Assembly: GCA_012797605.1 (NCBI GenBank)
Contig: JAAZOT010000015.1
Span: 45,569 to 109,568 of the forward strand
Origin: Spirochaetales bacterium
Lineage (GTDB): Bacteria; Spirochaetota; JAAYUW01
Direction: 5' to 3'
DNA length: 64,000 bases
In this document: positions 1 to 64,000 of the stretch, one piece after another
How the letters are laid out: each line of letters opens with the position of its first letter
Position numbering within the stretch: position 1 is the stretch's first letter
The notes under the pieces: generated by a model
What the model was told of the DNA's origin: nothing
What the model saw: only the letters and a program-made list of their open reading frames with translations
Database searches by the model: none
Position numbers and translations under genes: made by a program

Positions 1-737
1 TTTGAAAGATAATTTAAAATAATTTTTATCGTGTTTTCGCTAAGAGAAACTTTTGAACCCATATGATTATTAGCAAACTTTGCTGGGATTTGAGAAAAAA
101 ATAGTTCCAATTTTCTTTCAATTTCAATCTTATTGTCTTTTACCTTTATCTCTTCTTTTTCACTCTGTGTGTATGGATTTAATGATTCCATCGGTATATG
201 AAGCATTGGAGTAATATTTTTAGAATTTGCAAATATCTCAAATCCAGATTTAGAATAAGTAAGACCAGGTAAAATAGATACTGAAATCTTAAAAGGAAGA
301 TTCATAAGAATTGATGAAGTATCTTGGTATCCATAATCATCTATTATAATGCAAATACTTTTTTTCACTTTTTCTTCTTTTTTTTCTTGAGGATTTTGTA
401 AAACTGTAAAAATCCCCTTATTTTTATTTTTATTGCTGCTTTCCAAATCTTCAAAGGCTTTTTGATTTTTATTATTTTCTGTTCTGACATCACTATTGTA
501 GATATCATTTGTATTGTAAATGGATTCATTTGCTTTTTTATCAATAATTTTTACATTTTCATCTATATCAATTTGATTATAATAGGTAATGTCTTCTTCA
601 TTATCAATTCTATTAACATTATGATTTTCGATGATTCCAAAAAATAAAATCAATATTGATAAAAAAATAATTAAAATAAAGAATGTGACAAAGGAATAGG
701 TGACTAATTTAGTATTTTTCTTTTTCTTTTTTTTCAT
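1..737 (-). CDS. divergent polysaccharide deacetylase family protein (YibQ-like). N-terminal part only; the gene runs off the left edge of the window.
   Basis: Minus-strand ORF from ATG at 737..735 with no stop before position 1 (frame checked codon by codon). N-terminal Lys run, one TM helix, then a Glu/Asn-rich linker and an IIIDDYGY motif typical of the YibQ / divergent polysaccharide deacetylase family. Not in the ORF track because it has no in-window stop. Confidence 0.6.
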   Translation of the reverse strand, partial: MKKKKKKNTKLVTYSFVTFFILIIFLSILILFFGIIENHNVNRIDNEEDITYYNQIDIDENVKIIDKKANESIYNTNDIYNSDVRTENNKNQKAFEDLESSNKNKNKGIFTVLQNPQEKKEEKVKKSICIIIDDYGYQDTSSILMNLPFKISVSILPGLTYSKSGFEIFANSKNITPMLHIPMESLNPYTQSEKEEIKVKDNKIEIERKLELFFSQIPAKFANNHMGSKVSLSENTIKIILNYLS

Positions 738-856
738 CTTTTAACGCTTTGCTTTTTTTCACTGAATTTTGTTTTTTATTTTATTTTTATATTTTTCTTT
801 TTTCTCTTTTCATATTATTAATATTTTCATAATTATAAATGATTTTATGATGATTC

Positions 857-1852
857 TTAAATTTTAATAATTTCATTATAATTCCAAGTCTTCAAATAGT
901 TAACAATTTTATTACCATTTATAATAAATAAATCGACAAATTTCTTTAGTATTAAAAGGATATGTAATCTTTCAGTATACATTATTTTAATTTCAAAATT
1001 TCCTATAAATTCAATAAGAGAATGTAAGCTCCGTTGAGAAATTTTTGCTATATGATATGTCAAATTCTTGTCTTTAATAGATTTCATGATAAAATCAAAA
1101 TCTTTAGGATCAGATATAATAAAAAGTAGATTGTCAATACTTGCTTTTGCTTCTGACAACATCTTTTTTATTAAGATTTTATTCTCTTTATTTTGGTAAG
1201 ATTTATTAATAGAAAAAATTAAAATTACTGAAAAATTAGAAAGATTTACATTAAACAAATTTAATATCTTATTATTTAGGTTATTTTTTACTTTTATATC
1301 ATCTGTAAAAGCATATTTTACTTGTCTATTATATCTTCTCTCATATTTGTCATAAGGATCTTTAATCTTTCTTTTATTACAATTTAAATTTTTTATAAGT
1401 TGAAAACTATTAGAATCTCTTACTTCAATTATTTTTATTAAATTTTTATTTGAAGCATATTTCAAAATCTTTATAAATAAATTTTGTAAGATAGATGATT
1501 TTATTTCAAAAGTAGAACTTAAAATATATATTTTTTTACTAAAAATAGATGATACTCCAAGAATAAATAAATAAAAAAGAAGAGATCTTTGTGATGAATA
1601 ATCCTGAAAAATTCCCCCAATGAAACAAATATCTTGGCTTTTAATTAATTTAAGTAAAGATACAAGTATTTTCTTTTTATTTAATAAAAATTTTTTTTTG
1701 TATAGTCCTGCATTTAAAAATAGAGAGTTATTATTATTTTCATTTAAATAATATAGTTTGAGTAAATCATCCCCGAAGTTATCGTTATTATAACAAACTA
1801 TAAATAAAGATTTCCCATTATCATAAAGCATTTTAGTCAATGATCGATCCAT
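857..1852 (-). CDS. polysaccharide pyruvyl transferase family protein (CsaB-like)
   Basis: 331 aa. N-terminal FIVCYNNDNFGDDLL resembles the G-x-N-x-GD motif of PS_pyruv_trans proteins. No TM segments. Low-complexity N/K-rich sequence limits confidence. Confidence 0.45.
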   Translation of the reverse strand: MDRSLTKMLYDNGKSLFIVCYNNDNFGDDLLKLYYLNENNNNSLFLNAGLYKKKFLLNKKKILVSLLKLIKSQDICFIGGIFQDYSSQRSLLFYLFILGVSSIFSKKIYILSSTFEIKSSILQNLFIKILKYASNKNLIKIIEVRDSNSFQLIKNLNCNKRKIKDPYDKYERRYNRQVKYAFTDDIKVKNNLNNKILNLFNVNLSNFSVILIFSINKSYQNKENKILIKKMLSEAKASIDNLLFIISDPKDFDFIMKSIKDKNLTYHIAKISQRSLHSLIEFIGNFEIKIMYTERLHILLILKKFVDLFIINGNKIVNYLKTWNYNEIIKI

Positions 1853-1966
1853 TCAATAATTATAATAAATATAATAATTATAGTAATTATAATAATTGTG
1901 TAATTTTTAACAATAAGTTAATCAATTTATTATAAATTGCATCAATAAAAAAGTATTTTTATAAAA

Positions 1967-3565
1967 TTATTTTTTTAATAGTTTTATTAAACCAATAAAT
2001 ATAAGAAAAACAAAACCTGAAAATAAAAATCCAAAAAGAAGTGCAAAAACAGTCCTAAAATAACTAATATATAACGGTGTATAGCTATGATAATAAGAGT
2101 TAATTATAGAAAGAAAGGGAAATATTATGAAATAATTAAAAAATATAGGGTACTTGGTTTTAAATTTTATTACTTTATTAATGATCTTTCTATCAAAAAT
2201 AAAGATAAATAAGAAAAAATAAAAGATTAAATAAAAGATAAATTCTCTAAATCTAAATCTAGCAGGTAAAAAAGATTCTAAAAAATCCCTCACATAGATT
2301 TCTGTTCTAGTAAGGAAAAAACCAGAATCTCTTAACTTAAAAAGAAAATATAAAAAGAAAGCACTTATTATATATATTATAATTTTTCGTTTTTCTTGTT
2401 TATAGTGTAAAATAAACAAAAAGATAAGAGGGAAGAAGTAAAAAAAATATGTAAGATATTGAATTGGTTTTAACCAATATATTAAATTAGAGAAAAATAT
2501 AGTATTTATTATTATGGAAAATAAAAAGGTTAATATTAAAATAATTAGAAACCTTAAAAGTAGAGTATTTATATCTTCATTTTCTTCTATTTTTTCTATA
2601 AGCTTTATAGTAAAAAAAAGATAGAAAAAGTAGGTAGATATTTGGAAATATAGGAGAAAAAAACTTAAAAAATGAAAATTTAAGTTAAAAATTAAAGAAA
2701 AAATGTAATAAAAAAATAAAAAAATACTATTTATTATATAAACTAAAAGAAAAGTATTTGAAATAAAATTAAAACTTTGAGATAATTTCAATATGAAAGT
2801 AAGGCTGAGTATGACTGCAAATGTGGCTAATAAAAGATACAATCTTTGCTTTATTATAATTGATTTTATAAAGAATGGTTTTGAAAAAAGTTCAGTTTCA
2901 ATACTTCTATCAAGTTTTTCGTTAGTTAAATTTATTATTACATTACAACTTCTTTCTTTTATTGCCCTTTGGACTCTTGATTTTAGTACTTTTACTTTTT
3001 TTAAAAAAGGCTTTTTAGTGCTATTTTCATTTATGATATGTGCCTTAAATAAAATATTTTTCATTTCATTATTGTTTATACTTTTCAAATTTAAATATAA
3101 TGAGGAACTAAGAGTTTCGTTATCAATAAAAAGATCAAATTCGTTATATTCTAAAAAGGAGGTGATGAATAATTTATCCAAATCCTTATAATCTTTTTTT
3201 ATGACAAGATAGTTTTTTTTATTAAAATTTTCTGATAACCCCTCTAAAATATAAACTTTATCTTCTTTCAATTGGTTATATAAAAATTCATTCAAAAGTA
3301 AATCTTCTTTAGAAAGAGAGGTCAAAAGATTATTATTGTCTTGAAGTAGTTCAAAAATTAATGGGCAGGTTAAATAAAAAAGGTTATCTGGGATTTTTTC
3401 GAATAAAATCGAGTTAGATTTATTTGAATCTGAAAAGATTGTTAAAAAATTTAGTAATGAAATTATTATTAAACAAAGGAGAAAAAGTTTATTGATACCT
3501 TTTTTATTTGTATTCATCAAGGAATAAAAAAACATTAAAGAAAAATTATGCAATCCGAAACTCAA
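1967..3565 (-). CDS. polytopic integral membrane protein with N-terminal extracytoplasmic domain (function unknown)
   Basis: 532 aa. An N-terminal hydrophobic segment is followed by a ~200-aa hydrophilic domain and then >8 Phe/Leu/Ile-rich TM helices. The real start is probably the internal Met at 3517..3515 (MNTNKKGINKLFLLCLII, signal-like), which removes the 18-nt head-to-head overlap with the yraN start. Confidence 0.55.
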   Translation of the reverse strand: MSFGLHNFSLMFFYSLMNTNKKGINKLFLLCLIIISLLNFLTIFSDSNKSNSILFEKIPDNLFYLTCPLIFELLQDNNNLLTSLSKEDLLLNEFLYNQLKEDKVYILEGLSENFNKKNYLVIKKDYKDLDKLFITSFLEYNEFDLFIDNETLSSSLYLNLKSINNNEMKNILFKAHIINENSTKKPFLKKVKVLKSRVQRAIKERSCNVIINLTNEKLDRSIETELFSKPFFIKSIIIKQRLYLLLATFAVILSLTFILKLSQSFNFISNTFLLVYIINSIFLFFYYIFSLIFNLNFHFLSFFLLYFQISTYFFYLFFTIKLIEKIEENEDINTLLLRFLIILILTFLFSIIINTIFFSNLIYWLKPIQYLTYFFYFFPLIFLFILHYKQEKRKIIIYIISAFFLYFLFKLRDSGFFLTRTEIYVRDFLESFLPARFRFREFIFYLIFYFFLFIFIFDRKIINKVIKFKTKYPIFFNYFIIFPFLSIINSYYHSYTPLYISYFRTVFALLFGFLFSGFVFLIFIGLIKLLKK

Positions 3566-3928
3566 AATGGTATTAAATTATCAACAAGAAAAATTGGTTA
3601 TGAATTTGAAAAAATTGCAATCAGCTATTTAATAAAGAATAAGTATATTATATTAGATAAGAATATATATACTAGATTTGGCGAAATCGATATACTTGCT
3701 GAAAAGAATAAGAACTATTATATTTTTGAGGTCAAAGGAGGTAGAAGAAAAGAAGAAATATTTGAAAGATTTACAAAAAGTAAACTTAAAAGATTAAAAA
3801 AATTATCAGAGTATATTTCTTCGATGTATAACTCTGAAAATGTTTTTATCGATGGCATTTTAATCGTTACCATGGAGGGTACGATTTTGATTATTCATAT
3901 AAAAAACATACTTCAACAAGGATGTTAA
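3548..3928 (+). CDS. yraN: YraN family endonuclease-like protein (UPF0102)
   Basis: 126 aa. Motifs GYEFEKIAISYL ... FGEIDILA ... YIFEVKGGRR match the UPF0102/YraN pattern (G-x-E-x-A...GEIDII...FVEVK-R). Confidence 0.65.
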   Translation: MQSETQNGIKLSTRKIGYEFEKIAISYLIKNKYIILDKNIYTRFGEIDILAEKNKNYYIFEVKGGRRKEEIFERFTKSKLKRLKKLSEYISSMYNSENVFIDGILIVTMEGTILIIHIKNILQQGC

Positions 3929-4068
3929 TATGACAAAAGAAGAAAAGATTCTTTGGCTAAAAGAAGCCATAAAATCAGAAAAATATGTCGAAAGTGCGAT
4001 TTTTTTTCTAGCACAAGAAATGATTTTTATTTTTTACCAAATTATTGGATGATTTTTAAAAGTGTTAT

Positions 4069-5346
4069 ATGATTGGATTAAGGAATTTTCTATTTTTAAA
4101 TTTAATTTTAAAAGAGCTTTATATGGGGAAAAATAAAAATCGTTATAAAGAAAAGATAATATTATCAATTTTATTTATCATATTGATTCTAATTCTTTTT
4201 AGTTTTAAATTTCAATTTGGATTTAAGAAAAATGATATCATTCAAATTTCAAGCTCATCTAGACAATATGTTTATTTTGAAGAAGAGCTTTACAGAACCT
4301 GGGATTATGAACATATTGATAAATTATATGTTACTGATGTTAATGGAAATAGGTTCAAAATTGAGGGTAAGTACCAATTTTTTGAAAAGGATCAATTTGG
4401 AAATAAAGTTCTCTCTGAAACACAAATGGTTAATTTTGAGCAAGATAATTTTGGTAGAATGTTTTTCAATTATCCTACTATTTATCCAACTTTAAGAAAT
4501 GTCCCAGTATTTTTAGATAAAGATATTGTTCCTTCCGAAAGATGGTGGGCTGAAGCTGAAGAAATAGTAGATTTTAGCTCTATTGGTATCCCAAATTTCT
4601 CGATAGCTGTTCCATTTAAGGTTTCATATCAATATTTAGGAGACGAAGGAAATTTAGCTATTATTAAAGCATATTATACAAATGTATATGGTTTTGAAAA
4701 AGATAATGTTTATAAGATGAATATTGAATATGCTCCAAAATTATACACTGCAAATGTTGAGATGATGCTTTATTGGGATAAACAGCTTGGTTATGTTGTA
4801 AAGTTTTCAGATATATATACCATTTATCTAGTGCTTATCAATGGGACAAGGTGGAAATTTACAGGCACAACCGATGGTTCAATGAATGTAATTCATAAAT
4901 GGGATGACCAGAAAAAAGATGATTTGATACAAAAAATAAATAAAGATTTACCAAAAGAACTTAAAGATAAAGTTGAAGTTAAAAAAACAGAAAAAGGTAT
5001 TTTACTAAATCTAGGGGAAATATTCTTTGATTTTAATAAGTATGATATTAAAAAATCAGAAGTAGAAAAACTAAAAATTATAGCTTCGATTTTGCAAAAG
5101 TATTTTTATGGTTATCAAGTAATCATCGAAGGATATACAGATAATGTCGGAAACGAGCAGTATAATCTTGAATTATCAACTAAAAGAGCTAAAACAATAT
5201 TTGATTTTTTAGTGAATATGAATGCAATAAATTCAGCAATTTCTTATTTTATTGGATATGGAGAATCAAATCCTATAGCACCGAATGATACTGAAGAAAA
5301 TAGAGCAAAAAACAGAAGGGTCCAAATACTTATCGTTGATTATTAA
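4069..5346 (+). CDS. OmpA/MotB C-terminal domain protein with unrecognised N-terminal domain
   Basis: 425 aa. N-terminal TM/signal anchor (IILSILFIILILILF). ~250-aa domain with no recognisable motif. C-terminal OmpA-like peptidoglycan-binding domain (FDFNKYDIKKSE...GYTDNVGNEQYNLELSTKRAKTIFDFL...NRRVQILIV). A downstream in-frame ATG at 4123 (MGKNKNRY) is an alternative start. Confidence 0.75.
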   Translation: MIGLRNFLFLNLILKELYMGKNKNRYKEKIILSILFIILILILFSFKFQFGFKKNDIIQISSSSRQYVYFEEELYRTWDYEHIDKLYVTDVNGNRFKIEGKYQFFEKDQFGNKVLSETQMVNFEQDNFGRMFFNYPTIYPTLRNVPVFLDKDIVPSERWWAEAEEIVDFSSIGIPNFSIAVPFKVSYQYLGDEGNLAIIKAYYTNVYGFEKDNVYKMNIEYAPKLYTANVEMMLYWDKQLGYVVKFSDIYTIYLVLINGTRWKFTGTTDGSMNVIHKWDDQKKDDLIQKINKDLPKELKDKVEVKKTEKGILLNLGEIFFDFNKYDIKKSEVEKLKIIASILQKYFYGYQVIIEGYTDNVGNEQYNLELSTKRAKTIFDFLVNMNAINSAISYFIGYGESNPIAPNDTEENRAKNRRVQILIVDY

Positions 5347-5355
5347 AATTAAGAT

Positions 5356-8319
5356 ATGTTGTCAGTTATCTTTTCATTGATTGAATTTGCCTATGCCATA
5401 GTTTTAATTGCAGTAATAATTAATCTTTATTCAAAATATCAATCTGATTTTAAAAGAAGAATATTTGCAGTAGTAGTTGGTATTGTTGTTCTCTATTATT
5501 TTATCTTTGCTTCAATTCAACTAATAAAAGATGAAATATTGACAAAAATCCTAAATAATATTTCTTTAATATCTTTAGTAATAGCTACTTCAATAAGTTT
5601 GTTTTATCTTTCGAGTTTTTTTTCAGAAAAATATTACAAATATCATAAAAAACTATGTTATATAATGCTATTTATTTCAATTATAACATCTATAATATTA
5701 ATTATTATTCAAGAGAATCCTATTTCAATTGAATATAATGGCTATTATTGGATATATATCTATAAAATTACAGAAACAGCTTATCTTTTGTTATTCTATT
5801 TTTTATCAATTTTTTGCATTATTCTAGTATTTTTCATTATTTTGATGATTAATAAAAGTTATAAAACAATAAAATTCTACTTCTATTATTCTTTTATTTT
5901 TATTTTACCATTTGTATATTTTATAAAATTTAAAAATCCTTTATTTATTGTTTTTATTCAAAATTCAATAATCATGATCTGGGTTTTATTAAATTTTACT
6001 GCTTTGAAGGATTTTCAAAAAGAGATTGTTAATTTTTTCAAGTTTCAAGTTGATTTTGCAGAGGAGTTAGATATTTTTCAGTTTTTACTCAATAGACATT
6101 TTAATATAACAGATACATCGAAAAAAACAATAAAAAAGCTTGGTTATGATGAAGAAGAAATTATTGGTCGAAGAATCGATTATATCCTTTTAAATTTTTT
6201 AGATGAAAAAATAAAATATGAAATTTCATCAAATGATGAAGTATATGGAATTTATAAGTTAAGGAAAAAGAATAATGAAGAAATTATTGTAGACTTGTTT
6301 CTAACTAAAATTAAAAATAATAATGGTGAAATAAAAGGTTATATTGTTCTATGTAGTGATATAGAATCTAGGCAAAAATTTGAAATTCAAAGTCAAAAAC
6401 ATACTTTAGCAAAAACTAAGTATAACGAATTTTTTGAGAACTTAAAAAGTCTTTTTGATATGATCGAAGACCCAGTATCTATATTAGATGAAAAAGGAAG
6501 ATTAATAACTGCGAATAAAAGTTTTATAGATATTTATAAAAAAGTAAAAGAAGAAATATTGATTCTAGATGATTTATTAAATTCGAAAGAGAAAAATATT
6601 GAAAAAATTATCAAATTTTCTGATGGTAATAAAAATTACTATTATAAATATTTTTTAAATTCTGTTTCTGAAAAAAAGGATATGCCAGTAGGTTATATAT
6701 GTGTACTTGAAAATTTCACAGATAAAATAAATATTCAGAAAAATCTTGAAAAGATTTTTGAAAATTTGAAATTTATTGTCTTAAATTTTCCATTTCCTTT
6801 AATTATTTTTGATGAGGAAGAGAATTTGCTTTTATATTCTAAGAAACTTTTAAGTTATATTTATAAAAAGGAAAAGATAGAAAAGATTGATATAACGAAA
6901 ATAAAAAGTGATTTTACACTAAATTCACTTTTTGATAAATTAAAAGATCAAGATTATTCCGAGTTAAATAATTACTATTTAGATCTATCAAAAATATTAA
7001 ATATAAAACACTCAAGGAAATTTCATTGCAATCTGTTTTTATTTAAACTAAGTAACGATTTCAATATTTATGGGCTTATTTTAGAAAATATTGAAAAAAA
7101 TCTAATGTATAAAAAAAGAATGCAAAAAATTAAAGATAGTATTGATAATGATATTAATGAAAAGACAAAATTCTTATATTCTCTCTCTTTTGAATTTAGA
7201 AAAAATATAGTAGATCTGATAGAAAAAATTAATGTCTTGATATTGTATGAGACAGAATCTTTAAGAGAATTTCTTTTAAAAATCAGAGAAAATTCTATTA
7301 CTTTACTTTCTCAAATAGATTCAATAATTCTTTATGAAATTTTACAAAAAGATACATATGAATATAATTATCAAAATATAGAAATTTTTAGCTTCTTAAA
7401 TAGTCTTATAAACAAGTATAAAAAGGAAATTCAAAGGGAAAACTTAAATTTCAATAGCTATTTAAACTTCGGTACTAATGATAGCGGAACTAATTTGGTA
7501 AAAAAATTAGTAAAAAAGGATAGTCAACTATATTTATACTTCGATCCTTCGCTATTAAAAATTGTTTTAGATAGTATAATTTCGAATTCAATAAAATTCA
7601 CCGAAAAAGGATCAATTGATTTCATAGCAAATCTAAGAAAATTAGGAGAAGAGAATTATGAACTTAATATCAAGATAAAAGATACTGGTATAGGAATAGA
7701 AAAGGGAAAATTAGGTTCGATTTTTGATAAATATTATCAAGTAGATAATGTTTTTATAAAAAGATATAGTGGTCTTGGATTGGGACTTTATAATGCAAAA
7801 AAAATTTGCGAATATTTAGGAGCAGAACTTACGATAGAATCAAACGAAGATAAAGGAACTTTGGTTTCTATAAATATACCCCTTATGAAATCGGAATTGG
7901 TTGTAAATAAAGAGATTAAAATGAAAGATAAGATAAAGAATCAAAATTTTAAATTTATTATTACATTTGAAGATGATAATGTTTTAGATTCCATTAAAAA
8001 TATTTGTAAAAAAAAGGAGTCTACATTTTTTATCTTAAATGATTTAAAAGATTTAGGAAAAATATTAGCAAGAAATATCGATTTTATTGTGTTAATTAAT
8101 TTAGATTTAATTGGTGATGCAGAACTTAAAACTTTAGAAAAGATAAAATATGAAAGACTTAATGAAAATATTCGACTTGTTTTTGTAGCTTTGTATTCCT
8201 ATCCATACAATGATAAAAAAATTAAGGAAATTAGTAGAGTAATTGATTTTGTCATTATTAGACCATTTGAGATAGAGGAATTTTTAAGTAAATTAGAAGA
8301 ATTTTATTTTACAATATGA
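5356..8319 (+). CDS. membrane PAS sensor histidine-kinase-like protein with intact HATPase domain, no phosphoacceptor His, and a C-terminal receiver-like domain
   Basis: 987 aa. N-terminal multi-TM region, then PAS-like repeats. The DHp segment FLYSLSFEFRKNIV aligns to the canonical SHELRTPL H-box with His replaced by Phe. N box (LDSIISNSIKFT), G1 (IKDTGIGI), F (IFDKYYQ) and G2 (SGLGLGL) are present. C-terminal receiver-like domain has IITFEDD, VLINLDLIGD and IIRP (Lys to Arg). 9-nt gap from the upstream OmpA-like gene. Confidence 0.8.
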   Translation: MLSVIFSLIEFAYAIVLIAVIINLYSKYQSDFKRRIFAVVVGIVVLYYFIFASIQLIKDEILTKILNNISLISLVIATSISLFYLSSFFSEKYYKYHKKLCYIMLFISIITSIILIIIQENPISIEYNGYYWIYIYKITETAYLLLFYFLSIFCIILVFFIILMINKSYKTIKFYFYYSFIFILPFVYFIKFKNPLFIVFIQNSIIMIWVLLNFTALKDFQKEIVNFFKFQVDFAEELDIFQFLLNRHFNITDTSKKTIKKLGYDEEEIIGRRIDYILLNFLDEKIKYEISSNDEVYGIYKLRKKNNEEIIVDLFLTKIKNNNGEIKGYIVLCSDIESRQKFEIQSQKHTLAKTKYNEFFENLKSLFDMIEDPVSILDEKGRLITANKSFIDIYKKVKEEILILDDLLNSKEKNIEKIIKFSDGNKNYYYKYFLNSVSEKKDMPVGYICVLENFTDKINIQKNLEKIFENLKFIVLNFPFPLIIFDEEENLLLYSKKLLSYIYKKEKIEKIDITKIKSDFTLNSLFDKLKDQDYSELNNYYLDLSKILNIKHSRKFHCNLFLFKLSNDFNIYGLILENIEKNLMYKKRMQKIKDSIDNDINEKTKFLYSLSFEFRKNIVDLIEKINVLILYETESLREFLLKIRENSITLLSQIDSIILYEILQKDTYEYNYQNIEIFSFLNSLINKYKKEIQRENLNFNSYLNFGTNDSGTNLVKKLVKKDSQLYLYFDPSLLKIVLDSIISNSIKFTEKGSIDFIANLRKLGEENYELNIKIKDTGIGIEKGKLGSIFDKYYQVDNVFIKRYSGLGLGLYNAKKICEYLGAELTIESNEDKGTLVSINIPLMKSELVVNKEIKMKDKIKNQNFKFIITFEDDNVLDSIKNICKKKESTFFILNDLKDLGKILARNIDFIVLINLDLIGDAELKTLEKIKYERLNENIRLVFVALYSYPYNDKKIKEISRVIDFVIIRPFEIEEFLSKLEEFYFTI

Positions 8320-10829
8320 TATATTTCTATAAAATTAGCATAATTTTACTGAATATTGCCTCATCTATAATTTCATTTGTGTATTTTTTCTATCTTTTAT
8401 TTTTACCAAACAATAAAAAATTATTTAAAATAGTTTCCATTTTATTTTTAGTTATTGGTTTAGGCTCAATAGCCAACATATATTATTTTATTGATATTGA
8501 AAATGAGATTTTAAAGAAAATTATCTTTTTTTGCATAATTTTGCTTTCCTTTTTACTCAATTATTTCATTTTATATGTTAATTTTAAGGATAAGAAAAAA
8601 TCTTTTATATTTTTTATCTTTATTTTATTCTATTCGTTAATATTGACAATTAGTCTTTTTATTAATTTTAAACTTTTTTTAATTTTTATATCGATATTAA
8701 ATTTTTTGGTATTTCTTCATATTGTTATAATAAATATTACTAGAAGGGGCAATATTGTTTTTTATATTTTTTCTTCAAGTTTTTTAATTTCATTGATAAT
8801 TTCAACATTAATATTTTTCTTCGAGAGATATTTCATATTTAAAAATAATATTTATTTGAATCTTTTTGAAATTATAAAGATTTTATATATTAACTTATTT
8901 AAATATTTCACATTTTTCTTAGGTATTTTATTTTTACTTCAAATCAGAAAATTTTTACTTTTTGATTATATCGGTGGAGTTTGGCAAAATTACATAATAA
9001 ATAAAGTAGACATACCTTATGTTTTTATCGATTCAAATGATAATATTATATATGCAAATGAATCTTTTCTTAAAATATGGCAGGGTGATTTGGGAAATAT
9101 CAAAAATATTAACATGAATAATATATTAAATTTTGAAAAAGGTATATTGAGTTGTTTTACCAATGAAAAGATACCTATTGCTTATGAAATATATCCATTA
9201 AAAACAAAAAATAGTATCAAAAAAATAGTCTTAGTTAAATCTTTAATTGAAGATATTAGTATCGAAGAAGAAAGAGAAAAAGAAGAAGATTATAGAATTA
9301 AATATGAAAAAATAAAAATTCTTTTTCATAATTTGCTTGAATATTTCCCTAAGGCTATTTTGATAGTAAATGAAAAAGGTATCATTGAGTATTCAAATTA
9401 TCAATTTGCTTCGATCTTTAAAATTAATAAAGATTCAATAGTTGGGGAATCTATTTTACAAATATTTTTACAGTTAGGCTTTTTGAAAAATTTTGATGAA
9501 AAAGATATTGAGGAATCTATAGAGTTTGTCAAAAAGTTGGAAAATAAAAATTTGGAAATTAAGGATAATTTTTTTAATATTCAAATTAAAGAAATAGAAG
9601 GGATCTTTGAAGAAGATATTGAAAAGACTATTAAATATTTAATTACCATAAATGATTATTCAGTTATTCAAAAAAATAAAATCGCTCTTGAAAAATATAT
9701 TAACACTTTAGATATTTTTATTAATAAAAATATACTTCCAATTTGCCTTACAGATTCGGATGGTTTTATAAGTTTGGTAAATCAGAAATTCACTCAGTAC
9801 TTTGATTTTCAGTCTAAAATTAACATATTTACTTTATCTAAAAATATTGAAAAAATTATCAAAAAAAATTATAAAAAAATATTAAATAATGAAATATTAT
9901 TTTTAGGAGATTATATTGTTTTTGGGGAAAAAATAGAAAATATAACCGAAATATACTCAAAAGAAATTTTTTTATCAAAAGATTTTTTAGATAAAATAAT
10001 TGAAAAAGAATCAACTAATTTAAAATATAAGATTTTTTCAATACACTGTTTTGCTTTGTTTCAAAATTTGAATTATTCATTGTTTCAAAAAAATCCTTAT
10101 CAATTTGCCTTTTTATTTATCGATGTGACAAATGATATATTAAGTAAAAGAGAATTGATTACAAACTTAAAGAATTCAAAGAGCACATTAAAAAAGATGG
10201 ATTTACTTATAAATAATATAAATCATGAGATGCGAACTCCGTTAAATATTATTTCTGGATTTGTTGAATTATTGAAGATAGAAAAACATGATGATCAAAT
10301 TTCAAGAAAGATTATGGGAATTGATAAAAGCGTAGAAAAAATAAAAAAAATAATAGAGGAGATCATATCATCAAGTTCATTTGCTGATAAAGAAAAAGAA
10401 TTAATAGAAATCAACTTAAAACCTTTTATTGAAGATTATAAAAGCTATATGTATAATTCATTTAAAATGACTATTAAAAGTAATGTATTACAAATGAACC
10501 AGCTTAATATTAAGATAAATTTAAGATTATTTAAAAAGCTAATGACTTTTATAATAGATAATTACAAAAATTACGATTTTATAGAATTAAATATAAACAT
10601 CATAAACAAACCTATTTTATCAGCTTTGAATGAAAAATTCTTGGTTATTTCTTTAAATGTTATTGATGAAAAATTACCTAATCAAAAAGAAATAATCTTA
10701 CCCTCAAATGAATTTGATTTTATCAAAATTGTTCTGAATTTTTTAGTATTTTTACTCAAAGGAGAGATAAAATTCAAATCAGATTCTCAATATAACTTCT
10801 TAATAAAAATACCTGTGAAAATTATATAA
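8316..10829 (+). CDS. membrane PAS sensor protein with canonical HisKA H-box but degenerate ATP-binding domain
   Basis: 837 aa. ATG overlaps the upstream stop (ATGA at 8316..8319), so the two are translationally coupled. Multi-TM N-terminus and PAS-like repeats. H-box INHEMRTPLNIISGFVELL. About 113 aa downstream there is an N-box-like FIIDNYKNY, but the G1 position reads VIDEKLP (no DxGxG) and there is no GxGLG G2 box. Confidence 0.8.
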   Translation: MIYFYKISIILLNIASSIISFVYFFYLLFLPNNKKLFKIVSILFLVIGLGSIANIYYFIDIENEILKKIIFFCIILLSFLLNYFILYVNFKDKKKSFIFFIFILFYSLILTISLFINFKLFLIFISILNFLVFLHIVIINITRRGNIVFYIFSSSFLISLIISTLIFFFERYFIFKNNIYLNLFEIIKILYINLFKYFTFFLGILFLLQIRKFLLFDYIGGVWQNYIINKVDIPYVFIDSNDNIIYANESFLKIWQGDLGNIKNINMNNILNFEKGILSCFTNEKIPIAYEIYPLKTKNSIKKIVLVKSLIEDISIEEEREKEEDYRIKYEKIKILFHNLLEYFPKAILIVNEKGIIEYSNYQFASIFKINKDSIVGESILQIFLQLGFLKNFDEKDIEESIEFVKKLENKNLEIKDNFFNIQIKEIEGIFEEDIEKTIKYLITINDYSVIQKNKIALEKYINTLDIFINKNILPICLTDSDGFISLVNQKFTQYFDFQSKINIFTLSKNIEKIIKKNYKKILNNEILFLGDYIVFGEKIENITEIYSKEIFLSKDFLDKIIEKESTNLKYKIFSIHCFALFQNLNYSLFQKNPYQFAFLFIDVTNDILSKRELITNLKNSKSTLKKMDLLINNINHEMRTPLNIISGFVELLKIEKHDDQISRKIMGIDKSVEKIKKIIEEIISSSSFADKEKELIEINLKPFIEDYKSYMYNSFKMTIKSNVLQMNQLNIKINLRLFKKLMTFIIDNYKNYDFIELNINIINKPILSALNEKFLVISLNVIDEKLPNQKEIILPSNEFDFIKIVLNFLVFLLKGEIKFKSDSQYNFLIKIPVKII

Positions 10830-10948
10830 TAGAAAATAAAATTACGCTGGTTTTTGTCGGGATTATTAGTATATATAATGATGGAAATTGAACAATAAAA
10901 AATAGAATTATCCTAAAAATTAACTATCCTTAAAATCATCTACCTTAG

Positions 10949-11140
10949 TTAAATAGTTTGATTGACATTATTTGCCACACCGCTATCATTAAGCATTTTG
11001 ACATAATCTTGTTTAGAATTATTTTGATCTTCAATATTTTTTGGAGATTCAACAGCTTCCTTATTTTTTTCTTGTTCGATTTTTTGATTTGTCACCTGCT
11101 GAGTTTGGATAGCGTAATTATTAACCTTTTTTAAATCCAT
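10949..11140 (-). CDS. small hypothetical protein (63 aa)
   Basis: The only ORF in a 440-bp intergenic gap. Hydrophilic Gln/Asn-rich product with no recognisable motif. Could be spurious. Confidence 0.3.
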   Translation of the reverse strand: MDLKKVNNYAIQTQQVTNQKIEQEKNKEAVESPKNIEDQNNSKQDYVKMLNDSGVANNVNQTI

Positions 11141-11270
11141 ATAAACCCCCGTAAATATTATATTTTATAAATTAGTGTAAATCAAGAATAATTTATTTTG
11201 AAAAGTATTTTTATTTGAAAATATTTAAAAAATAAATAAAATTGTTTTAGAAATAAGTTAAAGGTAATTT

Positions 11271-12281
11271 ATGAATAAAGTCTCAGTGTTCTATGATAAA
11301 AACCATGAAATATCTTATCAATACTCTATCTATGCAGCTCAGATTTGCGGACCTTCTAAAATTATTGATTTAGAGATTATTGATGAGGAAAAAATAAAAA
11401 ATCTACCAAGATATTTATTATTTTGTATTCCAATATTTTATAATAATAATTCTCAAGATAATTTTAAAATAGAACATAAAGAATATGCGAATATTCAAAT
11501 AACAACAATTCAAAAATTGAAAAATGCTTTAGGTAATTCATTTATGAATATTAAAGTAGTCAATGCAATAAAAAAAATTAAGGAACATTTATATTTAAAT
11601 CAAGAAAAAGATATTTATTTTATATTCATAAAAGAAGATATTGAATTATTATCAGAAAAAGAAAAATTAATGAACACAAGTATTTTTATTGATGAGATCA
11701 ATTCTTTAAGTAATTTTATAAATGGTTTTATTGTTTTAAGCTCTAATATAGAAGATAGGGATCTTCTGATTGACTATCTTAGAAATATTAGGATACAAAC
11801 GCTATATCCCAAAAAAACTATGAATCAAACAGATCTTTCTTCTTTAATATTAAAATTTATTTTAGAGCATGACGTTTGTGTAATGGCAACCGGATATAGA
11901 GAGCATATTAGATCTACAACATTGGAGTATATTTTTAAAAATTTCAAATTCTATATAATCTCTGAAGCCGGTGAAAAATATGCGAATTTGGCATGTAATA
12001 ATAATGTTGCCCTTACCATTTTTGATTCCATTCCAATATCTGGAAGAACAAAAAGTATTCAAGTCCAAGGCATTGCAAATATTTATAAGAATGATGACGA
12101 AAAGATAAGATATATTTTGGAAGCAAGAGGATTGGATAGAGAAAATATTGAAAAATTAGGATTCGACATCTTTATAATTGAGATTGAACCTAAAAGTATA
12201 GAACTTTATGATCCCACCATGAAAGATTTCGGTTTCTCAAATAGGCAAATCTTTAATCCTATTAATTTTTTTAATTATTAA
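11271..12281 (+). CDS. two-domain protein: N-terminal unknown domain fused to pyridoxamine 5'-phosphate oxidase-like FMN-binding split-barrel domain
   Basis: 336 aa. The C-terminal ~140 aa (VCVMATGYREHIRSTTLEYIF...KYANLACNNNVALTIFD...IQVQGIANIY) fits the PNPOx-like split-barrel pattern (K-x-x-N-L-x-x-N-P-R-V-A-L). The N-terminal ~190 aa are unrecognised. Confidence 0.55.
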   Translation: MNKVSVFYDKNHEISYQYSIYAAQICGPSKIIDLEIIDEEKIKNLPRYLLFCIPIFYNNNSQDNFKIEHKEYANIQITTIQKLKNALGNSFMNIKVVNAIKKIKEHLYLNQEKDIYFIFIKEDIELLSEKEKLMNTSIFIDEINSLSNFINGFIVLSSNIEDRDLLIDYLRNIRIQTLYPKKTMNQTDLSSLILKFILEHDVCVMATGYREHIRSTTLEYIFKNFKFYIISEAGEKYANLACNNNVALTIFDSIPISGRTKSIQVQGIANIYKNDDEKIRYILEARGLDRENIEKLGFDIFIIEIEPKSIELYDPTMKDFGFSNRQIFNPINFFNY

Positions 12282-12284
12282 AAA

Positions 12285-13556
12285 ATGAAAAATCATACTT
12301 TTTTTATCACCTGTTCATTTGGCATCGAGTCTATCTGTAAAAAGGAATTGCAACTTTTCAATATCGAAAAAATCAATTTAAATAATGGTTTTTTGATTGT
12401 AAACGCTTCCTTGAATTTCATAGAATTAGCAAAATATCTAAAATCTATTAATCGGCTCTATTATATAATTAAAGAGACTGAAATTTCAAATTATGATGAA
12501 ATTTATAAAATATTTAAAGAAATAGAAATAAATGATTTTTTTAAAAATAAAAATGGTATAAATAATGTTGATGTTATAACACAAAATACCAAATTATATA
12601 GTAAAAAGACAATAAAAGCAATATCAATTAAAGCTTTGAAAAATTATATTTCGGACAAGAAAAATAAAGTTAATGGTAATAATAATTTATCTATCTTTAT
12701 AGTTGAAAATAAGGTATATATTGGATTAGATTGTTTTGGAAAATCTTTACATAAAAGAAACTATAGATTGGATGGCGGAATTTCTCCACTTAAAGAAAAT
12801 CTTGCTGCATCATTGGTTATAAATTCCCTAAAATTCGATCATGAGTATTTGATAGATCCATTTTGTGGCAGTGGGACAATCATTACCGAAGCCATATTAT
12901 TTATTTATATGAAAAAAAACCTAGGTCTTTTTCCAATAATAAATTTAAAAAATTTAGATCAAGAGTTATCAGATGAAATATTGAATAAATATATATGTAA
13001 AGATGAAGATATTGAGATAGATAAAGAGAGAAATAATAATATTGAAAAAAAAAAGAAAAATAATAAAGTTAATATTAATCTTTATAATTGTAAATATTTT
13101 ATTGGAGCAGATATAGATGGCAATGCCATTGAAAATTCAAAGAGAAATATAGAAAGGATGTTGAAAATATACTTTAATAATTCTTATAATTTTAGAAAGA
13201 TAGAAAATATCTTTTATATTTACAAAGTCTGCGAAATAAATTACAATTTTTATATAATATTAGTTAATATTGATTCATATAAACTTAAGGAAGAAATTGA
13301 AAAGATTGAATTATTAAGAAAAATAGATAAAACTAATGCAGTATTGATATCAAATTTGCCATATGGGAAAAGACTAGATAAAAAATTTACCAACAATAAT
13401 AGTCTTGCTGCTATTCAGAAAGTCTTTAAAGATTTTGATTGTGAAAAATATTTTTTAAGCACTATGAAATTTTTACCAGCATTATTGGAAAAACAGCCAA
13501 AAAAGAAGAGAAAATTATACAATGGGAAGATAGAGGTAACTTTATTTAATTTTTAA
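12285..13556 (+). CDS. THUMP-domain class I SAM-dependent RNA methyltransferase (RlmL/YpsC-like)
   Basis: 423 aa. N-terminal THUMP-like region, then MTase motif I (LIDPFCGSGTIITEA), FIGADIDGNAIE and motif IV (ISNLPYGKRL). A ~90-aa Lys/Asn-rich insertion lies between motif I and the DID motif. Starts 4 nt after the upstream stop. Confidence 0.7.
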   Translation: MKNHTFFITCSFGIESICKKELQLFNIEKINLNNGFLIVNASLNFIELAKYLKSINRLYYIIKETEISNYDEIYKIFKEIEINDFFKNKNGINNVDVITQNTKLYSKKTIKAISIKALKNYISDKKNKVNGNNNLSIFIVENKVYIGLDCFGKSLHKRNYRLDGGISPLKENLAASLVINSLKFDHEYLIDPFCGSGTIITEAILFIYMKKNLGLFPIINLKNLDQELSDEILNKYICKDEDIEIDKERNNNIEKKKKNNKVNINLYNCKYFIGADIDGNAIENSKRNIERMLKIYFNNSYNFRKIENIFYIYKVCEINYNFYIILVNIDSYKLKEEIEKIELLRKIDKTNAVLISNLPYGKRLDKKFTNNNSLAAIQKVFKDFDCEKYFLSTMKFLPALLEKQPKKKRKLYNGKIEVTLFNF

Positions 13557-13588
13557 TTATAATATTTTTTAATGCAAGAGGAATTGCA

Positions 13589-16500
13589 ATGCAGATTAAA
13601 AATTACACAATTTTAAATACAAAACTGGCTAAAGATCAGTTTCTTTGGCATGAAGGTTATTTAGAGAAAAAAAATAAAGTAAATATTTTTGAATTTTATA
13701 TTGATAAGTTAAAGATTGATAACCCAAATGATGTCATATATAAGATCTTGATACCAGCAGATATTGGTAATCCTATAGAAATTATATCATGTTTCATAGG
13801 TTTTAATGGTAATCTATTTATTGTTCTACCATTGGAGTTCGAAAAGCTATCGCAAATAAGAGGTATCTATCTAGATTACGATATTGAAAATTTAAATTTG
13901 TTTTTAAAAAAGGAAGCAAGCCCTAAATTACTATTAATTAATGGTAAAAATCTCTCGGGTAAAAGTTACTTTGCAAATATATTAAATATATTTTTTGTAA
14001 TAAAAAGTTTTGAAACTTTATTTTTTACGGCGATTTTCAAGTTGGTTCAAGATGTAGAGATTGTAAATAGCATGAGAGAATCTTTTGTTCAAAGTGAAGA
14101 AGAAGAAGAAGAACAGATAAAAAAAATTCAATTTGGCTATTTCCCAGAGAAATATCAAAAGTCTTTCGCTAGTAAAATACTTTCAATTGCTTCTAAAAAA
14201 CCAGTAACAATTTTTTTTGATAATATTGATCTACTTTCTAAAAATGTCCAGACCCTAATCTTAGGAATTTATAAAACGATACAACTAAACCCAGGAAGAT
14301 TTCCAATCGTTTTTTGTTTAATATCCACAAATGGGATATCTCATCTTTTAATGTCTGAGGAATTCTCTAGAAATAGTTTCATTAGAAAAATGCTGGATGT
14401 ATCATTTTTAGAACTTAAAAAGTTAATAAATTTTCTACCTATAATAAAAAATAATAGTAATAATCCAAACCAAAATGATTTACTTCATCATTTATATAAA
14501 ATAACTGAAGGGCATTTACCAAAAATTCAATTCGTTTTATCAAGAATCGCTTTTGGACAAATAGCATGGGATGAATCTTTTTTAAGCCAATCACTTAATA
14601 AAATATATTCAGAAGAGATTTCTAGATTAAATGAGCTTGATCTTACTATACTTTCTATCTTCAAGACATTTAAAATCCCACTTTCTTTTTTAACATTCAA
14701 ATATATTGCACCAATATGCATTGATAAGAAGTACGATTATGATGATATTTATGATTCAATTATTAAATTAAAAAATCTTTTCTTAGTTTCTACTACTCTT
14801 TCAAATAAAACTATACATATGTTTTTAAGTTATAAAGAGATGCTAACTTATATACCAGATTATCCAGAACCTAATAAAATTTATGAAGCTTGTGGAGATT
14901 ATTATAAATCTATCGAAGAAAATATCGAATTAATTCTATATTGTTATATTAACTCAAAAAATATAAATAAAACAATAGAATCATTGAATAGTTTTATTGA
15001 TTATTATAAAAAAGTCTTTGATTTTGAACCTATACTTTTCTATATAGACAAAGTATTACAGACATTTACATTATCCTCCCAATTAAGATTTGATCTTTTA
15101 TATGAGAAAGCAGAAATTTTTTCCCATCTTTCTTTATGGTTTGAATCACTTACAATGTTATATGAACTTCTTCCTTATTCAAAAAGAATAGAAGATATAT
15201 ACTATTATATTTGCTATAACTACTTTTATCTTGGAGAGTATGACGCTCTTGAAGAATTTATTCAAGCTTATCAGCAAACAATCTATTCTAATCCTATGTT
15301 AAAAATAAAGATCGGATTTATACAAGCTCCGATTTTTTGTATAAAAAATGAAAAAGAAAAAGCCATTAACCTTATTAATGAATTATATGAATTAATTTCA
15401 AATGAAAAAGATAATACTGTCTTATTTAAAGATTTCTATATTTGTGCTGCAAATTGTTACTATCTGATTAATGATGTTGCGAAAGCGAAGGAGATGATTA
15501 ATAAGGTAGAATTAAAAAAAGATGATTTTCAATCCATTCCATATTTTATGGAAATATACCTCCTTCAAGCTAAGTTTGCCCTCTATGAAAAACAATACAA
15601 TCTAAGTTTGTCCTGGACTAATAAAGGGATAAATTTATGCGAAAATTATTATAACTTAAGATATCTTTCAGATTTTTATACTATAACTGCTCTAAACTTA
15701 TATTATCTTAAAAATTACAATTCAACATTATCTTATTTAAAGAAGGCTTCGAAATTGAAAGAAGAACTAAATCATAGATTTGATTTAGGTATAATAAGAT
15801 ATTATGAAGCTTTAACTTTGTTTAAATTAGGAAACTTCTCTCAAGCCATAGCAAAAACATATAAAGCAGCACATATCTTTAAGATACTAGACGCTAAACA
15901 ATACTACAAAGATACACAAATACTTTTAATTAAAGCAGAATTTGAACTAAGGAATTATGAAAGAGCCTTTTATTTACTACGCTCTCTATCAAAAGATTAT
16001 GAATTTACTAAAGAAGAGAAAGAAGAACTCTTATTTTATATGACCAAAATACAGGAAATAATTCTTTCTATGAACAATACTATCTCTATAATATTAGATA
16101 CTAAAGATTTTTCGAAAATACCTAGTTATTTTAATACAATGAGAAATAGTAGAGTTTCATTTGACGATATCTCGTTAAAACTTGTTTATTCTCTTCAACA
16201 TATAGTTGATCAGAACCCTCATTTTGAAAAAGTATACGAAGAAATTTTAGTATATCTTACAAATTATACTAACGCAGATGTATCCTATTTAGTTTTATCT
16301 TATCCGAATAATGAATTTAAGATTGTTTCAAAATATTCTCCAGTAAACCTGACTTCATCCACAAATAAAGAAATAATTTTCGAGTTATTAAAATTAAAAA
16401 TTCTCTATGAAGAAAAAGTAACAACTTTATCATATGATAATGAAAATATAGTATGTATACCTTTATATAGGGTTTCAAGATTACCATCTACAAGAGCAAA

Positions 16501-17128
16501 AAAACTAACATCAAGAATAAGGAAAAATTATCTTGGTTTTATAATTTTATTTTTCACAACAGAACCTAAAAAAGAGATAATATTTTCAATTTCAAATTCA
16601 TATAATGTAATTAATTCAATAATAATTAATTCACTAGAATATAGTAACTTATCTAAAGAAGATGATCATACTTATCGATTCAGAGTATTTAAGGAAATTG
16701 TTATAAGAGAAGCTTTTAATTGTTGTCAGGAAGGTCATAATTTTGGTTTTTGTTATCTTAAGATAAATTTGCCTAAGGAACTATACCAAAATGAAAAAAT
16801 CAAAATACTGTTAAATGAATTCATAATAAATTTACATCATCTATTACGAAGTGAAGATTTAATGACCCATATTTCAGATTATGAATATTTTATCTTTTTA
16901 CCATTTGCTGAAAAACATGGAGAAGGATCATTAAAGGGAAAAGTTTCAAGTTCATTTGTTAATTTTTACAACAAAACTTCAAAAAAAGAAATATTTGAAA
17001 AAGTCGAACTTTATCTTTCTTTTTCCTTTTTAAGTCCATGTGAAAAGAATATAATGATAGATGTTGATAGTATTATAAATGAATTAAAAGAAAAAGTGGT
17101 TAAAATTCCGCTGAACCTGGAACCCTAA
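13589..17128 (+). CDS. large multidomain signalling protein: P-loop NTPase + TPR-like repeats + GAF-like + degenerate GGDEF domain
   Basis: 1179 aa. Walker A ([13 protein letters not shown]) and Walker B-like (VTIFFDNID). Long helical TPR-like region. GAF-like segment ([23 protein letters not shown]...[10 protein letters not shown]). The C-terminus follows the GGDEF fold pattern ([14 protein letters not shown]...[21 protein letters not shown]), with the RxGGDEF signature replaced by SDYEYF. Confidence 0.8.
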
Positions 17129-18476
17129 AAAATGGTATGACATCTCTAATATTTTTCATACCAGTAATAAATTGAATTGTTCTTTCAAATCCAAGTCCAA
17201 ATCCTGAATGAGGAACTGATCCATATTTTCTTTGATCTATGTACCACCAATAATCTTGTTTATTTAACCCTTTTTCTTCTATGTTTTTTAATAACATGGA
17301 AAGATCATCTTCCCTTTGAGAACCACCGATAATTTCACCTATTTCAGGGACAAGCAAATCCATTGCTCTTACTGTTTTACCATCACTATTTCTTTTCATA
17401 TAAAAAGCTTTTATAGAAAAAGGATAATCGGTAACAAAAACTGGTTTCTTAAAATACTCCTCAGTTAAGAATCTTTCATGTTCAGATTGCATATCTATTC
17501 CCCATGAAACAGGAAAATCAAATTTCTTATTGCTTTTTAATAGTATTTCTATTGCTTGGGTATATGTAATTTTTTCAAAAGTCGAAGATAAGACATTATC
17601 CAATCTTTTTAATAAACCTTGCTCTACCCATTTATCAAAAAATTCAAATTCATCCGTATGCCTATCTAGAGTAAATTTCACGATATATTTTATGAAACTT
17701 TCAGCAAGTTGCATATTGTCTTCCAATTCAAAAAAAGCCATTTCTGGTTCTATCATCCAGAATTCTGCAAGATGCCTTGATGTATTTGAGTTTTCAGCTC
17801 TAAATGTTGGGCCAAATGTATAAACTTTTGAAAGAGCTTGAGCAAAATTTTCGACTTCAAGTTGTCCCGAAACAGTTAAATATGCTTTTTTACCAAAAAA
17901 GTCTTCTTCGTAATTTAACTTCCCTGATTTGGCAACCTCTTCCATATTTAAGGTTGTCACTTGGAACATTTGACCAGCTCCTTCACAATCTGAAGTTGTT
18001 ATAATGGGAGTATGAATATAAAAAAATCCATTTTTTTGAAAAAAGTCATGAATAGCATAAGCTATGGTACTTCTAACTCTAAAAACAGAACCAAAAGTAT
18101 TGGTTCTTGGTCTTAAATGAGCTATCGTTCTTAAGAATTCAAAAGAGTGCCTTTTCTTTTGAAGTGGATATTCTTCTGCAGGGGTGATACAATAAACAGT
18201 TAATTCTTTACCTTTTATTTCCCACTTTTGTTCTGGTTTAGGAGACTCAACAAGATCTCCTTTTACTTTTATACTGCTTGCTGTTGTTAATGTTTCAAGT
18301 TTTTTAAGTAAATCTTCATCCTGTTCAAATACTATCTGTATATTTCTAACAGTGGAACCATCATTTAACTCTATAAAATAGATATTCTTCATATCTCTAA
18401 CCGTTCTAACCCAACCAGCAACAGTTACATCTTTGATTGCAGACTTTGAATAAAGTAATTCTTTAACACTATGCAT
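17100..18476 (-). CDS. asnS: asparagine--tRNA ligase
   Basis: 458 aa. N-terminal OB anticodon-binding domain, class II motifs (FRAE, GSAEF near C-terminus, GLGFER). Length fits AsnRS rather than AspRS. Its 3' end overlaps the 3' end of the convergent 13589..17128 gene by 29 nt. Confidence 0.9.
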
Positions 18477-18559
18477 TTATATCCTCCAAAAAATTAGAAA
18501 AACCATTAATGCTTTATTTGATAAAGAAATAACAGAATTAAAAAAAAATTAAACAAAAT

Positions 18560-19417
18560 TCAAGTAAAGTTATAGTGATGCCATTGATTAGCAAATCCTA
18601 AAAAATTATGATCTTTGATATCTTGATTTTCAAAATTGTCCTGATAATGCATTAAAAATATTTTTTCCTTGATGTAGGTCGGATAAGAGCAAATCTCATC
18701 GAAACTTGCATGGACCCCACCTTTATAGGATTGGCAATCATGAAAGATATATTCGATATCAAAAAAACTTACTAGAAATTCAATAAAATCTTTATCAAAT
18801 TTTGTATCTGAGGTAAAAAGGATTTTATTGTCTATTATTAGACCAAATGTCAAATGATGTTTTTCTAAATCATTGACATCTGATGGAAGATGTTTTGTTT
18901 GGAAAAATATTATATTAATTTGGTCTATTTTTACCTGATAAAAGAGTCTTTTTTCATTATAATTTATAGAAATCGGTTCTGGTTTTATATAATTAACAAA
19001 ATCAAAAATCGAAAGATGATTTGATCCTTTATATTCAGAGTAACTGCAACCACCTTTTAAGCTTTCTTCCCATAAAATTTTTAGGTATGGTTCTGGCACT
19101 ATTAAATTTACCTTTCTATTAAAACCATATCTATTAAATAAAAAAATCTCTTCTACCCCACCAATATGATCAGCATGAGAATGAGTTAAAATAAGATTAG
19201 TGATAGAAGATACATTATGCCCAAGTTCATTTAAAGCAAATGGTGCTCTTGTTCCAAAATCAACAAAAATTGAAGTATCACCTTTGATAATAATTATATT
19301 ATTCTGATAAATTTTTTTTGAAAAAGCAGAACCTACCCCTAAAAAAAATATAGATAAGAAACCATCATTTTTCAATATTAAAGGGGGTTCTATTTTAGAT
19401 ATGGATAAATTTAACAT
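18560..19417 (-). CDS. MBL-fold metallo-hydrolase
   Basis: 285 aa. LILTHSHADHIGG matches the HxHxDH metallo-beta-lactamase motif. Confidence 0.7.
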   Translation of the reverse strand: MLNLSISKIEPPLILKNDGFLSIFFLGVGSAFSKKIYQNNIIIIKGDTSIFVDFGTRAPFALNELGHNVSSITNLILTHSHADHIGGVEEIFLFNRYGFNRKVNLIVPEPYLKILWEESLKGGCSYSEYKGSNHLSIFDFVNYIKPEPISINYNEKRLFYQVKIDQINIIFFQTKHLPSDVNDLEKHHLTFGLIIDNKILFTSDTKFDKDFIEFLVSFFDIEYIFHDCQSYKGGVHASFDEICSYPTYIKEKIFLMHYQDNFENQDIKDHNFLGFANQWHHYNFT

Positions 19418-19429
19418 TTTAGTTTTTAA

Positions 19430-20209
19430 TTATTTGTCAGTTTTCTTTTCATTATCTTCGAAAATTTTATATATATTTTCAATCTTTTTTCTTAAAAGTT
19501 TTTCTGGGTCGATTTCATATAAAAAAGAGATAAATATTAATATATAAAGTAAATCTGAAATAATTTTGGAATTATCTTCTTTATATTTGTCTATATCATC
19601 TTGTTCAATATTCTTATTCAAGCTCTTTTCAATATTTTGAAAAAATTCATTACTTTGGCTTATAACATTTTCAAAAGAAGAATAAATGGAATCTTTAATT
19701 TTCTGATAAATCGTTGGATGTTGCTTTATTTTGCGAAATAATTTAATAAGGATATAGATCGATGGGAGGTTTTGGGGAATTCCTTCTATCGCATTTTTTC
19801 TCTCTGATTTTTCAATTAATTTCTGTCTATTCCATATTTTCAGTACTTCATCTGGTGTATCAGCCTTTTCATCATTAAAAACATGAGGATGTCTGAAAAT
19901 TAATTTTTGACAGATATTATTAAAAACATCTGCGATATTGAATAAGTTTTGTTCGCTTGCAATTTGGGATATCATAAAAACTTGAGATAAAATATCGCCA
20001 AGTTCTTCAAGTAAACCTTCACTATCATTCTTATCTAGAGCTTCGATTGCTTCATATGTTTCTTCTAAAATATATTCTGCACAATCTTCAATTTTAAGTT
20101 TTCTATCCCATGGGCAACCGCAAGGAGAGCGCAAAGTCTTGACAATATTTCCAAGTCTTCTAGCCTCTTTTTCAATTTTACTCTGTAAAAAATCTTCTTT
20201 TTCTTTCAT
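19430..20209 (-). CDS. mazG: nucleoside triphosphate pyrophosphohydrolase MazG
   Basis: 259 aa. MazG-type EEtYE ... E-LGD-L helical pyrophosphatase motifs (ILEETYEAIEA, EELGDILSQV) and a second half-domain. Confidence 0.8.
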   Translation of the reverse strand: MKEKEDFLQSKIEKEARRLGNIVKTLRSPCGCPWDRKLKIEDCAEYILEETYEAIEALDKNDSEGLLEELGDILSQVFMISQIASEQNLFNIADVFNNICQKLIFRHPHVFNDEKADTPDEVLKIWNRQKLIEKSERKNAIEGIPQNLPSIYILIKLFRKIKQHPTIYQKIKDSIYSSFENVISQSNEFFQNIEKSLNKNIEQDDIDKYKEDNSKIISDLLYILIFISFLYEIDPEKLLRKKIENIYKIFEDNEKKTDK

Positions 20210-20331
20210 ATAATCTTTAGTTCTAAAATTAAAAAATAGAATTAACTAAAATATAAAAGGAATAAAAATAAGAATAAAAAATTTTACCAATTAGGCGAGT
20301 ATATATTGTTTACAAAATATAATATTTTTTG

Positions 20332-20889
20332 TTAAAACTGTACTTTAGGTGCTTCAGTAGCTTCATTTACAGCTTTAAAATATGGTTTTTCTTTGAAATT
20401 AAATAAAGATGAAATAATTACATTTGGAAATCTTTTTATATAAGTGTTGTATTCTCTAACTTTCTGGTTGTATCTTTGTCTTTCAACAGCTATCCTATTT
20501 TCGGTGCCTGAAAGTTCAGCCATTAAAGTGACAAAGTTTTCATTTGCCTTTAAGTCTGGATATTTTTCAAAAACAACTAAGAGTCTTGCCAATGCACCTT
20601 CAAGTTGATTATTTGCGTTAATTTTTTCATCAATTGTCTGAGCTTGACCTACTGAGGCTCTCGCTTTAGTGACAGCAATCAAGGTTTCCTGTTCAAACTT
20701 CATATAACCCTTTGCTGTTTCAACAAGATTTGGTATAAGATCGTACCTTCTTTGAAGTTGATTTTCTACTTGAGCCCATGACTCTTCCACTGAATTAGTA
20801 AGAGAAATCATTTTGTTGTAAGCAGAAATAGAAATAAGAATAAGAATAACAAGAATAATTACTACAATAATCCAACCTTTTATTTTCAT
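20332..20889 (-). CDS. lemA: LemA family protein
   Basis: LemA-like: N-terminal TM helix then a conserved coiled region (RRYDLIPNLVETAKGYMKFEQETL...RQRYNQ). The ORF track starts at 20937. The internal ATG at 20889 is preceded by GGAGGAAAA (strong RBS) and begins directly with the TM segment, so I take 20889 as the start. This removes the apparent overlap with the upstream gene. Confidence 0.8.
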   Translation of the reverse strand: MKIKGWIIVVIILVILILISISAYNKMISLTNSVEESWAQVENQLQRRYDLIPNLVETAKGYMKFEQETLIAVTKARASVGQAQTIDEKINANNQLEGALARLLVVFEKYPDLKANENFVTLMAELSGTENRIAVERQRYNQKVREYNTYIKRFPNVIISSLFNFKEKPYFKAVNEATEAPKVQF

Positions 20890-20926
20890 TTTTCCTCCAA
20901 TATTTCTTTTGTTGATTTGGTTAAAT

Positions 20927-21562
20927 TTATACTTCAATTTTAGAAATCAAGAAACTTAAACTATTATAAAGAATTTCAAATCTTTCAGTTGAATCAAAAT
21001 CTCCCATGGATTTTATGACATGGACGACCTTGGAAGTAGCATTATAATTAAGTAAATTCAACAATGAAATGAAAAGTTCAGATTCATCTTTAAAAGAAAT
21101 GTTAAAATTCTTAATTTTTGAATAGGCATAAATAACATACCTTAGAGAAAATAATAGATCCTTAGCAAAATGAGAAATATCATTTTTAGAATTAAAAGTA
21201 TAACTTGATGAAGTAACAACAAATATTTTAGATCTTAACTCTTTTTCAATATTTAATCTTAGGAAGTTATTGTCTATTTGAATATCTTGGAATAAATCTT
21301 CTCCAAAAAGATGGGATGAGAAATCTCTTATATATAAAATATCTGCCGGGAATGTATCTTTAGCATTATGTATAAATTCTAAATTTAAGAAGATTGGTAA
21401 AAATTTATAAAATTGATTATATTTCTTTTTTTGTTCTATAAATATCTTAAGTTCTTTTGGATTAGAATTTTTTAATACTATTACAGGGAATAATTCATTA
21501 AATTCTCTAATCTCTAAAATGTTTTCTTTGAATAAGTCTTTAAAAAAATCAATCTTTTTCAT
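20927..21562 (-). CDS. hypothetical cytoplasmic protein (211 aa) within the LemA/TPM cluster
   Basis: Long ORF tightly packed between the TPM and LemA genes on the same strand. No TM segment or recognisable motif. Confidence 0.6.
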   Translation of the reverse strand: MKKIDFFKDLFKENILEIREFNELFPVIVLKNSNPKELKIFIEQKKKYNQFYKFLPIFLNLEFIHNAKDTFPADILYIRDFSSHLFGEDLFQDIQIDNNFLRLNIEKELRSKIFVVTSSSYTFNSKNDISHFAKDLLFSLRYVIYAYSKIKNFNISFKDESELFISLLNLLNYNATSKVVHVIKSMGDFDSTERFEILYNSLSFLISKIEV

Positions 21563-21604
21563 TATATTTCCTTTATGACTATTTTTCTTTTGGATAATAA
21601 TTTC

Positions 21605-22486
21605 TTACCATCCCCCAGTAGCCCCACCACCGCCTGAAGAACCTCCACCAAAACCACCAAAACCTCCGAAACCGCCGCCATGGAATCCACCAAATCCAGA
21701 ATTTCTAGTATTTCCAATATTGTTGCCAAAAAAGGTATTTCTCATGACTCTTGAAGCTAGATAAGCCCCAAAAAGTTGATTTGCCACACTTCTATTTCTG
21801 TATCCATAAAATCTTGGTCTTCTGAATAAAAGGTTAAAGATGAAGAAGATAATAAAAATTAAGGCAATAAAGAAAAATCCAATACCTTCATTGCCTCCTT
21901 GAGCTTTAAGCCCAGCTTCTTTTACCCATTCTGAAAAATTCTCCCCCATATTTTTTGCAATGATATTACCTAACTGGTATACCATATTATAAAGACCTTT
22001 TCCATAATTTGACTCTCTAAAATAGGGTAAGCCATAATTTTGTATAATAAGTGCGGCGATACTATCAGTTATTAAAGGTTCCAATCCATATCCAACTTCA
22101 ATTCTTACTTTTTTTTCTTTTAATGCTAAAACTATTAAAATACCATTATTTAATTCTTTCTGTCCAACACCCCATTTCTCTAATAATTTATATGAAAATT
22201 CCTCTATAGAATACAAACCCAAGGTTTCAACTGTAACTATAGCTATTTGATCTTTACTTTTATCATCTATAACTTTAGACAATAAATAAATTTGTTGCTC
22301 TTCTTCACCGTCAAGGATTTGCGCAAAATCTGCAACATACCCTTCGGGTTTAGAATTAAGAATATTTTCAATAATATCCTGAGCTGATATATTTATTGGT
22401 AAGAAGTAAAAAAACAAAAGAGATAATAAAATTAAAGTAAAGGTAAGTCTAATAGATTTGATAGTATCTTTATAAACTTCTTTCAT
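21605..22486 (-). CDS. TPM domain-containing protein (YgcG-like) with Gly-rich C-terminal tail
   Basis: 293 aa. Signal peptide, TPM-type fold pattern (DFAQIL...IAIVTVETLGL...), an internal TM helix, and a C-terminal GFGGFHGGGFGGFGGFGGGSSGGGG tail typical of YgcG-like TPM proteins. Confidence 0.75.
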   Translation of the reverse strand: MKEVYKDTIKSIRLTFTLILLSLLFFYFLPINISAQDIIENILNSKPEGYVADFAQILDGEEEQQIYLLSKVIDDKSKDQIAIVTVETLGLYSIEEFSYKLLEKWGVGQKELNNGILIVLALKEKKVRIEVGYGLEPLITDSIAALIIQNYGLPYFRESNYGKGLYNMVYQLGNIIAKNMGENFSEWVKEAGLKAQGGNEGIGFFFIALIFIIFFIFNLLFRRPRFYGYRNRSVANQLFGAYLASRVMRNTFFGNNIGNTRNSGFGGFHGGGFGGFGGFGGGSSGGGGATGGW

Positions 22487-22556
22487 TTTTAAAATTTTTC
22501 CTTTTATAAAACATCAATATATATATAATAAATTTGAACAAATAAGTAAAGAAAAA

Positions 22557-24035
22557 TTATAAAGATAAAGGTGAAAAAAAGGCTATAATACTATCTATAA
22601 TTCTTTGAAAGAAATTTCTTTTTACTATAATTGGTTCTGATTTTAATTTAACTATTAAATTTATTGCTTTCATAAGCGAATCTGTTGTTGGTTTATTGAC
22701 TAAAAGCAGTATATTAATATTGTCAAAATATGAAATTGTAGAAATTTCTGAAAAGGATTTAATATAAATGTTCTGCAATTGGAAATTCATATCTTTATTT
22801 AATATGAAAAAAGGCGAGATATTTTCACTGCTTTTTTTCATTAAATATATAAAGACAACTTTTTTATTTAAAAAATTAGAGATATCTTTATCATAGTCAT
22901 ACTTAAAAATAACTTTAGAAAATCCAATATTTAAGAGTTTTTTTTGTATAAGATTTTTTTGTTTTTCCGAAATTCCAAGATCATTGGTTAAAGAGACAAT
23001 AGATATCAAATCTGGATTTAATTGTAATAATTTGTTAAAAGGAGTATCTGATTGTATCTGATCATCATTATTTTTGATAAAATCTACAAAAATCATTCCA
23101 TAAGGTTTTGGGAATTTAAATATTGAATTATTATTTAATGAATCCCACCTTTTAATTATTTCATTAAGCCAACTTAATTTATAATAAAATGTCTTTGCCT
23201 CAATATTTTCTTTTATGGAAAGACCAGTATATTTATTTAATAAGTCGGTTATGCTATTTAAACTATATAGTACAAATGCTGATTCAAGCATGGCTTCTGC
23301 TTCAGGGTATAAAAATGATCTACCTGTAAGATTGAGATATTTTGTTTGTTCTGCTTTACTAAATTCTATTGATTTAGGTAGAATAGTAGTAAAGAATAGT
23401 CTTTGTTTAAAAACAAAACTTAAAAGTTCAAATAATAAATTATTTAAATTATCAGTTTTATAAAAGATATAGTGTTCTATCGATTTTTTCGGATCTTTTA
23501 TATGTAAAAAAAGATTTTCATTTGTTGTAAGTTTGACTGGAATAATTGAAAAACTGATGTTTTCTTTCGCGGTTTCCTTAAAAAAAATTTCTAAGCTACT
23601 GCAAAGATCATCTTTTGTAAATAAAAGATTTGCTAAATCAATTAAAAAAAACTTAAATTCATCAAATTCCAAATTTTCAAAAACAGATTTTATTCTTTCA
23701 AACTCAATTGATGCTGAGCAGCTATCATAAATCTTATGATCTATTTCAAGATCTAAATCATTGTTTAAAAATTTTAAGTAAATACTAGAAAGTTTTTCAA
23801 ATTTTTCTTTATTGTTATTGATAAAAATCTTTATGGAATCTGGTAAAATAAAAATTGGAGATTCATATATTAGAAGAGCAATAGATGCTATGGATTGTCT
23901 ATCAAGTTTATATTTTGAAAGAAATAGATCCTGAGAGTAACAAATATTGTTAAAAGAAAAAATAAGCATAAAATAAAACAATAAAAACCAAGATAAATAA
24001 TTTATTAGTCCGTACCTTTTATGAATTTTAGTCAT
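22557..24035 (-). CDS. hypothetical secreted protein (492 aa)
   Basis: N-terminal signal-like segment (LSWFLLFYFMLIFSFNNICYSQ). No recognisable motif. First gene of the minus-strand LemA/TPM cluster. Confidence 0.65.
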   Translation of the reverse strand: MTKIHKRYGLINYLSWFLLFYFMLIFSFNNICYSQDLFLSKYKLDRQSIASIALLIYESPIFILPDSIKIFINNNKEKFEKLSSIYLKFLNNDLDLEIDHKIYDSCSASIEFERIKSVFENLEFDEFKFFLIDLANLLFTKDDLCSSLEIFFKETAKENISFSIIPVKLTTNENLFLHIKDPKKSIEHYIFYKTDNLNNLLFELLSFVFKQRLFFTTILPKSIEFSKAEQTKYLNLTGRSFLYPEAEAMLESAFVLYSLNSITDLLNKYTGLSIKENIEAKTFYYKLSWLNEIIKRWDSLNNNSIFKFPKPYGMIFVDFIKNNDDQIQSDTPFNKLLQLNPDLISIVSLTNDLGISEKQKNLIQKKLLNIGFSKVIFKYDYDKDISNFLNKKVVFIYLMKKSSENISPFFILNKDMNFQLQNIYIKSFSEISTISYFDNINILLLVNKPTTDSLMKAINLIVKLKSEPIIVKRNFFQRIIDSIIAFFSPLSL

Positions 24036-24087
24036 ATTATTTTTTTTTTCCTTGCTTTTTTTTATTTATAAGTCGTTGTAGACATTT

Positions 24088-26154
24088 TTACGAGACCTTT
24101 CCAGCAATTTTTTTATCGGCAAAAACCTTTTCATTTCCACAAATAAGGCAATTATCAAAACAAAAAACATTATCACCACTGCTAACAATCTCCAATTCTT
24201 TGAACTTATCTATAGAAATTTGTTCAAAACTATCTGGATAATCTACATTTTCAAATACAACCTTAGTTCCAGGTTTTTGATTATGGGTTAGCACTCCGAC
24301 TTTTCCATCTTTAGAACTAGCAGCTAAAATCATACCATTAGAAAAAATGCCTTTAAGATTAGCTGGCTTTAAATTAGCGACAAGGCAGATATTTTTATTA
24401 ATAAGTTCATCTTTCGTATAATATGGCTTTATTCCAGCAACTACTGTTCGAATATCACTTCCTATATCTATTTTTAACACATACAATTTGTCTGCATTAG
24501 GATGATCATCGACTTCTAATATTTTTCCTGCGACAATTTGAACTTCTGAAATTGCTGGTTTTTTAATAATTGTAAAATTATCTTCAATTTTCTTAAAGAT
24601 TATATTACTACTATTTATTTTATGATTTAATAGTGGCTTCCCTATATTGTCAATATCTATTATGAAGTTAAGCTGAGTCGCTATTTCTTCACAATATTGT
24701 GGTATTATAGGATATAGACAAATTGCAAGATCTTTAATCATTGAAAGAGTTGTTGTAAGTATTGTAAGAGTCTTATTTTTATCTGTTTTAAGAAGCTGCC
24801 AAGGTTGATTATCTTGGAAATACTTATTTGCTGTATCTGTATATTTCTGAAATAATTCAATGGCTTTTCTATATTCAAGATTATTTAGCAAGTCAAAATA
24901 GTTTTCTTTTAATAAACTAAATTGATTATAAATATCTTCAATATCTTCATCCGTTTTCCCATCGAAATTTTTAAGTAAAAATGTTGAGAGTCTATTTACC
25001 AGATTTCCAAATTTACCTATTAAATTGGAGTTAATAATTGTTCTATAATCATTATCATTAAAATCAAAGTCATTTATTGAATTTCCAAGTAAAGCGGCAT
25101 AATAATATCTTAAATATTGAGGATCACCACCTCTTTCAATAAAATCTTTTGCCGTTATAAATGTTCCTCTTGATTTGCTCATTTTTTGTCCATTTACATT
25201 TAAAAACCCATGAACTTGAATATGTTTAGGTAAGGCAAAATCGGCAGCTATTAATACGGCAGGCCAGAAAAGAAAATGAAAGTAGATAATATCTTTTCCA
25301 ATAAAATGGTATATTTCTGAATCCTTAGATATCCAATAATCTTTCCAATCAAGATTATTTTTATCACAGTACTCTTTAGTTGACCCTATATAGCCTATAG
25401 GCGCATCAAACCATACATAGAAATATTGATCTGAATCTGGTATTTTGAATCCAAAATAAGGACCATCTCGAGAGATATCCCAGTCTTTTAATCCTTCATT
25501 TAACCAGTTTAAAAGGTAATTTTTTATCTCTTCTTGAAATTTTGTTCTTTTAAAATACTCAATTATCTGATCTTTTAACGCGGATAATTTAAAGAAAAAG
25601 TGTTTAGATTTTTTTAAAATAGGAGTATTACCACAAACTATGCAATAACTATTTCTTAAATCCTGTGGTTTGTATGTCGAATTGCACTTTTCGCAGGTAT
25701 CACCATATTGATTTTCTGCTCCACATATTGGGCAGGTTCCTTTAACAAATCTATCTGGTAAAAATCTTTTACAATGCTCACAGTATGTAGCTTCAATCTC
25801 TTTTTCATAAATATATCCATTTTCTTTGACTTTTTTATAGATTAGTTCAACGACTTCTTTGTTTTTTGTACCATTAGTTGTATAATACTCATCAAATGCC
25901 ACAAAAAATTTATCAAAATCCTCTTTATGTTCTTTATGAAACTTATCTATAAGTTGCTCCGGTGTTATTTTCATCTGCATCGCGTTTATCTCTATAGGAG
26001 TCCCATGTGTATCATCGGCACAAACATAGATTGCATCCTGTTTTTGTAACTTGCAGGATCTTGAATAAATATCTGTTTGAATATACTCAACAAGATGCCC
26101 AAGATGTAAAGGTCCATTTGCATAAATCAATGCTGAAGTTATTACTTTTTTCAT
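24088..26154 (-). CDS. metG: methionine--tRNA ligase with C-terminal tRNA-binding (EMAP/Trbp111-like) domain
   Basis: 688 aa. HLGH motif (ANGPLHLGHL), KMSKS, two Cys knuckles (CEHC...CPIC, CEKC...CIVC), and a C-terminal OB tRNA-binding domain (VAGKILEVDDHPNADKLYVLKIDIG). Confidence 0.95.
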   Translation of the reverse strand: MKKVITSALIYANGPLHLGHLVEYIQTDIYSRSCKLQKQDAIYVCADDTHGTPIEINAMQMKITPEQLIDKFHKEHKEDFDKFFVAFDEYYTTNGTKNKEVVELIYKKVKENGYIYEKEIEATYCEHCKRFLPDRFVKGTCPICGAENQYGDTCEKCNSTYKPQDLRNSYCIVCGNTPILKKSKHFFFKLSALKDQIIEYFKRTKFQEEIKNYLLNWLNEGLKDWDISRDGPYFGFKIPDSDQYFYVWFDAPIGYIGSTKEYCDKNNLDWKDYWISKDSEIYHFIGKDIIYFHFLFWPAVLIAADFALPKHIQVHGFLNVNGQKMSKSRGTFITAKDFIERGGDPQYLRYYYAALLGNSINDFDFNDNDYRTIINSNLIGKFGNLVNRLSTFLLKNFDGKTDEDIEDIYNQFSLLKENYFDLLNNLEYRKAIELFQKYTDTANKYFQDNQPWQLLKTDKNKTLTILTTTLSMIKDLAICLYPIIPQYCEEIATQLNFIIDIDNIGKPLLNHKINSSNIIFKKIEDNFTIIKKPAISEVQIVAGKILEVDDHPNADKLYVLKIDIGSDIRTVVAGIKPYYTKDELINKNICLVANLKPANLKGIFSNGMILAASSKDGKVGVLTHNQKPGTKVVFENVDYPDSFEQISIDKFKELEIVSSGDNVFCFDNCLICGNEKVFADKKIAGKVS

Positions 26155-26330
26155 TTCTTCTCCTATTATAGAAATTATAAAAAATTTATTAAAGAAACTA
26201 TAAACTGTTTTTTAATCTTAAAAGTTTTTTATTTAATAGAGACTAATTGCAAAATTGAAAAAAAGGTTTTTTTAATCCTTTTCCTTTAATAAAAATAAAA
26301 AAAATAAAATATTTTTTATTTTTTATTACA

Positions 26331-26810
26331 TTATTCAGTAGTTATATTCTGGTGAGACTCTAAAAATATAGTAATAGATTCATTTTTCATGAGATACTGG
26401 TTAACAATTGTATCAATTTTCTTTACAAGTAAAATGATTTCTGTATTTGAAAATAACGTTTTTTTCTGAATATAATTTTTTAATATTGACCAATAAACTT
26501 CTTTTGTTTGTTCATAAGTTTTAGAAGATAATTTAAATGCTTCTATTACCAAATCTAATTTATCTCCTCTTCTGTATTTATTATTACTTATGAGCAAAGC
26601 AAAACTATTTTCAACTTTCTCACTTGAAATTTCATATAAATAAATTTTATCTGTATCTAAAAAAAAGATTTTAGTTATAATTCCCTTGATTTTATAATCT
26701 TTAATATTTATATCATCGACTTTTTTAATTATATTTGAAAGATCTTGAGAACAACTCACCATGGTAAAAAGAAGTAAAGAGATCATTAAAATTAATAGTT
26801 CTTTTTTCAT
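26331..26810 (-). CDS. hypothetical lipoprotein
   Basis: The ORF track starts at 26885. The internal ATG at 26810 gives MKKELLILMISLLLFTMVSC (signal peptide plus lipobox Cys) with GGAG 8 nt upstream, so I take 26810 as the start. Confidence 0.55.
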   Translation of the reverse strand: MKKELLILMISLLLFTMVSCSQDLSNIIKKVDDINIKDYKIKGIITKIFFLDTDKIYLYEISSEKVENSFALLISNNKYRRGDKLDLVIEAFKLSSKTYEQTKEVYWSILKNYIQKKTLFSNTEIILLVKKIDTIVNQYLMKNESITIFLESHQNITTE

Positions 26811-27006
26811 TTTGATTACTCCACAAGTAGCTTTATTTATAAAATATTTATCTCTAAAATAAATATCTACTGAAATTTTTAACATATAAAATTAAAAAAT
26901 CAAAACAAGATAAAGATTGAAAATTACATTTTTAAGTCTAATTTTTAATTAGTTCTCACATACTATTAAAAAAATTAAAGAAAAATTAAAATAATCAGGG
27001 GTAAAA

Positions 27007-27351
27007 ATGGACTTTAGAAGTGATATTGAGTTTTTCAACAATATCGATGTTGCAATAACTATATGCGACAAAGATTTCACAATTATCTATATGAATGAAA
27101 AAGCAACAAAAACTTTTGAACAGTATGGATTTCTTATAGGTAAAAATCTTTTAGATTGTCATAATAGCAATTCTAGAGAAATTTTGCAAAAAATGATGAA
27201 AAATGGAGAAAAAAATACATATACAATATTAAAAAATGGGATAAAAAAGCTAATTCATCAAACTCCATGGTATAAAGATGGTAAGATAGCCGGATTAGTA
27301 GAATTTTCTATTGAAATCCCTCAGGATATGAAACATTTTAACAGAAATTGA
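27007..27351 (+). CDS. stand-alone PAS domain protein
   Basis: 114 aa. PAS-like pattern (VAITICDKDFTIIYMNEKATKTF...GKNLLDCH...WYKDGKIAGLVEF). Confidence 0.6.
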   Translation: MDFRSDIEFFNNIDVAITICDKDFTIIYMNEKATKTFEQYGFLIGKNLLDCHNSNSREILQKMMKNGEKNTYTILKNGIKKLIHQTPWYKDGKIAGLVEFSIEIPQDMKHFNRN

Positions 27352-27456
27352 ACTAAATAAACAATAATTATAATTAATAAACTCAAAAAATAGTTAATTT
27401 AATTGTCCTTTTCAATTTATGAGCTATAATATTATAGGAAAAGTAAAGGAGTAATA

Positions 27457-28830
27457 ATGAATTTAAAAGCAAAGTATATTCTATCTTTTCTTATCATCTA
27501 TCTTGTCGCTGCAGTAAGTTTGACTTTGTATATTTCAAATAAAAGTCAAAATATGTTGGTTGATCAAGCTAATGCAAGTTTTGAAGAATTTTTGCTTGTA
27601 GTTGGTAGGAGTATAGCTTCTCCATTGACAACTTTCAGACTTGCTAAAATTGATGAAATGACCATAAATGATGTAAGAAGAGAAATATTTGAAGTAAAAA
27701 GAAATGAAGGTAAATTTCATGATTTAGAAGATATTGTCATATTTGATAAAGATGGAGTGTTATCCTTTCCTCAAAATATATCTGATGTAAATCAAAAATT
27801 TCCTTTTGAAATTTTAGAGAATAATACTCTTTCACACAAAATTGTTAGTTATTTTAATGATAAAAGTAATTTTTACTCCCAAAAATATAAGAAAGGAATC
27901 AATAATCTCGGTATTCTAATTTATAGAGTTCCTTTTCAGTGGTCGGGTGGTATTCAGTATCCAGGATATGTCGCTACAGTCATATCTTATGATAGATTTT
28001 ACAAAGAACAAAGCAAATTGAGGATGCAATCATTTATTGTAAATTTATTATTTTTAACTTTAGCTTTGGTGCTCATTTGGGGTATAACTTTGCTTCTTAC
28101 AAAAAGAATTTATATCATTGTTGGTGCTGTAAAAAACCTATCTGCGGGTCAATTCACTAAAGTTCCTCCGAGTGGTAAAGATGAACTTGAATCTTTAATG
28201 AAAGAATTCAATAACATGCTTGACGCTATAAAAGAAAGGCAGCTTTTAGGTTCATATGTATCTCAAAGTACGATAGAAATGGTTAAAAAATCGGCTCAAT
28301 TTTCCGAAAGTATAGAACCAAGTTATCAGGAATATACAGTATTTTTTTCAGACATAAGAGGTTTTACATCTTATTCAGAGTCCCATGACCCAAAGGAGGT
28401 AATGGATCTGTTAAATACCTTACTTGATTTTCAAGTTAACATCATAAAAAAATATGGTGGAGATATAGATAAATTTATAGGTGACTCAGTAATGGCATTA
28501 TTCAAGGGAGAAAATAAAGAATTAAATGCATTAAAAGCATCTTATGAAATTCAAAAGAAATGGATTACTGATAAAGTTTATATTGGCATAGGAATAGCTA
28601 CTGGTAAAGTAATAGTTGGAAATATTGGAAGTTCTGAAAGAAAGGAAGCTGCAACTATAGGAGATATAGTCAATACTGCATCGAGATTGTGCAGTCATGC
28701 AAAACCAAAAGAGTTGGTAATATGTGAAATGACTTACAAGTCTTCTAAAATCAGTGGTTTTGATGGACCAGAAATGATATCTGTTAAAGGGAAAAGCCAA
28801 CCTTTCCCAGTATATAAAAAGAAATTTTAA
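27457..28830 (+). CDS. class III adenylate/guanylate cyclase with extracytoplasmic sensor domain and HAMP domain
   Basis: 457 aa. RBS AAAGGAG upstream. TM, a ~150-aa periplasmic domain, a second TM, a HAMP-like segment, then the cyclase catalytic domain (FFSDIRGFTSYSE, DKFIGDSVMALF, IGIATGKVIVGNIGS, TIGDIVNTASRL). Confidence 0.85.
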   Translation: MNLKAKYILSFLIIYLVAAVSLTLYISNKSQNMLVDQANASFEEFLLVVGRSIASPLTTFRLAKIDEMTINDVRREIFEVKRNEGKFHDLEDIVIFDKDGVLSFPQNISDVNQKFPFEILENNTLSHKIVSYFNDKSNFYSQKYKKGINNLGILIYRVPFQWSGGIQYPGYVATVISYDRFYKEQSKLRMQSFIVNLLFLTLALVLIWGITLLLTKRIYIIVGAVKNLSAGQFTKVPPSGKDELESLMKEFNNMLDAIKERQLLGSYVSQSTIEMVKKSAQFSESIEPSYQEYTVFFSDIRGFTSYSESHDPKEVMDLLNTLLDFQVNIIKKYGGDIDKFIGDSVMALFKGENKELNALKASYEIQKKWITDKVYIGIGIATGKVIVGNIGSSERKEAATIGDIVNTASRLCSHAKPKELVICEMTYKSSKISGFDGPEMISVKGKSQPFPVYKKKF

Positions 28831-28913
28831 AAAAATACTTTCCTTTAATTATAATTTTAATACAGATTGTAGATTTTTTTAGATATTATTATTGATTTTT
28901 ATAGGAGAAAAAG

Positions 28914-30071
28914 ATGAAAAAATCTTTCATAATTTTATTAATAATATTTTTATCATCAATTGTTTTAATATCTAATGGATGTCAAAGTACAAATAATGCT
29001 ATTAAAGAAAGTAAGCCAGAATTTTATGATAAGGCTATTAGCCAATTTCCAGAATATGATTCAAAAATCTTAAAAAAAAGTCCAGAAGAATATTTAACAA
29101 AAGAAGGTATCTTTTCATTAATATTAAACCAAGCAATTAACTATTACAATCAAGCTGTTTCAAATGAAGATATAGATTTATTAATTCAAGCAGGAGAAAT
29201 GTTTTATTATGTTTATGCTAATATTGGTTCTAATGTTGCTGAAATGTATCTCAATAAAATTAGAGAATATAAACAGAAAAAAATTGTTGAATATACTAAT
29301 ATTGCATTAAAATATGAAAAAAATAAAGATATTATTACTGCAGCAAGTTATTGGGGTAAGATATTAAAAATAGATCCAAATAATAAACAAGCAAAAGAGT
29401 TTTTTGCAAAAAATAATGAGACTATTAAAAAAGAAATACAAAAGTATCTTGAAAATGCCAAAAAGCTGCTTGAAAATCAAAGGTTCGATGAAGCTGAAAA
29501 ACTATATAAAACAGTACTTTTATTTGATCCTAAAAATGTAGAAGCCCAAAATGGCATTCAAAAGGTTAAAGAAGAAAAAGAAAAAGCTGCATTAAACTAT
29601 TTTAATAAAGGTAAAGAGGCTTTTGAAAAAAAAGATTATAATTCTGCACAAAAGTTTTTTAAGTTAGCTTTAGATTTAGGTTATGACAAGAAAGCAATAA
29701 AAAATTATCTTGATAAAATTGAAATTATATTAAATATAGAAAAATACTATCAATCCTGTCTTGATGCTTATAATAAAAAAGAATTTTTCGTTGCAGAAGA
29801 TTTTGCTAAAAAGGTAATTAACCTTGATCCAAATTATAAAGATATTAAAGATTTGTATGAAAAAATAAAAAAAGGTATAGAAGATACACTTCTTGCATGG
29901 TACAATCAAGCTGTTGAGCTATATAATCAAAAAGCATACGATAAAGCATTGGAGCTTTTTCAAAAAATAGCAAAGTATAATCCAAACTACAAGGATATTC
30001 AAAACTATATTCAAATGTGTAACGCTAAACTTCAAGCTTTAAGTGGTAGTAGTAGTAGTGGCAGCGGTTGA
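28914..30071 (+). CDS. TPR-repeat lipoprotein
   Basis: 385 aa. Signal peptide plus lipobox (LISNGCQS). Repeated A-x-x-Y/F-x-x-A-L TPR-like helices. C-terminal SGSSSSGSG tail encoded by an (AGT)n tract. Confidence 0.75.
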   Translation: MKKSFIILLIIFLSSIVLISNGCQSTNNAIKESKPEFYDKAISQFPEYDSKILKKSPEEYLTKEGIFSLILNQAINYYNQAVSNEDIDLLIQAGEMFYYVYANIGSNVAEMYLNKIREYKQKKIVEYTNIALKYEKNKDIITAASYWGKILKIDPNNKQAKEFFAKNNETIKKEIQKYLENAKKLLENQRFDEAEKLYKTVLLFDPKNVEAQNGIQKVKEEKEKAALNYFNKGKEAFEKKDYNSAQKFFKLALDLGYDKKAIKNYLDKIEIILNIEKYYQSCLDAYNKKEFFVAEDFAKKVINLDPNYKDIKDLYEKIKKGIEDTLLAWYNQAVELYNQKAYDKALELFQKIAKYNPNYKDIQNYIQMCNAKLQALSGSSSSGSG

Positions 30072-30872
30072 TTATTTAAGATAGGCTTTTACTTTTTCAT
30101 TAGATTTAAATTGATCAAAATCATTTTCAATAAAAAGTTTAGATAGTTCATAAACAATATTTCTTTCAAAATCTAGTTGTATGAAGTGATTTGATTTTTT
30201 AAGACTTATAAATACTTTGAAAGTGGATCTCAATTTTTTGAAAATTTTCAAACTTTCAGAATATGAACTTAAAATATCTTTTTTTGAATGAAAGATTAAA
30301 ATGGGAGAATCGACTTTTCCAATCAATTTTTTAGCTTTATTTATTAATATATATAAATCTAGAAATCTTTTTGCTGAAATAAAAGAAATATAATTCTTAT
30401 AATATTTTTTATAGTTCGTACTATTACAACCTGGATTTGTCGATTTAATTTTGTAACTTCTATTAAATAAATATCCTATTATGACATTTAAAAGGTTGGG
30501 GAAGAATTTTTTATTTGCTGAAAAAGCTGGAGATAAAAGTATTATTTTTATTTTTTTTTGGTAAAATAAATCAAGTTTGCTATATAAAATTAATGCCAAG
30601 TTTGCACCCATTGAAAAACCAATTAGTATGATATATTTATAACTTTTGATTTTATCAAATTGATCTTCGACTTCTTTTAACCAATCCTTCCAGTCTGCTT
30701 TATTGAAATTTTCATAGTCTTCACCATGACCAGGAAGATCAAAAGACAGAACATCGAATCCATCTTTAATAAAGTTATCTTCAAGAATTTTATTATTTAA
30801 GCTTGAGCCACAGAATCCATGTATTAATAAAATTATAAAATCACTTTTTTTTAATAAATTCATTTTTATCAA
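30072..30872 (-). CDS. alpha/beta hydrolase (esterase/lipase-like)
   Basis: 266 aa. ILLIHGF oxyanion region and GFSMGA nucleophile elbow (G-x-S-x-G). Its stop codon directly abuts the stop of the convergent TPR gene. Confidence 0.65.
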   Translation of the reverse strand: MIKMNLLKKSDFIILLIHGFCGSSLNNKILEDNFIKDGFDVLSFDLPGHGEDYENFNKADWKDWLKEVEDQFDKIKSYKYIILIGFSMGANLALILYSKLDLFYQKKIKIILLSPAFSANKKFFPNLLNVIIGYLFNRSYKIKSTNPGCNSTNYKKYYKNYISFISAKRFLDLYILINKAKKLIGKVDSPILIFHSKKDILSSYSESLKIFKKLRSTFKVFISLKKSNHFIQLDFERNIVYELSKLFIENDFDQFKSNEKVKAYLK

Positions 30873-30916
30873 AATAATTTAATTTAACGTAAGTTATTAA
30901 CTCTTAACTAATTATT

Positions 30917-32437
30917 TTATTTTATTTTATTTTTGCAAAAAATAAAAAAGATTTGATCTTTTGATAGTTCTGTTAAGAAAAGGATATCATCTTCAAGTTC
31001 TAATATATAGTTTTTTGAATGTTGAATTAAAGATATAGAATTTTGGTTTAAATCAAAAATCTTAAAGTTTTTCAAGTCAAATATCCCCTTTTTACAAAAG
31101 AGAAAAAATGTTGAGTCTTCAATTTTAACACTATTTTTTGAAAAAATAATAAATTGGTTGGGTTTTAATCTATTTTCTTCGATATTTTCAGAAATTTGAT
31201 TTTCTATATTTTCTTGCAAATTGGTTTTAGAAGCATTTTTTATACCTTTTCTTCTTTTTGCTTTTTTTAATTTATTTCCGATATATTCAGCTACTATTGA
31301 ATAGGGTTGTATTAATTTGCTTTCATATAAAGGCATCATATAATCTGGATGCTCTTGACTAAAATAGAAACCAGTTGTGTATGGTCTATGTGATGCCAAA
31401 TCTGTATAAATATTTATATCATCGACAAAATTCTTCCATTGGTTGAAATCATATAAGAAGGAAGAGGGATTTTGAAGATATTTAATTAGATCTTTTTCTT
31501 TAATTTCAAAATCACTGAAAATTTCGTATGCTTTATCTATGGCATTTCTATATGCAAAAGTTATCGATGAGGTATAAAAAGAGGATTTCATTCTTCCTTC
31601 AATTTTGAATGCATCGATAGAACAAAAGATAAAAAGTGGGATATAATAAAGAAGACAAAGATCTTTTGAAGATAGAATATATGAGTATCTACCATCCTCT
31701 TCAATTGGAAAATACTCATTTTCTCGAGACTGTTCAACAAGATAAGCGAATCTACAAGGATGAACACATTCTCCTCTATTTGCATCTCTTTGATATTCAC
31801 TGCCTTTTTTTGAAAATTTCTTATTTGTCATATATAAAGATAAAAGACATCTTCCAGATAAAGAGACACACATGGCACCATGTATAAATGTTTCCAATTC
31901 AAAATTTAATTTTTCTTCTTTCGCTTGCTTTTTTGCTAGATAAACTTCCAATAATGTCAATTCTCTTGCTGCAACAATTCGTTTTACCCCTTGCTGAGTC
32001 CAGAATTTCATTGAATAAAAATTAGTCGTGTTTGATTGGGTAGATAATGTAAGTGTTGGTAGAAATTCTATTTTTGAGGAATTTGGCATATTTTCAATTA
32101 GTTCTTTATAAACAAGTAATACTGCAGGGTCAGAAAATATTATTGAATCTGGTTTTAAAAAAATAACCTTTTCAATATATTCTTTAACTTCTTGTATTTC
32201 ATCATTTTTTAAGTAAGCATTTAATGTAATATCTACCTTTTTTCCATCTTTATGAGCAATATCAATAAATTCTTTTAGTTCTTCGAGATCAACTTTCGCA
32301 TTTTTTCTAAGACCAAATTTATCCAAGCCAATGTAAACGCCATCTGCACCAAAGAAGAAAGCGCTTAATCCTTTATTGATATCACCAGCGGGTGAATAAA
32401 GAATTGGTTTAAATATTTTATTCATAAGTTTAACCAA
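30917..32437 (-). CDS. peptidase U32 family protein
   Basis: 506 aa. N-terminal GADGVYIG pattern and a conserved E-x-F-x-H-G-A-x-C region (ETFIHGAMCVSLSGRC) typical of U32 collagenase-like peptidases. Confidence 0.7.
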   Translation of the reverse strand: MVKLMNKIFKPILYSPAGDINKGLSAFFFGADGVYIGLDKFGLRKNAKVDLEELKEFIDIAHKDGKKVDITLNAYLKNDEIQEVKEYIEKVIFLKPDSIIFSDPAVLLVYKELIENMPNSSKIEFLPTLTLSTQSNTTNFYSMKFWTQQGVKRIVAARELTLLEVYLAKKQAKEEKLNFELETFIHGAMCVSLSGRCLLSLYMTNKKFSKKGSEYQRDANRGECVHPCRFAYLVEQSRENEYFPIEEDGRYSYILSSKDLCLLYYIPLFIFCSIDAFKIEGRMKSSFYTSSITFAYRNAIDKAYEIFSDFEIKEKDLIKYLQNPSSFLYDFNQWKNFVDDINIYTDLASHRPYTTGFYFSQEHPDYMMPLYESKLIQPYSIVAEYIGNKLKKAKRRKGIKNASKTNLQENIENQISENIEENRLKPNQFIIFSKNSVKIEDSTFFLFCKKGIFDLKNFKIFDLNQNSISLIQHSKNYILELEDDILFLTELSKDQIFFIFCKNKIK

Positions 32438-32628
32438 CCTAAAATAAATCTTTATTAATTACAAATTAATTTATCATGTAAAAATTAAAAATAGGTAGAA
32501 CATACACAAAATAAATATGCCAATATAAGTTTTTTTTGCAAAAATAATTTGAAAAAATTTTCTTTTGACTTTTAATTTATGGTAAATGAAGATAAGAAAA
32601 AAATTACTAAAGGGAGAGATGTCAATCT

Positions 32629-33156
32629 ATGCAGAAAAATACAAAATGGTACGATTTAAAAAAAGCAACAGATGGTTATAGGATCTTTTTTTCTTTTTCA
32701 ATAAGGATTCAAGCTATTTTTTTACTTATATTTTCTTTAATTATGATTTATTTTGAGATTTTTGAAAATGACAGAAAACTTAATATTATTGGGTCAATTA
32801 TTTTCGGATTAATTTTCTTATTAGCTTTTATCTATTCATTTTTAGTTGATAGTTTTTTACTAGAATTAACAAAATCACAAATTATAAGAAAAAAAGGGAT
32901 TTTCCCTTTTGTAATAAGCAAAAAAATAGATTTCAAGGAGATCAATTCTATTTCTTCTGATATCATACAGAAGGCTAATAAAAGATACAGCTCTATAGAA
33001 AAAGAAAATATCCCTTCTGGTTATTATTCAGGTAAAACAAAGGAATATTCTATTTCAATAGGATTAAATAATGGGAAAATTTATAGAATATCTTTTGGAA
33101 AAGGAAATGAAGAACTTTTTAATAAGTTTTTAGAAGAATTAAAAAAATTTTTATAA
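32629..33156 (+). CDS. hypothetical membrane protein (175 aa)
   Basis: Two predicted TM helices then a hydrophilic C-terminal domain. No recognisable motif. Confidence 0.5.
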   Translation: MQKNTKWYDLKKATDGYRIFFSFSIRIQAIFLLIFSLIMIYFEIFENDRKLNIIGSIIFGLIFLLAFIYSFLVDSFLLELTKSQIIRKKGIFPFVISKKIDFKEINSISSDIIQKANKRYSSIEKENIPSGYYSGKTKEYSISIGLNNGKIYRISFGKGNEELFNKFLEELKKFL

Positions 33157-33224
33157 GATATTGACAAAGATAAATTTTTATACCATATATTATTTAGATT
33201 TCTTAAATAAGGAGGAAATCTTTC

Positions 33225-34817
33225 ATGAAAAAAAAGCTTATTATTCTCTTTGTTGTTGCTATTCTCTTCGTTATCGCTGGTACATTCTTGATTGGTCAAA
33301 GTAAAGAGATGGTATTTAGAATGAACAATGGAACTGAACCTCAAACATTAGATCCAGCTATTATGACTGGTGTTCCAGAGTTCAGAATTGCTATGCAGAT
33401 CTTTGAAGGTCTTACTGCTTATCATCCAGAGACTTTGCAACCACTTCCTGGTGTTGCTCAAAGCTGGACTGTTTCAAAAGATGGACTTGTTTATACTTTT
33501 AAGCTTAGAACCAACGCTAAATGGTCAGATAATACTCCAATTGATGCCGAAACATTTAAATATTCATGGTTAAGAGCATTAGCACCAGAAACAGCTGCGG
33601 AATATGCATATCAACTTTGGTATATTAAAGGAGCAGAAAAATACACTAATGGAGAAGGTAAAGCTGAAGATGTTGGTATTAAGGTTGTTGACAAATATAC
33701 TTTACAAGTAACCTTAGAAGCTCCAACTCCTTTCTTTATTTCACTTATGTCTTTCCAGACATATATGCCAGTTCCTAAACATGTTATAGATAAGGTTGGA
33801 AGTGATAAATGGTACTTAAAAGACAATATTGTATGTAATGGTCCTTTTAAACTTGTAGAATGGTATCCAAATGACCATATTACCTTAGTTAAAAATGATA
33901 GATACTGGGATGCTGCAAAAGTCAAACTTTCAAAAGTTGTAATTTATGCTAATGAAGACAATAGTACATCATTGGCTCAATTTGCTGCTGGCGAACTAGA
34001 ATTCCAAGAGGGAGTTCCTACTGAACAGATGGATACATGGAAAGTAAAACCAGAATTTCATGCTGATCCATACCTTGGAACATATTATTATATGATCAAT
34101 GTTGATCCTGCAAAACAGACAAATAAAGCTTTACTTGATGTAAGAGTTAGAAAAGCATTAACAATGTCTATCAATAGAAAGTATCTTGTTGAAAACATCT
34201 TAAAAGCAGGACAAATCCCAGCTTATTCTTTTGTTCCTCCAAATATGCCTGGTTATAAGGGATATATAGGATTTAAAGAAAATGTGGAAGAGGCTAAGAA
34301 ACTATTAGCTGATGCTGGATATCCAGGTGGAAAAGGTCTTGGTTCAATTACTATCTTCTACAATACATCAGCTGGTCATAAGAAAATAGCAGAAGCAATT
34401 CAGCAGATGTGGAAACAGTATTTAGGAATAGATGCTCTTCTTGAAAACCAAGAATGGAAAGTATATCTTGACAGAAGACAACAGCATGATTATCAAGTTG
34501 CAAGAGCAGGTTGGATTGGTGACTATGTAGATCCAAATACTTTCCTTGACATGTGGATAACTGATGGTGGAAATAATGATACTGGTTGGAGCAATAAAAC
34601 TTACGATGATTTAATTAACAAAGCAAAATATGAACAGGATCCAAAAAAGAGAATGGCTATTTTCTATGAAGCTGAAAAGATCCTTATGACAGAGTTACCT
34701 ATTATTCCTATCTATTTCTATGTTAATGTCTATACATTGCAGCTTTATGTAAAAGGTTTCTATGGAAATATTCTTGGAATGCATCCATTAAAAGAAGTAT
34801 ATCTTCTTAAAAAATAA
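33225..34817 (+). CDS. oppA: oligopeptide ABC transporter substrate-binding protein (family 5 SBP)
   Basis: 530 aa. RBS AAGGAGG. Signal/TM anchor. SBP_bac_5 pattern (FRMNNGTEPQTLDPA, AESWTVSKDG..YTFKLR). Followed by the permease and ATPase genes. Confidence 0.9.
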   Translation: MKKKLIILFVVAILFVIAGTFLIGQSKEMVFRMNNGTEPQTLDPAIMTGVPEFRIAMQIFEGLTAYHPETLQPLPGVAQSWTVSKDGLVYTFKLRTNAKWSDNTPIDAETFKYSWLRALAPETAAEYAYQLWYIKGAEKYTNGEGKAEDVGIKVVDKYTLQVTLEAPTPFFISLMSFQTYMPVPKHVIDKVGSDKWYLKDNIVCNGPFKLVEWYPNDHITLVKNDRYWDAAKVKLSKVVIYANEDNSTSLAQFAAGELEFQEGVPTEQMDTWKVKPEFHADPYLGTYYYMINVDPAKQTNKALLDVRVRKALTMSINRKYLVENILKAGQIPAYSFVPPNMPGYKGYIGFKENVEEAKKLLADAGYPGGKGLGSITIFYNTSAGHKKIAEAIQQMWKQYLGIDALLENQEWKVYLDRRQQHDYQVARAGWIGDYVDPNTFLDMWITDGGNNDTGWSNKTYDDLINKAKYEQDPKKRMAIFYEAEKILMTELPIIPIYFYVNVYTLQLYVKGFYGNILGMHPLKEVYLLKK

Positions 34818-34850
34818 TTTATAGGTATTAGATCCTTAAAACCAAAAAAA

Positions 34851-34887
34851 GGGACTATCTCAATTTCTTAGAGGTAGTCCCTTTTTT
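34851..34887 (+). terminator. intrinsic terminator-like hairpin between oppA and oppB
   Basis: GGGACTATCTC - 9-nt loop - GAGGTAGTCCC (one G-U pair) followed by TTTTTT. Confidence 0.55.
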
Positions 34888-35016
34888 ATAATCAATATAA
34901 TTATTATTTCATAATAAATTAAAAATATAATATTGTCATTTTTCAGTTTATTCTTGAAATTAATTTTAATTAATATAAAATTTTATTGTCGAAACCAAAG
35001 ATAAGGGGTTAGACTC

Positions 35017-35964
35017 ATGCTAAAATTCATAGTTAGAAGATTTTTCTCTTCAATTATAACTATATTTGTAATTATTACTGTGGCTTATTTTCTTATTCGA
35101 GCAGTCCCTGGAGATCCTTTTTCTTCAGAAAAGAATATGCCAAAAGAGATTAGAGAAAATTTAAACAGAAAATTTCATCTTGATCAACCTCTTTATAAGC
35201 AATATTTTATGTACTTAAACAATCTTGTATTTCATTTTGATTTTGGTCCTTCTTTCAGATCCAGAGGATTTTCGGTAAATGACCTGATAAAGCAATATTT
35301 TCCTGTTTCTCTATTGATTGGTTCTTTAGCAATGATTATTGCAGTTATCTTAGGTGTTTCATTTGGCATGATATCAGCATTGAATCAAAATAAATTTGGT
35401 GATTATTTTTTTATGTCTTATGCAATATTGGGGATTTCTGTTCCAATGTTCGTAATTGTTCCAATTTTCCTTTTAATATTTTCTATTGGATTAAAAATAT
35501 TACCTGTAGGAGGTTGGAAAAGAGCCTCTGATGTTGGTATAATCGGAATGATTCCCTATCTAATTATACCAATTTTTTCACTCTCTTTACCTTATACCGC
35601 ATATATTACAAGGATGACAAAAGCTGGTATGATGGATATAATAAGAAAAGATTTTGTAACAACAGCAAGAGCTAAGGGTCTTAAAAACTCAACTATCCTT
35701 TTTAGACATATAATGAAAGGTTCGATTATACCAGTTGTTTCCTATGTTGGTCCAGCATTTGCTGGTATTGTAACTGGATCTGTTGTTGTCGAGCAGATAC
35801 TAGGTATCCCAGGGATGGGAAGAGTTTTTGTCCAAGCAGCATTCAATAGAGATTATAGTTTAGTTATGGGTGATGTTATTACATATTCTCTTTTAATAAT
35901 TGTTATGAATTTTGTTGTAGATATACTATATGGATTCTTAGATCCTAGAGTAAAATATAGTTAA
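35017..35964 (+). CDS. oppB: oligopeptide ABC transporter permease
   Basis: 315 aa. BPD_transp_1 permease with the EAA-like loop (ITRMTKAGMMDIIRKDFVTTARAKGL). Confidence 0.9.
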   Translation: MLKFIVRRFFSSIITIFVIITVAYFLIRAVPGDPFSSEKNMPKEIRENLNRKFHLDQPLYKQYFMYLNNLVFHFDFGPSFRSRGFSVNDLIKQYFPVSLLIGSLAMIIAVILGVSFGMISALNQNKFGDYFFMSYAILGISVPMFVIVPIFLLIFSIGLKILPVGGWKRASDVGIIGMIPYLIIPIFSLSLPYTAYITRMTKAGMMDIIRKDFVTTARAKGLKNSTILFRHIMKGSIIPVVSYVGPAFAGIVTGSVVVEQILGIPGMGRVFVQAAFNRDYSLVMGDVITYSLLIIVMNFVVDILYGFLDPRVKYS

Positions 35965-36004
35965 ACTAAATTAAATTAAAATCCTTAGACAAGGAGAATC
36001 TTTT

Positions 36005-36913
36005 ATGTCAAAAAAAATGACCAGAACAATGATCGATACAGAAGAGATTAAAGGTGTATCTTTATGGGCCGATGCATTTAGAAGGCTTCTTAAAAACAAA
36101 CTAGCTGTTTTTGGTGCTATTATTATTATATTTTTTACATTAGTCGCTATTTTTGCAGATTTAATTGCTCCTTATCCTTATGATTATATAAATTTTGAAA
36201 GTAATGAGCAATTTGCAAAACCATCTTCCAAATATCCCTTTGGAACAGATGAGCAGGGAAGAGACATGTTTTCAAGAGTAATATATGGCAGTAGGATTTC
36301 ATTATCAGTAGGCATAGTTACTGCTCTTGTTGCTCTTATTATTGGTGTAACATATGGGGCTATTTCTGGTTTTGCTCCATCTAAAGTCGATGAACTTATG
36401 ATGAGAATTGTAGATATCTTATATGGTATACCTTACATGTTTTTTGTAATACTTTTAATGGTAGCCTTTGGTAGGAAAGACTATATGCTTTTTATAGGTA
36501 TTGGAGCAGTATCCTGGATGACAATTGCTAGAATTACAAGAGGACAAATATTAACTCTTAGAAATAATGAATATATAGAAGCGGCAAAATCTATTGGTGT
36601 CTCCAAGGGAAGATTGATATTTAGACATTTAATTCCAAATGCAATTGGTCCTATAATTGTATACTTAACTTTAACCATTCCAAGTATTATGCTTCAAGAA
36701 GCCTTTCTTTCCTTTTTAGGGTTAGGTATTCAACCTCCTAAGGCATCTTGGGGTTCTTTGGCTACCTTTGGAGGAACATTAGGCGCTATTCAGAACTATC
36801 CACATCTTATTATTTTCCCAGGGCTTGCATTAGCATTAACTTTGTTTGGAATGAATGCTTTTGGAGAAGGATTACGAGATGCTTTAGATCCTTCATTAAA
36901 AAATAGAATATAA
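36005..36913 (+). CDS. oppC: oligopeptide ABC transporter permease
   Basis: 302 aa. N-terminal OppC-type region, TM helices, and the conserved EAAKSIGVS loop. Confidence 0.9.
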   Translation: MSKKMTRTMIDTEEIKGVSLWADAFRRLLKNKLAVFGAIIIIFFTLVAIFADLIAPYPYDYINFESNEQFAKPSSKYPFGTDEQGRDMFSRVIYGSRISLSVGIVTALVALIIGVTYGAISGFAPSKVDELMMRIVDILYGIPYMFFVILLMVAFGRKDYMLFIGIGAVSWMTIARITRGQILTLRNNEYIEAAKSIGVSKGRLIFRHLIPNAIGPIIVYLTLTIPSIMLQEAFLSFLGLGIQPPKASWGSLATFGGTLGAIQNYPHLIIFPGLALALTLFGMNAFGEGLRDALDPSLKNRI

Positions 36914-36927
36914 TTCGAGGATAACAT

Positions 36928-37902
36928 ATGAAAAAAGAGATACTGCTTGAAGTTAAAGATTTGAAAACTGTTTTTAAGACAGATGAAGGTATTGTTCAAG
37001 CTGTAAATGGTGTATCTTTTTATGTAAATAAAAGAGAAACACTTGGAATAGTCGGTGAATCAGGTTGCGGAAAATCAGTTACAAACCTGTCTTTAATGGG
37101 TTTAATTCCTTCCCCTCCAGGAAAAATATTGAACGGTGAAGCTATATTTGAAGGAACAGATCTATTAAAACTTAAAGATTCTGAGAAAAGGAAGATTCGT
37201 GGTAAGAAGATTTCAATGATATTTCAGGATCCTATGACTTCCTTGAATCCATATCTTAGAATTTCTACCCAGATGATTGAAGTTCTTATGGAGCATGATA
37301 ATATCACTAAAAATCAAGCAATTGAAAAATCTATTGAAATGCTTAGACTTGTAGGAATACCAAATCCAGAAAAAAGAATATATTCATATCCTCATGAGTT
37401 TTCTGGTGGTATGAGGCAAAGAGTCATGATAGCTATGGCTCTTTCAACAAATCCTCAACTTTTAATAGCTGATGAACCAACTACCGCATTAGATGTTACA
37501 ATTCAAGCTCAAATTTTAGATTTACTTCACGAACTTCAAGAAAAAATTCATATGTCGATTATTCTTATAACTCATAATCTTGGTGTCGTTGCTAGAATGA
37601 CTGAAAGAATAATAGTTATGTATGCAGGTTATATAGTAGAAGAAAACACTACAGAAAATATCTTTAAGAATCCTTCACATCCATATACTAGGGGCCTTTT
37701 AAAGTCTGTTCCAAGAATAGACGAAGAAGAAAAGGATAAACTATATTCTATTCCTGGAACCCCTCCAAATCTTGTAAATTTACCGAAGGCATGTCCATTT
37801 TACCCTAGGTGCGAAAGAAAGCTTGAAATATGTACTAAAGAAGTTCCTCCTCTTAAACAGATTGATGAGAATCATAGATTGGCTTGTTTTAATCCTTTTT
37901 AA
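36928..37902 (+). CDS. oppD: oligopeptide ABC transporter ATP-binding protein
   Basis: 324 aa. Walker A GESGCGKS, signature FSGGMRQR, Walker B LLIADEPTTALD, and a C-terminal oligopeptide/dipeptide domain with a Cys pair. Confidence 0.9.
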   Translation: MKKEILLEVKDLKTVFKTDEGIVQAVNGVSFYVNKRETLGIVGESGCGKSVTNLSLMGLIPSPPGKILNGEAIFEGTDLLKLKDSEKRKIRGKKISMIFQDPMTSLNPYLRISTQMIEVLMEHDNITKNQAIEKSIEMLRLVGIPNPEKRIYSYPHEFSGGMRQRVMIAMALSTNPQLLIADEPTTALDVTIQAQILDLLHELQEKIHMSIILITHNLGVVARMTERIIVMYAGYIVEENTTENIFKNPSHPYTRGLLKSVPRIDEEEKDKLYSIPGTPPNLVNLPKACPFYPRCERKLEICTKEVPPLKQIDENHRLACFNPF

Positions 37903-37927
37903 AAAAAATTAGACCAAATAGAGGTAT

Positions 37928-38935
37928 ATGAGAATGGATACAAAAGAAAAACTTATTGAAGTTAACAAATTAAAAAAATACTTTGTAGTTGGTCATCGTG
38001 GTTTATTGAATCATATTCCAATTCACTTAAAAGCAGTTGATGAAATTTCATTTGATATATATAAAGGTGAGACTTTAGGGCTCGTTGGCGAATCTGGATG
38101 TGGTAAATCTACTGTTGCAAGAACTATGATAAGACTTCATGAGCCAACTGCTGGGAAAGTCATGTTTGAAGGAAAGGATATAGTTAGGATGAATCTTAAA
38201 ACTTTGAATTCCTATAGAAGGAATTTTCAGATGATATTTCAGGATCCTTATGCTTCATTGAATCCAAGGATGACTATTGGTGATATAATAGCAGAACCTA
38301 TGATAGTGTTTAAATCTAGAGGGCAACTTGAACTTTCAAAAAAAGAGATAAAAGATAGGGTGAAAGAGTTACTTACGATTGTTGGGCTTAGAGCAAGCTT
38401 TATCAATAGATATCCACATGAATTTTCTGGTGGTCAAAGGCAAAGGATAGGTATAGCAAGAGCTTTAGCATTAAATCCAAAACTAATACTCTGTGATGAA
38501 CCAGTTTCTGCTTTGGATGTTTCTATTCAATCTCAAATAGTAAATCTTCTTCAAGAATTACAGGAAAAGTTTAATTTGACATATCTATTCATTGCTCATG
38601 ATTTATCTGTTGTCAAACATATTTCAGATAGAGTAGCTGTTATGTATCTTGGAAAAATTGTTGAGATAGCAGGATATAAGGAGATTTACGATAATCCTAT
38701 GCATCCTTATACAAAAGCATTACTTTCTGCCATTCCAATTCCAGATCCAGTAAAAGAAAGAACTAGAAAGAGAATAATTTTGATGGGGGATGTAAAATAT
38801 CCAGCAGATACTTTTAAAGGCTGTAAATTTTATGATAGATGTTTTGAACATATGGATATCTGTAAGGAAAAATCTCCAGAACTTATTGATATGGGAAATA
38901 ATCATCAAGTTTCCTGCTTTTTGTACAATAAATAA
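37928..38935 (+). CDS. oppF: oligopeptide ABC transporter ATP-binding protein
   Basis: 335 aa. Walker A GESGCGKST, signature FSGGQRQR, Walker B LILCDEPVSALD. The second ATG at 37934 has better RBS spacing. Confidence 0.9.
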   Translation: MRMDTKEKLIEVNKLKKYFVVGHRGLLNHIPIHLKAVDEISFDIYKGETLGLVGESGCGKSTVARTMIRLHEPTAGKVMFEGKDIVRMNLKTLNSYRRNFQMIFQDPYASLNPRMTIGDIIAEPMIVFKSRGQLELSKKEIKDRVKELLTIVGLRASFINRYPHEFSGGQRQRIGIARALALNPKLILCDEPVSALDVSIQSQIVNLLQELQEKFNLTYLFIAHDLSVVKHISDRVAVMYLGKIVEIAGYKEIYDNPMHPYTKALLSAIPIPDPVKERTRKRIILMGDVKYPADTFKGCKFYDRCFEHMDICKEKSPELIDMGNNHQVSCFLYNK

Positions 38936-38953
38936 TATTTAAAAAGTTTAAAA

Positions 38954-39409
38954 ATGAATAGACCTACTTGGGATGAATATTTTTTAGAAATAGCAAAAAC
39001 TATTTCTAGCCGCTCAACATGCTTTAGAAACAAAGTCGGAGCTGTAATAGTCAAAGATAAAGAAATAATATCAACAGGTTATAATGGAGCGCCTTCTTAT
39101 CAGAAAAATTGCTTGGAGATAGGTTTTTGTTTCAGAAATAAAAACAATATTAAATCTGGAACCTCACTAGAATTATGTAGAGCAGTTGGTTCTCATGCTG
39201 AAAGTAATGCTGTGGTTTTAGCAGCAAAACATGGGCATAGTACAAATGGAGCTACTTTGTATATAGTAGGACATAATTTTATCTGTAATCAATGTAAGGC
39301 TATTATAGCTAATTCGGGGATTAAAAGGGTTATACTAAAGAATCCTCAAGGAAATATTATTGAATATTATCCAGAAAAAGATTGGATTATTCATCCCATA
39401 GATAATTGA
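38954..39409 (+). CDS. deoxycytidylate (dCMP) deaminase, ComEB/Dcd family
   Basis: 151 aa. CMP/dCMP deaminase zinc motifs HAESNA and PCNQCK. Starts 19 nt after the oppF stop. Confidence 0.8.
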   Translation: MNRPTWDEYFLEIAKTISSRSTCFRNKVGAVIVKDKEIISTGYNGAPSYQKNCLEIGFCFRNKNNIKSGTSLELCRAVGSHAESNAVVLAAKHGHSTNGATLYIVGHNFICNQCKAIIANSGIKRVILKNPQGNIIEYYPEKDWIIHPIDN

Positions 39410-39433
39410 AAAAGCATTTAAACAAAACTAAAG

Positions 39434-40303
39434 TTATCTATTAAAAATTGGTTTTATGATTTCTTCCATCTTTTGAACATTATTTTTATTAGAAAAAATA
39501 TCCTTAATTAATAAAAATATTTCGTTTTTGATTTTTTCGATATCTTTGCCAATTTTATTTTTGTTTTCATCTTGAAGAATATCGACAAATTCATTATAGG
39601 CTTTTAATAAACCATTTGAGAAGAGGCAGTTGTATCTTAATCCTATTTGATTTAAATAATGAGCATCAGAGTTTGTAATCAATGTGAAATCTATTTTGCT
39701 TTTCTTGAAATTATTATAATCCTTTGAATTTGATACTTCTGCGTAAGTAAAAAGATGATTTTCTGGAATAAAACCTAATTGAGAAATTATAGAGTAGGAA
39801 GAATCAGTAATATGTGCTGGGAAAAAAATTAGATTATCCATCGATGCTTTTTTTTCAAGCTCCTCAAAGGATACTGGTAGAGAAACGGAATATAAAAAGT
39901 CGGGAAGATCCAGTATATTTTCATCTTCATCAACAATCGGTTCATCACCGAAAAGTTCAGGATTTAATTTAATTTTAGGAATTATTTTATCAATCCAATT
40001 TTGCCATGTTTGAGCTATTTCAAGATTTGGGAAAACTACCACTACATGGATCTCTTCTTCAGTTTGGATTTCACATGCTGGAAAAATGCAAATGCCATTA
40101 ACCATACCATAACTTATAAATGAAAAACTGTTTTTAATTGAATTGTGATCTGAAATTGCTGCTATTTTGATATCATTGTCTTTCAATGCAGTAATAACAT
40201 TTTTAGGACTCATTTCAAGACTACCACAAGCCGAGTGACAAGAGTGAATATGAAAATCAAGTTTAAGACAATCGAAATTATTATTAATAGTTTTTTCAAT
40301 CAT
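39434..40303 (-). CDS. PHP domain protein (metal-dependent phosphoesterase)
   Basis: 289 aa. N-terminal LDFHIHSCHS and ISDHN match PHP-domain His clusters. Confidence 0.6.
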   Translation of the reverse strand: MIEKTINNNFDCLKLDFHIHSCHSACGSLEMSPKNVITALKDNDIKIAAISDHNSIKNSFSFISYGMVNGICIFPACEIQTEEEIHVVVVFPNLEIAQTWQNWIDKIIPKIKLNPELFGDEPIVDEDENILDLPDFLYSVSLPVSFEELEKKASMDNLIFFPAHITDSSYSIISQLGFIPENHLFTYAEVSNSKDYNNFKKSKIDFTLITNSDAHYLNQIGLRYNCLFSNGLLKAYNEFVDILQDENKNKIGKDIEKIKNEIFLLIKDIFSNKNNVQKMEEIIKPIFNR

Positions 40304-40311
40304 TAAAAATA

Positions 40312-41952
40312 TTACTTTTTTCTTAAAAATTTGGGGAATATTAAAATCTTTGTAAGGAATTTTACTATAGAAAATTTGGAGAATAATATTGATAAAATAG
40401 CTGTTAAAAGGACAAAAGCTCCTAGATATTTATACACTTTTATCCATATCCAACCAAATTTTACATAGAATGTTTTCCCATTATAAATGGATAATGGATA
40501 ACTGATAAGGTTTTCTTCTCCTTGGTGCATCTTCCTAACAATGTTTCCTCTTTGGTCTATAATAGCTGAAATACCTGTTGTTGCAGATCTGTAAACCATT
40601 TTTTTTGTTTCAACGGCCCGTAAAACGCTATGATAAAGATGCTGTTCATGTTCAAAGGTATCATCATACCAAGAATCATTAACAATATTTATCAAAAATG
40701 AAGGGTTTTTTTCAGCCATGAGTCTTATATTGTTTGTAAATACCATTTCAAAGCAGATTGTTGGATAAAAACTATAAGGCTTATCTTTTTTATCCGTAAT
40801 AATGAAAGGAGAACCAAGGGTTCCGAAGGTCTGATCTATACCAGCTTCAGGAATAAGTGCTCTCAGAAATTTTATCTTATTTGCAAATGGGATAAATTCA
40901 CCAAAAGGTACCAATTGAATCTTATGATATATATGATACTCGCCTTCTTTTGTAAAGTAAAATGCACTATTGAATGATGAAATACTATCTTTGTAAATTT
41001 CTAAATCTGGAGTCCCTAATACAATGCCAAGCTTTGAGTTTTTAGATATTTTTTTAAATTGCTCTAGAAGTTCACGCTTGTTTTTTAAGTAAGTAGGGAT
41101 AGCAGATTCTGGCCATATAACGAGATCTGCATCTTGAATTGCTGCAAATGAAGACATTTTTGAAATTCTACTTACAGCAAGATCGAAAAATTCATGTCTA
41201 TACTTGAAATTTAAAGGAATATTTGGTTGGCCTACAAAGATATTTAATTCGGTCTTTTCAATTTTAGAATCGTAAGGGTTAAAAAGATACCAACTAAAGT
41301 TAAAAGTAAAAATCAAAATTAAAATAACAATATAAATAATTATATGTTTTTGTCTGCTTATGACAGTTGAAATGCTTACCTTTTTTTGTAGATATATTAT
41401 TATAGCATTTTTAATTATTTTGTATAAAAGATAATTTATTAAATATACTTCGAATGAAATAAAATATGTACCAAAAATCGAAGCTACAGATATAAAAGCA
41501 GGATAAATTGCAGTAGGTAATGATGCTGTTATCCATGGAAAACCAAGATATTTATTTTCAAGTATCATTTCAAAGAGAATTTGAGACAAGATAAAAATAA
41601 AAGGTAGATCATCCAATTGAAAGAATTTATAGATGCCTCTTTTAAAAATACCAAAAAAGAGATATGCTCCTGTTGCAAGTGCAAAGATTAAGGCAAGATA
41701 GGTTAAATAGGAAAATCTCACATTTATAGAAATCTTATTAATAAAAAACAAAGTTACACCATAGAAAGCTAAAAAATACAGATAAATTTGTGCTGCTGAA
41801 ATCTTTTTTTCATTTAAATAATAAAAAAGAGGAATAAAAGCTGCAAATATAAGAAAATTAACTCCAATAAAAAGAAATGAGATTGATGCACAGACCAAAG
41901 ATATAAGTATAAGGAAATTTTTTTGAAATATTTCTAAAAGTTTTTTATTCAT
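40312..41952 (-). CDS. lnt: apolipoprotein N-acyltransferase
   Basis: 546 aa. N-terminal multi-TM region, then a CN-hydrolase domain (LVIWPESAIP, catalytic Cys in PTICFEMVF) and a C-terminal TM helix. Confidence 0.85.
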   Translation of the reverse strand: MNKKLLEIFQKNFLILISLVCASISFLFIGVNFLIFAAFIPLFYYLNEKKISAAQIYLYFLAFYGVTLFFINKISINVRFSYLTYLALIFALATGAYLFFGIFKRGIYKFFQLDDLPFIFILSQILFEMILENKYLGFPWITASLPTAIYPAFISVASIFGTYFISFEVYLINYLLYKIIKNAIIIYLQKKVSISTVISRQKHIIIYIVILILIFTFNFSWYLFNPYDSKIEKTELNIFVGQPNIPLNFKYRHEFFDLAVSRISKMSSFAAIQDADLVIWPESAIPTYLKNKRELLEQFKKISKNSKLGIVLGTPDLEIYKDSISSFNSAFYFTKEGEYHIYHKIQLVPFGEFIPFANKIKFLRALIPEAGIDQTFGTLGSPFIITDKKDKPYSFYPTICFEMVFTNNIRLMAEKNPSFLINIVNDSWYDDTFEHEQHLYHSVLRAVETKKMVYRSATTGISAIIDQRGNIVRKMHQGEENLISYPLSIYNGKTFYVKFGWIWIKVYKYLGAFVLLTAILSILFSKFSIVKFLTKILIFPKFLRKK

Positions 41953-42000
41953 TTTTTTTACCTTTCATTTGGATAATTTTATCTATTCTTATAGGTTTTT

Positions 42001-42492
42001 TCAAAAATACTTTCCAAGAAATATTTTAAATGCTTTAAAAGAATATAAACCAAAAAACAAAACTAGAGAAACAATTATCGCTGCTATTAATACACCAAAA
42101 AACAAAGCAACAAAAACTTTTTTTCTTTCTAATTGTAGTATCCAAGCTCCAAGAGTGCCAGTCCAGATTCCAGTTATAGGAAGAGGAATACCAACGAAAA
42201 GAGTAAGACCAAGATACTCATATCGAGAAAATTTTTTATATATTTTATCTTTAGCATTTGCTGCAAATTTAGTGAAAATTTTATTGTATAAAGGGATTTT
42301 AAGAAGAAGCTTATTTATTGTATCTAAGAAAAAAAAGATAAAAAAAGAAACCAAAAAATTAGCTGAAACAGATATTGGGAAAGCAAGATAAAAAGGTATC
42401 TTATTAAAAAAAGCAAAAGGTAATGCTCCTCTCACCTCAGAAATAGGAAGAATTGAAAGGAAAATTAGTTTCACTAGATCTGTTAGATTCAT
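42001..42492 (-). CDS. small multidrug export protein-like membrane protein
   Basis: 163 aa, 4 TM helices. N-terminal LPISEVRGALPFAFF resembles the Sm_multidrug_ex family. The overlapping plus-strand ORF 41969..42391 is an Lys/Arg-rich artefact of A-runs. Confidence 0.6.
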   Translation of the reverse strand: MNLTDLVKLIFLSILPISEVRGALPFAFFNKIPFYLAFPISVSANFLVSFFIFFFLDTINKLLLKIPLYNKIFTKFAANAKDKIYKKFSRYEYLGLTLFVGIPLPITGIWTGTLGAWILQLERKKVFVALFFGVLIAAIIVSLVLFFGLYSFKAFKIFLGKYF

Positions 42493-42653
42493 TATCTATT
42501 CTCTTTAAGGTTTTATTCTTATTTTGTAACTAATTAAAGTCGTAATTAAGTAATATATTTTATTTTCTTTAGTCTTCAATTATGAAAAATTGTATCTATT
42601 TTTCATAATTAAAATAAATATCTAAAAGGAAATTAACAAAAAAATAAAAAAGT

Positions 42654-43238
42654 TCAAATATTCTTTGATTTTATGATTCTTTCAAGTATTTTAAAAGCAA
42701 AGCTGAAGATCTTATCACTGTATCTTCCGAATTTATTAATTTTGTAAAAAGAATCAATTGCATTTTCTACTGTAATTAGATCATCATATAATAAAAGTAA
42801 AATAGCTATCAACGAATTGTAATAAGGATGTTTTCTATGATTACATATTTTGGAAATGACTCCATCATCTGTTAAGATAGGAAAACCATAAAAAAATGAG
42901 GAATAAATTAAATATCTATCAGTCATGCTTATTTTAGAAAATTGATTTGTTGTGGTATCAGTAAAATTCGAAGGTAAAAAATTATTAAGATTGTCATCTG
43001 TAATTTTATTAACTATTTCAATATTATTGAGTAATTCTATTTCATTTAGTTGTTTATCAATATTTGAAAGAACTTCGAGTTTTATCAAATCTATAGTTTT
43101 AATTTTATAATTTTGAACTATAACAGAAAGTAAATTTATTCTATCCAAATAAATAATCGACGATGAATCTATTAAACATCCTTTATTTTTAAGATTTTTT
43201 GATAGGTCTATAAATTTAATATCTTCAAAATTTTCCAT
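42654..43238 (-). CDS. hypothetical protein (194 aa)
   Basis: Long ORF with an intergenic gap on both sides. N-terminal strand-like CLIDSSSIIYL and C-terminal ILTDDGVISKI are faintly PIN-like. No confident assignment. Confidence 0.5.
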   Translation of the reverse strand: MENFEDIKFIDLSKNLKNKGCLIDSSSIIYLDRINLLSVIVQNYKIKTIDLIKLEVLSNIDKQLNEIELLNNIEIVNKITDDNLNNFLPSNFTDTTTNQFSKISMTDRYLIYSSFFYGFPILTDDGVISKICNHRKHPYYNSLIAILLLLYDDLITVENAIDSFYKINKFGRYSDKIFSFAFKILERIIKSKNI

Positions 43239-43340
43239 TTTTGTAAGTAAAGAGAAATTTATGAAATAGAAATAGATTAATTTATTATAATTTCAATAAA
43301 AAGAACCTTGAAAATAAATTAAATTCTGTTAAAAAATTGC

Positions 43341-44600
43341 ATGAGGAATTTTAAAAATAAAATGGCAGATCTTCAAGAAAGTAAAGTATTATCGGTAAAA
43401 GAAATAACATTAAAAATAAAATCAAAACTCGAAACTGAGGAATTTTCAAATATTTCTGTAAGTGGTGAAGTCTCAAATTGTTCAATGTCTCAAAGTGGTC
43501 ATCTTTTTTTTAATTTAAAAGAAATAAATAAAGAAAATAATGATACTTATCTCTTAAAAGCAGTAATATGGAAAAGTTCAATAAAATACTTAAAAAATCA
43601 AATAAAAGATGGAGATAAAGTCGTATGTAAAGGTAGAATTAATTTATATTCTCAAGGTGGGGAGTATAGATTAATTGTTGATTCAGTTGAACTTAGTGGA
43701 GAAGGGGAGTTCTGGAAAAGATTTTTACAGCTTAAAGAAAAGCTGATGAAAGAAGGGCTTTTTGAATCTATAAGGAAAAAACCAATTCCAAAGTATCCTC
43801 AGAAAATTGGCATTATAACTTCTGAAAATGCAGCTGCATTGCAAGATATATTTAATACCATTAAAAGTAGAGCTCCTAACATAGATATATATGTTTTCCC
43901 AGTCTTGGTTCAAGGAGAAACTGCTGCAGATATGATCAAAATGGCGATAAAATTTGCAAATGAAAAATATTCTAACATTTTAGATTTGATTATTCTAGCA
44001 AGAGGTGGTGGTTCTATAGAAGATTTATGGCCATTCAATGAAGAAGTTGTAGCAAGAGCAATAGCTGAATCAAAGATTCCTATAATCAGTGGAATTGGGC
44101 ATGAAACAGATTTTACGATAGCCGATTTAGTCTCAGATTATAGAGCTCCGACACCAACTGGGGCTGCAGCTATTGTATGTCAAGGATTTTTAAGTGCCAA
44201 AGAGTTTATTTCAAAATCAGAAGAAAGACTTAAAAATAATATTTTAAGAATTTTAACTTATTATTCAGAAAAAGTATCTTTACAACAATTTGAGAAAAGA
44301 TGTAATTTGATCTTACAAAATAGGTTGGACAGCTTTAAGATGAGAATAGATTTTGATATTTCTAAGCTTCTGTCATCTTTTAATTCTAAATTTTCTGACT
44401 TTAAACAAAGATTGATATCCACAACAAAATTGCTGCAAAATTTATCTCCTTTGACAATCCTTTCTAAAGGGTATTCAATAACCAGAAAAATTGATGGTTC
44501 CTTAATAAAAAATAGTAAAGATATTTCTAATGATGAAAAAATAGAAACTATCCTTAGTAAAGGCAGATTGGTATCTCTAGTAAAAGAAATAAAAGATTAA
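43341..44600 (+). CDS. xseA: exodeoxyribonuclease VII large subunit
   Basis: 419 aa. N-terminal OB-fold, then the XseA catalytic and coiled-coil region. The true start may be the Met at 43362 (MADLQESK). Confidence 0.85.
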   Translation: MRNFKNKMADLQESKVLSVKEITLKIKSKLETEEFSNISVSGEVSNCSMSQSGHLFFNLKEINKENNDTYLLKAVIWKSSIKYLKNQIKDGDKVVCKGRINLYSQGGEYRLIVDSVELSGEGEFWKRFLQLKEKLMKEGLFESIRKKPIPKYPQKIGIITSENAAALQDIFNTIKSRAPNIDIYVFPVLVQGETAADMIKMAIKFANEKYSNILDLIILARGGGSIEDLWPFNEEVVARAIAESKIPIISGIGHETDFTIADLVSDYRAPTPTGAAAIVCQGFLSAKEFISKSEERLKNNILRILTYYSEKVSLQQFEKRCNLILQNRLDSFKMRIDFDISKLLSSFNSKFSDFKQRLISTTKLLQNLSPLTILSKGYSITRKIDGSLIKNSKDISNDEKIETILSKGRLVSLVKEIKD

Positions 44601-44617
44601 AAAATTAAAGGGAAATT

Positions 44618-45148
44618 ATGGAAAAGAAAAAATCTATAAACTATGAAAATTTTAGTTTTGAAGAAAATTTATTAAAACTTGAACAGATAGTCTCAATGAT
44701 GGAAAAGCAAGATGTAAGTTTAGATGAAGCTATTAAACTATACGAAGAAGGGTTAAATCTTTCGATTTACTTAAATAATATATTATCAAAATATGAAGGT
44801 AAAATAAAAATTTTGGATAAAAACTTTGAAGAAGGCAAATACTCTGAAAAAGATTTAGAAGAAGAGTTGAAAAAAGAAATTGAATTAGAACAGCTAAAAG
44901 ACGAAGAAGAAGAAAGGTTAGAAAATCAAAATACCATTAAAAGCAGAAAAAACGATAATGGTAAAGTTTCCAATAAGAAAAGTATGAAAATTAAATCAGA
45001 TAAAGAAGATGAAGAGAATAAAATAAAAGAAGATTATCTTGGAGATGAAAAAAAGAAAATAAAAGAAGATTCTTTAGAAAATGAAAAAAATGGTTCTTTA
45101 ATTGATAAAGATATTGAAAAAGAAAAAGATGAACAACTATTTTCTTAA
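44618..45148 (+). CDS. xseB: exodeoxyribonuclease VII small subunit with long acidic/Lys-rich C-terminal extension
   Basis: 176 aa. The first ~70 aa (FEENLLKLEQIVSMMEKQDVSLDEAIKLYEEGLNLSIYL) match XseB. The remaining ~100 aa are a low-complexity E/K/D-rich tail. Confidence 0.75.
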   Translation: MEKKKSINYENFSFEENLLKLEQIVSMMEKQDVSLDEAIKLYEEGLNLSIYLNNILSKYEGKIKILDKNFEEGKYSEKDLEEELKKEIELEQLKDEEEERLENQNTIKSRKNDNGKVSNKKSMKIKSDKEDEENKIKEDYLGDEKKKIKEDSLENEKNGSLIDKDIEKEKDEQLFS

Positions 45149-45163
45149 AATATAAAGACTTAA

Positions 45164-45763
45164 CTATTTCCTTAAAGAATAAAGACTTAAAAGAAAAAGA
45201 AGATCAGATAATCTATTTAAATAAATAATTATACAAGAATCATTTCTTATTAGTTTTTTCGTTTTTATGACTTTTCTTTCTACTTTTCTTGTCAATGCTC
45301 TTGCGTAGTTTAAATAGGCTTCTAAATCGTTTTCTCCTGGTATTATAAAAGAATTTAGTTTTCCTATTTCTCTTTCAAGTTCTTGGCATATTATTTCAAT
45401 AGCAGAAATATCTATATGACCAACTCTATCTTTACAAAACTTTTCAACATTTTTCTTCTTAACCGCAAGTTCTGACATAACAACCATTAGTTTTTTTTGG
45501 ATAATATTGATAAGAGAATCAAAATATAGAATTTCATCATTAGTAATTATATCTAGATATTCTGTAAAGCCTTTTAATTTATTTTGGGCATCTAATCTAA
45601 TATATTTCTTTTCATTTTTGAATTTAAATTTAACTATTCCTAAAAATGAAAAAAGTTCATCAACTAAGCCATATGTTTCAGGTCTAATGCTTGATTTTAA
45701 TACCTTTGTTCCATCGAATAGTCTTGTGTAACCATTATCTCCCTTTTTTGTTATTATTGACAT
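45164..45763 (-). CDS. PduO-type ATP:cob(I)alamin adenosyltransferase family protein
   Basis: 199 aa. N-terminal MSIITKKGDNGYTRLFDGTKV matches the PduO/MMAB family start (I-Y-T-K-x-G-D-x-G-x-T-x-L). Its start overlaps the murA stop by 10 nt. Confidence 0.8.
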   Translation of the reverse strand: MSIITKKGDNGYTRLFDGTKVLKSSIRPETYGLVDELFSFLGIVKFKFKNEKKYIRLDAQNKLKGFTEYLDIITNDEILYFDSLINIIQKKLMVVMSELAVKKKNVEKFCKDRVGHIDISAIEIICQELEREIGKLNSFIIPGENDLEAYLNYARALTRKVERKVIKTKKLIRNDSCIIIYLNRLSDLLFLLSLYSLRK

Positions 45764-47043
45764 TGATCATCCTCTCGAATAATATTGGCACCAATTTTAT
45801 TTAATCTTTCATCAATTCTTTCATAACCTCTATCTATCTGTCTTATATTATATATTTTAGACTCACCATCTGCAAGCATTGTGGCTATAAGTAAAGCCAT
45901 ACCGGCTCTAATATCTGGTGATGTTACAGTTACAGGGTTCATTTTGGTAGGACCAGATATAACGACCCTATGAGGGTCACATAGAACCAATTTGGCACCA
46001 CATGCAACAAGCTTATCTGTAAAAAAAAGTCTACTATCAAAAAGTTTTTCAAAAATTAATACAGTACCATTAACTTGTGTTGCCATAACAACAGTTATTG
46101 AAGTGAGGTCAGAAGGAAAACCTGGCCATATCATATCTGTAATCACTGGAATTCCTTCACCAATATCTGCATGAGCTACAAGTTCCTGATGTGATGGAAC
46201 AATAATACTGTTATGTTCAAACTTGAAATCTACGCCAAGTTTGTTATAAAACATTTTAATTATATGGTAATGTTCCGGACAAATATCTGGTATAGTGACT
46301 TCCGAATGAGTAATTGCAGCGAGTCCTATTATTGAACCAACTTCTATATGATCTGAAATAATCTTCCAGTTTCCACCTTTTAAGTTTTTTACGCCTGTGA
46401 TAGTTATCTTATTCGTACCAATTCCTTCAATTTGAGCTCCGATTGAGTTTAAAAAATTGCATAAATCTTGAACATGAGGTTCACATGCAGCATTGTAAAT
46501 TATAGAAATTCCTTCAGCACAAGCAGCAGCCAAAATGGCATTTTCAGTACCAGTAACTGAAGCTTCATCAAGATAAATGTAAGAACCTTTAAGCTTTTTA
46601 GCTTCTATCTCAAAAGAAGAATCTACTTTAACCTGTGCACCTAAGCTTGTAAGAGCTTGAAAGTGAGTATCTATTCTTCTTCTACCAATACTATCTCCCC
46701 CGGGTTTTGGTAAAACTGCTTTTCCAGTTCTAAGAAGGAGAGCAGGAGCAAATAGCATTGCTGTTCTTATAAGTCCTCCAAGTTTAGGATCTATAACCGA
46801 AGTTTTGATTTCCTTAGCTTCAATAATATATTCATGGGTAGCAGGATGCTCGACTTTTGCACCCAGCATTTTAGCTATCTCAATCATTACCTTTACATCT
46901 TCAATTTCTGGGACATTTACAAGATGTATTGGTTGATCTGTCAAAAAACATGCTGCTATAATTGGTAATGCAGCATTTTTACTTCCATTTGGGATAAAAG
47001 TCCCTTTTATTTTAGTAGGTCCTTTAACTCTAAAATATTCCAT
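45754..47043 (-). CDS. murA: UDP-N-acetylglucosamine 1-carboxyvinyltransferase
   Basis: Canonical MurA N-terminus MEYFRVKGPTKIKGTF..GSKNAALPI. The ORF track starts 9 codons upstream (47070). The ATG at 47043 is preceded by AGAGGAA, so I take it as the start. Confidence 0.9.
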   Translation of the reverse strand: MEYFRVKGPTKIKGTFIPNGSKNAALPIIAACFLTDQPIHLVNVPEIEDVKVMIEIAKMLGAKVEHPATHEYIIEAKEIKTSVIDPKLGGLIRTAMLFAPALLLRTGKAVLPKPGGDSIGRRRIDTHFQALTSLGAQVKVDSSFEIEAKKLKGSYIYLDEASVTGTENAILAAACAEGISIIYNAACEPHVQDLCNFLNSIGAQIEGIGTNKITITGVKNLKGGNWKIISDHIEVGSIIGLAAITHSEVTIPDICPEHYHIIKMFYNKLGVDFKFEHNSIIVPSHQELVAHADIGEGIPVITDMIWPGFPSDLTSITVVMATQVNGTVLIFEKLFDSRLFFTDKLVACGAKLVLCDPHRVVISGPTKMNPVTVTSPDIRAGMALLIATMLADGESKIYNIRQIDRGYERIDERLNKIGANIIREDDQCQ

Positions 47044-47178
47044 AGATTCCTCTTCTCGAAAAATATGCAAATAAAATAATTTTAATCAAGCTAATAATTT
47101 TTCAGTGATTTTGCTAAAATCAAGTTAACTTGACGAATATATTTCTTTTGATAAATAAAACGGAAATAAGGATTAATA

Positions 47179-48240
47179 ATGGATTATTATAAACTAGAAA
47201 ACTATGATTTCCCTATACCAGAAGATAGAATCAGAAGATATCCACTTAAAGATAGAGAAAGTTCTAAACTTTTGATTGTTGATAAAAAAGGCAATATAAT
47301 TTCAGACACTTATTTCAATAAGATTATCGATTATATTGACCCTGAATCGTTAGTAGTTTTTAATGATTCCAAAGTTATAAAAAGTAGAATTTTTGGAATT
47401 AGAGAGAAAAATAAAAAATTAGTAGAGATTTTAATAATAAAAAAAATAAAGACAAATTTATATTTATCTCTTGTTAAAAATCAAAAATCATTCAAAGAAG
47501 GAGAAAAAATATTTATAATAAAAAAGGAAGAAGATACATTTGACGAGATTGAATATAATCTTATAGTAGAAGGAAAAGAAAAGGAAGGCTTAGTTGTTTC
47601 TTTCAATAAAGATATTGATTTTGATACAATTGAGAGTTTTGGAAAACTTCCTATACCACCATACCTAAAAAGAGAAGCGGAAAAAATAGATGAACTTTAC
47701 TACCAAAATGTCTTTTCCAAAAAAAAAGGTTCAGTTGCTTCTCCAACTGCTGGACTTCATTTTACCGAAGATCTGATTTTAAAACTTAAAGAAAAGAACA
47801 TTGATATTACTTATATTACTCTTCATGTAGGATGGGGAACATTTGCACCAATTCGTACGGATGATGTCAGAAATCACAATATACATAAAGAGTGGTATTC
47901 TATTGATGAGGAAGCTGCGAAAAAGATAAATGAAACCAAAGCCAAAAAGAGAAAGATAATCGCCTGTGGAACAACAAGTTTAAGGACACTTGAAGGATGC
48001 TTTCAAGATCATGGAAAAATAGATAAGATTGAAGATGAGACATCCATTTTCATCTATCCAGATTTTGATTTTAAAGTTGTCGATGGATTGATAACGAATT
48101 TTCATACACCGAAATCTTCTCTTTTGCTTTTAGTTTCAGCATTTGCAGGTTATGAAAATATAAAAAAATATTATAATTATGCTATTGAAAATAACTATAT
48201 GTTTTTTTCTTATGGTGATGCTATGTTTATAGTTCCATAG
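47179..48240 (+). CDS. queA: S-adenosylmethionine:tRNA ribosyltransferase-isomerase
   Basis: 353 aa. QueA pattern (YDFPIPEDRIRRYP, SPTAGLHFT, NFHTPKSSLLLLVSAF). Confidence 0.9.
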   Translation: MDYYKLENYDFPIPEDRIRRYPLKDRESSKLLIVDKKGNIISDTYFNKIIDYIDPESLVVFNDSKVIKSRIFGIREKNKKLVEILIIKKIKTNLYLSLVKNQKSFKEGEKIFIIKKEEDTFDEIEYNLIVEGKEKEGLVVSFNKDIDFDTIESFGKLPIPPYLKREAEKIDELYYQNVFSKKKGSVASPTAGLHFTEDLILKLKEKNIDITYITLHVGWGTFAPIRTDDVRNHNIHKEWYSIDEEAAKKINETKAKKRKIIACGTTSLRTLEGCFQDHGKIDKIEDETSIFIYPDFDFKVVDGLITNFHTPKSSLLLLVSAFAGYENIKKYYNYAIENNYMFFSYGDAMFIVP

Positions 48241-48315
48241 ATATTAAAAAATAATTGTAATTATATTAATTATTGTTATATTTTAGTTGATAAAATTGAA
48301 TTAGGGGGAAATAAA

Positions 48316-49950
48316 ATGAGTGATGCTATTTTCAAAATACCGCAACCTGTTAATGAACCAATAAAAGAATATAGAAAGGGTTCACCAGAGAAAATAGAAA
48401 TTAAGAAAAAATTACAAGAGTTAAAAAATCAAAACATTGAAATACCATTGATTATAGATGGAAAAGAAATAAGAACAGGTATTACAGGTAAATGTGTTTT
48501 GCCTCATGATCATCATAAGGTTATTGGTACCTATCATAAAGCGACAAGCAAAGAAATTTCAATGGCTATAGAAGCTGCATTAAAAGCAAAGAAAGAATGG
48601 GAAAATATGAGTTGGTATCATAGAGCAGCGATTTTTTTAAAGGCAGCAGATCTTTTATCTGGACCTTATAGGGCATTGGTAAATGCAGCGACTATGTTAA
48701 ATCTATCCAAAACCATATTTCAAGCTGAAATAGATTCTGCTTGTGAACTTTCAGATTTTTTTAGATTTAATGCATACTATCTATCAAAGATATATGAGGA
48801 TCAACCTTATTCACCTAAATATAACTGGAATAGGATGGAATATAGACCTTTAGAAGGATTCATATTCGCTGTCACTCCTTTCAATTTCCTTTCTATTGGT
48901 GGAAATCTACCCTCAACTCCTGCAATCGTTGGAAATACTGTCTTATGGAAACCAGCTTCTTCTGCTGTTTATCCTGCATATTTTATCATGAAGATTCTTA
49001 TGGAAGCCGGACTTCCTCCTGGTGTAATAAACTTTATTCCTGCTAATGGGGCTGAAATTGGAGATATTGTTTTTAGTTCTAAGGATTTTGCTGGAGTTCA
49101 TTTTACTGGTTCTACTAGCACTTTCCAATCTATGTGGAAAAGTATTGGTTCAAATATTGCAAATTACAGATCATATCCAAGGATAGTGGGTGAAACAGGT
49201 GGGAAAGATTTTATCTTCGTTCATAATAGCTCAGATCCTTATGAGGTAGCCACTGCATGTGTTAGAGGAGCTTATGAATATCAGGGACAAAAATGTTCTG
49301 CTGCATCACGAGTCTATTTTCCATCTTCACTAGCTAACAAGATCATTGAGATTATGCTTGAACAGATTTCCAGAATCAAAATGGGTGATCCTGAAGATTT
49401 CACAAATTTCATGACAGCTGTTATAGATGAATCTGCCTTTAATACGATATCATCATACATAGAAATTGCTAAAAGAGAATCAGACACATACAGAATAATA
49501 ACCGGTGGGAAATATGATAAATCTAAAGGTTATTTCATTGAACCAACCCTGATTGAATCTAAAGATCCAAAATCCAAGTTGATGCAAGAAGAAATATTTG
49601 GACCAGTTCTAACTATCTATGTTTATGATGATAAAGATTTAGAAAAAACTGTTGAATTATGCAATGAAACATCAAGCTATGGTTTGACTGGAGCTATTTT
49701 TGCTAGGGATAGAAATGTTATTGTAGATCTTGAAAAAAAATTAAGACATGCTGCTGGAAATTTCTATATTAATGATAAACCTACTGGTGCAGTTGTAGGT
49801 CAGCAACCTTTTGGTGGAGCAAGGGCTTCTGGAACAAATGACAAAGCAGGTTCTTATTTGAATTTATTAAGATGGATAAGTGCTAGAAGTATTAAAGAAA
49901 ATTTTATTCCGCCTAAAGACTTTATTTATCCATTTATGGAGGAAGAATAA
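48316..49950 (+). CDS. L-glutamate gamma-semialdehyde (1-pyrroline-5-carboxylate) dehydrogenase
   Basis: 544 aa. Strong RBS AGGGGGAA. Aldehyde dehydrogenase fold with catalytic Cys in EYQGQKCSAASR (P5CDH/RocA-like signature), and N-terminal region and length typical of P5CDH. Confidence 0.8.
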   Translation: MSDAIFKIPQPVNEPIKEYRKGSPEKIEIKKKLQELKNQNIEIPLIIDGKEIRTGITGKCVLPHDHHKVIGTYHKATSKEISMAIEAALKAKKEWENMSWYHRAAIFLKAADLLSGPYRALVNAATMLNLSKTIFQAEIDSACELSDFFRFNAYYLSKIYEDQPYSPKYNWNRMEYRPLEGFIFAVTPFNFLSIGGNLPSTPAIVGNTVLWKPASSAVYPAYFIMKILMEAGLPPGVINFIPANGAEIGDIVFSSKDFAGVHFTGSTSTFQSMWKSIGSNIANYRSYPRIVGETGGKDFIFVHNSSDPYEVATACVRGAYEYQGQKCSAASRVYFPSSLANKIIEIMLEQISRIKMGDPEDFTNFMTAVIDESAFNTISSYIEIAKRESDTYRIITGGKYDKSKGYFIEPTLIESKDPKSKLMQEEIFGPVLTIYVYDDKDLEKTVELCNETSSYGLTGAIFARDRNVIVDLEKKLRHAAGNFYINDKPTGAVVGQQPFGGARASGTNDKAGSYLNLLRWISARSIKENFIPPKDFIYPFMEEE

Positions 49951-50014
49951 AAAGTTTTTTATAAATTTTACTATTAAAAATATTGGATTATACTTGATAT
50001 GAAGGAGCAGATGA

Positions 50015-50920
50015 ATGAATATCTTAATTTATGAGCAAATTACACCTTCAATTATTGATAAAATAAAATCTCTTGGGCATACTATTTATGATATCAGTGA
50101 AGATAAAACAAAGGAGGACCAGTTCCTTCCATTTTGTGAGTTAATTATTATAAAATCTAATACTTATATAACAAAAGAAATCATAGATAAAGCTAAGAAG
50201 TTAAAATATATAATAAAAGGTGGTGTAGGAATAGATCAAATAGATGCTGACTATGCTCATAACCTTGGTATTCATGTATTGAATACCCCCGATGCTCCTA
50301 TCATATCTGTAGCGGAGTATGTTTTCGGACTTATGATTTCTATAACGAGAAATATCCCTCAATCGGATTATGCTTTTAAAAATGGGGAAAGGAATCCCGA
50401 TAAGTATAATGGTTATGAGTTATATGGTAAAACCTTAGGTGTAGTTGGTTTTGGTAGAATTGGAAGAGAAGTAGCTAAAAGAGCATTAGCATTTGGGATG
50501 AATGTTATTGCTTGTGATAAATACTTGTCAATGTCTCCAATGCCTACTGTAAAACTTTACACATTAAATCAATTACTTTCGGAATCAGATATCATTACTT
50601 TTCACCTTACTTTTGATCCAAAAAAGGATAAACCTATTATTGATTTAGAGCACTTCGAAATGATGAAAGATAATGTCTTTTTAATAAATTGCGCTAAAAA
50701 TGGTATTATCAATGAAGTTGCATTGATTCAAGCTTTGAACAAAGGCAAAATCGGTGGAATAGCTATAGATGTTTTAGGTTTTGATTCTTCTTTGATACCA
50801 ATATTAAAAGACAATCCAAGAATTATTTCAACTCCAAATATTGCTTCAAAAACTTTTGAGACAGATTATAGAATATCTGAACATATTTTCACTATTATTA
50901 GGGGACTTGAGCAAAAGTAA
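50015..50920 (+). CDS. D-isomer-specific 2-hydroxyacid dehydrogenase (SerA/PHGDH-like, short form)
   Basis: 301 aa. NAD-binding GVVGFGRIGREVAKRA. Catalytic-domain pattern of the D-2-hydroxyacid dehydrogenase family. GGAG RBS 7 nt upstream. Confidence 0.8.
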   Translation: MNILIYEQITPSIIDKIKSLGHTIYDISEDKTKEDQFLPFCELIIIKSNTYITKEIIDKAKKLKYIIKGGVGIDQIDADYAHNLGIHVLNTPDAPIISVAEYVFGLMISITRNIPQSDYAFKNGERNPDKYNGYELYGKTLGVVGFGRIGREVAKRALAFGMNVIACDKYLSMSPMPTVKLYTLNQLLSESDIITFHLTFDPKKDKPIIDLEHFEMMKDNVFLINCAKNGIINEVALIQALNKGKIGGIAIDVLGFDSSLIPILKDNPRIISTPNIASKTFETDYRISEHIFTIIRGLEQK

Positions 50921-50940
50921 ATTAAAATATAGGAATTAAA

Positions 50941-52599
50941 ATGTCTGATTCTTTTTCTCCTATGAGAAATTTTAACCTTACAGTAGAAGAAAGATTAGAA
51001 CTTTTAAAAAAGTTAGATAAGTTACAGTTGTATAATAATGTAGATGAAGTAAATGATTTAATATCTGTCGAAGAACAGGAATCCTTCTTTGCACATTTTA
51101 GTCTTTCTTTTTTGGATACTATTATTGTTTTTTTTAGACAAATTTTATATGGAGAAAGTACTAAGCAATATATATTTAAAAAAGCTATTAGAAATGAAAT
51201 TAATTACCTTGCCCACCTTAATCCACCAGTTTTAGATAAAAATGGTGTTTTTATTCAACCATATTTTATTAATTTTTTATACGACGCAGGGAAGATTTCC
51301 GTTGATTATATTGAATTTTTTAAATTTTGGAAAAAAGTGATAGCTTCTAAAAACAATTTGATATCTTTTTCGCTTTACTATTTCGATAAAAATCAAATAA
51401 ATAATGAGAAATCTTTATTTGAAATATTTCAAGAAAAGAAACTTATTGAGTTAATCAAAGGTGATAAAGAATATAAAAAAGTGATTGCTCAGCAGTATTC
51501 CCTTATCAAAAAACATATTAGAAATAATGTTGAAAAGTTATTATTACAGTTAAATCAACTTTACAACCTTATAATATTCTTTACTTATGATTTCGATCAT
51601 CTTTTTAAGCTTTTATATCCTATTCGCTTTAATGATTTTCATCTAGATTTTTTCGAGAATCAGTTCCCAAATGTTCATATTGACAAATTCGCTAATATAA
51701 TAAGACCAATAAGCAGACTTTTCATGGTTTATCCATATTTTAATGAATTTTCAGAAGAATCATTAAAATTTTTCATAGATTATTATAATGAGATTTTTCC
51801 AGATATGCAGATAGATAAAAATGCTTTTTTCACAAGGTTAGTTTACTTTACGGAGCAGATACAATACTATGCAGCTAAAGATATTATTAATAGATTATAC
51901 AGAATAATTTATAAAAATCCATTACTACGAGTACCTTTTTATTCTATCAATCTTGATTTGAAGACATCTTTTGAAAAACAGATAGAACAAGCTTTGGATG
52001 AAAAGGTAAAAGAAGCTGAATTAGTAGTTGAAGATCAATTATTCAATGAATTTTACAATATTCTTAAAGAAGAAGGAGCCGATAAAGTTAAACCTCTTGA
52101 TGCCAATGACTCATTGATCCTACTTTTAAGCAAATTTGATTTACCTCCATTAAACTACTTAAAAAGTTATCTTATATTTTTTTCCTTTTTCAAAGGAATT
52201 TGGATGTCAAAAATATCCAACAAAGTCTTTCATCTTGTAGAATTTAAATATTATTATTTCCCTCAAAGTGACATAAAATCAATTAAAAATACCTTAGAGT
52301 ATCTGAATCAAACTTCTATTGATTTTGACCTTATTGATAAATTGGCAAATAATATAAAAATAGAAATGATGAAATTTGAAAAAAAAATCCCAAACAAAGA
52401 AGATATTTTAAAGCTTTCACTTTTATCTTCAGATCTTGACTCAAAGATGAAACAAACTTTAATTTCTGGAATAACTACTTTATTGAAAATGAAAAACTAT
52501 TTGCAGATAGATAATGCTGATAACGAAGTAACTATTGTGAAGCAGCAATTAAATAAATTTATGGATGTATTGCAAAGAATTTGCCCATATGACAAGTAA
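50941..52599 (+). CDS. hypothetical protein (552 aa, all-helical, no recognisable domain)
   Basis: Long uninterrupted ORF with AGGA RBS. No motifs identified by eye. Confidence 0.6.
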   Translation: MSDSFSPMRNFNLTVEERLELLKKLDKLQLYNNVDEVNDLISVEEQESFFAHFSLSFLDTIIVFFRQILYGESTKQYIFKKAIRNEINYLAHLNPPVLDKNGVFIQPYFINFLYDAGKISVDYIEFFKFWKKVIASKNNLISFSLYYFDKNQINNEKSLFEIFQEKKLIELIKGDKEYKKVIAQQYSLIKKHIRNNVEKLLLQLNQLYNLIIFFTYDFDHLFKLLYPIRFNDFHLDFFENQFPNVHIDKFANIIRPISRLFMVYPYFNEFSEESLKFFIDYYNEIFPDMQIDKNAFFTRLVYFTEQIQYYAAKDIINRLYRIIYKNPLLRVPFYSINLDLKTSFEKQIEQALDEKVKEAELVVEDQLFNEFYNILKEEGADKVKPLDANDSLILLLSKFDLPPLNYLKSYLIFFSFFKGIWMSKISNKVFHLVEFKYYYFPQSDIKSIKNTLEYLNQTSIDFDLIDKLANNIKIEMMKFEKKIPNKEDILKLSLLSSDLDSKMKQTLISGITTLLKMKNYLQIDNADNEVTIVKQQLNKFMDVLQRICPYDK

Positions 52600-52663
52600 T
52601 CAGAATAATTAACACAAGTTTTCTTTTTTCTATATTTTAAACAAATATTTAACAATAATAAAC

Positions 52664-52691
52664 TTGACATTATAGTTAATTTTGGTATTTA
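52664..52691 (+). promoter_or_regulatory. candidate sigma70-type promoter for the tRNA-fMet gene
   Basis: TTGACA (52664..52669), 16-nt spacer, extended -10 TGgTATTTA (52683..52691). This places the TSS a few nt before the tRNA 5' end. Confidence 0.35.
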
Positions 52692-52706
52692 TTAATATGC
52701 ACAAGA

Positions 52707-52779
52707 CGCGAGGTAGAGCAGTTTGGCAGCTCGTTGGGCTCATAACCCAAAGGTCGTAGGTTCAAATCCTACCCTCGCA
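52707..52779 (+). tRNA. initiator tRNA-fMet (anticodon CAT)
   Basis: Cloverleaf read by hand. Acceptor CGCGAGG / CCTCGCA with a C1-A72 mismatch. D-stem GAGC/GCTC with A11:U24. Anticodon stem TTGGG/CCCAA with three consecutive G:C pairs next to loop CTCATAA. T-arm GTAGG-TTCAAAT-CCTAC. Discriminator A. CCA not encoded. Confidence 0.85.
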
Positions 52780-52789
52780 AATTTAATTA

Positions 52790-52825
52790 GGGGCTATTAT
52801 TAAAAATAATAGCTCCTTTTTTTTT
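52790..52825 (+). terminator. intrinsic terminator downstream of tRNA-fMet
   Basis: GGGGCTATTA - TAAAAA loop - TAATAGCTCC (one G-U pair) followed by T9. Confidence 0.6.
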
Positions 52826-52947
52826 ATAAAAATACCTACTTAAAAATCATATTACTTTCGATATCTATTTATTTTAAATAGTCGAATAAATTTTTAGTGT
52901 GAATTATTCTTTTATCTGTTAATCATAGATAGATTTATTTCTTAATA

Positions 52948-54282
52948 TTATGAAGATTGTACAATCATAAAGTTTGGGATAAGATTTTTAATACCATTTC
53001 CTGTTTTTTTAAGTAAAAATAAAGAAGCCTCATCATCGGCTGCAACAAGATATTGATTATCAAATTTCATACTCAATTCTTTTAGGTCGCTTCCTTCTGC
53101 AAGTTTATAAATTGTTTTTTTATCAAATTTTAATACATATTGCTCATTGGCATAATCGATGCTACCCCAAAGTGGAATAGTTCCATATTTCTCCAATTTT
53201 GCTAACGCTTGACCTATTGATATCGCATTTTCAAAGATAGGTTTTAAAATTTTTGGAAATGGAAATAAAAATATTATATTTTTTTTGAAGTAAAGATAAC
53301 CTGAATTTATTATCTTCTCTATATTAAAATATGGATTTTTAGATAGCATTTTAATAAGTTTTTCAGTTTGATTATCAACAAATTCTATTTTTTTATTTGT
53401 TTCTTTTTGATGATAAACGTTTTTACTATTATTTTCAGTTTCTTCTTTTTTTAATATAGCGCTATAACCTCCAGCACATCTATCTTTGTGTGGCCATAGC
53501 CTTTTATTATGGATTAAATTTAGTTTGTTTTCTATTAAAAAATCTACTATATCCTCATTTTCCTCCTTAGAAAAAGTACATGTTGAATATATGAAATAAC
53601 TATTGTCATTTAGCAAATTTAACAAATTACCAGATATTTTTTTCTGTCTTTTAGCATTGAATAGAACTTCATTAAAGCTCCAATCATAAATTGATGTTTT
53701 CTTTTTGTAAATCAAACTTTCTCCACTGCATGGAAGATCGGCGAGAATTATATCGTATTTTAAAGGAAGGTCGTAGTAAAATTGAAAATCTTCATTTAAA
53801 AGGATGACATTTTTTAATTTGCTTCTAAATAGATTTGTTAGTATAGCATTGATTCTACCTTTTATCACATCATTAGCCAATACTATCGAGTTTGGAAAAT
53901 AATCTGCAAGTTGGGTTGTTTTCCCTCCAGGACTTGAAGCATAGTCTAAGATATAGTTTATATCCATATTATTAGGGATAATTTTTTTTAATTTCGCAAC
54001 AGGATACATCGAAGAAGCATCTTGAATGTAAAAATCTCCTCTTATGTAATCTAGTGATTTTGAGGGTTTTGAGTTCTTTTCAAGATAAAAACCATCTTCA
54101 GCCCAATCGATCTTATTTTCTAATTTATAAAAATCACCCTCATATCCAACTTTCTTTTTTTCATCTTTTGCATAACTAAAGAATCTTATTGATTTTGAAA
54201 CAGGTAAATTACAAGATTTAGCAAAATCCTCGATTTCATTTTCTGGTAAAATCTTGCTGATATGGCTTAAAAAATTACTCAT
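52948..54282 (-). CDS. RsmB/RsmF (NOL1/NOP2/Sun) family rRNA m5C methyltransferase
   Basis: 444 aa. SAM-binding LDYASSPGGKTTQLA, VLANDV, the ILADLPCSGE catalytic Cys region, and a C-terminal extension. Confidence 0.8.
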   Translation of the reverse strand: MSNFLSHISKILPENEIEDFAKSCNLPVSKSIRFFSYAKDEKKKVGYEGDFYKLENKIDWAEDGFYLEKNSKPSKSLDYIRGDFYIQDASSMYPVAKLKKIIPNNMDINYILDYASSPGGKTTQLADYFPNSIVLANDVIKGRINAILTNLFRSKLKNVILLNEDFQFYYDLPLKYDIILADLPCSGESLIYKKKTSIYDWSFNEVLFNAKRQKKISGNLLNLLNDNSYFIYSTCTFSKEENEDIVDFLIENKLNLIHNKRLWPHKDRCAGGYSAILKKEETENNSKNVYHQKETNKKIEFVDNQTEKLIKMLSKNPYFNIEKIINSGYLYFKKNIIFLFPFPKILKPIFENAISIGQALAKLEKYGTIPLWGSIDYANEQYVLKFDKKTIYKLAEGSDLKELSMKFDNQYLVAADDEASLFLLKKTGNGIKNLIPNFMIVQSS

Positions 54283-54305
54283 TTCAATCTATTATTTAAA
54301 ATATT

Positions 54306-55835
54306 TTATTCCCACTCTATTGTAGAAGGAGGTTTGGAGGTTATATCATATACAACTCTATTAATACCAGAAACTTCATTTACAATTCTATTTGATATTT
54401 TTTCTAAAACTTCATAAGGTATTTTATACCAATCAGCAGTCATTCCATCAACACTTTCAACGGCTCTTATTGCTAAAAGTTCATTATAGGTTCTATTATC
54501 CCCCATAACACCAACAGTTTTTATGCCTGTTAAAACAGTAAAATATTGCCATATTTTTCCTTCAAGATTCGCTTTTTTTATCTCATCACGAAGGATAAAA
54601 TCCGTTTCTTTTAATATATTTAGTCTTGTTTCTGTGATTTCTCCTATTACTCTTATAGCTAGTCCAGGACCAGGAAAAGGTTGGCGATTGACTGATTCAT
54701 CAGAAAGCCCCAATTTTTTTCCTAAGATGCGAACTTCATCTTTGAAAAGGTATTTTAATGGTTCTATTAACTTAAAATTTAGTTTTTTTGGAAGCCCACC
54801 AACATTATGATGACTTTTAATGGAAGCGCTCGTGTTTGTACCACTTTCAACTATATCTGGATAAATTGTTCCTTGAACAAGATAATTTATACCCTTATAC
54901 TTTTTCGCTTCTTTTGTAAAGGTTTCAATAAAGATTTTTCCTATAATTTTCCTTTTTTTCTCTGGATCACTTACACCTTTTAATTTTTTTAAAAACTCAT
55001 TCTTAGCATCGACAACAAAAAAATTTAAATCCTCTCTATTTGAAAAATTTTTTTCGACCTCTTCTTTTTCACCTTTTCGCAAAAGTCCATGATCTACAAA
55101 AAGGCAGATTAGATTTTTACCTATGGCTTTTGCTACAAGATTTGCAGCTACTGTAGAATCAACACCACCAGATAAAGCGCATATTACCTTTTCATCTTTT
55201 ACTTCTTCTTTAATACTTTTAATCTGCTGTTGAAGGTAGGAATCTATGGACCAATTTCCACTTAATTTAGCAATTTTATAGAGAAAATTTTTTATTATTT
55301 CAAAGCCATATTCAGTATGATAAACTTCTGGATGAAATTGAACTGCATATATTTTCTTTTCTATATTTTCAAATGAAGAGTTTGGACAAGCATCAGTGAA
55401 CGAGGTGTTTATAAAATCTGGAGGTAGAATATTAACAAAATCAGTATGACTCATCCATACATTGAATCTATCTGGAAGATTTTCAAAAATAGAAGAATTT
55501 TTAATATTTATTCTGACTTTTCCATATTCTCTAATATCTGATTTTTTGACATTACCACCTAAAAGTTTAGCTATAAGTTGTGCTCCATAGCATATTCCTA
55601 AAATAGGTATATTTAATTGAAAGATTTTGGTATCTATTTTTGGAGCATCTTCTTCATAAACACTTGAAGGACCTCCTGAAAAAATTATTGCAGAAGGATT
55701 TTTAGTAATAATTTCTTCAATAGGTAAAGTATAGGGTAGTATTTCACTGTAGATGTTTGCCTCTCTAACTCTTCTTGCGATAAGTTGGCTATATTGTCCA
55801 CCGAAATCGATAATTATGACTTTTTCTAAATTCAT
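54306..55835 (-). CDS. guaA: GMP synthase (glutamine-hydrolysing)
   Basis: N-terminal GATase ([26 protein letters not shown]), ATP-PPase SGGVDS, and C-terminal dimerisation domain. The ORF-track first codon at 55850 is TTG. The ATG at 55835 with AAGGG 7 nt upstream is the more likely start. Confidence 0.9.
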
Positions 55836-55863
55836 CTTATACCCTTTCAATTAGAATTTCCAA

Positions 55864-57330
<1,467 letters not shown>

Positions 57331-57606
57331 CTAAAAAATTTATTGCTTTTAACTAAACCAAAAAAAATTAAAGTCAAGGATAATATGCTTTTTATTAATA
57401 ATTTCTAAAACATAAAATTAAATTAAAAAATATTTATAAAAAAATAATTTTAAAAAATAGACTATAGATTAACTTGAAATTTTTTTAAAAGATCTTAAAA
57501 AGCTTATTAAAGAAAGATAATATAATTAAATAAACCATAAAATTAAAAAATCTGTAATTAGATAAATTTTTATAGTTTTTTTTAATTTGATTTTTATTTA
57601 ATATTT

Positions 57607-58362
57607 TTGAATATGAATATGGGATATTTTTTCGAAGATGAATTATTTGAGAATATAAGACACCTATTTGAAATTTATAAAGATTGGGATAAAAGTTTTT
57701 CAAATATTAAAAACTTATTAAATATTGATTGCCCTCCCTTATGCAGTAGCTGTTGCGATACTTCAGTGGAAAATATTCAAGCAACCATATTTGAAATGAT
57801 TCCATCGGCATTGATTTTTTATAAAATTCTTATAGAAAAGCAAGATTTCAAAGACAAAGATCTTGAAAACAAATATTTTGAAGATAAATTTTTTGAAGTT
57901 ACATTTTGGGAAAATAAGTTTCAATATGATTCTTTATTAAGTATAGATCTACCAAGTTTCTTTAATATAAATTCAAGAATCATTTATAATATTAAACAAT
58001 TACTTTTTAATGATAAGAAGTTCTCTAATTGTATCTTCTATAATAATGATAAAGATAGCTGGGGTTGTTCTATTTATAACATAAGACCAGCTATCTGTAG
58101 GCTTTTTGGATTTTCTTTTAAGAAAGGTAAAAATGATAATTTGATTTTTACCCCATGCAAAGTATTAAAAAAAACAAATTATAAAAGAATTAAAATAGAA
58201 AATAATAACCGTCAGATACCAATCTATGATAAATTTTATTATCAAATTTTAAGTTTAAATTTTTCTTATACCAAACAATTTTTCAATATAAACTTAGCTT
58301 TTAAAAAAGCATTTGAAGTTGTCTATTTTAAATTTAAGTATAATAATGAGAAAGTAAGTTAA
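57607..58362 (+). CDS. YkgJ family Cys-cluster protein (putative zinc/iron-chelating domain, UPF0153)
   Basis: 251 aa. CPPLCSSCC cluster and C-terminal CSIYNIRPAICRLFGFSF, matching the YkgJ C-x-x-C-x-x-CC ... C-x-x-x-x-RP-x-x-CR pattern. Confidence 0.6.
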   Translation: MNMNMGYFFEDELFENIRHLFEIYKDWDKSFSNIKNLLNIDCPPLCSSCCDTSVENIQATIFEMIPSALIFYKILIEKQDFKDKDLENKYFEDKFFEVTFWENKFQYDSLLSIDLPSFFNINSRIIYNIKQLLFNDKKFSNCIFYNNDKDSWGCSIYNIRPAICRLFGFSFKKGKNDNLIFTPCKVLKKTNYKRIKIENNNRQIPIYDKFYYQILSLNFSYTKQFFNINLAFKKAFEVVYFKFKYNNEKVS

Positions 58363-58446
58363 ATGCAGGTTTCATGAATAATAAATATTCTAACAAATAA
58401 ATTCCTTATAAGTAAATGTCCTTGCTTTAATAATCTTACTTTACTT

Positions 58447-60966
58447 TTAAATAAACAGATTCAATGAACTTGTTGATGCTGCTTCCATGTATGTTGCAAC
58501 ACCACCGATTTTTACATTATCAAGTAGTTCTTCTTTCTTTACGCCCATTATATCCATAGACATTTGACATGCTACAAAGTTTATGCCTGCATCTATAGCT
58601 TGCTGAATCATCTTATCAAGTTGATCAACATTTTTTTGTTTCATTCTTAGTTTCATCATCAAAGGTCCAATATTTAACATATTTAATTTCGATAGGCTTA
58701 ACTTTCCAGAATGTTTCGGAAGCATTAAAGAAAACATCTTACCCATAAAATCTTTTTTAACTTTTGCTTTTTTTCTTCTTTTAATAACCGATAAACCCCA
58801 GAATGTGAAAAACATCGTAACCTTTCTTCCAGTACTTGCTGCACCTAAAGCTAAAACAAATGATGCCAGTGCTTTATCCATATCATCGGAAAAAACAATT
58901 ATTGTCGAATCATTTAAGTTACTTATTGTATCTTTTTTCATTATAGATTGCCCAATAGATGGATTTTCATTAATGGATCCTTTTTGAATCTTTGCTGTTA
59001 TTATGCCAGAATTTTCATTTAATGATATTAAAGTATTCTTAGTAAGATTTACCCATGCTGAAACATCTTTTTTAAAACCAGGATCTGTAGCCTTTACTTC
59101 GACTACTTGTCCAGAATTTAAACTATCAAAAGTTGTTTTTAGTTTAAGTATTGGACCTGGGCATTGAAGACCACATGCATCTATCGCTATGACTTCTGAA
59201 ATATTGCCTCTTTCAGCACCTTTAACAGGCTGATTTTGTCCCATTGGGTTTGCTTGATAAATTATATCGTCTTTACCAATATAATCTTTCTCAAATATAT
59301 CTTCATTCGATTGTTTTTGAGTGACATGTTCATATGTCTTATAACCACCAGAAAGGTTATAAATGTTTTCAAAGCCATTTTGAGCAAGTATTCGATATGC
59401 AACATAACCTCTTAGTCCAACACCACAAAAGACTATGATCTTTTTGTCCTTAGGTATTTTATTTACATTAATTCTAAGTTCATCAACAGGGATATTTACA
59501 GATCCAGGTATCGTTCCAAGTAAGAATTCCTCATTTGTTCTAACATCTAGTAAAAATATAGAGTTTTTGTCCATGGAAATTAAGTCATCCCAATGTATTT
59601 GATTTAATTTTTTATTTAAGATATTTTCTGCTACAAAGCCAGCGATATTAATGGGGTCTTTTGCAGATGAAAATGGTGGAGCGTAAGCATGTTCAAAATT
59701 TAGCATGTCTTCAATTGTTCCACCTTTTTGAATTAAGGCTGCGATAACATCTATTCTCTTATCTACTCCTTCATAACCTACTATCTGGCTACCGAGTATT
59801 TTTTTATTATCAAGATCGAATAGTACTTTTAATGTAAGAGGTAATGCACCTGGGTAATATCCAGCATGAGAAGAAGCATGAATTATAACTTTATCATAGT
59901 TAATTTTATATTGTTTTATGGTTTTCTCTGATAGTCCAGTTGATGCTACTGTCAAATCAAATACTTTCGCTATGGCTGTTCCTATCGAACCAAGATATTT
60001 TCTTTTTGGTCCATATACAATATTATCTGCAACAATCCTCCCTTGTTTGTTTGCTGGTCCAGCAAGAGGAACATTTATATTTTCATTTAAAAGAAGATGC
60101 TTCCCTTCTATGGCATCGCCAATTGCATAAATATCTGGATCACTTGTCTGCAAATATTCATTAACTAAAATACCACCTCGGTTACCAATCTTTAAGTTTG
60201 CTTGTTTTGCAAGATTAGATTCTGGTCTTACTCCGATAGATAAAATTACCATGTCACAGTAGATTTTTTTACCACTTTTTAAGTTAACACCAATTTTTTC
60301 TTCTTTAGTATCAAAGCTTGCAACGGAATCATTCAAGTAAAATTCAACCCCTTTTGTCTTTAAGTGTTGATGAATTTCAGAGGCAATTTCAAAATCAACT
60401 TGAGGCATGACCTGTGGAGCCATCTCTACAAGTGTTACAAGTAACCCAAGATTATAAAGGTTTTCTGCCGTTTCAAGACCAATAAAACCAGCTCCAACTA
60501 TTACTGCTTTCCTAACATTTCTTTCTTTAATAAAATTTTTGATATTTAATGTATCCTTTGGATTTCTTAATGTAAATATTCTTTTATCGTCAATTCCAGG
60601 AAGAGGGGGTTTAAAAGGTTCTGCTCCAGGAGAAAGCACAAGTTTATCGTAAGAAATTTTTCCAATTTCAGATGTCACTAAATTTTTATAATGAACTTCC
60701 TTTTTAGCTGGATCTATTTTAATTACCTCATGATTTACCCTGACATCGACATTGAACCTTGCATTGAAGGATTGAGGGGTTTGAACAAACAAATTGTCCC
60801 ATTCTTTAATAGTTTCTCCGATGTAATATGGTAAGCCACAATTTGCATAAGAGATATATTCACCTCTTTCAAAGAGTATTATTTCAGATTTTTCATCAAT
60901 TCTTCTAAGTCTTGCTGCAGTAGTAGCACCACCAGCAACACCACCAACTATGATGTATCTAGCCAT
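58447..60966 (-). CDS. CoA-disulfide reductase / NAD(P)H oxidase fused to rhodanese, TusA-like and DsrE/DsrF-like domains
   Basis: 839 aa. AAGGAG RBS. FAD site GGVAGGATTAARL with redox Cys in SYANCGLPY. Second dinucleotide site VIVGAGFIGLE. Rhodanese with active-site Cys (IVFCGVGLRG). TusA-like CPGP motif (ACGLQCPGPIL). C-terminal DsrE/DsrF-like domain (LASFVLALGAASTGRKVTMFFTFWG). Confidence 0.85.
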   Translation of the reverse strand: MARYIIVGGVAGGATTAARLRRIDEKSEIILFERGEYISYANCGLPYYIGETIKEWDNLFVQTPQSFNARFNVDVRVNHEVIKIDPAKKEVHYKNLVTSEIGKISYDKLVLSPGAEPFKPPLPGIDDKRIFTLRNPKDTLNIKNFIKERNVRKAVIVGAGFIGLETAENLYNLGLLVTLVEMAPQVMPQVDFEIASEIHQHLKTKGVEFYLNDSVASFDTKEEKIGVNLKSGKKIYCDMVILSIGVRPESNLAKQANLKIGNRGGILVNEYLQTSDPDIYAIGDAIEGKHLLLNENINVPLAGPANKQGRIVADNIVYGPKRKYLGSIGTAIAKVFDLTVASTGLSEKTIKQYKINYDKVIIHASSHAGYYPGALPLTLKVLFDLDNKKILGSQIVGYEGVDKRIDVIAALIQKGGTIEDMLNFEHAYAPPFSSAKDPINIAGFVAENILNKKLNQIHWDDLISMDKNSIFLLDVRTNEEFLLGTIPGSVNIPVDELRINVNKIPKDKKIIVFCGVGLRGYVAYRILAQNGFENIYNLSGGYKTYEHVTQKQSNEDIFEKDYIGKDDIIYQANPMGQNQPVKGAERGNISEVIAIDACGLQCPGPILKLKTTFDSLNSGQVVEVKATDPGFKKDVSAWVNLTKNTLISLNENSGIITAKIQKGSINENPSIGQSIMKKDTISNLNDSTIIVFSDDMDKALASFVLALGAASTGRKVTMFFTFWGLSVIKRRKKAKVKKDFMGKMFSLMLPKHSGKLSLSKLNMLNIGPLMMKLRMKQKNVDQLDKMIQQAIDAGINFVACQMSMDIMGVKKEELLDNVKIGGVATYMEAASTSSLNLFI

Positions 60967-61212
60967 CTTTTACTCCTTATAATAAATTAAATAGCTTTAA
61001 AAAATACAGTATAATAATAACAATTTTAACTTAAAAAGGCAATATATTAAAAAAAAATTTAGAAAATTAAATTTAACTTTTAAATCAGTATCAAAGTAAT
61101 CTATTCTTAATCTATATTTTAATATCTAAACACTTGTAAATATTTTTACAAAAATTTATTATTGAAAATTTAATAAAATGTTAATGAAAAATCTGTTTAA
61201 ATACTAGAAAAA

Positions 61213-61253
61213 CAAAAAAAGGTTATCCAAGAATTTTTGGATAACCTTTTTTT
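61213..61253. terminator. bidirectional intrinsic terminator hairpin (serves the minus-strand pduL-like gene)
   Basis: A-run (61213..61220), stem GGTTATCCA, loop AGAATTTT, stem TGGATAACC, T-run (61247..61253). Confidence 0.55.
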
Positions 61254-61283
61254 GTTTTTCTTTTATATAAATAATAAAATATT

Positions 61284-61862
61284 CTACTTTATTACCTTTA
61301 TTATATCACCATTTTTAATGGAAGCAGCGCTTCCTTCATCAAAGTCTAGATGGCATTCGGGTAAAAATGAATCTTTTACTCTAATTACTACATCTTTATA
61401 TATTGTTTTTCTTCCTTCAATTCCGACTTCAACAGATACTATCTGTTTATCTTTAAGCCCCATTTCATCAGCTGTTTTTGGGTCTAGATGAATATGTCTT
61501 TTTGCTATTATTAAACCTTCTTTTAGTTCAACTTTACCTTTTGGTCCTATAATAGTCATTGGAGAAGAGCCTTGCAAATCACCAGATTCTTTAACTGCTG
61601 GAGGTTCAATTCCTAAAATAAATGCATCTGAATACATGATTTCACATTGTGTTTGATTTCTTGTAGGTCCAAGTATTCTTACTTTTGGGAATTCACCTTT
61701 AGGTCCAACTAATTTAACGCATTCTTCAGCAGCAAATTGTCCTGGTTGAAGTAAATCTTTAATCTTTTTAAGTTGATAACCTTTTCCAAAAAGAGTTTCA
61801 AGATCTTGCTGTGAGAGGTGAATATGTCGGTTAGAAAGGTTAACAATGACTGTGTCTTTCAT
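61284..61862 (-). CDS. pduL: phosphate propanoyl/acetyltransferase, PduL family
   Basis: 192 aa. AGGAG RBS. Two PduL repeats with the conserved SNRHIHLS, QPGQFA, VRILGP and IIAKRHIHLD motifs. Confidence 0.8.
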   Translation of the reverse strand: MKDTVIVNLSNRHIHLSQQDLETLFGKGYQLKKIKDLLQPGQFAAEECVKLVGPKGEFPKVRILGPTRNQTQCEIMYSDAFILGIEPPAVKESGDLQGSSPMTIIGPKGKVELKEGLIIAKRHIHLDPKTADEMGLKDKQIVSVEVGIEGRKTIYKDVVIRVKDSFLPECHLDFDEGSAASIKNGDIIKVIK

Positions 61863-62051
61863 TTAATCTCCTTATTTCTTTTAAAAATTAAGATAGATAA
61901 TAAAAAATATTATTTTTATAGAATGAAAATAAAAATTTTAGCAAAAAAAAAATAACAAAATGTAATTAAAAAGTAAATAAAAATTTAATGCAATTTTTGA
62001 TATATGAATTAAATTTAATTTAATGAAAGTTTATTTATAGGAGTCAAATGT

Positions 62052-63176
62052 ATGGATTATGAAGAATTGTATAGAGATTGTACTTGGGTTGACTTTGATA
62101 CGCTAACAGAATTTATGATTGAAGTCTTTAAGAAAGTTGGGGTGCCTGAAGAAGATGCTAAAATATGCGCTGATGTCCTTATAACTTCAGATAAAAGAGG
62201 GATAGATTCTCATGGTATAGGGAGATTTAAACCAATTTATATAGATAGAATAAATGAGGGGATAATAAATCCAAAGACTACTTTTGAAATTGTCCGTGAG
62301 TCTCCAACAACTGCTGTTATTGATGGTCATAATGGGATGGGTCAGGTCATTGGATATAGGTCAATGAAAATAGCGATTGAGAAGGCGAAAAAGTATGGTA
62401 TGGGAATGGTCGCAGTTAGAAATTCAAATCATTATGGTATCGCTGGATATTATTCATTAATGGCTTCTGATAACGGTATGATAGGCATAACAGGTACTAA
62501 TGCGAGACCTTCAATCGCTCCAACTTTTGGAGTAGAAAATATGCTAGGGACAAATCCACTAACAATCGGTTTTCCTACGGATGAAGAGTTTTCATTTTGT
62601 ATAGACTGTGCAACATCTATTACCCAAAGAGGTAAAATTGAAGTTTATGCAAGATTAAATAAAGAAATGCCAAAGGGTTGGGTTATAGACGAAAATGGAG
62701 AATCAAAAACAGATCCTAATATTGTTCTAGAAGACTTAATAAAAGGAAGAGCGGCCTTGACTCCTCTTGGTGGCATTGGTGAAGAAACTGGTGGATATAA
62801 AGGTTATGGTTATGCAGTAGTGGTAGAGGTTTTGTCTAGTGCTTTAGCTGGAGGAGCTTACTTAAAATCCCTTTTAGGTTATGATGAAAATGGTAAAAAA
62901 ATTCCCTACAAACTAGGACACTTTTTTATAGCTATTAATATAGAAAATTTTATAGATCTAGAAAGTTTTAAGAAAACAGCCGGTGATATAATGAGAAAAC
63001 TTAGAAATTCAAAAAAAATGCCAGGGCAACAAAGGATATGGACAGCAGGAGAAAAAGAATATGATGCATACCTTTATAGAAAAGATAAAGGAGTTCCTAT
63101 AGATCAAGTTCTTCAAAAGCAGATTAAAGAGCTTATTGAAAAATATGATTTAAGACATTTTAATTTTCCATTCTAA
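62052..63176 (+). CDS. Ldh2-family (malate/L-lactate/L-sulfolactate-type) NAD(P)H-dependent 2-hydroxyacid dehydrogenase
   Basis: 374 aa. ATAGGAG RBS. Pattern typical of the Ldh_2 family (DSHGIGRF, NSNHYGIAGYY, TNPL..GFP). Confidence 0.75.
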   Translation: MDYEELYRDCTWVDFDTLTEFMIEVFKKVGVPEEDAKICADVLITSDKRGIDSHGIGRFKPIYIDRINEGIINPKTTFEIVRESPTTAVIDGHNGMGQVIGYRSMKIAIEKAKKYGMGMVAVRNSNHYGIAGYYSLMASDNGMIGITGTNARPSIAPTFGVENMLGTNPLTIGFPTDEEFSFCIDCATSITQRGKIEVYARLNKEMPKGWVIDENGESKTDPNIVLEDLIKGRAALTPLGGIGEETGGYKGYGYAVVVEVLSSALAGGAYLKSLLGYDENGKKIPYKLGHFFIAINIENFIDLESFKKTAGDIMRKLRNSKKMPGQQRIWTAGEKEYDAYLYRKDKGVPIDQVLQKQIKELIEKYDLRHFNFPF

Positions 63177-63298
63177 TAATATCTTCCTAATATTAATAAC
63201 AAAAATCGAATATAGTTTAAGAAAAAAGAATATAAATAGAAGGTAACATAAAAATTGTTAAAAAATATGAAAGAATTACTAAAAATAAAGAGGGAAAA

Positions 63299-64000
63299 AT
63301 GAAAAAACACACAATAAAAAACTTAAAAGAAGAAAGTTTGAAATATCATGAAATGGGGCAACCTGGTAAAATCGCTACACTCTTAACAAAACCATGCAAA
63401 ACAGCAGTGGATCTATCACTTGCTTATACGCCAGGAGTTGCAGCACCTGTTTTAGAGATTGAAAAAGATCCATTGAATGTCTTTAAGTACACAAATAGGG
63501 GAAATCTTGTTGCTGTAGTTTCTAATGGAACCGCAATTTTAGGACTTGGGGATAGAGGGGCACTAGCAAGTAAACCAGTTATGGAAGGTAAAGGTGTATT
63601 ATTTAAAAGATTTGCAGATATTGATGTCATAGATATCGAAATAGATACCCATGATCCTGAAAAGATAATAGAAATAGTCAAGTTGCTTGAACCAACCTTT
63701 GGAGGGGTAAATCTCGAGGATATAAAAGCACCAGAATGTTTTTATATTGAACAATCTCTCATTGAAAAATGCTCCATACCAATATTTCATGATGATCAAC
63801 ATGGAACAGCTATAATCTCAGGAGCAGGTTTATTAAATGCTTTAGAGATTACTGGAAAAAAGATGGAGAATATCAAAGTTGTCTTTAACGGTGCTGGAGC
63901 TGCTGGTATTGCTTGTGCTAAACATTTTATAAAACTAGGACTTTCAAAGCAACAGATAATAATGTGTGATAGTAAAGGGGTCATATATAAAGGAAGAAAA
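63299..64000 (+). CDS. NAD(P)-dependent malic enzyme (N-terminal ~234 aa; continues beyond the window)
   Basis: AGAGGGAAAA RBS then ATG at 63299. Not in the ORF track because it has no stop inside the window. Small-type malic enzyme motifs [32 protein letters not shown] and the NAD site [10 protein letters not shown]. Confidence 0.85.

Follow-up and report, generated by a model that had tools for sequence, protein, structure and literature searches.

Histidine kinases are nearly always regarded as self-phosphorylating homodimers, and the classic evidence that phosphorylation proceeds in trans was obtained by combining engineered subunits that lack either the His or ATP binding. For EnvZ, His-minus and ATP-binding-minus subunits together reportedly restore phosphorylation in trans. 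A split histidine kinase is defined by the placement of ATP binding and phosphoacceptor/phosphotransfer functions on two distinct proteins (PMC3591291); in Rhodobacter sphaeroides, CheA4 phosphorylates CheA3 (PMC3591291, PMC6829392), and separated HisKA and HATPase polypeptides of EnvZ are cited in PMC3591291 as remaining active. In group A Streptococcus, the proposed model is that the kinase domain of FasB, within a FasB/FasC heterodimer, phosphorylates FasC-H246, the kinase domain of FasC being dispensable and FasC itself a proposed pseudokinase (PMC12675982).

The window analysed here, a 64-kb stretch of DNA from an Exilispira-like spirochaete genome with a GC content of ~20%, encodes two adjacent proteins, A and B, that are complementary at the sequence level in all lineages, with ATP binding on A and the phosphoacceptor on B. 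A preliminary description had called complementary kinase pairs of this kind uncommon. Their rarity stands, but split and heteromeric histidine kinases have already been described (PMC3591291, PMC12675982): the arrangement is rare with precedents in CheA3/CheA4, FasB/FasC and EnvZ complementation, and these precedents make split-kinase chemistry plausible for A and B.

CheA3 and CheA4 are like A and B in that ATP binding and the phosphoacceptor are carried by separate polypeptides, neither of which is a complete kinase, and in that phosphatase activity is associated with the His-bearing partner, although in B this is seen as a motif only. Unlike A and B, which are HisKA-class proteins with membrane and PAS regions, they belong to the CheA class (Hpt-type P1, P3-P5) and have no sensors of their own; the CheA domain set (Hpt P1, P3, P4 and CheW-like P5) is absent from A and B, in which Pfam detected PAS, HisKA and HATPase_c only. 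The missing domains are absent outright in CheA3/CheA4, whereas in A and B they persist as degenerate, conserved pseudo-domains. FasB and FasC share the arrangement of adjacent sensor-kinase-like genes, and their products heterodimerise; however, how the two Fas proteins share the work emerged from mutagenesis and is not evident from reciprocal motif loss, as it is in A and B. The Fas locus also encodes its cognate regulator FasA, whereas no response regulator was found anywhere in the window with our own receiver HMM (filters off) or with Pfam applied to every ORF of 110 aa or more, which extends to the full 64 kb the earlier statement that none lies nearby. EnvZ complementation follows the same logic with engineered mutants of one homodimeric kinase; A and B, by contrast, are a natural conserved pair encoded by different genes and equipped with different sensor modules.

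Gene layout and conservation of the pair

All features described below lie on the + strand. Gene A (5356..8319, 987 aa) encodes a membrane-bound PAS sensor whose DHp lacks the His, whose CA domain is intact and which ends in a receiver-like domain. Gene B (8316..10829, 837 aa) encodes a second membrane-bound PAS sensor, in which a canonical H-box is followed by a putative pseudo-catalytic tail. Both were assigned from the ORFs, Pfam and orthologues. The reported ATGA overlap between the stop of A and the start of B at 8316..8319 is real, as the junction letters (...ACA ATA TGA / ATG ATA...) revealed. An OmpA-family gene (4069..5346) lies upstream, separated from A by 9 bp. It holds this position in every lineage and may therefore share an operon with A and B. 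A promoter and terminator scan yielded no information, the DNA being AT-rich (69 promoter-type sites against 71 expected, and 0 terminators).

The two proteins share a common plan, in which PAS domains come after a multi-pass membrane region. The membrane region of A (residues 1-225, 5356..6030) contains ~6 hydrophobic segments in a Kyte-Doolittle scan and is conserved above the protein average, and its PAS region (residues 226-585, 6031..7110) gave Pfam PAS matches at 238-340 and 362-408, followed by a third PAS-sized stretch. In B, the membrane region (residues 1-215, 8316..8960), also multi-pass in a Kyte-Doolittle scan, precedes a PAS region recognised by Pfam (residues 216-610, 8961..10145). 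NCBI records place the start of B at TTG/L181, with the result that most of its membrane region is missing from them.

Orthologues of A display 98, 73, 52 and 40% identity (P0001-P0004), and orthologues of B were found as L001, L002, L004, L015 and L017. Four lineages retain the two genes side by side, closely spaced and in the same neighbourhood, at identities as low as ~40%, with the 4-bp overlap seen here and gaps of 2, 3 or 21 bp in other lineages; gene order around B is also kept in a fifth. Purifying selection acts on both genes (dN/dS 0.21 for A, against L001, and 0.22 for B, with values of ~0.2-0.3 at all distances), and the features of A and B recur in independent assemblies and in the 73%, 52% and 40% orthologues. 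Chance, sequencing error and a pseudogene were ruled out by this recurrence together with the dN/dS values.

Scans of genome and metagenome contigs, combined with protein searches, found the A/B pair only in Exilispira-like spirochaetes and returned no intermediate form from which the order of the losses could be read. The more distant matches L007 and L008 are ordinary kinases with SHE[IL][KR]TP, and the unrelated protein P0077, which contains HisKA only, is not flanked by a His-less kinase. A possible origin of A and B as tandem duplicates was considered: BLASTP gave nothing significant between them, hhalign revealed no specific similarity between the DHp regions, and the membrane/PAS regions produced only a weak co-linear hhalign match (78% probability, in a compositionally biased proteome).

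Kinase cores of proteins A and B

Protein A contains a CA/HATPase_c domain (residues 666-845, 7351..7890) that was identified by Pfam (HATPase_c, 6.8e-18), matched to canonical CA domains by hhalign at 100% probability and modelled by AF2 with pLDDT >90. The full set of ATP-binding boxes ascribed to it was recovered by box alignment, with the N box at N744 (7585..7587), the G1 box at D776-I781 (7681..7698), the F box near 7723 and the G2 box at G806-L811 (7771..7788). The residues of all four boxes are invariant in the five A sequences and common to 33 canonical kinases; such invariance in a protein without a phosphoacceptor His of its own implies selection for ATP use without His self-phosphorylation.

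The absence of that His was established with a kinase profile built from 48 canonical hybrid kinases, to which residues 586-983 of A aligned across the DHp-CA-REC span (E 1e-50), with Phe612 (7189..7191, context LSFEFRK) in the His column. The HisKA-derived, DHp-like hairpin (residues 586-665, 7111..7350) was aligned to canonical DHp domains by hhalign at 96.7% probability, placing SFEFRK on SHEIRTP, and was modelled by AF2 as two long helices; Pfam gave no HisKA match in A at E<=1. Both alignments agree with the earlier claim that Phe stands in place of the phosphoacceptor His. The profile-HMM check for a conserved His in this column found none, the five sequences reading F/F/F/L/Y, and comparison of the A orthologues revealed no conserved His anywhere in the protein. 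A change of Phe612 to His would need two base changes.

The C-terminal domain of A (residues 861-987, 7936..8316) was modelled by AF2 as a (beta-alpha)5 fold of five beta-alpha units with pLDDT 80-90 and aligned by HMM to the receiver domains of hybrid kinases; the best Foldseek match to A 580-987 was full-length ShkA, and Pfam gave no Response_reg match in A at E<=1. The replacement of Lys by Arg noted earlier was found as Arg969 of an IIRPF motif in 4/5 sequences. A pseudo-receiver is defined as a receiver fold without at least one of DD, D, T/S and K (PMC12632262), and this domain combines the fold with missing catalytic residue(s). Protein A does not qualify as a hybrid histidine kinase, since it has no H1 and its D1 pocket has degenerated in some members of the family. 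ShkA and CikA likewise have a DHp-CA unit followed by a receiver-fold domain without catalytic residues, which regulates the kinase (PMC12632262), but they retain their own phosphoacceptor His, which A lacks. The onward relay to this domain that the preliminary description had suggested fared poorly: since the acidic pair is lost (NN or KE) in 2/4 lineages, the Asp column is not invariant (D/D/D/D/N) and the domain is the least conserved and fastest evolving of A, phosphotransfer to A's own receiver-like domain appears, from these sequences, unlikely as a family trait.

Protein B presents the opposite picture. Its HisKA DHp domain (residues 611-692, 10146..10391; Pfam HisKA 1.2e-10) carries the H-box INHEMRTPLN, a textbook one as had been claimed, and its invariant His637 (10224..10226) is the sole His conserved in all B orthologues. 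The HE..T/S motif is kept along with it, and the phosphatase motif E/DxxT/N reads HEMRT in the window, HEIRT in two orthologues and HEIRS in the 39% orthologue. An HE/DxxN/T motif on the His-bearing partner is a mark of a bifunctional split kinase (PMC3591291).

The 145-aa tail that follows (residues 693-837, 10392..10826) is clade-specific and conserved at or above the average of B. A degenerate HATPase_c domain recognisable by sequence was rejected here, as Pfam, our own HMM and hhalign gave no HATPase_c signal in the tail, NCBIfam gave nothing beyond the N-box region, and an exhaustive phmmer search returned no non-orthologous match among 1.84 billion proteins and no relatives outside the clade. 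The reported loss of G1 and G2 is confirmed by the absence of Gly at either equivalent position in all five lineages. FIIDNYKNY, described as N-box-like, does match by position, but its Asn is variable (N/N/K/S) and, because the tail is not detectably HATPase_c by sequence, the motif is an N box by positional analogy. One model of the tail, at pLDDT 65 and built from a shallow alignment, shows a CA (Bergerat) fold without the N, G1 and G2 residues and with an ATP-lid loop of ~14 residues, compared with ~33 in the model of A; the other four models scored 41-46. With modest confidence, the pLDDT 65 model suggests a pseudo-catalytic domain with a CA fold.

The pair as a putative split histidine kinase

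Because each protein lacks one half of the kinase chemistry, A and B are, on balance, most likely to be subunits of a single split (complementary) histidine kinase, as far as can be judged from their sequences. The preliminary description had proposed an obligate heteromeric kinase; its reciprocal defects hold and are joined by retention of the complementary residues in every lineage, adjacency, translational coupling and purifying selection, whereas the relay to the receiver-like domain of A is unlikely.

In the mechanism that we infer, from complex formation and trans-phosphorylation to the downstream partner and the role of the pseudo-receiver, both proteins would sit in the membrane, each with a separate membrane and PAS module for sensing, A supplying the sole functional ATP-binding catalytic domain and B the sole phosphorylatable His (His637) in a bifunctional-type H-box (HEMRT). 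Within a hetero-oligomer, the catalytic domain of A would move the gamma-phosphate of ATP onto His637 of B. The most economical form would be a heterodimer of the A and B DHp hairpins; alternatively, A might dock on B via its receiver-like domain. Phosphorylated B would then donate to a response regulator whose gene lies elsewhere in the genome, and unphosphorylated or uncomplexed B may dephosphorylate the same regulator. Since output would need both sensors, the pair could perform coincidence or ratio detection, with the C-terminal domain of A acting as a regulatory or docking pseudo-receiver and not as a phosphoacceptor. The sensor kinases GacS, RetS and LadS, which heteromerise via DHp and pass or siphon phosphoryl groups (PMC12189002, PMC5992135), resemble the proposed pair, but they also form homodimers, are not reciprocally defective and are not encoded by adjacent genes.

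A more specific form of the split kinase is advanced tentatively: an obligate heterodimer whose two DHp hairpins build one four-helix bundle, with both sensor modules gating transfer from the CA domain of A to His637 of B, might be a coincidence detector hard-wired by reciprocal degeneration, in which the pseudo-CA of B and the pseudo-receiver of A serve as structural or regulatory parts. If the DHp geometry is of the cis-autophosphorylating kind, a simple A/B heterodimer would fail to complement. Also weighing against a split kinase are the lack of specific similarity between the DHp regions of A and B, the modest confidence of the CA fold modelled for the tail of B and the absence of a cognate response regulator from the window. 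The adjacency of A and B may also reflect co-regulation only, each protein pairing with products of other loci.

Spo0B and ChpT, both small and soluble, take phosphate from receiver domains and consist of a DHp-type His hairpin followed by a CA-like alpha/beta domain without ATP binding. Residues 611-837 of B, as modelled with modest confidence, would resemble this known layout in combining a His hairpin with an ATP-dead CA-like domain, although B, at 837 aa, is a membrane-bound PAS sensor whose HisKA H-box is canonical. DivL and other His-less HisKA proteins resemble A in the replacement of the DHp His (Tyr in DivL; F, L or Y in A) and in their multi-PAS N-terminus (PMC4211667, PMC12632262, PMC11481889). 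It is conceivable, though rather unlikely, that B is a sensor-linked phosphotransferase of the Spo0B/ChpT type and/or a dedicated phosphatase, exchanging phosphoryl groups with receivers on other proteins, and A a DivL-like pseudokinase with regulatory ATP binding and a regulatory receiver-like domain that may contact B without phosphorylating it. Besides the modelled layout of B, its retained E/DxxT/N phosphatase motif (PMC3591291), the ability of His-less HisKA proteins such as DivL to work without kinase chemistry (PMC4211667), the lack of the His in ~0.9% of HisKA domains (PMC12632262) and the presence of DivL and RetS among the structural matches to the predicted kinase regions are all consistent with such roles. 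They would, however, leave unexplained why the ATP boxes of A are invariant down to 40% identity when its His and phosphatase motif are gone; while DivL functions independently of kinase chemistry, A keeps every ATP box and adjoins a His-only neighbour. The window also holds no intact kinase or receiver to feed B, and the small, soluble Spo0B and ChpT lack counterparts of its membrane and PAS modules.

Anti-sigma-factor kinases and PDK/BCK are GHKL-type kinases with non-His substrates. That A is an active kinase or ATPase of this type, directed at a non-His substrate such as Ser, Thr or Tyr of A, B or another protein, with the His of B irrelevant to it, is improbable: A does retain a complete ATP-binding domain, Tyr occupies the His column of one orthologue, as in DivL, and a mitochondrial BCK kinase is among the remote fold matches of the B tail, but an F, L or Y column offers no conserved phosphoacceptor, A is closest to HisKA-type hybrid kinases along the whole DHp-CA-REC span, and the conserved H-box of the adjoining B would go unexplained. 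The idea that A and B are relics of two kinases in decay, sharing no catalytic function, could draw on the missing hallmark residues of each protein and the fast-evolving receiver-like domain, but it is scarcely credible given full-length open frames in a genome so AT-rich that stops arise easily, low dN/dS at every distance, invariant complementary catalytic residues, a pseudo-CA of B conserved above the protein average and an architecture retained in at least four lineages.

Significance of the A/B locus

The A/B locus resembles a natural, evolutionarily fixed form of the subunit-mixing experiment, with each half placed on a different sensor. For annotation, the neighbours of proteins with HisKA but no HATPase_c, and of His-less kinases, deserve a search for a complementary partner before such proteins are called inactive; the individual frequencies of the two kinds are roughly 3.7% (PMC3591291) and 0.9% (PMC12632262). 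If A and B do form a split kinase, the pair would be a clean model in which to study two-component signalling by obligate heteromers and the integration of two signals. It would also allow tests of the switch-like behaviour that has been predicted for split kinases of the bifunctional type (PMC3591291), and serve as a case study of pseudo-domain retention after subfunctionalisation.

Gene pair layout and neighbourhood

Genes A (5356..8319, + strand) and B (8316..10829, + strand) are open reading frames of 987 and 837 aa, joined by the ATGA overlap that had been read at their junction. In both products the N-terminal ~215-225 residues contain at least six hydrophobic segments followed by PAS domains. 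Pfam found HATPase_c in A, with no HisKA and no Response_reg (the latter gave no score for A's receiver-like domain), and HisKA in B (1.2e-10), with no HATPase_c. NCBI and JGI records P0073-P0075 (657/660 aa) put the start of B at an internal TTG (Leu181), a choice that would leave B without the larger part of its membrane region and without the overlap with A (8316..8858, B residues 1-181). Two observations favour the long form: orthologues conserve the N-terminus, and the frame stays open for 180 codons in ~20% GC DNA. G+C across the window is 19-33%, and public records label near-identical copies of B 'Exilispira sp.' (a genus within Spirochaetota) or 'Spirochaetales bacterium'.

A B orthologue lies directly 3' of the A orthologue in every lineage, the spacing being a 4-bp overlap, 21 bp, 3 bp or 2 bp. 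The gene order UPF0102, 40-aa ORF, OmpA-family gene, A, B, convergent 63-aa ORF, PNPOx-like gene, UPF0020 methyltransferase and 1179-aa protein is kept, and a fifth lineage is represented by a contig-end fragment with the B tail and the same downstream genes. Genome and metagenome scans yielded no additional lineages with the pair and no intermediate forms; more distant relatives are ordinary kinases with the His intact. The MAGs in which the 73% and 40% orthologues lie, L005 (GCA_964581895.1) and L006 (CAYVTU01 MAG), are titled 'uncultured Brachyspira sp.', a genus label that may be imprecise given their extended synteny with the Exilispira-labelled window.

The 63-aa ORF just downstream of B (10949..11140, - strand) has no Pfam match. 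Its length and sequence are kept (82% identity in the 73% lineage and 55% in the 40% lineage), and its C-terminus GVANNVNQT is invariant. The 1179-aa protein (13589..17128, + strand) gave only a weak ARM/TPR-like match and no significant Pfam domain; its length and position 3' of A-B are conserved in all lineages with sufficiently long contigs.

Neither our own HMM (filters off) nor Pfam, run on every ORF of 110 aa or more, revealed a receiver-containing ORF other than A in the 64-kb window, in agreement with the preliminary description. A further signalling module consists of a stand-alone PAS protein (114 aa) and, after it, a class III adenylate/guanylate cyclase that contains HAMP (27007..28830, + strand). 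A metallo-beta-lactamase-fold protein (18560..19417, - strand), scoring 2.9e-36 to the Pfam family named for the phage anti-Pycsar nuclease Apyc1, adjoins a MazG-type pyrophosphohydrolase. The domains of an 839-aa fusion protein (58447..60966, - strand; pyridine-nucleotide disulphide oxidoreductase, rhodanese, TusA and DsrE-like) suggest sulfur trafficking.

Catalytic equipment of protein A

The DHp-CA-receiver segments of 48 canonical hybrid kinases out of the homology search served to build a profile, which aligned with A 586-983 over its full length (E 1e-50) and set SFEFRKN under the canonical SHEIRTP. The phosphoacceptor column of A is thus Phe, as first read, and hhalign of the hairpin alone gave the identical register (96.7% probability). 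This residue, Phe612 (codon 7189..7191, + strand), is F, F, L and Y in orthologues of 98, 73, 52 and 40% identity (P0001-P0004), and no conserved His column was found anywhere in A among the orthologues. The adjacent Glu613 and Arg615 are invariant, and Lys occupies the T/N position of the phosphatase motif.

The ATP boxes are intact: N744, D776/G778/G780 and G806/G808/G810 are invariant in A sequences and common to 33 canonical kinases. The catalytic domain is fully canonical (hhalign to canonical CA domains, 100%). An AF2 model of A 580-987 (pLDDT 84) comprises a helical hairpin, a CA domain whose lid has the normal length, and a (beta-alpha)5 domain. Foldseek matched it best to full-length ShkA, a kinase bearing a pseudo-receiver (PMC12632262).

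The five catalytic receiver positions were located on this model. The acidic pair is ED/DD in the window, P0001 and P0002, NN in P0003 and KE in P0004; the Asp after strand 3 is kept in all except P0004 (N, with D one residue later); the T/S site after an invariant Tyr is S throughout. The reported Lys-to-Arg replacement is present in the window, P0001, P0002 and P0004, and P0003 keeps K. The domain is the least conserved in A (56/33/25% identity vs 73/52/40% for the whole protein) and is a pseudo-receiver under the definition of PMC12632262. Phosphotransfer to it is conceivable for the window's own lineage and is not a conserved family property.

H-box and C-terminal domain of protein B

The H-box of B, INHEMRTPLNIISGF, proved canonical as described (hhalign, 99%, besides the HisKA match), and its His637 (10224..10226, + strand) is the sole His conserved across all B orthologues. 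The last 145 residues gave no signal with Pfam, the 48-kinase profile or hhalign, and exhaustive phmmer against 1.84 billion representatives retrieved four proteins only, each an orthologue. In the best AF2 model of B 600-837, of no more than moderate confidence (pLDDT 65, pTM 0.62), the order of strands and helices is that of a kinase catalytic domain; the loop at the ATP-lid position has ~14 residues vs ~33 in A. Comparison of five lineages bore out the lack of Gly at the G1 and G2 equivalents. The proposed N-box-like Asn was not upheld, the position being N/N/K/S across lineages. This tail is conserved at or above average (72/43% vs 69/39% for whole B) and contains the invariant motif HLVFLL.G.I.F.S.S..NF.IKIP; 'conserved pseudo-catalytic domain' describes it best. 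Strain variants P0065-P0072 (840 vs 837 aa) carry a 3-residue SAW insertion in a loop of this domain (within 10392..10826).

A proposed two-protein kinase and its alternatives

The simplest account, to which we give somewhat better than even credence, is that A and B form a two-protein kinase, in which the ATPase of A would transfer the phosphoryl group onto B-His637 within a DHp heterodimer, within a dimer of dimers or by docking via A's pseudo-receiver. There are precedents for such chemistry: CheA4 phosphorylates CheA3, and the HisKA and HATPase of EnvZ are active in trans as isolated polypeptides (PMC3591291); FasB and FasC heterodimerise, the FasC kinase domain can be dispensed with, and FasC-H246 is the proposed target of phosphorylation by FasB (PMC12675982). 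B carries the E/DxxT/N motif, a mark of bifunctional kinases (PMC3591291), with S at the T/N position in the most distant orthologue. Among HisKA proteins, ~3.7% have no HATPase_c, and 1.7% bear the phosphatase motif as well (PMC3591291). The main rival, which we consider rather unlikely, would make B a Spo0B/ChpT-like phosphotransferase or phosphatase that is linked to a sensor, and A a DivL-like pseudokinase (PMC4211667), but it leaves the invariance of A's ATP boxes unexplained. That A is a kinase with a non-His role is very improbable, since it has no conserved acceptor. Decay of the pair can hardly be reconciled with the selection on both genes (dN/dS vs the 73% lineage, 0.21 for A and 0.22 for B; 0.18-0.38 at other distances).

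Split kinases are an established concept (PMC3591291), and ~0.9% of all HisKA domains are without the His (PMC12632262). Our searches of the accessible literature turned up no report of conserved adjacent full-length sensors that are reciprocally degenerate with both pseudo-domains kept; FasBC is the nearest case. What calls for explanation is that two tightly coupled genes have together kept, in every lineage, catalytic equipment that is exactly complementary. The OmpA-family gene (4069..5346, + strand; 425 aa, C-terminal OmpA domain) stops 9 bp 5' of A. It keeps its synteny with A-B across all lineages and may share a transcript and a functional link with the pair, for example in envelope sensing.
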